Positions 1 through 33,024 of a DNA stretch of 33,024 nt are shown here, piece by piece (the first letter of the stretch is position 1; every line of letters begins with the position of its first letter). Position numbers and translations under genes: made by a program. The notes below the pieces were generated by a model. It made no database searches. It had not been told where the DNA came from and saw only the letters and a list, made by a program, of their open reading frames with translations. Source of the stretch: Candidatus Saccharimonadales bacterium (GTDB lineage Bacteria; Patescibacteriota; Saccharimonadia; Saccharimonadales; UBA10212); contig DASRGY010000070.1 in the NCBI GenBank assembly GCA_035650795.1, positions 1-33,024 of the forward strand, read 5' to 3'.

Positions 1-96
1 TAATTAGAAGAAGAATAATCGGCACTCACTTTCGAACCACCTAAGACTGTCGTGACTAGGACTAGGGTGATTAAAATAAACCGTAAGCGCTTCATT
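1..96 (-). CDS. Hypothetical secreted protein, N-terminal fragment; the gene runs off the left edge of the window
   Basis: Minus-strand ATG at 96..94 opens MKRLRFILITLVLVTTVLGGSKVSADYSSSN..., which looks like a signal peptide. The frame stays open to position 1. It is too short for any homology call. Confidence 0.3.
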
Positions 97-131
97 GTCT
101 TAAAAATATACCACAACATCTTTCAAACTTC

Positions 132-824
132 TTATAATGCCTTAAATGTTTTAGCAATATGCTCAACAACATTTGAATTAGGATCAGCTTTTAAATTTTT
201 ATAAATAATTACGTACCGGTTTTTAGAGCCATCTTTTCTGGTCAAGTCCAAATTATAATTTCCGCCGATTTGTCCAAAAACAACATCGTACTGGCTGGCA
301 TCAGGATCACATAGCATAGAGGTTCCGCCCAAGGAAACCTCTTGGACTCGATGAAGTTTGCCTTGCTTATAAGTAGTACCGCACGGATCTGACACATGGC
401 TAATATTAAACTCGTTTCCACTTACAATAGTCAGTGGTAGCACTCGGGGGACAGCCAGATAAAGGGGTATAGGAGTCTGGTTTATATATACAGTCAGCGA
501 ATGCTCTAATGTATCTTGGTGATATCTAAGGAAGTAATATATAGAGCCAGGTTTGGTATTTTTGCCCAGCTTCCATACGTCCGTATTGTCTGTAAACTGG
601 AAATAATCTGTGCCGTAAGTTTGCTCACTGCCAATCTGCTTATGGACCTCTCTTGAGACTGGAGGCGTGGCAAAGTTTCTGTTTTTTAAAATATCATAAA
701 TTATTAGACCAATTACTGCTAATGCTAAGAACGCGACCATTCCTACTAGTCTACGTCGCCACCTAACTTTCTTCTGCCTGTTAGCATAGAATGGCCTGCC
801 ATGAATATAAAAATTTTTAGTCAT
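132..824 (-). CDS. Hypothetical membrane-anchored protein with a basic N-terminus, one TM helix and an extracytoplasmic domain
   Basis: 230-aa ORF. After a KKVRWRRR stretch there is one hydrophobic helix, LVGMVAFLALAVIGLIIY. I recognise no family motifs. Confidence 0.6.
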   Translation of the reverse strand: MTKNFYIHGRPFYANRQKKVRWRRRLVGMVAFLALAVIGLIIYDILKNRNFATPPVSREVHKQIGSEQTYGTDYFQFTDNTDVWKLGKNTKPGSIYYFLRYHQDTLEHSLTVYINQTPIPLYLAVPRVLPLTIVSGNEFNISHVSDPCGTTYKQGKLHRVQEVSLGGTSMLCDPDASQYDVVFGQIGGNYNLDLTRKDGSKNRYVIIYKNLKADPNSNVVEHIAKTFKAL

Positions 825-907
825 TTTTGTTTAGCTAGCACTAAAGCTATTGTGGCAATCATGACTCAAAAAGACAATAAAGGATATAATTAGCATAAGC
901 TTGTTTT

Positions 908-1909
908 ATGGAAAATCAGAATCAAACACCCCAACCTGTGCCTACTGAGAGTTTAGAGAATCAGGAAACACAACCACCTGTTACATCTGGACCAGCTTTA
1001 GGCTCTACCGGATCAACCAGTCCTAGTAGCCCTCCGGCTAGAAACTCATCTGCTGAAGAACTAGTTAAGCCCTCAATAGTAACTCGCCTAAGAGGGTTCT
1101 TAAATATTTATTTTTTGATATTTATCGCTGTTTTTATTGCGGCTGTAGTTGGCCTCTTTTTCGTTTTGCACGGTGGTAAGAAATCGTCAAGTAATACGAA
1201 AACAACTTCTTTAACAACCAAAGAAATTTCTCAGCTACAAGGTAGTACCACCATAGTTGGAGACGCCAAACAGAACCTTGATGTACAAAGCAATACGCTT
1301 TTTGAGGGCCAAGTTCTGCTTAAAGACGACTTAAACGTTGCCGGGAATATAAAGGTGGGAGGCAATTTAACTCTTCCAACACTTACGGTTGGTAATACAG
1401 GGAGCTTTGGTCAATTACAGGTTAATAACACTCTTTCTGTTTCAGGAAATCTAACTACTGGCGGGCAGGCATCTATCCAAAAAGGCCTAACCGTAGCTGG
1501 CAACGGCTCTTTTAGTGGTAATTTATCGGCCAATCAGCTGACGATAAGCAGTCTGCAGCTTAATAGTGACTTGGCCGTATCGCATCATATCGTTACGAGC
1601 GGAAATGCGCCTTCAAAATCAGACGGGTCAAACCTAGGTAGTGGTGGCACGGTTTCTATGAGTGGCACAGACACAGCTGGAACAGTAACAATTAATACTG
1701 GTGGCGGGCCGTCATCGGGCTGCTTTGTATCGGTAAATTTCGGTCACAGTTTTAGCACAACCCCTAGGGTCATTATTAGTCCGGCAAATAGTTCGGCCGC
1801 CGGTCTAGATTACTATACAAACCGTTCGGCAAATAGCTTCAGCATTTGCACGACAAGCACACCAACAGCTTCTTCGACCTTTGTATTCGACTATATAGTT
1901 ATCCAGTAA
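908..1909 (+). CDS. Hypothetical membrane-anchored surface protein with a low-complexity N-terminus, one TM helix, a beta-helix-like G/N/L/T repeat region and a C-terminal lectin-like domain
   Basis: 333-aa ORF with TM helix IYFLIFIAVFIAAVVGLFFVL. Degenerate repeats are present: NVAGNIKVGGNLTLPTLTVGNTGSFGQLQVNNTLSVSGNLTTGGQASIQKGLTVAGNGSFSGNLSAN. The C-terminal ~90 aa (VNFGHSFSTTPRVIISP...FSICTTS...FVFDYIVIQ) resembles the H-type lectin pattern, which is a weak call. Confidence 0.65.
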   Translation: MENQNQTPQPVPTESLENQETQPPVTSGPALGSTGSTSPSSPPARNSSAEELVKPSIVTRLRGFLNIYFLIFIAVFIAAVVGLFFVLHGGKKSSSNTKTTSLTTKEISQLQGSTTIVGDAKQNLDVQSNTLFEGQVLLKDDLNVAGNIKVGGNLTLPTLTVGNTGSFGQLQVNNTLSVSGNLTTGGQASIQKGLTVAGNGSFSGNLSANQLTISSLQLNSDLAVSHHIVTSGNAPSKSDGSNLGSGGTVSMSGTDTAGTVTINTGGGPSSGCFVSVNFGHSFSTTPRVIISPANSSAAGLDYYTNRSANSFSICTTSTPTASSTFVFDYIVIQ

Positions 1910-1917
1910 GAGCCAGC

Positions 1918-2169
1918 CTAAACATCCAAAAATACTGTAACTTTATTATTGCGGACATGTATCAGCCCTCTTGTTATTTCAAGGATGAAGTCAGGTTTAC
2001 CGTCTCGCCTAACTTTAATTGAGCATGGTTTAAGAAGCGTCATAAAGTTTTTGTGATGTGGCAAAATATCAAAAGGGCCTGTTTCATTTTCAGCAGATAA
2101 ACTGTTAGCAGAGCCGCTGAAATAGACTTTGAACGGGGCTGCTACTTTAACCTCCATGGCTTCACTCAT
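1918..2169 (-). CDS. atpC: F1 ATP synthase epsilon subunit, short form with the N-terminal beta-sandwich only
   Basis: 83-aa ORF lying 2 nt downstream of atpD. The sequence FSGSANSLSAENETGPFDILPHHKNFMTLLKP...GLIHVRNNKVTVF matches the epsilon N-domain pattern. No C-terminal helical hairpin is present. Confidence 0.8.
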   Translation of the reverse strand: MSEAMEVKVAAPFKVYFSGSANSLSAENETGPFDILPHHKNFMTLLKPCSIKVRRDGKPDFILEITRGLIHVRNNKVTVFLDV

Positions 2170-2171
2170 TG

Positions 2172-4348
<2,177 letters not shown>

Positions 4349-5751
4349 TAGTGGCTTGAGCTTTTAAGTTGTCCCTGATGCTGGCGTAATCATTGTCAGA
4401 CTTAATAAGAGCAGCTGATTGGTTCGCTAATTTTTTAAGACCAGTAACGTTAATGCCAGCCGAAGGATCAGTATCTAACAAGATATCAAGCATCATTTGT
4501 TGTGCTAATAAAGTATATGCTTCGCCGGGCAGTTGAGTCATAAGCTCATAGAAGTATCGACCTCTGATCATATCCTTTTGTGCGGTCAGAGCTAGCTCCG
4601 TGCCGAATTGAGCAAACTGTTTAGCTTGATTAAAGGCTGCAAGAGTCTTCATCACACGGCCCATCTGATCTATTTGTCGTTTAGAATGGCCTCGGCCACC
4701 AACACGTGTAACACTTAAACCGACATTAACGGCCGGCCTTAGGCCTTCTCTGAAAACATCCATGTCCAATATCCACTGGCCATCAGTAATTGACATAATA
4801 TTGGTCGGTAAGAAAGCTGCAATGTCACCGCCTTCTGCTAGAACTAGCGGGATCGCAGTCATACATTTATGGTTTCTACCTAATTTGCCCGCGCGTTCAA
4901 GTAATGATGAATGGGCATAAAAAATATCGCCGGGGTAAGAGTCACGACCAGGGCTAACCCCAGAAATTAAGGCTATTTCTCGGGCTGCATGGGCATGGGT
5001 TGTGAGATCATCATAAATTACAATGACGTCTTGTCCGATAACCTGCCATAAATATTCTGCCAAGGCACAGCCAACATATGGTGCAAGATAGCTGCTTACA
5101 AGCGACTCAAAAATAGTAGACACAACTACTATCGTTTTCTGCATACTGCCATTCTCGCTGAGATGTGAAAGAAGCGTATCAACATCACTTTCGCGCTTGG
5201 CAATTAGTACATATACAACAATCTGATCGGTGTTCTTCTGATTTAAGGCGATCTGAGTTGCCAAAGTAGATTTACCGGATTTACTGTCCCCCAGTAATGC
5301 TAAGCGCTGGCCGCGCACAATCGGGAACAAAGCATCTATGGAAATAACACCCGTTTCTAGCTGGGTATCGAGCATCTCGCGCTCATAAATTGGTGGCGCG
5401 GCATTAAAGATTGGCCACTCAGCATCAGCCGGGATTGGTCCTTTACCGTCGAGCGGATCCCCAGCTACAGAAACAACGCGTCCGATAAAATCTTTGCCAA
5501 CCTTGGTGTTCAACCTATCAGTTTGAACAACGGCTAACATCCCTGTTTTAAGGTTCGATGAGCCTAGATATAGTACCTGCACCTCATCTTCTAGAATATA
5601 TTGAACAAAGCCTTTGCTACCGTTTTCAAAAATAACTAACGAGTGAGCATTGACTGGTTGCATGCCCCGTACAGTAACTAAGAATTTATTAACTGATACA
5701 ATCTCGCCAACAGGGTGGCCGGCATCAACAAACCTCTGAAAGTGTTGGTTC

Positions 5752-6249
5752 CTACCTCTTTCCACCCACTGCTCCTTGAATAAGCTCTACCATATAGTTT
5801 TCCTGATTTTCAAGATAGGTGCGTAAGCTAAGATCGAAAATCTTGTTCGGTGATCTTAACACACAACCGGCAGCAATAGTGGGCTGTAAGCCTATTTGCA
5901 GCATAAGTTGGGGATGGATATTGCCGCGCATCCAGCTTAGGATGACATCAATGATTCTGGGCGTAGGTTCAACAGCAAAGCTAATGTGAAGACTTGGAGC
6001 TGTTCTAGAAATTTCGATAAGTTTTGTTTTAATTGCCGTCCTTTGGTCAGTCTGCATAAGATTGTAGCCGTTATCTCGCGCCAACTGATCAAGCATATAT
6101 GTAGTTCTAGGTGCTTTAATTGACTCACCACTCTTACGCGCAGCAGCACTCATAAAGAAATCATCTAGCCCGTCGAGCTCACGCAATATACGGTTAATGT
6201 CGCTTTTACCGACTATACTTGTTGGCAGCTTAAAGACATCTTCGTTCAT
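5752..6249 (-). CDS. atpH: ATP synthase delta (OSCP) subunit
   Basis: 165-aa ORF between the b-like gene and atpA. It overlaps both neighbours by 4 nt and 14 nt. The assignment comes mainly from position and size. Confidence 0.7.
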   Translation of the reverse strand: MNEDVFKLPTSIVGKSDINRILRELDGLDDFFMSAAARKSGESIKAPRTTYMLDQLARDNGYNLMQTDQRTAIKTKLIEISRTAPSLHISFAVEPTPRIIDVILSWMRGNIHPQLMLQIGLQPTIAAGCVLRSPNKIFDLSLRTYLENQENYMVELIQGAVGGKR

Positions 6250-6875
6250 GTGCCCCTCTTAATATCTTCGACAATCGCATTTTTGTTTGCTTCTAGCTCG
6301 GCCAATATGTAGTCTAGTTGATCAGACAGATCTATCTGGTTTCCAATAGCCCGCAAAATATAGTGGTTAATTATGCCTGCCATTTCTTTCTCAAAACTAG
6401 CAATAATCTGGGTCTTCTGTGTCTGGGCTTGGGTTTGCATTTGTTCTTCCAAAAATTGCCTTTGCTGTTCAATCGTAGTAATTGTTTTTTCGATTGAATC
6501 AAGAGCGATTTGCTTAGCATCCGTAATTGACTGCTCATATTTCTTAAATTCATCCTGGAGCGTCCGTGTTAACTGCGAACGCATGTAATCATTAAGTTGC
6601 GTGGTTGTCTGGCGTAGATCCTGCTGTAGGAACATAGCATTTTCACCAATAATTTTTTCGAAGTGCAGACGTCCACGATTACGGAGTTCTTCACGAAATT
6701 CATCATTAAAAATATGCTCAACATCTTTCTTGGCAGCGGTATCAATAATCTGGTCTGGGGCAACCCCTGGAGCTTGATCCTCCGGAGCTTTTCCCGTGCG
6801 CCAGACCAGCCAGATAAAAGCAGCAGTAGCACTAAGAATCGAACCTAAAATCAGTATTAGCCCACCAGTGTTCAT
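6246..6875 (-). CDS. atpF: ATP synthase b-like peripheral stalk subunit
   Basis: There is a single N-terminal TM helix, GLILILGSILSATAAFIWLVW. A long charged helical region of about 170 aa follows. The gene lies immediately upstream of atpH with an ATGA overlap. Confidence 0.65.
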   Translation of the reverse strand: MNTGGLILILGSILSATAAFIWLVWRTGKAPEDQAPGVAPDQIIDTAAKKDVEHIFNDEFREELRNRGRLHFEKIIGENAMFLQQDLRQTTTQLNDYMRSQLTRTLQDEFKKYEQSITDAKQIALDSIEKTITTIEQQRQFLEEQMQTQAQTQKTQIIASFEKEMAGIINHYILRAIGNQIDLSDQLDYILAELEANKNAIVEDIKRGT

Positions 6876-6890
6876 TTTTAGCGCTTATCC

Positions 6891-7679
6891 TTATATCTTT
6901 AGTAGCAAATATACCCCAAGCAGCCCCATAATTAAAACCATCGCGGCTGCTCCAATCACTGCGAACAAGCTTTTCATAATCCCGTGACGACTCAGTGGAT
7001 TGCGACCTATGGCAATCATTCCATTTCTTATACCAGATGCCATGAGGATTATTGATATCAATCCAGAGATCATAAATATGCCTAGGGCAACATAAATCCG
7101 TAATCCTGAGACTGACTTCCCGGCAACAGACTGGCTAATCTGACGCAAAGGTTCAGGTATGGGTACTGCTTCCTTGATAAGCGGGTTTTTCGCCAGTGCT
7201 ATTTGGACGGCTATTAGCCCTACATCCGAGCCCTCTGATGTATGAACTATGGCACCGCTTTTACCATCAAAGGCTTCTTGAGCACGACCTAGGACAAGAG
7301 GTTGTTGGCTATCAGCTTTTGCAGCAACGCCATCGGCAGAGCTCATCGATAAGTAATCACCAGCTTTAATTGTGCCATTTTGAGTACTAACAAATACCGG
7401 ATAGATACCATTCGTGGCAACAAATACCTGTTGATCCTGTTTTTGTACGGCTAGCGGAGCGTCGTTTGGATCTATTACGACTCCATACATCTTTGCCGGG
7501 TCTTTTGCCGGTGCTAAGACAACGCTATTCTTATTATCTGAGCTAAGGGCAACAACCCACCCGGGCGGTATGTAGGATTTAGTATTAAAACCACGGACAA
7601 CTGTTTCTGCGTGCACTAACTCGAACGACAAAACGACAAAAACAAAAGTCAAAATTACGCCGAACAGTTTCGATCTCAT
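6891..7679 (-). CDS. Secreted-domain protein with a C-terminal two-helix hairpin resembling an ATP synthase c subunit; occupies the atpE position
   Basis: The signal peptide is MRSKLFGVILTFVFVVLSFELVHA, followed by a soluble domain of about 165 aa. The last 71 aa (about 6894..7106) form TM-loop-TM with a GIRNGMIAIGRNPLS loop. This resembles the c-subunit G-rich helix 1 plus the A-x-[AG]-R-[NQ]-P loop. Helix 2 (IMKSLFAVIGAAAMVLIMGLLGVYLLL) contains no Asp or Glu. The gene ends 15 nt upstream of atpF. Confidence 0.6.
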   Translation of the reverse strand: MRSKLFGVILTFVFVVLSFELVHAETVVRGFNTKSYIPPGWVVALSSDNKNSVVLAPAKDPAKMYGVVIDPNDAPLAVQKQDQQVFVATNGIYPVFVSTQNGTIKAGDYLSMSSADGVAAKADSQQPLVLGRAQEAFDGKSGAIVHTSEGSDVGLIAVQIALAKNPLIKEAVPIPEPLRQISQSVAGKSVSGLRIYVALGIFMISGLISIILMASGIRNGMIAIGRNPLSRHGIMKSLFAVIGAAAMVLIMGLLGVYLLLKI

Positions 7680-7759
7680 TACTCTTAAGTATATATGTTC
7701 TCAGCTTCTTCTCCCAAACAAGCTACAGCCTGACTATGGTGATTGATCATAATGCTTAG

Positions 7760-8896
7760 CTAGGTGAGCATTTTAGATAGAAGCCTAACAACCGTTTTTA
7801 TATCGGTAATGGTTGTTTGGTAACCAAAACTAAAGCGTAGGGTAGAGCGTGCTTGCTGATCGGTTAGCCCGATCGCCTTCAGAACATGTGACGGATTATC
7901 ATCAGTTGCCGAGCATGCGCTTCCGGTAGCGACTTGTACACCTGCTTCATCAAGCTGTATCATTAAGCGTTCGTTATCCTGCCCAGTAAAAGTTACAGAT
8001 AAAATATGAGGGGAGCTAAACTTTATAGACCCATTAATAAAAAAATCTTTAGCTTGATTGTGGAGTTCATCGATAAAAAATTTCTTTATGCCCTTTACAT
8101 GCTTAGCTTCAGCCTCACGACGATCTTGAGCTAGATTCAGAGCCTTTGCTAAGCCTGCGCAATATGCAACGTTTTCTGTTCCGCTGCGCAAATTAAACTC
8201 TTGGCCGCCACCTAATATTAGAGCCTGAGGATCCACACCAGCCCGTACATAAAGTACGCCGATTTGTTTAGGACCGTATATCTTACCACCGTTGATACTC
8301 ATTAAATCAACACCCAGCCTAGAAGCATGGATATCCAGATAGTTGGGAGCTTGGGCCGCATCAGTATGAAGCCATAAAGGCTTCTTAATGCCATTATTAC
8401 GTCGCCTTCTCCGCTCCTCATCAACTAAAGATGCAATTTCTCGTAGTGGCTGAATTACGCCTATTTCATTATTGATTAATCCAACACTCACAAGAACAGC
8501 TTTTTGTAAGCCTTGCTGGAGTATGTTTAGATTTATTCTGCCGTTTGACGTAACTGGCACTTCGATGTGATTAAACAACCCAGCTGGCTCTAATACGGAG
8601 TCATGCTCGATAGCACTAACCAGTAGTCGTTCATCAGGAAATTGGCGCATTATGCCTTGTATCGCCAAATTATTAGCCTCAGTTGCACCAGCCATAAAAA
8701 CCACTTCAGCTGGCTTTACCCCAAGAAGTCCAGCAACATCAGCCCTTGCCTGCTCTAAATCCGCCCGAACTTGCTTTGCATTCAAATACGTAGCTGACGG
8801 ATTATAAAATTTCTGTGTAAAGTACGGCCTCATGACATTGAACACTTCTGCGTCCATTGGAGTTGCTGCGGCATAATCAAGGTAGATGGATTTCAT
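7760..8896 (-). CDS. Cysteine desulfurase, class V aminotransferase, NifS/IscS-like
   Basis: The PLP-lysine region is SINGGKIYGPKQIGVLYVR. The catalytic Cys loop is ATGSACSATDDNPSHVLKAIG. Both closely match NifS/IscS motifs. Confidence 0.9.
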   Translation of the reverse strand: MKSIYLDYAAATPMDAEVFNVMRPYFTQKFYNPSATYLNAKQVRADLEQARADVAGLLGVKPAEVVFMAGATEANNLAIQGIMRQFPDERLLVSAIEHDSVLEPAGLFNHIEVPVTSNGRINLNILQQGLQKAVLVSVGLINNEIGVIQPLREIASLVDEERRRRRNNGIKKPLWLHTDAAQAPNYLDIHASRLGVDLMSINGGKIYGPKQIGVLYVRAGVDPQALILGGGQEFNLRSGTENVAYCAGLAKALNLAQDRREAEAKHVKGIKKFFIDELHNQAKDFFINGSIKFSSPHILSVTFTGQDNERLMIQLDEAGVQVATGSACSATDDNPSHVLKAIGLTDQQARSTLRFSFGYQTTITDIKTVVRLLSKMLT

Positions 8897-8898
8897 GG

Positions 8899-9672
8899 TT
8901 ATGTACTTAGTTTGAATAATTCGCTCGCGTTAGCTGTTGTAGCTGAAGCCAGTACTTCTAAGCTTTCATTTCTTAGGTTAGCTAGAAATTGGGCAGTTGT
9001 TAAAATATGTTTTGGTTCGCAAAGCGTACTTCTGAAAGGTGCTGGTGTTAGAAATGGCGCATCAGTTTCAAGCAACAACTTATCCAAGGGAACGGCCTTG
9101 GCTGCCTCAAGCTGGGTCTGATCTTTAGTGAAAGTCATAATACCGTTAAGACCGACATACAGCTTTCGTTCTAAGATCTTTTCAAGATTGTTGATATCGG
9201 AGCTAAAACTATGAATCACTCCCCTAACATCCTTATAGGAGTCAAAGATTTGATAAAAATCATCCCATGCATCACGAACGTGGAAAATAACAGGTAGGCT
9301 AAGCTCTATCCCTAGCTCTATGTGTGCTCGTAAGGCGGACATCTGATCTTCCCTGCTCGAGATTTGTCGGTAATAGTCTAAGCCTGTTTCACCTATTGCA
9401 ACTACCCTGGGTTCCATAGCTGCTTGCTTGAGTTTTTTGGAAGAGCTACGGTCAGCAAGAAAGCTCGCTGCTTCATGGGGATGAATGCCTACAGAAGCCC
9501 AAATAACCTTTTTTTGTTTGGCTAAACTAACGGCATTTTTTGAGTCCTCAAGAGTTGTTCCAACACAAATAAGTTTTTTAACTCCTGCTTTAGAAGCGCT
9601 TGCTAAGATTTCGTTTTCTCTATCACGATACTTCTCAAACTGGAGATGGCAGTGCGTATCAACTAGCTCCAT
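8899..9672 (-). CDS. tatD: TatD-family metal-dependent hydrolase/DNase
   Basis: The N-terminal motif is VDTHCHL. Also present are GIHPHEA, AIGETGLDY, the HVRDA/HSFS motifs and ETDAPFLTP. Confidence 0.9.
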   Translation of the reverse strand: MELVDTHCHLQFEKYRDRENEILASASKAGVKKLICVGTTLEDSKNAVSLAKQKKVIWASVGIHPHEAASFLADRSSSKKLKQAAMEPRVVAIGETGLDYYRQISSREDQMSALRAHIELGIELSLPVIFHVRDAWDDFYQIFDSYKDVRGVIHSFSSDINNLEKILERKLYVGLNGIMTFTKDQTQLEAAKAVPLDKLLLETDAPFLTPAPFRSTLCEPKHILTTAQFLANLRNESLEVLASATTANASELFKLST

Positions 9673-9679
9673 AACGTGT

Positions 9680-11143
9680 CTATATAGCTTTTGCTTGGCT
9701 CAAATTTGTTTTCTCGGATTTAGGAAAAAGTGGCCCAGGTAAAGCTTTAATTACACCGCTGCCAAAAACATTTTGAATTTTAGTTGCAGCATCAGGCATA
9801 AACGGTAGTAATAGTTCGGCGATTTCTAGGAGTGAGGCTACCATGTAAGCCAAAACCTCTCGCAAGTGAACCTCATCTTTATTCTTCGCTACCTGCCAGG
9901 GTTTTGTCTCATCTATATACTGATTCAACCCCCGGACCTGTTCCCATACCTCATCTAGTGCCTTATCGAAACGACAATCACTAAGCGCAGTCTGATATGA
10001 CGCAATGTCATGTTCTGGCGCAGGAATATCGCCGACTATTCCTTGCTGATATTTAGTTACCATGGCTGCTGTACGAGATACTGCATTGCCGAGCTGGTTC
10101 GCCAACTCATCATTGTAGGCTGCCTCCATTAACTCCCAGGTAAAATCACCATCCCCGTAACTTGGAACATGTCTTAGCAAGAAATAACGTGCTGCATCAA
10201 CACCATACTTATTAATTAAATCCAGAGGATCAACTACATTGCCTAAACTTTTGCTCATTTTTTTACCGCCAACTTCTATGAATCCATGGGCGTAAAGCGC
10301 TTTAGGAAGTGGCACGTCTAACCCTAGCAGCATTCCCGGCCATATAGCTGCGTGGAAGCGTAGGATGTTCTTACCTATAACTTGTACATCAGCTGGCCAA
10401 TAAGTCTTAAAGTCTGAGTGCTCGGGGTAGCCCAAAACAGTTATATAATTCATGAGCGCCTCAAACCACACGTACATAACCTGAGTTTGATCACCGGGTA
10501 CGGGTATACCCCAATTGATCTTGCTAACTGGGCGGCTGATACTAATATCTTCAAGGCCGCCATTTAGAAGCGATAATATCTCGTTTTTTCGACTATCTGG
10601 GACAATTCTATAGGCATCACTTTCAATCGCAGTTTTGATTTTGGCGGTAAATTTACTCAGAGCAAAAATATAATTTTCTTCTTTAACCCATTCATACTTA
10701 CGGTTGTGATCCGGACAAACGCCTTTATTAGCCTTGACAATTTTTTCGCTAAAAAATTCTTCATCGCCAGTGCAGTACCAGCCTTCATATATCCCTTTAT
10801 ATATATAGGAGGACAGCTTTTGCCAAATTAATTGTGCTCTTTGTTCGTGGCCTTTATCTGATGTCCGGATAAATCTATCATTGCTGATATTTAAGGCCTT
10901 TAGCAGATCACGGAAAGATTGGCTGAGACTGTCAGCAAATTGTTTAGGATCCATCTTGGCTTCGGCAGCTTTTTCAGCAATCTTGCCTCCATGTTCATCT
11001 GTGCCGGCGCTAAATAATACTTGGTCACCAAGTTCACGATGATAGCGTGCTAAAACATCTGCATATAAATGCAACATTGCGTGGCCTAAATGAGGCTTAT
11101 CATTTACATACGGAATAGCCGTACAAACATAGAATTTTCCCAT
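9680..11143 (-). CDS. metG: Methionyl-tRNA synthetase, short form without a C-terminal tRNA-binding appendix
   Basis: The HIGH motif is PHLGHA and the KMSKS motif is KMSKSLGN. The connective-peptide knuckle reads YCTGDEEF...CPDH. Confidence 0.95.
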   Translation of the reverse strand: MGKFYVCTAIPYVNDKPHLGHAMLHLYADVLARYHRELGDQVLFSAGTDEHGGKIAEKAAEAKMDPKQFADSLSQSFRDLLKALNISNDRFIRTSDKGHEQRAQLIWQKLSSYIYKGIYEGWYCTGDEEFFSEKIVKANKGVCPDHNRKYEWVKEENYIFALSKFTAKIKTAIESDAYRIVPDSRKNEILSLLNGGLEDISISRPVSKINWGIPVPGDQTQVMYVWFEALMNYITVLGYPEHSDFKTYWPADVQVIGKNILRFHAAIWPGMLLGLDVPLPKALYAHGFIEVGGKKMSKSLGNVVDPLDLINKYGVDAARYFLLRHVPSYGDGDFTWELMEAAYNDELANQLGNAVSRTAAMVTKYQQGIVGDIPAPEHDIASYQTALSDCRFDKALDEVWEQVRGLNQYIDETKPWQVAKNKDEVHLREVLAYMVASLLEIAELLLPFMPDAATKIQNVFGSGVIKALPGPLFPKSEKTNLSQAKAI

Positions 11144-11195
11144 CTGTTACATAATAAACAATAAACGCTAAACTATAAACATCCTGAGAAATCCA

Positions 11196-11217
11196 AATAC
11201 TTAACTCGTTAAGTATT
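11196..11217. repeat. Palindrome AATACTTAAC-tc-GTTAAGTATT, third copy of the AATACTT/AAGTATT half-site pair
   Basis: The arms are perfect 10-bp inverted repeats. The palindrome lies 1 nt after the Nudix-like stop codon and 53 nt upstream of the metG ATG. It uses the same half-sites as the palindromes at 20099..20120 and 20579..20600. Confidence 0.7.
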
Positions 11218-11218
11218 T

Positions 11219-11740
11219 CTACATCAAAGATAGTGCACAGTCGATTGCATAAGCCAGATCATCTAAGTTCTCATACGAGGCAAGCTCGCTCCGTTTAATC
11301 CAGATGAATTCTGTATGTTCTTCATTAAGTCTTATAGCAGGCTTCTCTTTTAACGAAACTAAACATGGAAAGACTATATAGCTTCTTTTTTCTTTTGGAT
11401 TTTTTAGAGTATATGAATTTCCCATCTTAATCTGAAAACCTTTAACGGACACAGACAACTCTTCCTTAATCTCCTGTTTGGCTATTTCTTTAACCGGTTT
11501 GGGCTCATCAATAAAGCCATTAACTGTCGACCAATATCCTTCCGCGTCTGCCAGACCGTAGCCTCGTTTTACTAGTAGTATTTTTCCTTCATAAACTACT
11601 GTACACATAACAATTGGAGCAATTTTAGCGTTAGTATAATTTACATATTTGCCTTTATATAATCCATACTTCTTTAAAGCTTTTTCAAGCCAAAGTTTAA
11701 GCTCTTTTTCTTCTATACCTTCCGAGATTGTGTAATTCAT
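11219..11740 (-). CDS. Nudix-like hydrolase
   Basis: A Nudix-box-like segment GFIDEPKPVKEIAKQEIKEELSV is present, with QEIKEE in place of RExxEE. I moved the start from the ORF-track Met at 11755 to the Met at 11740, because the longer ORF overlaps the tRNA-Val 3' end. Confidence 0.6.
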   Translation of the reverse strand: MNYTISEGIEEKELKLWLEKALKKYGLYKGKYVNYTNAKIAPIVMCTVVYEGKILLVKRGYGLADAEGYWSTVNGFIDEPKPVKEIAKQEIKEELSVSVKGFQIKMGNSYTLKNPKEKRSYIVFPCLVSLKEKPAIRLNEEHTEFIWIKRSELASYENLDDLAYAIDCALSLM

Positions 11741-11745
11741 ATAAT

Positions 11746-11822
11746 TGGTGGGCAATATAGGACTTGAACCTATGGCCTCAGCAATGTGAATGCTGCGCTC
11801 TAGCCAGCTGAGCTAATTGCCC
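11746..11822 (-). tRNA. tRNA-Val, anticodon CAC, with encoded CCA
   Basis: Manual cloverleaf of 77 nt: GGGCAAT TA GCTC AGCTGGCTA GAGC G CAGCA TTCACAT TGCTG AGGCC ATAGG TTCAAGT CCTAT ATTGCCC A CCA. Confidence 0.9.
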
Positions 11823-11847
11823 CCTCTATCCCCTAAATTATAGGGAT

Positions 11848-13158
11848 TCAAGATTTATCTATAAAGTCTTGGCAAAAGCGCTCAAAGACTGCGTTGGTCC
11901 ACCCAAAACCTGTCTGCGAGGGATAAACTCCTTTAGCTGGCGGCTTATTGGGTTGAACTACATTATACTTCTCTAAAAATACGCCGTGTTTGTTAAACCA
12001 AACCAGATTTGTTCTAAGCCATTTTAAGGCTATCCGACGAGCTTCGTCTTGATAACCATATTTTTGCAGAGCTTTTACCACTATAAAGTGTAGCGGCGCC
12101 CAACCATTCGGATACGCCCACTGCGTGGGCAGTGCACCAGGCACCAAACTGCTAACCTGCGGAGCATCTGTGGTGGCAAGACCTCCCTTTTTTTCAAACT
12201 TTTTTAGACTGTTTACAAGTCGCGCAGCCTGACGGTTGTTAGCCAGTCCCGCCCACATGGGATAATAAGCTGCTAACGAAGCGACACTGCCTCTGCTCTT
12301 TTTTACATAGTTGTAATCATAATACAGACCACGGAGTTCGCTCCACATTAGACTATTCATAGCCATTAAACGGCGGTGTGCTGCACGATCCCAGTTATCT
12401 GCATGTTGCTTGTTGCCTAAAATCTTGGCTGCAGCCGCAAAGTCTTTCTCGTATTTATAAAGTAACGAGTTGAGATCGACTGGTAGATAGTTAAGAGCCT
12501 TGCGCCCAAAACGTGGTGTCATATCCCAGCCGCTTTCAGCCTCAGCCAGATCATGAAGATAGTTAAAATCATAGTAGCGACTCAAACCTTCGTACACTTG
12601 GCGGGCATGGGGTTTACGAACACCCATCCAGACATCATTGTATTCATCTTCAGCCACCTTAATCGAACTGGCTAGCCATTTCTTATCAAGATTAAAAACA
12701 CTGTAAGCTTCCATTATCAGCGAGCTTAAAAAAGGTGGGTGTGAATGGGCCAAATAAAATGTTCTTGAGCCATTAGGTATAACCCCGAATTTTTTATACA
12801 TAAATATTAGATTTTCAATCATTCCTATAACAAGATCTTTGTGGGTTTTATCCATCATGCACTGAGACATAAAATAACTGTCCCAGTAATACATCTCGTC
12901 ATAATCAAATTCGTGCCCGGCTTCAAACGATGGAACTAAGTAAGCCCGCGGCAATCCAACTAGGCTGTCTTTATCTTTTGGATTGTATCGGGTTAATTTA
13001 TCCCAATAAGCAGCAATATAATCGCGGGCTGGTTGCACTTCCTGGGCTGTCAAATTCAGGTGATTCGGCCTCATCAAATGAGGTAATTTATTGGTTAGAT
13101 TTTTTGCTTTTTGTAACACTACAATAAGAAGCCTACGCCTATTAAATCGGATTATCAA
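11848..13158 (-). CDS. Alpha,alpha-trehalase, GH37 family
   Basis: Both trehalase signature regions are present: EMYYWDSYF and PTQWAYPNGWAPLHF. The true start may be the internal Met (MRPNHL...). No clear signal peptide is present. Confidence 0.85.
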   Translation of the reverse strand: MIIRFNRRRLLIVVLQKAKNLTNKLPHLMRPNHLNLTAQEVQPARDYIAAYWDKLTRYNPKDKDSLVGLPRAYLVPSFEAGHEFDYDEMYYWDSYFMSQCMMDKTHKDLVIGMIENLIFMYKKFGVIPNGSRTFYLAHSHPPFLSSLIMEAYSVFNLDKKWLASSIKVAEDEYNDVWMGVRKPHARQVYEGLSRYYDFNYLHDLAEAESGWDMTPRFGRKALNYLPVDLNSLLYKYEKDFAAAAKILGNKQHADNWDRAAHRRLMAMNSLMWSELRGLYYDYNYVKKSRGSVASLAAYYPMWAGLANNRQAARLVNSLKKFEKKGGLATTDAPQVSSLVPGALPTQWAYPNGWAPLHFIVVKALQKYGYQDEARRIALKWLRTNLVWFNKHGVFLEKYNVVQPNKPPAKGVYPSQTGFGWTNAVFERFCQDFIDKS

Positions 13159-13170
13159 CCGACATCCAGA

Positions 13171-14274
13171 CTAGTTTGCCGATGATTTTATCTGAGCGTT
13201 TTCTTCTATATACCTTTTTATAACAGCATAAAAGCTTTTAAAGTCGGTACGCGACAACCATTCGTCGTCAGAATGTGAGAGCCCACCCGTAGGGCGAGTT
13301 AATACACAGGGTATTCCAACATCGTTGAAGAACCGGGCATCACTAGACCCATTTGAGGAAACAGTGCCTACTGGTTTTTTAATTACATCAGCTGCTATCT
13401 TCATGAAGGAAGATATATATGGATTACTAAGATCATTTTGAAAAGGCTGAATTAGCATAACCGTTTCAACCTCTACTCCATTTTTGGCTGCAGCCTTATT
13501 GACAATGTTTTCCATTTTGCTCAAAGTTCCTTTATCGACAGTTCTAATATCAAATGAGGCTTCGGCTTCACCGGCACCCTGATTGATGGCCATTCCAGCA
13601 GACAAGCCAGTTAGTGTGAGCGTGCCCATATCCTCTGGACGATTTTTAAAGTTAGGAATTATTTCGTTAAGGGTTGCTACTAATTTAACAATTGCGTTGT
13701 CCCCCTCCCATGGATGAGCTCCGTGAGCAGGCTTACCATGAGCAATCAATTTACCAAACCATATGCCCCTAACACCTGCTTCTATCTGCCAATCTTCGCC
13801 GCCATCCGGCAAGATGCAAACATTGGCTCTATACCCCTTACCTAAAAGAGCTTTTACACCGTTTTCACCACCCACCTCTTCGTCACTGGTAAGCATAATG
13901 CCGAAATCATACATAGAAAGATTAGGGCCAAGATCCTCAGCTAATCTTAGAAATGCTGCTGCTGCAAATTTCATATCAAAGACACCACGGCCATAAAGTT
14001 TGTTACCTTTAACTTGCAAAGAAAACTGTTCTTCTTTGGCAGGCACGACATCGAGATGCGCCTGCAATAGTACCTTTGGCGATTTAGTATCTCTGGTTGT
14101 CGCCACTAGTGAATGATAGCCGTTTATCTCGTAGTTCTGTATATGCATCCCGTTTTGGCGCAAATGTGCTTGTAGGAAGTGGAAACAGCCGCTCATGGCC
14201 CCATCATCACCATCTACAGTCGAGAAGGCTACTAAAGTATCGAGTAAAGTTACTAATGAATCCGAATCAGACAT
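13171..14274 (-). CDS. M20-family metallopeptidase/deacylase, ArgE/DapE/CPG2-like
   Basis: Metal-ligand motifs LLQAHLDVVPA, GRGVFDMK and LTSDEEVGG are present. A central dimerisation-domain insert and a C-terminal HSDDEW are also present. Confidence 0.85.
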   Translation of the reverse strand: MSDSDSLVTLLDTLVAFSTVDGDDGAMSGCFHFLQAHLRQNGMHIQNYEINGYHSLVATTRDTKSPKVLLQAHLDVVPAKEEQFSLQVKGNKLYGRGVFDMKFAAAAFLRLAEDLGPNLSMYDFGIMLTSDEEVGGENGVKALLGKGYRANVCILPDGGEDWQIEAGVRGIWFGKLIAHGKPAHGAHPWEGDNAIVKLVATLNEIIPNFKNRPEDMGTLTLTGLSAGMAINQGAGEAEASFDIRTVDKGTLSKMENIVNKAAAKNGVEVETVMLIQPFQNDLSNPYISSFMKIAADVIKKPVGTVSSNGSSDARFFNDVGIPCVLTRPTGGLSHSDDEWLSRTDFKSFYAVIKRYIEENAQIKSSAN

Positions 14275-14294
14275 ACTGTTTTATCCTACCAAAT

Positions 14295-16013
14295 TTATCT
14301 CATACTGCTTATAGCACTACCTACGGCTCTAACAGCAACTTGCTGGACTTGCACATCCCTTTCTGTTCCGCCGTTAATCCATGCCGCAATTTCGTCTAAG
14401 TGTTGTCTTAGAGCTTGTCCTGCATGGCGTTCACAGTCGACAATTATCCGTCTGTCTGACCATCCTGGATGAGCATGACGCAAATCTTTGACTCGTCTTT
14501 TTGCCCAATGAGCAAATGTTCCTTTACCTGTCTCATAATACCCATAGACCGATGTAATGCCGTCTTCGTTCCTGTAAACAGAAAAATCTTCATCGCTTGG
14601 CACTGCAACAGCACTTTTAATTTCTGACTCTGTTTCGTCTGATATTCGTCCAGGACAACTATCTTTCAGAAACTTCAACAACTTAAGCATCTGCTCACGA
14701 GCAGTAACAACATGCTCCCCGTCAGGGGACAAGACATTGGCATCAAATCCTTCCTTTGAAACAGCAACAGTATTTTGGTGGGCTATCGCAAGTGTCTCAG
14801 CCGTAGTTTCCTTGGGTAAGATTATTGACAATTCCTCAGCCAGGTCACTATACTTTCCAGTCCTGCGGGCCTCTTGAACAGTTTCAATAAAGGCGTTCAT
14901 AAGTTCGGTAGTAGCCAAAATACGTGGGATGTTATATCCCGCGGTATCCTGTGCACAGATTTCTACTGTCCCTAAATCAAGTCTCAAACGATCCCTATGA
15001 TGCCCAGCTACACGTGATGGATTAGGGATTTCACCCGTACGTAACATCTCATCCATTTGTTCATATATAGCTTGTTCGGTTTCAGGTAAGGGGTTCTTAT
15101 AGACACCTCCACTAGGAGAAGCATGTGTCCGCAAAATATTTCTAACAGATAGCCAGCTTTCATGATCGAGTCTGATACCCTCTTCATCAGTCATATTTTC
15201 CGCAATAACGTCGGTTGAGGATAACATCTTAGCCAAGTTTGGGTTAACCTGACCTTCAAAATGAGGAGCGGCTAGGGATGTTGCAAATAAAAGATGCGAA
15301 ACTGCCTGGTAGGCGTTAAGGGTTTTGGCTGCTAACCCTACGTCACTACACTCGAAGTGTATTTGGTCACCCGTTACCACAAAATGCTTAGTACGACTCC
15401 AGCCCATTCTGTCTGGATTAAACATCACCCCTAAAATATAGTTATGGTAAAAAACATCTTGCGGAGTCGCTTCGCGGCTAGCAAAGGTACTATACGGACT
15501 GAAACTCAAGTTATGCTCAGCTAGTTGGCAATCAACATCCAAAATAGTTCTGTGCAAATTAGCTACAGCCTCGCGGATTGATTCTCCAGGGTCTACTTTT
15601 GGCTCTAGAATGTTGTTAGTCATCTCTGGGCTGCCGTCATATTCTTTGCCCAAAAGCTCAGCGACTGGTGCGTAGGGGGTGTAAGCCTCATATGGTGAAT
15701 CTGAAGGTAAATGAACTCCTACTTGCTCAAGCGGCATATTAACGGCAACTTCAGGCTCATGCCCGGCTGCATAGCCTCGTTCTGGCTCGCCAAAAAGCTT
15801 CAGTTCAACCCGGCCTACATTATTTCGCCATGCTGGATGCGCAAAATATCCCACTGGCCTGCCATCTTCGCCATATATCAACCCCCCGCCTCTCAACGGA
15901 TCAGAGTCTGGGTGACGATAATAGCCCCAAGACTCAATAACATCATCTGCCCAGCCTGCTGGGTATTCTGTAGATTCGTATTTATGACTGCTATTTTCGG
16001 TTTGCTCCGCCAT
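14295..16013 (-). CDS. Hypothetical enzyme, divergent glutamate-cysteine ligase family 2 / carboxylate-amine ligase-like, with N- and C-terminal extensions
   Basis: 572-aa ORF. Several segments align by eye to YbdK/GCS2 landmarks. ILEPKVDPGESIREAVANL corresponds to the E-x-x-T-x-P block, and GDQIHFE to the G-x-H-V-H block. LLFATSLAAPHFEG corresponds to AL-S-A-N-SPF, and RLRLDLGTVEICAQDT to R-P-x-x-GT-x-E-x-R-x-x-D. The Arg of that last block is replaced by Cys. The family call is tentative. Confidence 0.45.
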   Translation of the reverse strand: MAEQTENSSHKYESTEYPAGWADDVIESWGYYRHPDSDPLRGGGLIYGEDGRPVGYFAHPAWRNNVGRVELKLFGEPERGYAAGHEPEVAVNMPLEQVGVHLPSDSPYEAYTPYAPVAELLGKEYDGSPEMTNNILEPKVDPGESIREAVANLHRTILDVDCQLAEHNLSFSPYSTFASREATPQDVFYHNYILGVMFNPDRMGWSRTKHFVVTGDQIHFECSDVGLAAKTLNAYQAVSHLLFATSLAAPHFEGQVNPNLAKMLSSTDVIAENMTDEEGIRLDHESWLSVRNILRTHASPSGGVYKNPLPETEQAIYEQMDEMLRTGEIPNPSRVAGHHRDRLRLDLGTVEICAQDTAGYNIPRILATTELMNAFIETVQEARRTGKYSDLAEELSIILPKETTAETLAIAHQNTVAVSKEGFDANVLSPDGEHVVTAREQMLKLLKFLKDSCPGRISDETESEIKSAVAVPSDEDFSVYRNEDGITSVYGYYETGKGTFAHWAKRRVKDLRHAHPGWSDRRIIVDCERHAGQALRQHLDEIAAWINGGTERDVQVQQVAVRAVGSAISSMR

Positions 16014-16047
16014 TTAACTCTCACTACTTACTTATTTGACATAGAAA

Positions 16048-16076
16048 AACCGGACTGTTTTTGCTGTAGTCCGGTT
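16048..16076 (-). terminator. Intrinsic-terminator-like hairpin inside the 5' leader of the ligase-like operon
   Basis: The minus-strand RNA reads AACCGGACU-ACAGCAAAAAC-AGUCCGGUU followed by UUUUU. The stem is a perfect 9 bp. It lies 35 nt upstream of the ATG at 16013 and downstream of a candidate promoter at 16191..16219. Confidence 0.55.
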
Positions 16077-16190
16077 TATTGTTGCTATTGATTTTGTTGG
16101 CTAACGCGATTTGTTCAAACTACAGCATTATCACTCATGACGAGCATAATAATGTTGAGTCCGAAAACACTTCGCTGAACCATATCAACT

Positions 16191-16219
16191 TTTATACTAC
16201 ACCTTACAATATAATGCAA
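16191..16219 (-). promoter_or_regulatory. Candidate sigma70-type promoter for the ligase-like/M20/trehalase operon
   Basis: On the minus strand the -35 is TTGCAT at 16219..16214. A 17-nt spacer follows, then the -10 TATAAA at 16196..16191. Confidence 0.4.
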
Positions 16220-16269
16220 GCTCTAATTTAACCCCTGTTTGACGGTTAAAGTATTACTGTATAGTAGAT

Positions 16270-16962
16270 ATGTACATGGATGATCAAATCGGAGATAAAA
16301 CTAAGTCCAGGTATGATCATGGTATTGATCTGCTCTTCAAAGAAGCACGCGAAAAAAAATACCCAAAAAATCAAATAATTGCCTACCAAGGTGATACGCT
16401 TTCGGCAATTTATTTGATTAAAAAGGGTTATGTTAAGGCGTATACAATCTTGGACACAGGCGATACCCGTACGATGTTTATACTTGGTCCAGGTGATATC
16501 TTTCCCATCGCCTTTTCTCTGACTCTGGATTGGGAAAGCTACCAACTTAAGTATTTTTATCAGACCCTGGCTGAGGTGTCTTTAAATGTGCTTGATAATG
16601 AATCGTTTAAGCGCTGCATAGATACCAAACCCGAGATGTCTAATATTTATATGTCTTACATGAGTGCTTCAAATCAGGCAATTATGGGTCAGTTGGAGGC
16701 AATGAAGAATAAAACAGCAAAATCTAAAATTATGCTTCTTCTGCCTTACCTGGTTGAAAAAATCGGGCAAAAAACAGGACCAAATACTTACAAGCTAGTT
16801 CTTAAATTATCCCACCAAGAAATAGCAGATCTATCTGGTATAACACGAGAAACAACAACGGCTCTTTTAAAAGAACTCGAAAAAGACGGCGTCATTAAAC
16901 AACAGCGCAACACCTGGATAATTCATTTGGATGAAAATTTGGAAGAGAACCTCTTAGGCTAA
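16270..16962 (+). CDS. Crp/Fnr-family transcriptional regulator
   Basis: There is an N-terminal cNMP-binding-like beta-roll (YPKNQIIAYQGDTLSAIYLIKKGYVKAY). The C-terminal HTH is SHQEIADLSGITRETTTALLKELEKDGVI. Confidence 0.85.
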   Translation: MYMDDQIGDKTKSRYDHGIDLLFKEAREKKYPKNQIIAYQGDTLSAIYLIKKGYVKAYTILDTGDTRTMFILGPGDIFPIAFSLTLDWESYQLKYFYQTLAEVSLNVLDNESFKRCIDTKPEMSNIYMSYMSASNQAIMGQLEAMKNKTAKSKIMLLLPYLVEKIGQKTGPNTYKLVLKLSHQEIADLSGITRETTTALLKELEKDGVIKQQRNTWIIHLDENLEENLLG

Positions 16963-16978
16963 TAAACAAGCTTCTTCT

Positions 16979-18673
16979 ATGCGTCATTTAACTTACTATA
17001 GGTTGCCGCTGACAATAATATCCGGCTCGGTACTTTTAAGTGGAATTATTACAATAGTTAGCGTTCTCTTCGCGCAAACACAGCTGCAAACAATCAAAAT
17101 AGTAAGCGCTGATGTCAAAGTTACTCTACTGGTGGGATTGAGCTTTGTTTACTTAGCCACTTTGCTTAAGCGTGGTAAGCATAATGCTTGGTTAATTACT
17201 CTGCCGCTATACATCTATCTGGTGGCACGCAATGTTCAGCATTTTATCTTCGATCAGCCGGAAAATATTGAAGATGTTTTACCTGCTATCCTCAATCTTT
17301 TAGTACCATCAATTGCACTTGTAGGTTTAGTTTTTTATAGACATTTATTCACTGTCCGCAGCGAGATCAGCAACTTTAAACTTGCCGTTAGACGTGCAGT
17401 TATAATCTTACTGACTACCTTTTTATACGGGGTAATTGGCTTCCAGCTAATGGATAGATCTGACTTCCACCAGGAAATCCCTTTAGCCAGCGGCGCGCAC
17501 TACACAATTGACCAGTTTGGCCTGACTACCAATCAAGAACTTAGGCCATACACTAAGCGAGCTAGAATATTCTTGGATTCATTGGCATTTATTAGTGTGG
17601 GATCGCTATTTTACGTAGCGATATCTTTCTTTTCACCAATCCGTCACAGACTTGGCAGCCATGATCGTGAGATAGAAGTTATGAAAAGCCTACTTAAAAA
17701 ATATCCCTCTAGTAGCGAAGACTACTTTAAGCTCTGGCCACGAGACAAGTCTTATTTCTTTGGGCCAAATTACTCTTCTGGCTTAGCCTATAAGGTAGTT
17801 GGCGGAGCAGCACTTGTTGTCGGCGATCCCATAGGGCTTAAATCAAGCTACAAGCCGTTATTAAGTTCTTTTGGGGAATACTGTCGGGTAAATGACTGGA
17901 GCCCCTCCCTGATTCATACAGAGCCAACAAGCTTAAAACTATATGAGGATTTAGGCTTCGAGATTCAAAAGATTGGCGAAGAAGCAATTATCGATTTAGA
18001 GCACTTCATAAAACATGTCGCTAACAATAAATATTTCCGTAATATACGCCGGAGGTTTGAAAGCTTAAATTACAGTTTTGAAGTACTTAATCCTCCTCAT
18101 TCTCAATTGACCCTAGATCAACTTAAGAATATCTCAAATGACTGGTTAAAGGTACCTGGACGTACGGAGCGGAGCTTTATGATGGGCTATTTTAGCGAAG
18201 CCTACATGCAACAATGCCCGCTGATGATAATTAAAGATGCCCGTGGGCGAATACAGGCATTTATTAATCAAGTCCCACCTATTTTTAATCAAGCTGAAGC
18301 CAATTTTGATCTGCTACGTCATAGCCTAGATAGTACAGGTAACATCAACGATTATTTACTTCTTAAGTTCATAGAGTACCTGTATCATCACGGCTTCAAG
18401 TCATTAAATATGGGACTAGCTCCGCTTGCAGGTCTAGAAATAGGAGAAGATGATCGCTCTGCCCTCGATAATTTACTATCTTTTGTTTACGCAACAGGTA
18501 ATCGATTTTATTCTTTTCAAGGACTCAAGAGGTTTAAAGCAAAGTATGAACCTAGGTGGGAGGGCAGATACATTATTTACACTGGTGGTATAAGCGGCTT
18601 TACACGCACAATGAACGCACTTTTGAGAGGTATGAAATTAAAAAACAGTAGTCTAGCCTATAGAAGGCTTTGA
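16979..18673 (+). CDS. MprF-like aminoacyl-phosphatidylglycerol synthase, with about 6 TM helices plus a DUF2156-type cytoplasmic domain
   Basis: The N-terminus is hydrophobic with about six helices. The C-terminal domain carries LysPG-synthase-like blocks: FRNIRRRF, ERSFMMGYF, NMGLAPLAG and FKAKYEPRWEGRYI. The gene lies 16 nt downstream of the Crp-like gene. Confidence 0.8.
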   Translation: MRHLTYYRLPLTIISGSVLLSGIITIVSVLFAQTQLQTIKIVSADVKVTLLVGLSFVYLATLLKRGKHNAWLITLPLYIYLVARNVQHFIFDQPENIEDVLPAILNLLVPSIALVGLVFYRHLFTVRSEISNFKLAVRRAVIILLTTFLYGVIGFQLMDRSDFHQEIPLASGAHYTIDQFGLTTNQELRPYTKRARIFLDSLAFISVGSLFYVAISFFSPIRHRLGSHDREIEVMKSLLKKYPSSSEDYFKLWPRDKSYFFGPNYSSGLAYKVVGGAALVVGDPIGLKSSYKPLLSSFGEYCRVNDWSPSLIHTEPTSLKLYEDLGFEIQKIGEEAIIDLEHFIKHVANNKYFRNIRRRFESLNYSFEVLNPPHSQLTLDQLKNISNDWLKVPGRTERSFMMGYFSEAYMQQCPLMIIKDARGRIQAFINQVPPIFNQAEANFDLLRHSLDSTGNINDYLLLKFIEYLYHHGFKSLNMGLAPLAGLEIGEDDRSALDNLLSFVYATGNRFYSFQGLKRFKAKYEPRWEGRYIIYTGGISGFTRTMNALLRGMKLKNSSLAYRRL

Positions 18674-18924
18674 ACAGCATCGTCTAGCTGTGAAGGATCT
18701 AAGCTCTTGTCAATTGACTGTGCGTCTAGAGACTGACTCGCAGCCTTAACATCAGCTGCTGATGTAGTCTTATTAGCAGGCGTAGTAGATGTTGATACAC
18801 TATTTGATGCAGAATTATGGCTGTTATAGACTCTATAAGCTACCAGCCCAACAGCAAGAAGTATTGCCAGAAAAAGAAAGAGTTCAAAAACACCAAATCC
18901 TAAATTGTTTTTTTTGGTCTTCAT
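18658..18924 (-). CDS. Small type IV pilin-like (class III signal peptide) protein
   Basis: The N-terminus is MKTKKNNLG|FGVFELFLFLAILLAVGLVAY. It shows a basic leader, a Gly at -1, Phe at +1, Glu at +5 and a hydrophobic helix. The mature part is only about 79 aa and is S/T/A-rich. The start overlaps the upstream stop (TAATG). Confidence 0.45.
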   Translation of the reverse strand: MKTKKNNLGFGVFELFLFLAILLAVGLVAYRVYNSHNSASNSVSTSTTPANKTTSAADVKAASQSLDAQSIDKSLDPSQLDDAVQSLL

Positions 18925-19577
18925 TACTGCTCCCCTCCAGCGCTAATTAAACTTTTCAGTACAGCTTTAACTGCTGCTTTATACGCTAGTAGATCTGTTT
19001 TTGCCTGTGAGGTTGCAGCTCTAAAGGTTGCGACGTTCTGGGCCACTGTATCGGTTGTGCAGTCAATATTAACATTTAAGGATTTCAATGCATCTACCGA
19101 AGCCTTGGCTTTAGCTTGAGCATCGTTTGCAGTCGAAACTAGCTGGTCAAAGTTTGCTGGGCTGACATTGTGGTTTTTTTGGTAGTCAAGTCCTTTCTGG
19201 AAAAAACTATCTATTTTTGTCTCAAAAGCCGAACCGTTTTTTTGGATTTGGTTAAGTTTGGTCTCTAAGCCATGCTTAGCGGCTTGACAATTCTTGGCCT
19301 TTTCCTGCACTGTGTGCTGTTGGACTTTTGCTTTCAATTCGGCCAGAAATAAGCTACCGCTATGCTCGGCATCTGTCTTGGCTTTCTCCTCATCAGTCTT
19401 TTGTTGTTGGGAGCTATTTTTATCTGTATCTGATGATTGAGCTTGATTTTGAGCAGTATTATCTGTGGTAGTAGTATCGCCCCCATTGCCATCTTCAGCG
19501 ACCGCCATAGCAGGAGTCAGAAGTAGCAAGAAAGCTCCTACTATCATCAATAGGCCGCGTATCTTTATTTTTTTCAT
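18924..19577 (-). CDS. Secreted alpha-helical, coiled-coil-like hypothetical protein
   Basis: The start is placed at the internal Met, giving signal peptide MKKIKIRGLLMIVGAFLLLLTPAMAVA. The remainder is K/A/Q-rich helical sequence. The ORF-track start at 19640 adds 21 aa that do not look like a signal peptide. Confidence 0.6.
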   Translation of the reverse strand: MKKIKIRGLLMIVGAFLLLLTPAMAVAEDGNGGDTTTTDNTAQNQAQSSDTDKNSSQQQKTDEEKAKTDAEHSGSLFLAELKAKVQQHTVQEKAKNCQAAKHGLETKLNQIQKNGSAFETKIDSFFQKGLDYQKNHNVSPANFDQLVSTANDAQAKAKASVDALKSLNVNIDCTTDTVAQNVATFRAATSQAKTDLLAYKAAVKAVLKSLISAGGEQ

Positions 19578-19649
19578 TTTTATTCCGTTTATATTTAGAA
19601 TTATACTGCTTAAAATATTATACGCTTCGATTAATTGCAATAGCTAATC

Positions 19650-19675
19650 AAAAAAGCACCAGTTTTCACTGATGC
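19650..19675 (-). terminator. Intrinsic terminator downstream of the tmRNA
   Basis: The minus-strand RNA reads GCAUCAG-UGAAAA-CUGGUGC followed by UUUUUU. The single non-Watson-Crick position is a G-U pair on the minus strand but a C-A mismatch on the plus strand. Confidence 0.6.
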
Positions 19676-19680
19676 ATTTT

Positions 19681-20076
19681 TGGTGGAGCTGGCGGGTATT
19701 GAGCCCGCGTCCGCCGGTTTAGCTAACTAGCTTTCTACAGGCATAGGCCATTTACAAAATTCAGAAACATAACCGATAAATGGCCAAAATGTTATGTTTC
19801 CTATTCCTAAAACTTAGCAGTTCTGTCGGAAAACCAGATCTGCGCAACCAGATTATATGACACGCTGATGGCACTATCTGATGTCGCGCCAGGCGTGGTT
19901 ACAGAAATTAAGCTGTAACTGGTACGGCAACTGGGAATAAAGCAGCAGCAAAGCTGTTTACTCGATCAGCTGCACGTGAAAAGATGTTTTTTGCATCTAA
20001 TCAAATTTGCCTATAACGCTGACAAGCGACCTGCAGGCTAGTTGTTAAAGACCAACGTCAAGCTGTAATCAGCCCC
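19681..20076 (-). ncRNA. ssrA: tmRNA (ssrA), one-piece
   Basis: The 5' end is GGGGCTGATTACAGCTTGACG and the 3' end is GGACGCGGGCTCAATACCCGCCAGCTCCACCA. The acceptor stem pairs GGGGCTG with CAGCTCC and includes the G3-U70 pair. A T-arm and CCA are present. An internal ORF ends in Ala-stop. Confidence 0.9.
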
Positions 20077-20098
20077 GTTTTACCTCATCTAGAGGCAT

Positions 20099-20120
20099 AA
20101 GTATTATATCACAAATACTT
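20099..20120. repeat. Palindrome AAGTATT-N8-AATACTT between the marR stop and the tmRNA 5' end
   Basis: With flanks, the arms extend to 9 bp: ATAAGTATT / AATACTTAT. The minus-strand spacer contains TGATATAAT, an extended -10-like element, 26 nt upstream of the mature tmRNA 5' end. The site shares 13 nt (plus-strand TCACAAATACTTA) with the site at 20574..20586. Confidence 0.7.
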
Positions 20121-20123
20121 ATT

Positions 20124-20570
20124 TTAGCCAATAGCCTTTAGCAGATTGTCAATGGCGTGGTTAAAGGCCTTAGTTTCTTCTGAGCTCAATAACCTTAGGA
20201 GATCCTTCTGCTGAATATTAAGAAGTTGTAGGGATTTGTCATAGGTATTTTTACCCTTAGACGTGAGTATAACTTCTCGTTGTCGTTTGTCTTTCGGATT
20301 ACGCTTGATATCTACCAGTCCCTGTCGCTTCATACTCTGGAGTTGTCGGCTTATGTTAGCCTCTGTTTGCCTAAGTTTAATAGCTACCCCATGCTGCGAG
20401 TAGGCAATTGAAGTATGTAGGGCTGACATTATACGGACTTGAGACAACCCAATTTTTACTTCAGATTCTAAAAGTTCATTAGTTAGCTGTTGTAAAACAA
20501 ACATTAGTTGGTGCAGGGAAGTCGGTGAGTCTTTATGGCTAAATGCTTGTGCTTTCATTCTCCCCATCAT
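20124..20570 (-). CDS. MarR-family transcriptional regulator
   Basis: The winged-HTH region is LSQVRIMSALH...GVAIKLRQTEANISRQLQSMKRQGLVDIKRNPKDKRQREVILTSKG. The start may be one of the downstream Mets (MMGRM...). Confidence 0.85.
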   Translation of the reverse strand: MMGRMKAQAFSHKDSPTSLHQLMFVLQQLTNELLESEVKIGLSQVRIMSALHTSIAYSQHGVAIKLRQTEANISRQLQSMKRQGLVDIKRNPKDKRQREVILTSKGKNTYDKSLQLLNIQQKDLLRLLSSEETKAFNHAIDNLLKAIG

Positions 20571-20578
20571 AATTCACA

Positions 20579-20600
20579 AATACTTAACAAGTCAAGTATT
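20579..20600. repeat. Palindrome AATACTT-N8-AAGTATT between the rsmA stop and the marR start
   Basis: The half-sites are the same as at 20099..20120 and 11196..11217. The minus-strand spacer contains TTGACT, a -35-like hexamer. The site lies 5 nt after the rsmA stop and 8 nt before the first marR ATG. Confidence 0.7.
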
Positions 20601-20605
20601 ATGAA

Positions 20606-21382
20606 TTAGCCAGGGAACAACTCATAAATTTTATGCCATTCTTGTAAAGAGAGGTCTTGAGCCCGACGGCTACTGTCAATACCAGCTTTTTTTAACAGCT
20701 TATCTGCAGCATCTTTAGTTATTCTAAGACCTCCGCTCAAACTGCTTCGAAGTTTCTTTCGTCTTTCACTAAAACCAGCTCTTACAATTTGAAAATATTT
20801 TTGACTATCCAAGTCCTTAAAGAGCGGTTCTGTGCGCTTGTCCATGAATACTACTTGTGAATCAACTTTGGGCGGGGGCATAAATGCTTTGGCTGGAACA
20901 ACCATTCCTGGATTACATTTGTAATACAGCTGAACACTAACCGCTAAAACACTCATTTTTCCTGGACCGGCACAAATACGTTCAGCAACCTCCTTCTGAA
21001 CCAGGAGCGTCATAGTAGATGGTGGGTTGGACGACTCACACAAAATCCGCAATAAATTACTGGTTAAATAATATGGGATGTTAGCGACTACCTTGTAGCT
21101 CGCCGGCAAGTTTGTCAAATCAAACTTCAAAATATCAGCTGGTATAACTTCCAGATTGTCGGATTGTATATTGTGTAAAAGCTTAGCAGCCAAGACTTCG
21201 TCTAGTTCTATAGCTACTACCTTTTTCGATCTTTTGACTAAGTATTTTGTGAGATTACCTAATCCTGGGCCAATTTCTAAAACCGTATCACTACCAGATA
21301 TGCTCGCATCGTCGGCAATTGATTCAAGAATGTTTTCATCTTTTAGCCAATGTTGTCCTAAAGATTTTTTCGGGTACTCCAT
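20606..21382 (-). CDS. rsmA: 16S rRNA (adenine1518/1519-N6)-dimethyltransferase
   Basis: The motifs KKSLGQHWL and the SAM motif VLEIGPGLGNLT are present, along with NIPYYLTS. I moved the start to the Met at 21382 (MEYPKKSLGQHW), which abuts the upstream gene's stop at 21384. Confidence 0.9.
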   Translation of the reverse strand: MEYPKKSLGQHWLKDENILESIADDASISGSDTVLEIGPGLGNLTKYLVKRSKKVVAIELDEVLAAKLLHNIQSDNLEVIPADILKFDLTNLPASYKVVANIPYYLTSNLLRILCESSNPPSTMTLLVQKEVAERICAGPGKMSVLAVSVQLYYKCNPGMVVPAKAFMPPPKVDSQVVFMDKRTEPLFKDLDSQKYFQIVRAGFSERRKKLRSSLSGGLRITKDAADKLLKKAGIDSSRRAQDLSLQEWHKIYELFPG

Positions 21383-21383
21383 G

Positions 21384-22595
21384 CTACCAGCTATGACTAC
21401 CGAGCCAATGATTATATGCAGCAGCCCAGCTGCCATAAACCCTATGAGCGTAATCACTGCACCAGTGGAGTTGCGTTATTGGGCTGGTAGCCCAGTCGCC
21501 ACCTGCACTGGCCATTTTACTTCCCGGAGTGGACTGGCAAAGACCATAACCGCCATAATCAGGCACGCCATGATACGCCGGGCAGCCGCCATATTCGCCT
21601 TGAGCTTTAGTGGGACACCAGCCAGACTCGTGGCTAACTATGTAATTAACATAGGCATAGTCAGAGCTACTTATGCCTGCTGCTGCCATCAGCGAAGATT
21701 TATCACCATTAATATCAATTACCGTTCCTCTTGCAATAATCTTGGGGACTGCCGGCTGGATGATGGCTTCTTGAATCAGTTTGCGGCCTGTCTCTTTGCC
21801 GTCTTGGGTTGTTACAATGTAAGTTAATAGTTTTTTGCCCGGGCTGCCAGATTGACGTTCGGCAGTTGCTCCGAAACTCAGAGTGTTATCATCTACTGTT
21901 TGTGTCGGTATGGGTATTGCCTCTTCGGCAGTCTCAACTTTTGCACCTTTGGCCAACACAAAAACCTGCATATTAGGAGTTATCTTGGTTTTAAGAGATG
22001 GGTCTACAGTCTCTCCATTATCTAAATTTATGTGTTTTTCCCCCAATAGTCCGGACACTGTTTTAGCTTGAGTATATGTGGCAATCTGTGCTCCATATAA
22101 ATTAAGAGCAATCGGGATCGCCCGCGAGACTACTACTTGTTCGCCTATGACATTGTCCTTGAGATCACCTGGCACAAATGTCGCTATATCTTCTGGATTA
22201 ACTTTAAGGCCTGCGTCCTGTGCTATAACCCTGGGGCTTCTTTGGGCAGTTAACGTAACAGATTTACTTGACCCATCAACAACCGTAACAGGCCGAGCAT
22301 GGTAGATATTAATACGAAAATTATCTTCGACAATAGGTGTGTCACGTGTCGGTTCAACTACATCTTGATCAATAAGGTGAAGGTTAAGGCGATCCACTAG
22401 TTCGCCGACAGTTTTAGCTTTTGTATCGATCACCTGAGATTTACCGGCATCAAACAAAAATACTACATGGGCATCAGACGGACGAAAAGTTTGGCCATTG
22501 CTGCGACTAACCCAAATCGTTAAAACAACACCTAGGCCTAGAATCAATCCCAATAAAGGAATAATATAAGGCCGATTTTTTAAATGTTGCTTCAT
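21384..22595 (-). CDS. YabE/RpfB-like cell wall protein: TM anchor, three DUF348-like repeats, a G5 domain and a C-terminal lysozyme-like/transglycosylase domain
   Basis: The N-terminal TM helix is followed by three repeats of the DUF348 pattern (TVGELVDRLNLHLIDQD.., VIAQDAGLKVNPED.., TVSGLLGEKHINLDNGE..). A G5-like block follows (QTVDDNTLSFGATAERQSGSPGKKLLTYIVTTQDGKETGRKLI). The C-terminus reads SHESGW...GYGLCQ...YGSWAAAYNHWLGSHSW. Confidence 0.85.
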   Translation of the reverse strand: MKQHLKNRPYIIPLLGLILGLGVVLTIWVSRSNGQTFRPSDAHVVFLFDAGKSQVIDTKAKTVGELVDRLNLHLIDQDVVEPTRDTPIVEDNFRINIYHARPVTVVDGSSKSVTLTAQRSPRVIAQDAGLKVNPEDIATFVPGDLKDNVIGEQVVVSRAIPIALNLYGAQIATYTQAKTVSGLLGEKHINLDNGETVDPSLKTKITPNMQVFVLAKGAKVETAEEAIPIPTQTVDDNTLSFGATAERQSGSPGKKLLTYIVTTQDGKETGRKLIQEAIIQPAVPKIIARGTVIDINGDKSSLMAAAGISSSDYAYVNYIVSHESGWCPTKAQGEYGGCPAYHGVPDYGGYGLCQSTPGSKMASAGGDWATSPITQLHWCSDYAHRVYGSWAAAYNHWLGSHSW

Positions 22596-22606
22596 CCTAT
22601 AATAGG

Positions 22607-24733
22607 TTAATCCAGTCTGGTAAGAGGTGCAAAGGCAATGTTTAGTTTTTTTGTGCCTCGGCCACGAAAATAAATCACAGCTGTTTCGCCTTCTATCTCT
22701 AGAACCGTACCTATGCCAAAGAGCTGATGCTTAACTCCGTCACCTTCATTCAACTCTGGAATATAGCGGACTTCATCTGGGTTTAATGTGGGAAAATCTG
22801 GTTCAGATTCATGGGAAGAAACAAGGCTACTTTCTACATCAGATAAAAAGCGGCTAGGAGGATTATTTAAACGTCCGCCGTATAAAGTACGCGATGTAGC
22901 GTACGTTAAGAAAAGTTCTTCTTTAGCCCTTGTCATACCAACATACATCAGTCGTCTCTCCTCCTCCATTTCGCCTGCATCGTAAAGAGCTCTAGAATGG
23001 GGCATGATTGACTCCTCCAGGCCGGTGATAAAAACTACAGGGAATTCTAGGCCTTTGGCCGCATGTAAGGTCATCAAAGTTATTACATTACTGCTAGCAT
23101 CAGCTTGATCCAGATCAGACAATAGAGACACTTCTTCTAAAAAGCCGGCCAGACCCAGTTCTTGGTATTCCGTAGCAACGCTTAATAATTCTTTAACATT
23201 TTCAATTCTTGCTTCACCTTGCGGCGTTCCGTCTTGAATAAATAAAAGGTAGTCCAGACGCCGGAGTAAGCTCTCAACAAGTGCCGCTGGAGCAAGTATG
23301 TCGATTTGTGCTTTAAAACTGGTAAGAATGTCGGCAAGATCAACGAATCCTTTAGCAGCCTTGGCTGTAAGTTGCGGACATTGGCTAACTTTTTCTAGAC
23401 TCTCAAGTAGGCCAAATTGGTTATCTGCCTTCCATTGCCGGAAGTTGTTTAACGACTTAGAGCCTATACCTCTGGCTGGCACGTTTACTATTCGTTCAAA
23501 ACTGGCAGTATCTTCTGATTGATATATAAGCCTTAAGTACGCCATTATATCCTTAACTTCCTTTCGGTCGTAAAATCGAACACCACCGACAATACGATAT
23601 GGCACGCCGTGACGAATAAATGCTTCTTCCAGCGCACGACTCTGGGCGTTAGTACGGTATAGCACGGCATAATCCTTATACTGCCGAGCACCAATATCAA
23701 CATTGGATTTAATGCGCCGGATCACAGCTTCAGCTTCAGCCCGTTCACTATTAACTTGAATTACCTGTAGAGGTGATCCTTCTCCTGCTTCTGTCCATAG
23801 TTTTTTATCACTACGATCGCGATTATGGCTAATTATCTGGTGGGCAGCATCTAAAATATTTTTTGTGCTTCTGTAATTTTGTTCCAGTTTAATAACACTA
23901 CAACCACTAAAGTCGCGTTCAAAATTCAAAATATTGCGATAGTCAGCTCCTCGCCAAGAATAGATACTCTGCCAATCATCACCAACCACCGCTATATTAC
24001 GCTGCGGACTGGTAAGTGCGCGAATAAGCTGGTACTGCGCGCCATTTGTATCCTGATACTCGTCAACCATTACATACTTAAATTGTCTTTGCCACTTGGA
24101 TTGTACTTCTTCTTGCCGAGCCAATAATTCTACACACCTTGCTATGAGGTCGTCGAAATCAAGCGCCTTTGATTCCCTAAGCACCGATTCATATAGAGGA
24201 AATACCTTGGCTGCGGCATGGGTTGCCGGACTATTGGCTAAAGAGCTAAATTCCTGATGACTAACCATCTCATTCTTGGCTCCAGAGATCAGAGATGCTA
24301 ATAAATTTGGCGGAAAACTCTTTTCATCAATGCCTGCTTGTCGACTAACCTGCTTAATAGCTGCTAATCTGTCTCCTTCATCCCAAATTACAAAATTGCG
24401 CGGAATGCCAATAGCCTCACCATCCTGACGCAGTATTCGCACGCAAACAGAGTGGAACGTGCCCATAAAAGGTAGGAAACTGCGGTTATCGGGGTCTTTG
24501 CCTAGTAGCTTAGATATTCTGGCACGCATTTCACCAGCGGCTTTGTTGGTGAAAGTAACAGCCAGAATATTAAATGGAGTCGCCCGCTTAGAATAAAGTA
24601 AATAGGCAATTCGGTGAGTCAGAGTTTTAGTTTTACCGCTTCCTGCCCCTGCCAAAATTAGCATTGGGCCTTCCGTTGTTTTTACGGCACGTCTCTGCTC
24701 AGGATTTAACTCCTCAAGTAAGTTATCAATCAC
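22607..24733 (-). CDS. pcrA: ATP-dependent DNA helicase PcrA/UvrD, superfamily 1
   Basis: Motif I is AGAGSGKT. VDEYQDTN, GDDWQSIYSWRGA, the NYRS motif, TLHAAKGLEFPVVF and VGMTRAKE are also present. The apparent start codon is GTG at 24733. Confidence 0.95.
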   Translation of the reverse strand: MIDNLLEELNPEQRRAVKTTEGPMLILAGAGSGKTKTLTHRIAYLLYSKRATPFNILAVTFTNKAAGEMRARISKLLGKDPDNRSFLPFMGTFHSVCVRILRQDGEAIGIPRNFVIWDEGDRLAAIKQVSRQAGIDEKSFPPNLLASLISGAKNEMVSHQEFSSLANSPATHAAAKVFPLYESVLRESKALDFDDLIARCVELLARQEEVQSKWQRQFKYVMVDEYQDTNGAQYQLIRALTSPQRNIAVVGDDWQSIYSWRGADYRNILNFERDFSGCSVIKLEQNYRSTKNILDAAHQIISHNRDRSDKKLWTEAGEGSPLQVIQVNSERAEAEAVIRRIKSNVDIGARQYKDYAVLYRTNAQSRALEEAFIRHGVPYRIVGGVRFYDRKEVKDIMAYLRLIYQSEDTASFERIVNVPARGIGSKSLNNFRQWKADNQFGLLESLEKVSQCPQLTAKAAKGFVDLADILTSFKAQIDILAPAALVESLLRRLDYLLFIQDGTPQGEARIENVKELLSVATEYQELGLAGFLEEVSLLSDLDQADASSNVITLMTLHAAKGLEFPVVFITGLEESIMPHSRALYDAGEMEEERRLMYVGMTRAKEELFLTYATSRTLYGGRLNNPPSRFLSDVESSLVSSHESEPDFPTLNPDEVRYIPELNEGDGVKHQLFGIGTVLEIEGETAVIYFRGRGTKKLNIAFAPLTRLD

Positions 24734-24796
24734 TTTATAATTATATCAACAGAGTGTTTTGAGTAAGCGAACCATCAGTATATGCAGGTAATGTAT

Positions 24797-25984
24797 CTAT
24801 TGTGAGCTTGCAGAAGCGCCTGCAATTGTGTTTATCAGTTTCTTGATGTTGTCACCATTCGTCATTTTGGTATCTTTAACTCTTAGGACGGCCAAAGAAC
24901 CACCCCCGGACAAATTAGCTGTATAAATATCGCCGAGCACATTGCCTTGGGCATCTTTTGTTTTTAGCTGGGCAATAACTGCATCATTAATCTTAGTGGC
25001 GTCAGTAAGTGGTCCTTGGTCACAAGTTACGGTCGTAGGCGAATCTACTCCAGCTGATGTACTGAAATGTAAGAGCATCTTATAAAACTTGCTGTCGTTT
25101 GTCCCAACGCACCATTGCAGATAGTCGTAATAGAGGGGAGTGCGAGCAGACGGCAGATATTTTGAAGACGTCATCGCAATCTCTATATCCTTATTAGTCG
25201 CAAAGTGAACTAGATAGGCGTAAGTACCATCGGATTTCTTATCTCCTCCTCGCTGACTAAAACCGGGATCGGTGGTTGTAGTTGGAGCGCCCCAATCAGT
25301 TGGGTAGGCAAACACCACTGGTGTACCAGTGGGTTGGTATTTTGTGAAGCCAGTAGGCAAGCTAGACTGATTGACACTAACAGGCTGACTATTGGAAGAG
25401 TTAGGGGAGTTACTGCTAGCGTCAGCGTTTGACTGAGTATGGCTAAATATATGAAAAGGTAGAACGTCAGTCTTTGCATCTACCGCTGCATAAATTCCAG
25501 CCAAGATAATGAGTGCTATAACGACCCACGCCCAAATTCGCGGCTGATGGTGGTAAGCTGTACGTCCTGCAGGAACATGAAGTTCCGCACCACTATTGTC
25601 ATCAGAGTTAGATTCTTTTTTTGATTTGCTAGCTAAATCGTCTTGGTGCTCTGAGTCAGGCAAAGAAGTACTGTGCCCGAATAGGCTGCTTCCGGTGGTT
25701 TTGGAATCAGATAACTCTCCATCAGTGGTTTTAGGGGATGGATTCCATGCTGGGCTATCTTCATATGAAGCTGAATTGTCGCCCAAGTTAGGAGTATGCG
25801 GATGCGGTTTCTCATCTGGAACTGAATCTTCAACAGCAAGGCCGGCTGCAGCATGGGCTTCGTGCGTACCTTCTCTAAGCATCGGGTCGGGCATCATTGG
25901 ATGATGACCAACTATAACTGGCTTTGAGGTTGGGTGTGGATGTGGTTTACTTACGTCGAAAAATTTTTTGCCGTCTTCTTGCAT
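24797..25984 (-). CDS. Hypothetical single-pass membrane protein with a His/Pro-rich disordered N-terminal region and a C-terminal extracytoplasmic domain
   Basis: 395-aa ORF. The N-terminus is KPHPHPTSKPVIVGHHPMMPDPM followed by low-complexity sequence. The TM helix is IWAWVVIALIILAGIYAAV, followed by a Ser/Asn-rich linker. The folded C-terminal domain of about 190 aa has two Cys. Confidence 0.65.
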   Translation of the reverse strand: MQEDGKKFFDVSKPHPHPTSKPVIVGHHPMMPDPMLREGTHEAHAAAGLAVEDSVPDEKPHPHTPNLGDNSASYEDSPAWNPSPKTTDGELSDSKTTGSSLFGHSTSLPDSEHQDDLASKSKKESNSDDNSGAELHVPAGRTAYHHQPRIWAWVVIALIILAGIYAAVDAKTDVLPFHIFSHTQSNADASSNSPNSSNSQPVSVNQSSLPTGFTKYQPTGTPVVFAYPTDWGAPTTTTDPGFSQRGGDKKSDGTYAYLVHFATNKDIEIAMTSSKYLPSARTPLYYDYLQWCVGTNDSKFYKMLLHFSTSAGVDSPTTVTCDQGPLTDATKINDAVIAQLKTKDAQGNVLGDIYTANLSGGGSLAVLRVKDTKMTNGDNIKKLINTIAGASASSQ

Positions 25985-26040
25985 GCTACTAACTATTTAA
26001 TAATCTTTTCTATATATTAGCATTATCGCTTTGGTTAGGT

Positions 26041-26835
26041 CTATTCATCATCTACGCTTCCGTCAACATTACGCTGCCAACGTCTAGCTGCATCAACAAT
26101 AGACGAAAATGTATGATAATTTAAACTAGCGTGGCCAACCAGAAAACCGTCAACCCCTGGTACATTTAATAGCCCAAAAACCGCATCAGGCATCACATCG
26201 CCCCCATACAGAACCCTCACACCTTTAGCAGCCTTAGGACCAAAGACATCCTCAATATACTTGCGAATATATTTAACTGCTTCTTGTACTTGATCCGGCT
26301 TAGCGACAACCTCTCCTTGGCCAATTGCCCACACGGGTTCATAAGCTATAACTACCTTTTGAACTTCGCGGGCAGTCAAATTGGATAAAGCCGTCATGAG
26401 TTGGTCATGAAGCACTTGCTTAGTCTCGCCATCCTCTCGCTCTGGCTTTGTCTCGCCTACGCATAATATCGGAGTAATGTCGTTGCGTACTGCAGCTGCA
26501 ACTTTGTCGCGTATCATATCCAGATTCTCGCCAAAAATATGTCGCCGTTCAGAATGACCAATTATAACGTAGTGGACCAAATCCCGAAGCATAGTAAAGC
26601 TGACCTCTCCCGTAAATGGACCTTCATCCCTGAAATAGGCATTTTGCGCTGCTAAGCGAAACTTGCGCCGATCTATCTGGAAGCTAAGTGGCTGAAGCGT
26701 CAACATGCTGGGGGCTAAAACAACTTCTATATCCCTCAAAATTTTAACGCGTTCTTGTAACCGATGAACCAACAGGCTAGCCTGAGAAGCATTCAGGTAC
26801 ATTTTCCAATTGCCGACTATTAATAGCTTGCCCAT
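26041..26835 (-). CDS. tpiA: Triosephosphate isomerase
   Basis: The motifs VGNWKMY, IIGHSERR, AYEPVWAIGQG and LYGGDV are present. Confidence 0.95.
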   Translation of the reverse strand: MGKLLIVGNWKMYLNASQASLLVHRLQERVKILRDIEVVLAPSMLTLQPLSFQIDRRKFRLAAQNAYFRDEGPFTGEVSFTMLRDLVHYVIIGHSERRHIFGENLDMIRDKVAAAVRNDITPILCVGETKPEREDGETKQVLHDQLMTALSNLTAREVQKVVIAYEPVWAIGQGEVVAKPDQVQEAVKYIRKYIEDVFGPKAAKGVRVLYGGDVMPDAVFGLLNVPGVDGFLVGHASLNYHTFSSIVDAARRWQRNVDGSVDDE

Positions 26836-26911
26836 TACCGCTTTGTCATTGTAGTTAAGCTTATTTTACACGAGAACTACATTCAACCATAACAAATAAA
26901 ACTCCGTATAC

Positions 26912-26937
26912 ACAAATGAACCGATCGGTCCATTTGT
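26912..26937 (-). terminator. Strong hairpin between pgk and tpiA; a terminator, processing or stability element
   Basis: The minus-strand RNA is ACAAAUGGACCGAUCGGUUCAUUUGU. The stem is about 11 bp, including one G-U pair that would be an A-C mismatch on the plus strand. It starts 13 nt after the pgk stop. The U-rich run (UUUUAUUU) begins only about 10 nt after the stem, so it is not a canonical intrinsic terminator. Confidence 0.35.
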
Positions 26938-26950
26938 AAGTGGAGCATAC

Positions 26951-28255
26951 TTATTTGTTTGGTAGAGCCTCTATTCCTGGAAGTTCTTTGCCGGCCATGA
27001 GCTCTAAGCTGGCACCACCGCCTGTTGAAACATGGCTAAAGTCTTCAGTTAAACCTTCAGCTTCTATGTAGCCAACCGTATCGCCGCCTCCTACTAGGCT
27101 GAAGGCCTTAGACAAATGTTTGTTAGAAGGGCCAATAATAGCCTCTGCAATAGTGCGCGTACCATTAGAAAATGGCGCCTGTGCCCCATTAATCCCCTTG
27201 GTTTCGGTTACCCCCATCGTGCCATTCCAGATAACTGTTTTAGCCAGTTCTACTGCTCCGGCAATAAGTCCAGAGCTAACTGGCCCAATATCAAATATGG
27301 CTTCTGCTTTGCCGACTGTATAGGTATCCCTTTTTGGAATTTTAGGATACGCCTCAATCTCTGCCAAAGAACGGCTAGACAGATCTACTATTCGGATCGG
27401 TGCACGGCCATTAATATTCTTTGAAACTATAGCATCAACTGGCAACAAAAAACTGAAGGGTTGTCTGCATGCTTTATTTTTTACTTTAGCAAGTATGTCT
27501 TTTGTCAGTCTAAGGTCTTCTTTGTCATATAAACTGCTACCAGTTTCATATCCCTCTATTTTTAGGAAGTTGTTGGCCATAGCGCCGCCAATAGCAACGC
27601 AGTCGGCTAAATCTATCAAGCAATGAAGAACTTCGATTTTATCTTTAATTTTGGCGCCACCGATAATTGCAACCAGCGGGTGGTTCGGAGACTTCATTAC
27701 TTTTGTGATAGTTTCTACTTCTTTCTCTAGTAACAGACCAGCAACGGAAGGCAAGAGCTTAGTTATAGCGACAGTTGAAGCATGTGCCCTATGTACAACA
27801 CCAAAACCGTCCTGGACAAAAATCTCTGCACTCGTGGAATCCACTAGATTTTTAGCAAGCTGCGTCTCGTTTTCTTCTTCACCCGGATAAAAGCGCAAAT
27901 TTTCCAGTAATAAAATATCAGTTGGCTTAAGTCGCGAGGCAATAGATTTTACTTCTTCTCCAACACAATCTGGTACAAAAAAGACCTTTCTACCTAATAA
28001 TTGGCTTAGGTGCCTTGCTACTGGCTGAAGGCTCAAAGTCTTGTCAAAGCCCTTAGGTCGTCCCATGTGAGACATAATAATAAGTCCGTTTGGCTTCTGT
28101 TTAAGAATATATTCAAGGGTCGGGATAGATTGTTTTATCCGAAAATCATCAGTAATTTTGCCTGCAATATCGGGTACATTATAATCAGCACGCAACAGAA
28201 CGCGCTTGCCGGTCAAACTTATATCTTTAATGGTTTTTTTGTTAAAGCCCACCAT
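26951..28255 (-). CDS. pgk: Phosphoglycerate kinase
   Basis: The motifs LLRADYNVP and MSHMGRPKG are present, along with AIIGGAKIKDKI and STGGGASLE. Confidence 0.95.
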   Translation of the reverse strand: MVGFNKKTIKDISLTGKRVLLRADYNVPDIAGKITDDFRIKQSIPTLEYILKQKPNGLIIMSHMGRPKGFDKTLSLQPVARHLSQLLGRKVFFVPDCVGEEVKSIASRLKPTDILLLENLRFYPGEEENETQLAKNLVDSTSAEIFVQDGFGVVHRAHASTVAITKLLPSVAGLLLEKEVETITKVMKSPNHPLVAIIGGAKIKDKIEVLHCLIDLADCVAIGGAMANNFLKIEGYETGSSLYDKEDLRLTKDILAKVKNKACRQPFSFLLPVDAIVSKNINGRAPIRIVDLSSRSLAEIEAYPKIPKRDTYTVGKAEAIFDIGPVSSGLIAGAVELAKTVIWNGTMGVTETKGINGAQAPFSNGTRTIAEAIIGPSNKHLSKAFSLVGGGDTVGYIEAEGLTEDFSHVSTGGGASLELMAGKELPGIEALPNK

Positions 28256-28300
28256 TATCCTCTATTGATAAGTATCGCAGACTATCTTGCTTATCTCAAG

Positions 28301-28597
28301 CTAAAGCTTAAAGCTTGAAACTACATCGAGGACTCGCCCCCCAAAATTTGGCGCGGGTACGCATCCGCTTTCTTGTCGCCATTGGCGTATTCCATTCCTA
28401 AACTGCAGAATACCGAGTGTCGCTATTGTAGCCGCAGAGACTCCTGACTCAACCCCAACTCTTAAACTTTCTGAAGTAATTGCATGGTAAGCCATATATA
28501 CAGCTGATGGCATAGAGGAAAGACCTATTCTCATCTTAGAATAGTATGATGCAGTGGTATTCTCTAGAAAACGATGGCTCAATGATTCACTAGTCAT
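28301..28597 (-). CDS. Hypothetical small protein, possibly the first gene of the pgk transcription unit
   Basis: 98-aa ORF with no recognisable motifs. Support comes from a good promoter match placed 7 nt upstream of its ATG. It lies 45 nt upstream of pgk. Confidence 0.35.
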   Translation of the reverse strand: MTSESLSHRFLENTTASYYSKMRIGLSSMPSAVYMAYHAITSESLRVGVESGVSAATIATLGILQFRNGIRQWRQESGCVPAPNFGGRVLDVVSSFKL

Positions 28598-28604
28598 TAC
28601 TTAT

Positions 28605-28633
28605 ATTATAACATAATCTTAATCTGTAGTCCA
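28605..28633 (-). promoter_or_regulatory. Candidate promoter with an extended -10, abutting the ATG at 28597
   Basis: On the minus strand the -35 is TGGACT at 28633..28628. A 17-nt spacer follows, then TGT-TATAAT with the -10 at 28610..28605. Seven nt then separate it from the ATG. Confidence 0.4.
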
Positions 28634-28703
28634 GATTACAATTCTCCAGTAAGAGATAATACCATATACAGCATAATTTTTAAAAAAACTTAAGTAGCTA
28701 TAA

Positions 28704-28732
28704 TTGACTATTATAGATTTAAGTGTTAAAAT
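28704..28732 (+). promoter_or_regulatory. Candidate promoter abutting the ATG at 28740
   Basis: The -35 is TTGACT at 28704..28709. A 17-nt spacer follows, then the -10 TAAAAT at 28727..28732. Seven nt separate it from the ATG, and no Shine-Dalgarno sequence is present. Confidence 0.4.
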
Positions 28733-28739
28733 ATAGAAA

Positions 28740-29516
28740 ATGACTGAGATCCCGAATAAGCTGTCTAATGGTTTTGATACCGTAGAACCTTTAGCTGAAC
28801 CACACACGCAGCCCGTCACTAGGTTGGACTTCCTAAAAACTGCGGGGATGCTAGTGGCGACTGCGGCTGTACCTAGGTCTATACAAAATTCCCAAATATA
28901 TGAGAGTCGTCCTCATCCATTTCTATATACTTTTGAATCAGGATTCGGTTATCGCCTCAACAGCATGGCTAACTATGATCAGGGAGATTCTGGTTGGGCT
29001 AATGAGCGCATTGGTTTTAAAAAAGATACGATGTCTAAAGGCGGCTGTGCACCTACTGCTGCCGCAATGGTGGTTGCTACTATGAACAATAACCCCAAAA
29101 TAAGACCGGATACACTTGCATGGAAATATGGACCAAAATATTTTTGGCGAGCACAGGCTGATGGACATGGTAACTGGGATGGATTCTTTGATGCTATAGC
29201 TGGGTACAAAGGTCAGGTTCACAAATATGGAGGTTATAAGGCTGGGGATTTAAGATTAGAGGATATAGAAGAAATACCCACCATAGTCCAGCATGGTGGT
29301 ATGGCTATAGCATTGGCCGATGCAGGTGGATACTTTACTTTCCGCGGTCACTTTATTGTTTTGCGAGCAGCCGACCAGGAAGGTTTATATATCGCTGATC
29401 CCGCGGGAGACGGTGTAGTTCATAATAATACAGAGACACGGCCCTTTACTCCTGAGGTGTTAGCAGGAAGAGGCAAAAACGACGGCAGACTATTAAAAAT
29501 TTGGGCTTTTGTATAA
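28740..29516 (+). CDS. Secreted C39-like (papain-fold) cysteine peptidase domain protein
   Basis: The N-terminal signal has a Tat-like motif lacking the twin arginine (TRLDFLK), then the hydrophobic stretch TAGMLVATAAV. The catalytic-type blocks are YDQ...GGCAPTAAAMVVATM (Gln and Cys), FRGHFIVL (His) and LYIADP (Asp). Confidence 0.65.
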   Translation: MTEIPNKLSNGFDTVEPLAEPHTQPVTRLDFLKTAGMLVATAAVPRSIQNSQIYESRPHPFLYTFESGFGYRLNSMANYDQGDSGWANERIGFKKDTMSKGGCAPTAAAMVVATMNNNPKIRPDTLAWKYGPKYFWRAQADGHGNWDGFFDAIAGYKGQVHKYGGYKAGDLRLEDIEEIPTIVQHGGMAIALADAGGYFTFRGHFIVLRAADQEGLYIADPAGDGVVHNNTETRPFTPEVLAGRGKNDGRLLKIWAFV

Positions 29517-29522
29517 ACAACT

Positions 29523-29598
29523 TGGTGACCCCAACGGGAATCGAACCCGTGTTGCCAGGATGAAAACCTGGTGTCCTAGGCCACTAGACGATGGGGCC
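29523..29598 (-). tRNA. tRNA-Glu, anticodon UUC, with encoded CCA
   Basis: Manual cloverleaf of 76 nt: GGCCCCA TC GTCT AGTGGCCTA GGAC A CCAGG TTTTCAT CCTGG CAAC ACGGG TTCGATT CCCGT TGGGGTC A CCA. A TGG-TAGAAT extended -10-like element lies at 29612..29620, 13 nt upstream. Confidence 0.9.
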
Positions 29599-29630
29599 CC
29601 GTAACAGATATATTCTACCATTTTGTCATT

Positions 29631-29659
29631 AAAAAACCTCCGGTAAATATCCGAAGGTT
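29631..29659 (-). terminator. Intrinsic terminator ending the surface-protein operon
   Basis: The minus-strand RNA is AACCUUCGG-AUAUUUA-CCGGAGGUU followed by UUUU. The one non-Watson-Crick position is G-U on the minus strand and C-A on the plus strand. Confidence 0.55.
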
Positions 29660-29772
29660 TTATGTAACTCCACCTTTATGTTTTTGAGCGGTCAGTCAAT
29701 TGCTCTAAAAGTACCGTAGCACAAATTGGCTAAATCAGCAACCTTTATCCACACAATTTGATGGCCGCCTCT

Positions 29773-29798
29773 GTAGGGAGAGGTAATCCTCTCCCTAC
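29773..29798 (-). other. Perfect 11-bp stem / tetraloop hairpin in the 3' UTR of the LPXTG gene
   Basis: The sequence is GTAGGGAGAGG-TAAT-CCTCTCCCTAC. It lies 20 nt past the stop codon. No U-tract follows on either strand. Confidence 0.5.
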
Positions 29799-29817
29799 CA
29801 AGAGATATTTTAAATTT

Positions 29818-30957
29818 TTATCCGCGAACTTTACGACGGTTGAACAGGTAGTGACCAACACCAGCGAAAGTACTTACTCCAGTGAACATGGCAATTGTGC
29901 TGCCTGCACCAGTGTTTGGTAAGGTGCCTTTGCTTGGTGGAGGGGTTGGGGTAGGAGTTGGGGTAGGTGTACTAACTGTAATGGTCTTTCTACAATTGTC
30001 TGAGGTAGCAGTTTTATCTGTTCCATTTACAGTAAAGGTTACTGTAGCACTAACGATGTACGTATTATCAGCGGCATATGTATGACTGTTAGTCGTACCG
30101 TTGACAGTTTGTTTAGAACCATCACCCCAGTCAAACGTAGCACTCTTGAATGTGGCACCGTTCTTAGCGGTATAGGTCACGCTAGCATCAAATCGTCTAG
30201 CAGTATTAGCATCAGCTGTTAGTGTCAACATATCACAGCTGTACACCGGTGCTGGTGGAGGAGTAACATTCTCTACTTTTACTGTGTAAACGACAACTAT
30301 TCTGTATTCTGCACAGCCCCATTGCACACCGCTTCCAAGATTGGGACTACCAATTTTGAAGGTACTGTTAACTGAACTGTCTGCGAGGTTATGCCAGTTA
30401 TACTGCTGGCTATAAGTGTGAACTGTGTTTGGTACTAATGTTAGTTTAACGGTCTTACTACCGCAGTTTAGGGTAGTGTTATCTTGCACCCCAGCGGCAT
30501 CGCTAGCACTTACGCTTGAGCTAAACATGAACGAGCTGCCGGTCTGGTTTATCTTGTTAGCAGTTAATGCCATATTAACGTTGTGCGCAACAGCTGAGCC
30601 ATTTCCGTTGTCGTTGTAAGCAGATGCAGCATCGTTGTGGACGTAAGTCCAGACATCATAGATATCCCCGTCGTTACAAGCAGCGTTTAAAGTACCGCCT
30701 GTGTATAAAGGATTATTCTGGTTATCTTCGTTGTTACCGTTCATATCTTGCCGGACACGGACAAAATCCGGTTCATCACCAACACCGTTTGGCACATCAC
30801 AGTAATGGTTAAAGATAGGGGTTTTAAATATTGTGTTTGGATTATATGGCACACAGTTGGCGTCAGCACTAGCGTGTTTTACGCCTCCCACCAGAGCTAG
30901 AGCACTTACTACCGCAACGGCCAGTAGGCTTTTGACGATTAAATGCTTAATTTTCAT
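29818..30957 (-). CDS. LPXTG-anchored surface protein with a PKD-like domain
   Basis: The signal peptide is MKIKHLIVKSLLAVAVVSALALVGGVKHASA. The PKD signature is FDWGDGS...HTY...Y.VSATV, followed by a (TP)n linker. The C-terminal sorting signal is LPNTG, a hydrophobic stretch, then RRKVRG. The SD AAGGAG lies 5 nt upstream of the ATG. Confidence 0.85.
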   Translation of the reverse strand: MKIKHLIVKSLLAVAVVSALALVGGVKHASADANCVPYNPNTIFKTPIFNHYCDVPNGVGDEPDFVRVRQDMNGNNEDNQNNPLYTGGTLNAACNDGDIYDVWTYVHNDAASAYNDNGNGSAVAHNVNMALTANKINQTGSSFMFSSSVSASDAAGVQDNTTLNCGSKTVKLTLVPNTVHTYSQQYNWHNLADSSVNSTFKIGSPNLGSGVQWGCAEYRIVVVYTVKVENVTPPPAPVYSCDMLTLTADANTARRFDASVTYTAKNGATFKSATFDWGDGSKQTVNGTTNSHTYAADNTYIVSATVTFTVNGTDKTATSDNCRKTITVSTPTPTPTPTPPPSKGTLPNTGAGSTIAMFTGVSTFAGVGHYLFNRRKVRG

Positions 30958-30985
30958 TTCTTCTCCTTATTTCCTTCACTTAACC

Positions 30986-32323
30986 TTATGGGCACTTTGC
31001 AATGTTAGGGTCGCACGGAATAGTCTTAGTAACTGTGGTTGTTGGTGGAGGTGGTGGAGGTGGTGGTGGAGGAGGTGGTGGTGGAGGTGGTGGTGGAGGT
31101 TGGGGGACTGTTTGAGTAACAGTAGTCGTAGCTGTTGTAGTACTAGGTGTTTCTTCCTGCTTATTTTTAATCTGGAAAGGTGCCACAACTCTTTTACCGT
31201 GTGATGTAAATACGAGCTTCGCTACGTAAGGATTCTCTTCTATATAGTTTGGTAAATCTACTTCACGGAGATCTATTCGAGTTGTTTCTCCCGGACAAGT
31301 AATGCCAGCTTGCTGGAAAATATAAGGATCAGGGTCTGCATCACGATTAAGCTTAATTAAGAGTTTCTTGAGAATTTGACCTTTCTTAAGGCAGCGCATC
31401 CAAACACTAAACTTATTATCTTCTACCAGTGTCTTTTCATCGTGACCTGTAACTTCACTCTTTAGAATCTTGGTGTGTATAGGAGGTACTGGTCTTGGTT
31501 TTACCGGAACAGTTACAGTTACTGTCACTGGAGGTTTGGCTGGAGGTGGGGGAGTTTTAACTGTCTGAGTTACTGTATTAGTCCTGGGTGGGCGTGGGGG
31601 AGTTTTAACTGTTACGGTAACAGTCTTAGTAGGTGGAACTTCTTTTTCCTTGGCAACTTCATTACCGCACCAGTCAATTAAAACTACTGTATATTCTATG
31701 CCGTTGTAGCTAGTAGAAAGGTACGAAGCGTCTGGACTTATCGGACGTCCACCCTTATCTGTATAGTCAATCTCTAGATTAGGCTCATATTTAACATTAG
31801 ACCCTGTCTTAATTCCGCCTGACAATCCTCCAAGATTCCAACGACTACCATAAGCAGCAACACCACGACAAATGAAAGCTGCCTGTAGTTGCCTATAAGC
31901 ACCTTCAGGTATGTGCTGATTGTGCATTATTTCAGCTTTTTTAACCTTTAACTCTTGTCTCACGTCGCCAACAGTTTGCAAGTTAGGGTAATAAGGGTCA
32001 ACATTGAAGTGACGCCATGTATTTTCTACATTTATATGTGGTTGATAAGATACTTCTCCACCACAATTTGGCAATGAGCTGAGCTTAGCACCTAGGGGCT
32101 GCTGAGGTTGAGCCAACGGAGCCGCTTCACCAACGGAGGTATTATTACCGAGCGATTCTGCAAGGTAAGCTCCTCCTCCACCTAAAGCAACAAAACTTAG
32201 GGCAGTTGCGAATCCGCGCCCTGTACGACTACGCACTAATCTATTTCCAAGACTCAATGGATTTGAATCTTGCGCCTGCGCTTCTGCGACTGCCGTAGAA
32301 CTTATGCGTTCTGGTCCAGCCAT
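30986..32323 (-). CDS. Secreted or membrane-anchored proline/threonine-rich hypothetical protein with a 19-Pro tract and a C-terminal Cys-x7-Cys motif
   Basis: 445-aa ORF. The N-terminal hydrophobic segment is FATALSFVALGGGGAYLA, followed by a Cys-containing globular region. TVKTPP-type repeats and a second globular region follow. A Thr-rich stretch and 19 consecutive Pro come next, and the protein ends TTTVTKTIPCDPNIAKCP. The SD GGAAGGAG lies upstream. Confidence 0.8.
   Translation of the reverse strand: MAGPERISSTAVAEAQAQDSNPLSLGNRLVRSRTGRGFATALSFVALGGGGAYLAESLGNNTSVGEAAPLAQPQQPLGAKLSSLPNCGGEVSYQPHINVENTWRHFNVDPYYPNLQTVGDVRQELKVKKAEIMHNQHIPEGAYRQLQAAFICRGVAAYGSRWNLGGLSGGIKTGSNVKYEPNLEIDYTDKGGRPISPDASYLSTSYNGIEYTVVLIDWCGNEVAKEKEVPPTKTVTVTVKTPPRPPRTNTVTQTVKTPPPPAKPPVTVTVTVPVKPRPVPPIHTKILKSEVTGHDEKTLVEDNKFSVWMRCLKKGQILKKLLIKLNRDADPDPYIFQQAGITCPGETTRIDLREVDLPNYIEENPYVAKLVFTSHGKRVVAPFQIKNKQEETPSTTTATTTVTQTVPQPPPPPPPPPPPPPPPPPPPTTTVTKTIPCDPNIAKCP
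31043..31099 (-). repeat. Simple-sequence tract of (CCA/CCT) x 19 encoding poly-proline
   Basis: On the plus strand I read 19 consecutive TGG/AGG triplets in the gene's frame. Confidence 0.9.
31546..31612 (-). repeat. Two perfect 19-nt direct repeats 48 nt apart, in frame, inside the Pro-rich gene
   Basis: GTGGGGGAGTTTTAACTGT occurs at 31546..31564 and again at 31594..31612. Each copy encodes the TVKTPP unit of a 16-aa tandem repeat. Confidence 0.85.
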
Positions 32324-32429
32324 TTAGTTAGTTCTCCTTCCTTTGGCCCACCCGCAAACTTGCTTTAATAATTTAGCTAATCTATTAATTTACTCTTTTA
32401 TCCACCTCTTCCCACTCGAGGTTGCTCTA

Positions 32430-32458
32430 ACATTACCACAATAGCAAAAAATAGTCAA
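32430..32458 (-). promoter_or_regulatory. Candidate promoter of the surface-protein operon
   Basis: On the minus strand the -35 is TTGACT at 32458..32453. A 17-nt spacer follows, then the -10 TAATGT at 32435..32430. This lies about 100 nt upstream of the ATG at 32323. Confidence 0.4.
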
Positions 32459-32497
32459 TACTTTTCTACATAATTTTGCTATAAAGCAAGAAGCCGG

Positions 32498-33024
32498 TTA
32501 TGCTGTTTTAGCTTGTGCTTTAACTTCTACGGCTGATCTTGGAAAACTAAAACCAAAAGTACTGCCCTTGCCCTCTGTGCTACGGAAGATAATCGAACCT
32601 CCCTCCGCTACAACTACCTTCTTAGCCATATAGAGTCCGAGACCGGTGCCGTCAGGCCTAACCTTTTTAGCGTTATCAGCTCGATAAAATTTAGTGAATA
32701 AGTTAGGTTGGAGACTAACGGGTACACCTATTCCAGTATCTGTTACGGTGTAGATAATCTCTTTATCTGTTGCCTTTAGCTCGACATCGACTGCGCCCCC
32801 TTTAGGGGTGTAATAGATAGCATTATCTATAAAGTTCATCACAACCTGACGGATTTTAGTTTCATCCAGATTCAGGATAGGAAAGTTTTCCGGCTTCTTA
32901 AAGATGATAGCTACTTGGTGATCTTTGGCTGCTGTCATCATCTGCGATACTTCACCTTCAGCTACATCTGCTAAATTAATAGGTTTGTTTTCGATTACAA
33001 ATTTGCCGGTTCTTAATCGTGAGA
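32498..33024 (-). CDS. Sensor histidine kinase, C-terminal HATPase_c portion; the 5' end lies outside the window
   Basis: The N box is NFIDNAIYYTP, the G1 box is DTGIGV, the F box is FTKFYRAD and the G2 box is GTGLGLYMAKK. The frame stays open upstream of the ORF-track Met to the window edge (…SRLRTGKFVIENKPINLADVAEGEVSQMM…). Confidence 0.85.
   Translation of the reverse strand, partial: SRLRTGKFVIENKPINLADVAEGEVSQMMTAAKDHQVAIIFKKPENFPILNLDETKIRQVVMNFIDNAIYYTPKGGAVDVELKATDKEIIYTVTDTGIGVPVSLQPNLFTKFYRADNAKKVRPDGTGLGLYMAKKVVVAEGGSIIFRSTEGKGSTFGFSFPRSAVEVKAQAKTA

Follow-up and report, generated by a model that had tools for sequence, protein, structure and literature searches.

Our data suggest that a compact operon in the analysed stretch of DNA (the window, 33,024 nucleotides from a Candidatus Saccharimonadales bacterium) encodes a second F-type ATPase, which does not translocate ions and moves an extracellular crown, a reading to which we give somewhat better than even chances. 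Seven closely packed genes on the minus strand follow one another in the order X–b-like–delta–alpha–gamma–beta–epsilon, where X is a protein of 262 amino acids that combines an exported beta-rich domain with a two-helix membrane hairpin. The features of the operon are listed in table 1.

Table 1. Features of the X operon in the window, in the order of transcription, with the basis of each assignment.
Feature	Position	Strand	Basis
Promoter-like site TTGGGA-18-TATACT	7688..7717	-	consensus scan, 80-nt gap upstream of X
X, first gene of the operon	6891..7679	-	ORF list, 792 homologues, AF2 pLDDT 89.9
X: signal peptide, aa 1-24, ending VHA before ET	7608..7679	-	direct sequence reading; N-terminal helix 2-18 in model
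X: exported beta-rich domain, aa 25-170	7170..7607	-	phage cement/appendage fold (Foldseek)
X: C-terminal two-helix hairpin, aa 192-262	6894..7106	-	AF2 helices, fold matches, hhalign
X: loop G225-R226-N227-P228	6996..7007	-	invariant; counterpart of the c-subunit polar loop R-[QN]-P, on the side of gamma/epsilon
X: Ala246, 18 residues past loop Pro	6942..6944	-	hhalign; c-subunit Glu/Asp ion-binding position
b-like, 209 aa	6246..6875	-	position, TM helix, conserved soluble part
delta/OSCP-like, 165 aa	5752..6249	-	profile match to E. coli delta, bovine OSCP
F1 alpha, 482 aa, divergent	4317..5765	-	PF00006 224 bits
F1 gamma, 289 aa	3479..4348	-	PF00231 116 bits
F1 beta, 436 aa	2172..3482	-	PF00006 222 bits
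epsilon, short, 83 aa	1918..2169	-	TIGR01216 E 3.3e-13; ORF

Gene order and spacing agree with the preliminary description of this DNA, which had read the gene for X followed by atpF, atpH, atpA, atpG, atpD and atpC, with every junction overlapping or at most 15 nt wide; from X to epsilon, a 15-nt gap is followed by overlaps of 4, 14, 32 and 4 nt and then by a gap of 2 nt. The upstream boundary was also as described, i.e. an 80-nt gap 5′ of X and then a cysteine desulfurase-like gene (Aminotran_5 in Pfam). The promoter-like site within this gap is weak evidence, such sites being rarer than shuffles predict. Because the architecture is conserved over hundreds of species, the arrangement is not due to chance. 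X has 792 homologues and is found in 335 species genomes of Saccharimonadales, and in all of 82 Saccharimonadales loci the order from X to epsilon is maintained as far as the contigs extend, with X directly preceding the b-like gene; orthologues of the 262-amino-acid gene thus do stand in front of the b-like gene, the presumed atpF, in related genomes, a point the preliminary description had raised. The architecture recurs unchanged in three contexts from other CPR lineages, among them one complete Woesebacteria genome. Decay or pseudogenization of the operon was considered and rejected: seven of seven genes are intact, the catalytic motifs are invariant and synteny extends over the 82 loci.

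What this operon lacks are recognizable a and c subunits. Neither ATP-synt_A nor ATP-synt_C is detected by Pfam in the 29 window ORFs of at least 98 amino acids, and a c-subunit HMM and E. coli AtpB find no match among all stop-to-stop window ORFs of at least 40 amino acids, which confirms that atpB and atpE are missing from their usual slot in the operon. On a larger scale, none of the 82 Saccharimonadales loci encodes an a subunit less than 10 kb away from X, and 1.38 Mb of flanking sequence is devoid of both a and c genes. In the other CPR contexts (L083, L087 and L089), no a subunit was found upstream of X or inside the operon, and precomputed Pfam assignments contain no PF00119 in L083, L087/L088 or L089.

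The missing subunits could simply be encoded elsewhere. If so, the F1, b and delta proteins of the window would pair with distant atpB and atpE products to form one ordinary ATP synthase, and X would be a co-transcribed accessory such as an assembly factor, a regulator or an unrelated membrane protein. Alpha-proteobacteria and cyanobacteria are familiar examples of split atp operons, and a significant direct match to ATP-synt_C is missing for the window hairpin. However, the documented canonical Fo of this phylum is encoded in a single operon together with b, delta, alpha, gamma, beta and epsilon: in the cultivated saccharibacterium Southlakia, a canonical operon (atpZ-B-E-F-H-A-G-D-C) lies elsewhere in the genome, and the X operon is absent from the syntenic MetRS–TatD–desulfurase locus. 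Moreover, according to a published KO table, from which all co-occurrence counts of F1 and a/b/c sets are taken, three complete Saccharimonadales genomes possess two alpha/beta/gamma sets and one a/b/c set, and in the order CAILAD01 there are bins, including one that is 99% complete, in which alpha/beta/gamma occur without any a/b/c. A single split enzyme is contradicted by two alpha/beta/gamma sets accompanying one a/b/c set; in addition, a c-derived X would compete for the same site beneath gamma and epsilon, and the synteny of X and F1 is held across CPR classes. A split synthase thus appears improbable. Rather, the separate canonical operon of Southlakia and the genomes with two alpha/beta/gamma sets and one a/b/c set suggest that the X operon encodes a second, paralogous machine, and the second alpha/beta/gamma set of the complete genomes is presumably an operon of the X type. 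The original framing, in which this was the lineage's one atp operon minus a and c, is therefore probably wrong. A search with the window beta subunit against 1.84 billion representatives returned no identifiable canonical beta of Saccharimonadales, and a search with a canonical CPR c subunit matched Woesebacteria, Moranbacteria and Paceibacterota and no Saccharimonadales.

By its conserved motifs, the F1 part encoded in the operon would be a divergent, catalytically competent enzyme. The beta motifs GGAGVGKT and GxGERxRE, i.e. the P-loop and the catalytic Glu, are present in 67/67 homologues, and the Arg-finger motif LSV[TS]R[VI]G of alpha in 59/75. All four subunits alpha, beta, gamma and epsilon fall below their NCBIfam equivalog cut-offs (TIGR00962, 376 against 484 bits; TIGR01039, 435 against 463; TIGR01146, 93 against 194; and TIGR01216, 50 against 67, with model positions 2–79 of 130 covered), though their domains are clearly present in Pfam. 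Epsilon consists of the N-terminal beta sandwich only, its C-terminal helices being absent. For delta, a profile of 15 homologues matches E. coli delta and bovine OSCP in the PDB (E 5e-5), and TIGR01145 is hit below its cut-off (E 0.0054). The 209-amino-acid protein, which matches no b-subunit model in Pfam or NCBIfam and whose profile gives a weak match to Chloroflexus b (E 0.35), is probably a b-like peripheral stalk by its position and its architecture, that is, an uncharged N-terminal TM helix (in 79/82 homologues) without any conserved charge, followed by a long conserved helical region. The operon therefore shares with bacterial F1Fo (atpIBEFHAGDC) the order from b to epsilon, the intact F1 catalytic motifs and a delta/OSCP homologue; it differs in having neither an a subunit nor atpI, in F1 scores below the equivalog level and in its truncated epsilon. 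Beta subunits of the X type are 36–55% identical to each other across classes and 37–41% identical to canonical CPR beta, and the pairwise identities of alpha and beta differ too little to establish that the X type is an ancient clade of paralogues.

Beyond their atpA/atpD relationship, alpha and beta also have strong secondary matches to the FliI/SctN models (NCBIfam). By analogy, the operon might thus encode a non-rotary docking ATPase, in which an F1-like hexamer with a gamma-like shaft and a b/delta-like tether would sit on a pore formed by an X ring and power export, insertion or assembly, as FliI/FliJ/FliH do at the type III export gate. These three proteins are homologous to alpha-beta, gamma and b-delta, respectively, and the exported domain of X has a phage appendage fold. 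Yet alpha and beta together with epsilon and a delta that keeps the OSCP C-terminal domain amount to a full rotary set and not to the homo-hexamer of an export system; c-rings of canonical size are lipid-plugged and not open pores; and the conserved neighbourhood of the 82 loci contains no export-gate genes. We consider a docking ATPase unlikely, and the rotary alternative leads to the question of what X could contribute as a rotor.

In its AlphaFold2 model (pLDDT 89.9), X comprises a signal helix (residues 2–18), a beta domain (28–164) and two helices (192–226 and 228–261), so that the earlier reading of a signal peptide, a soluble domain of about 165 amino acids and a TM–loop–TM hairpin in the last 71 residues was borne out by the structure prediction. 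Signal peptide cleavage would fall after VHA, whose Ala24 is invariant in an alignment of 22 sequences and nearly so in one of 90. The membrane topology is that of a c subunit, with the N terminus outside and the loop inside. The modelled beta domain matches the Pam3 cement protein (8hdt_G, E 6.6e-6) as well as BB1, Sf11, HFTV1, TW1 and lambda gpD/SHP in a Foldseek search of the PDB, and preneck appendage and tail-fibre domains in the BFVD (E 1.4e-8, 20–26% identity). Profiles of phage decoration and cement proteins remain below their gathering scores (PF23982, XM1_gp53_minor_capsid, 21.4 against 27 bits; PF09956, 13.2 against 24), and the likeness seen in the model is one of fold only. Phage cement and appendage proteins (lambda gpD/SHP, Pam3, PF23982, PF09956) have this beta fold in common with the N-terminal domain of X and are themselves surface-exposed oligomers; unlike them, the domain of X is secreted by the cell, fused to a membrane hairpin and encoded inside an ATPase operon.

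With respect to the hairpin, the c-subunit fold, i.e. a two-helix hairpin of about 70–80 residues, is found in X with helices at a pLDDT of about 90. In a PDB fold search with a model of the hairpin alone, each of the first 46 hits is a c subunit of a rotor ring, and the best of these superpose with TM scores of 0.78–0.89 and an rmsd of 1.2–1.7 Å, helical hairpins in general resembling c subunits somewhat. At the level of sequence, the window hairpin does not match Pfam ATP-synt_C (at E up to 10), and PDB profile HMM searches with it gave no significant c-subunit match. Because a significant direct match of the window protein is lacking, homology to c subunits is argued from a transitive chain of profiles together with the structure. 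This chain emerged once CPR c subunits and a second clade of X proteins from other CPR bacteria (clade 2) had been added: hhalign connects the Saccharimonadales hairpins to those of clade 2 (99%, P 2e-18) and the latter to 128 c subunits (92%, P 6.5e-7, score 36.9; none of 100 column shuffles scored above 18.2, and the reversed profile scored 10.5). Saccharimonadales hairpins alone reach 55% against c subunits, and the X hairpin reaches 0.3% against eight classical c subunits only. For the clade-2 hairpin of L087, the best Pfam match is ATP-synt_C over the full model length (E 0.008, 16.8 bits against a cut-off of 24), the best NCBIfam match of the window X is the c-subunit model NF005521 (E 0.022), and seven members of the X family carry the IMG name ‘F0F1-type ATP synthase membrane subunit c’ (COG0636). 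Transitive profiles, fold ranking, operon slot and topology thus support the X hairpin being a c-subunit derivative.

The residues G225-R226-N227-P228-L229 of the loop between the helices are invariant in 120/120 Saccharimonadales homologues, GRNP is also found in 120/120 clade-2 hairpins, i.e. in 240/240 across both CPR clades, and it lines up with ARNP/ARQP of c subunits, in keeping with the R-[NQ]-P resemblance pointed out earlier. Clade-2 proteins additionally have a Glu at −6, as in the canonical c motif ‘EGxARQP’. The X hairpin is like c subunits (PF00137, COG0636) in length, topology and R-N-P loop, and it is unlike them in lacking the GxGxGxG motif of helix 1, in carrying the signal peptide and exported domain at its N terminus and in lacking the ion-binding carboxylate. 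Helix 2 of the window X contains no Asp or Glu, and in the hhalign alignment Ala246, the third Ala of GAAAM, stands where c subunits have their Glu, in agreement with the initial manual alignment. A Glu or Asp in the middle of helix 2, which marks c subunits, has no counterpart at the equivalent position: position +18 from the loop Pro is acidic in 0/204 Saccharimonadales hairpins and in 0/324 of both clades pooled, and helix 2 as a whole is free of acidic residues in 194/204 Saccharimonadales and 120/120 clade-2 hairpins (314/324 together). With regard to the preliminary description, a direct match to PF00137 was thus not obtained for the window protein, whereas similarity to c subunits did appear transitively. 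The combination it had named as speaking against its reading, canonical atpB and atpE elsewhere plus a hairpin unlike c subunits, is not what we see, since the similarity of hairpin and c subunit exists; and the second of its two alternatives, in which an exported domain is fused to a c-like hairpin that does not translocate ions, is supported by a c-derived hairpin with no carboxylate and no a subunit nearby.

Could a remodelled Fo nevertheless translocate ions, with polar helix-2 residues as binding sites for protons or cations and a different protein in the role of a? A Gln at +12 occurs in 111/120 Saccharimonadales sequences, with Glu in its place in 5/204 hairpins, clade 2 has Asn+13 (113/120) and Thr+17 (97/120), and some CAILAD01 genomes apparently have only such an F1 set. 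These polar positions, however, are not the same in the two clades, and no candidate stator with a membrane arginine is in sight, the TM helix of the b-like protein having no conserved charge and the operon no further conserved membrane gene across the 82 loci. To our knowledge, a carboxylate is used by every rotor ring with a characterized ion site. An ion-translocating Fo of this kind is very improbable.

We rather favour a non-translocating rotary machine. The divergent, motif-intact F1 is co-encoded with its delta/OSCP homologue, a b-like, probably stalk-forming membrane protein and X, without an a subunit. In such a machine, X would oligomerize to a c-ring-like rotor, with gamma and epsilon gripping the RNP loops; ATP hydrolysis in F1 would turn or torsionally load the X ring against the b/delta stator; and the ring would thereby move its exported domains, which would form a crown outside the cell. 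With neither a carboxylate nor the half-channel and stator arginine of an a subunit, no ion would be carried and no ATP made, and in genomes that also have a canonical F1Fo, with true a and c subunits, this enzyme would come from a separate operon. Since the rotor-subunit relative in its membrane part presumably binds no ions and bears a phage-like domain on the outer side, the complex is probably an ATP-burning mechanical device and not an ATP synthase. More tentatively, it may represent an undescribed class of CPR rotary machine (in Saccharimonadia, Woesebacteria and others), in which F1 spins a carboxylate-free, c-derived ring with a phage-like outer crown as an ion-gradient-independent torque transmitter with a role in motility, in remodelling of the surface or in host attachment or predation, and which may be the sole F-type complex in some lineages (CAILAD01). 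In the literature, we found no description of the X operon, of c-rings in Patescibacteria or of F1-like ATPases in Saccharibacteria.

Paralogous F1-like clusters are known from mycoplasmas, where Type 2 (the gliding motor, MMOB1660/1670) and Type 3 (MSC_0618/0619) comprise alpha/beta/gamma genes beside canonical F1Fo, without a and c, and where ATP hydrolysis is believed to serve a mechanical or surface function (PMC11864180, PMC8406192). The X operon has in common with these an alpha/beta/gamma cluster lacking a and c, its presumed coexistence with a canonical F1Fo and its proposed mechanical role; it differs in retaining b-like, delta and epsilon. We know of no c-derived ring protein in the mycoplasma clusters. 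Membership in Type 2 or 3 was ruled out by scores far below the respective thresholds (glide_MMOB1660, 325 against 600; MMOB1670, 357 against 850; MSC_0619, 245 against 520; MSC_0618, 389 against 570), the window alpha and beta scoring higher with the canonical atpA/atpD models of NCBIfam. The N-ATPase (atpDCQRBEFAG) is likewise a second F-type operon, which in some genomes accompanies the canonical one (PMC2881411). Unlike the X operon, it has a and c with a full Na+ site, AtpQ/AtpR and another gene order, and with this order and alt_F1F0 NCBIfam models under cut-off it was rejected as well.

Why non-respiring epibionts should retain an F-type ATP synthase is debated in reconstructions of Patescibacteria (PMC10633639, PMC8080830). 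CPR reconstructions routinely score alpha, beta and gamma genes as ‘F-type ATP synthase’; if many of these genes belong to a non-translocating machine, such inferences need review, a case in point being aerobic respiration deduced from the joint occurrence of an oxidase and ‘ATPases’ (PMC12592800). If true, our reading would also provide a natural experiment, in which a c-ring has been shorn of its ion site and its a subunit and F1 and stalk have been kept, and a second case, beside the mycoplasma gliding motor, of a synthase reused mechanically, here with the membrane rotor kept and extended outward. Saccharibacteria are cultivable and genetically tractable, and with its two alpha/beta/gamma sets the cultivated Mycosynbacter amalyticus makes this idea testable.

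A further arrangement of this kind is present in two assemblies (GCA_050874105.1 and GCA_050873725.1; L084/L085), in which a carboxylate-less c protein of 81 amino acids (34 bits against PF00137), whose loop reads GRNP and which has Thr at +18, adjoins an exported protein of 524 amino acids and F1-like alpha, gamma and beta, again with no a subunit. Unlike in X, the exported part and the c-like hairpin come from two genes here, giant surface proteins are present and no delta is recognizable. An HMM of the X hairpin matches this c protein with P 1e-6.

This window, a contig from a Candidatus Saccharimonadales MAG (Saccharibacteria, CPR/Patescibacteria), carries an F-type operon that comprises seven genes, with junctions of at most 15 nt or overlaps, and opens with a 262-aa protein, here called X, which NCBI lists as hypothetical (VFB03_03570). 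Upstream of X, an 80-nt gap containing one weak promoter-like site is followed by an Aminotran_5 gene (Pfam). Pfam scans found neither ATP-synt_A nor ATP-synt_C among the 29 window ORFs of at least 98 aa, and none of the window's stop-to-stop ORFs of at least 40 aa was matched by E. coli AtpB or by an HMM of c subunits. The preliminary description of the operon and of X, including ORFs, spacing and the absence of a and c subunits from the window, is borne out in every detail.

Features of the window and, where a locus is named, of comparison loci
Feature	Positions	Strand	Basis or remark
X, 262 aa	7679..6891	minus	ORF
PGKNPL motif of X	7176-7193		
GRNPL motif of X	6993-7007		
b-like, 209 aa, single N-terminal TM helix	6875..6246	minus	ORF; position and architecture
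delta-like, 165 aa	6249..5752	minus	ORF; NCBIfam weak
alpha	5765..4317	minus	Pfam
gamma	4348..3479	minus	Pfam
beta	3482..2172	minus	Pfam
epsilon, 83 aa	2169..1918	minus	NCBIfam
Bactofilin-like protein	908-1909	plus	PF04519, 26.7 bits (cut-off 27.9)
tRNA-Val(CAC)	11746-11822	minus	ordinary feature
ORF, 572 aa	14295-16013	minus	no Pfam family at E <=0.001
ORF, 238 aa	18924-19640	minus	no Pfam family at E <=0.001
tmRNA gene	19681-20076	minus	Rfam 108.7 bits; ordinary feature
ORF, 395 aa	24797-25984	minus	no Pfam family at E <=0.001
tRNA-Glu(UUC)	29523-29598	minus	ordinary feature
ORF, 445 aa	30986-32323	minus	no Pfam family at E <=0.001
Canonical CPR atp operon, L086	5911-11612		Logan SRR21285598
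Phosphoglycerate mutase (iPGM) gene inserted in the X operon, L089	10780-12492		Woesebacteria CP065002.1, complete
F1-like cluster, L084	4352-10515		GCA_050874105.1
F1-like cluster, L085	5199-11362		GCA_050873725.1

Since no subunit reaches its NCBIfam equivalog cut-off, this F1 is divergent. It looks active by its motifs: all of 67 beta subunits carry GGAGVGKT and GxGERxRE unchanged, and most alpha homologues keep the Arg finger. The profile of the 165-aa protein retrieves E. coli delta (E 5e-5), which makes this protein a genuine homologue of delta/OSCP, and position and architecture suggest that the 209-aa protein is a b-like subunit.

An AlphaFold2 model of X, built from a 90-sequence alignment, is confident (pLDDT 89.9); it starts with a signal helix and continues with a beta domain (28-164) and a short helix (176-186), and it ends in a hairpin whose two long helices span 192-226 and 228-261. 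The beta domain shares its fold with the phage capsid decoration/cement proteins Pam3, BB1, Sf11, HFTV1, TW1 and lambda gpD/SHP (best E 6.6e-6) and also resembles barrel domains of phage appendage/tail-fibre proteins (E 1.4e-8, 20-26% identity); its Pfam matches to phage families are below threshold only. The C-terminal 77 residues align without gaps in 120 homologues, all of which carry R194, G225-R226-N227-P228-L229, G252 and Y257-L258, while L259 and L260 are nearly invariant and Gln+12 (counted from the loop Pro) occurs in 111. Two [KR]-N-P-L motifs are conserved in X, namely PGKNPL (aa 163-168), which closes the beta domain and has an invariant N165-P166, and GRNPL (aa 225-229), the hairpin loop. 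Hairpin charges cluster in this loop, which fits the c-subunit topology: the N terminus outside, so that an N-terminal extension can be exported, and the loop inside.

Direct tests of the window protein for membership of the c-subunit family were negative or marginal. PF00137 did not match it (Pfam), PDB sequence searches retrieved no c subunit, its hairpin reached 0.3% in hhalign against a profile of eight classical c subunits that had been validated against PDB, and its top match, the NCBIfam c-subunit model NF005521, has an E-value of 0.022. The connection emerged through relatives. A search of representative sequences with the beta subunit led to three like-designed operons in other CPR lineages, each opening with an X-like protein (256 aa in L083, 269 aa in L087, and 258 aa in L089, a complete Woesebacteria genome). 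Searching with two of these proteins revealed a second clade (clade 2) with at least 120 members; for the few whose organism is named, the label reads ‘Patescibacteria group’ or Woesebacteria, and seven bear the IMG name ‘F0F1-type ATP synthase membrane subunit c’. The best Pfam match of the L087 hairpin is PF00137 over the full model (16.8 bits, E 0.008). In hhalign, Saccharimonadales and clade-2 hairpins align at 99% over all 71 columns (P 2e-18), and clade-2 hairpins align with 128 c subunits at 92% over 49 columns (P 6.5e-7), with a score of 36.9; column shuffling (100 runs) reached at most 18.2, and reversing the profile gave 10.5. Against c subunits, both clades pooled gave 87% and Saccharimonadales alone 55%. 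Clade 2 also preserves one residue of the canonical ‘EGxARQP’ motif, its Glu at -6. At the structural level, the 46 best PDB matches of the hairpin-only model are all rotor-ring c subunits (TM 0.78-0.89, best rmsd 1.2-1.7 A); the query being this short, their Foldseek E-values do not reach significance. From this transitive profile chain together with structure, operon slot and topology, rather than from any single decisive statistic, we conclude that the X hairpin is a c-subunit descendant. The earlier claim of a c-like hairpin stands by the profiles of relatives and by fold matches, whereas the window protein itself lacks a PF00137 match.

As the preliminary description had proposed, helix 2 carries no carboxylate and Ala246 stands opposite the c-subunit Glu (hhalign alignments). 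Helix 2 is devoid of acidic residues in 194 of 204 Saccharimonadales hairpins, the remainder having Asp+17 (five) or Glu+12 (five), with none acidic at +18, the carboxylate position of c subunits; among 120 clade-2 hairpins, not one has an acidic residue in helix 2. A cryptic ion site, for which the conserved Gln+12 with its five Glu replacements might speak, seems highly improbable. The b-like TM helix contains no conserved charge as a possible stator-arginine substitute. The 82 loci searched up to 10 kb from X (1.38 Mb in total) contain neither an a nor a canonical c subunit, and none occurs upstream of X or inside the operon in the L083, L087 and L089 contexts.

A rival reading, an ordinary synthase whose genes are split, X being an accessory, could invoke canonical genes elsewhere in the genome; we consider it quite improbable. 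In the cultivated saccharibacterium Southlakia epibionticum, the canonical operon (AtpZ-a-c-b-delta-alpha-gamma-(hypothetical)-beta-epsilon), which is dispensable, lies ~300 kb from the MetRS-TatD-desulfurase block, and downstream of this block come YdcF and MnmA instead of an X operon (PMC10633639). Thus, the X operon occupies a locus of its own, rather than being the canonical operon modified in situ. In a published BlastKOALA table, three complete genomes (Ca. Saccharimonas aalborgensis, GWC2_44_17 and Ca. Mycosynbacter amalyticus) have two copies of atpA, atpD and atpG and one of atpB, atpE and atpF, TM7x and RAAC3 have one copy of each, and the saccharimonadial order CAILAD01 is represented by five genomes (one 99% complete) in which atpA and atpG are present, in most cases together with atpD and atpC, and atpB, atpE and atpF are absent (PMC12592800, Table S5). 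That paper comments neither on the doubled genes nor on the CAILAD01 pattern. The simplest reading would make the extra alpha/beta/gamma set an X-type operon, with b, delta and epsilon too divergent for a KO. For comparison, the canonical CPR operon of L086 encodes AtpI, a (255 aa), c (71 aa; loop ARNP, Glu+18), a 66-aa protein, b (122 aa), alpha (476 aa), gamma, beta and epsilon (76 aa, short as in the window operon), with no recognisable delta.

Relatives of X were found in 335 genomes (one genome scanned per species). Nearly all of the best 80 loci are from Saccharimonadales MAGs, and all best loci show the order MetRS-TatD-desulfurase-X-b-delta-alpha-gamma-beta-epsilon as far as the contig extends; X precedes the b-like gene in 82/82 loci. 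In L089, a phosphoglycerate mutase (iPGM) gene lies between X and the b-like gene in an otherwise unchanged operon. In 55/82 loci, the operon is followed by a bactofilin-like gene, convergent in all but two; the window copy is convergent with the operon end, and its product is membrane-anchored, with a beta-helical region of bactofilin type (just under the PF04519 cut-off) and a Ser/Thr/Gly-rich tail. X-bearing contigs deposited as Binatia, Babeliales and Nevskiaceae (L019, L020, L069; one spans 562 kb) are probably mis-binned or mis-labelled Saccharimonadales.

Overall, parts serving only rotary coupling (gamma, the c-ring-binding half of epsilon, the RNP loop, delta and a membrane-anchored stalk) are retained, whereas those serving only ion translocation (the carboxylate and the a subunit) are absent. 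A non-rotary export-type ATPase would agree with an exported domain, yet sits poorly with the retained coupling parts and appears unlikely. The most economical model would be an ATP-hydrolysing rotary or torsional motor, in which the c-derived X ring would carry no ions and bear a crown of exported domains of phage-like type for oligomerisation or adhesion, with envelope remodelling, host contact or movement as possible roles.

No description of the X operon or protein was found in the literature searched. The nearest concept is the F1-like ATPases of mycoplasmas, but the window subunits do not fit their family-specific NCBIfam models, and those enzymes are not known to keep a c-derived ring. 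A different F1-like cluster (L084/L085) consists, in this order, of genes for a surface protein (1434 aa), an exported Gly-rich/fn3-like protein (524 aa), a c subunit (81 aa), a b-like protein (269 aa), alpha-like (441 aa), gamma (261 aa) and beta (453 aa), then three small genes and one for a protein of 3453 aa, with no a subunit in the cluster. Its c subunit is a bona fide PF00137 member (34 bits; loop AVGRNPETK) with Thr replacing the carboxylate. With a free-standing c subunit and a separate exported protein in place of the fusion, and likewise without the carboxylate, this cluster looks like a ‘split’ analogue of X and hints that c-rings blind to ions may be more widespread.
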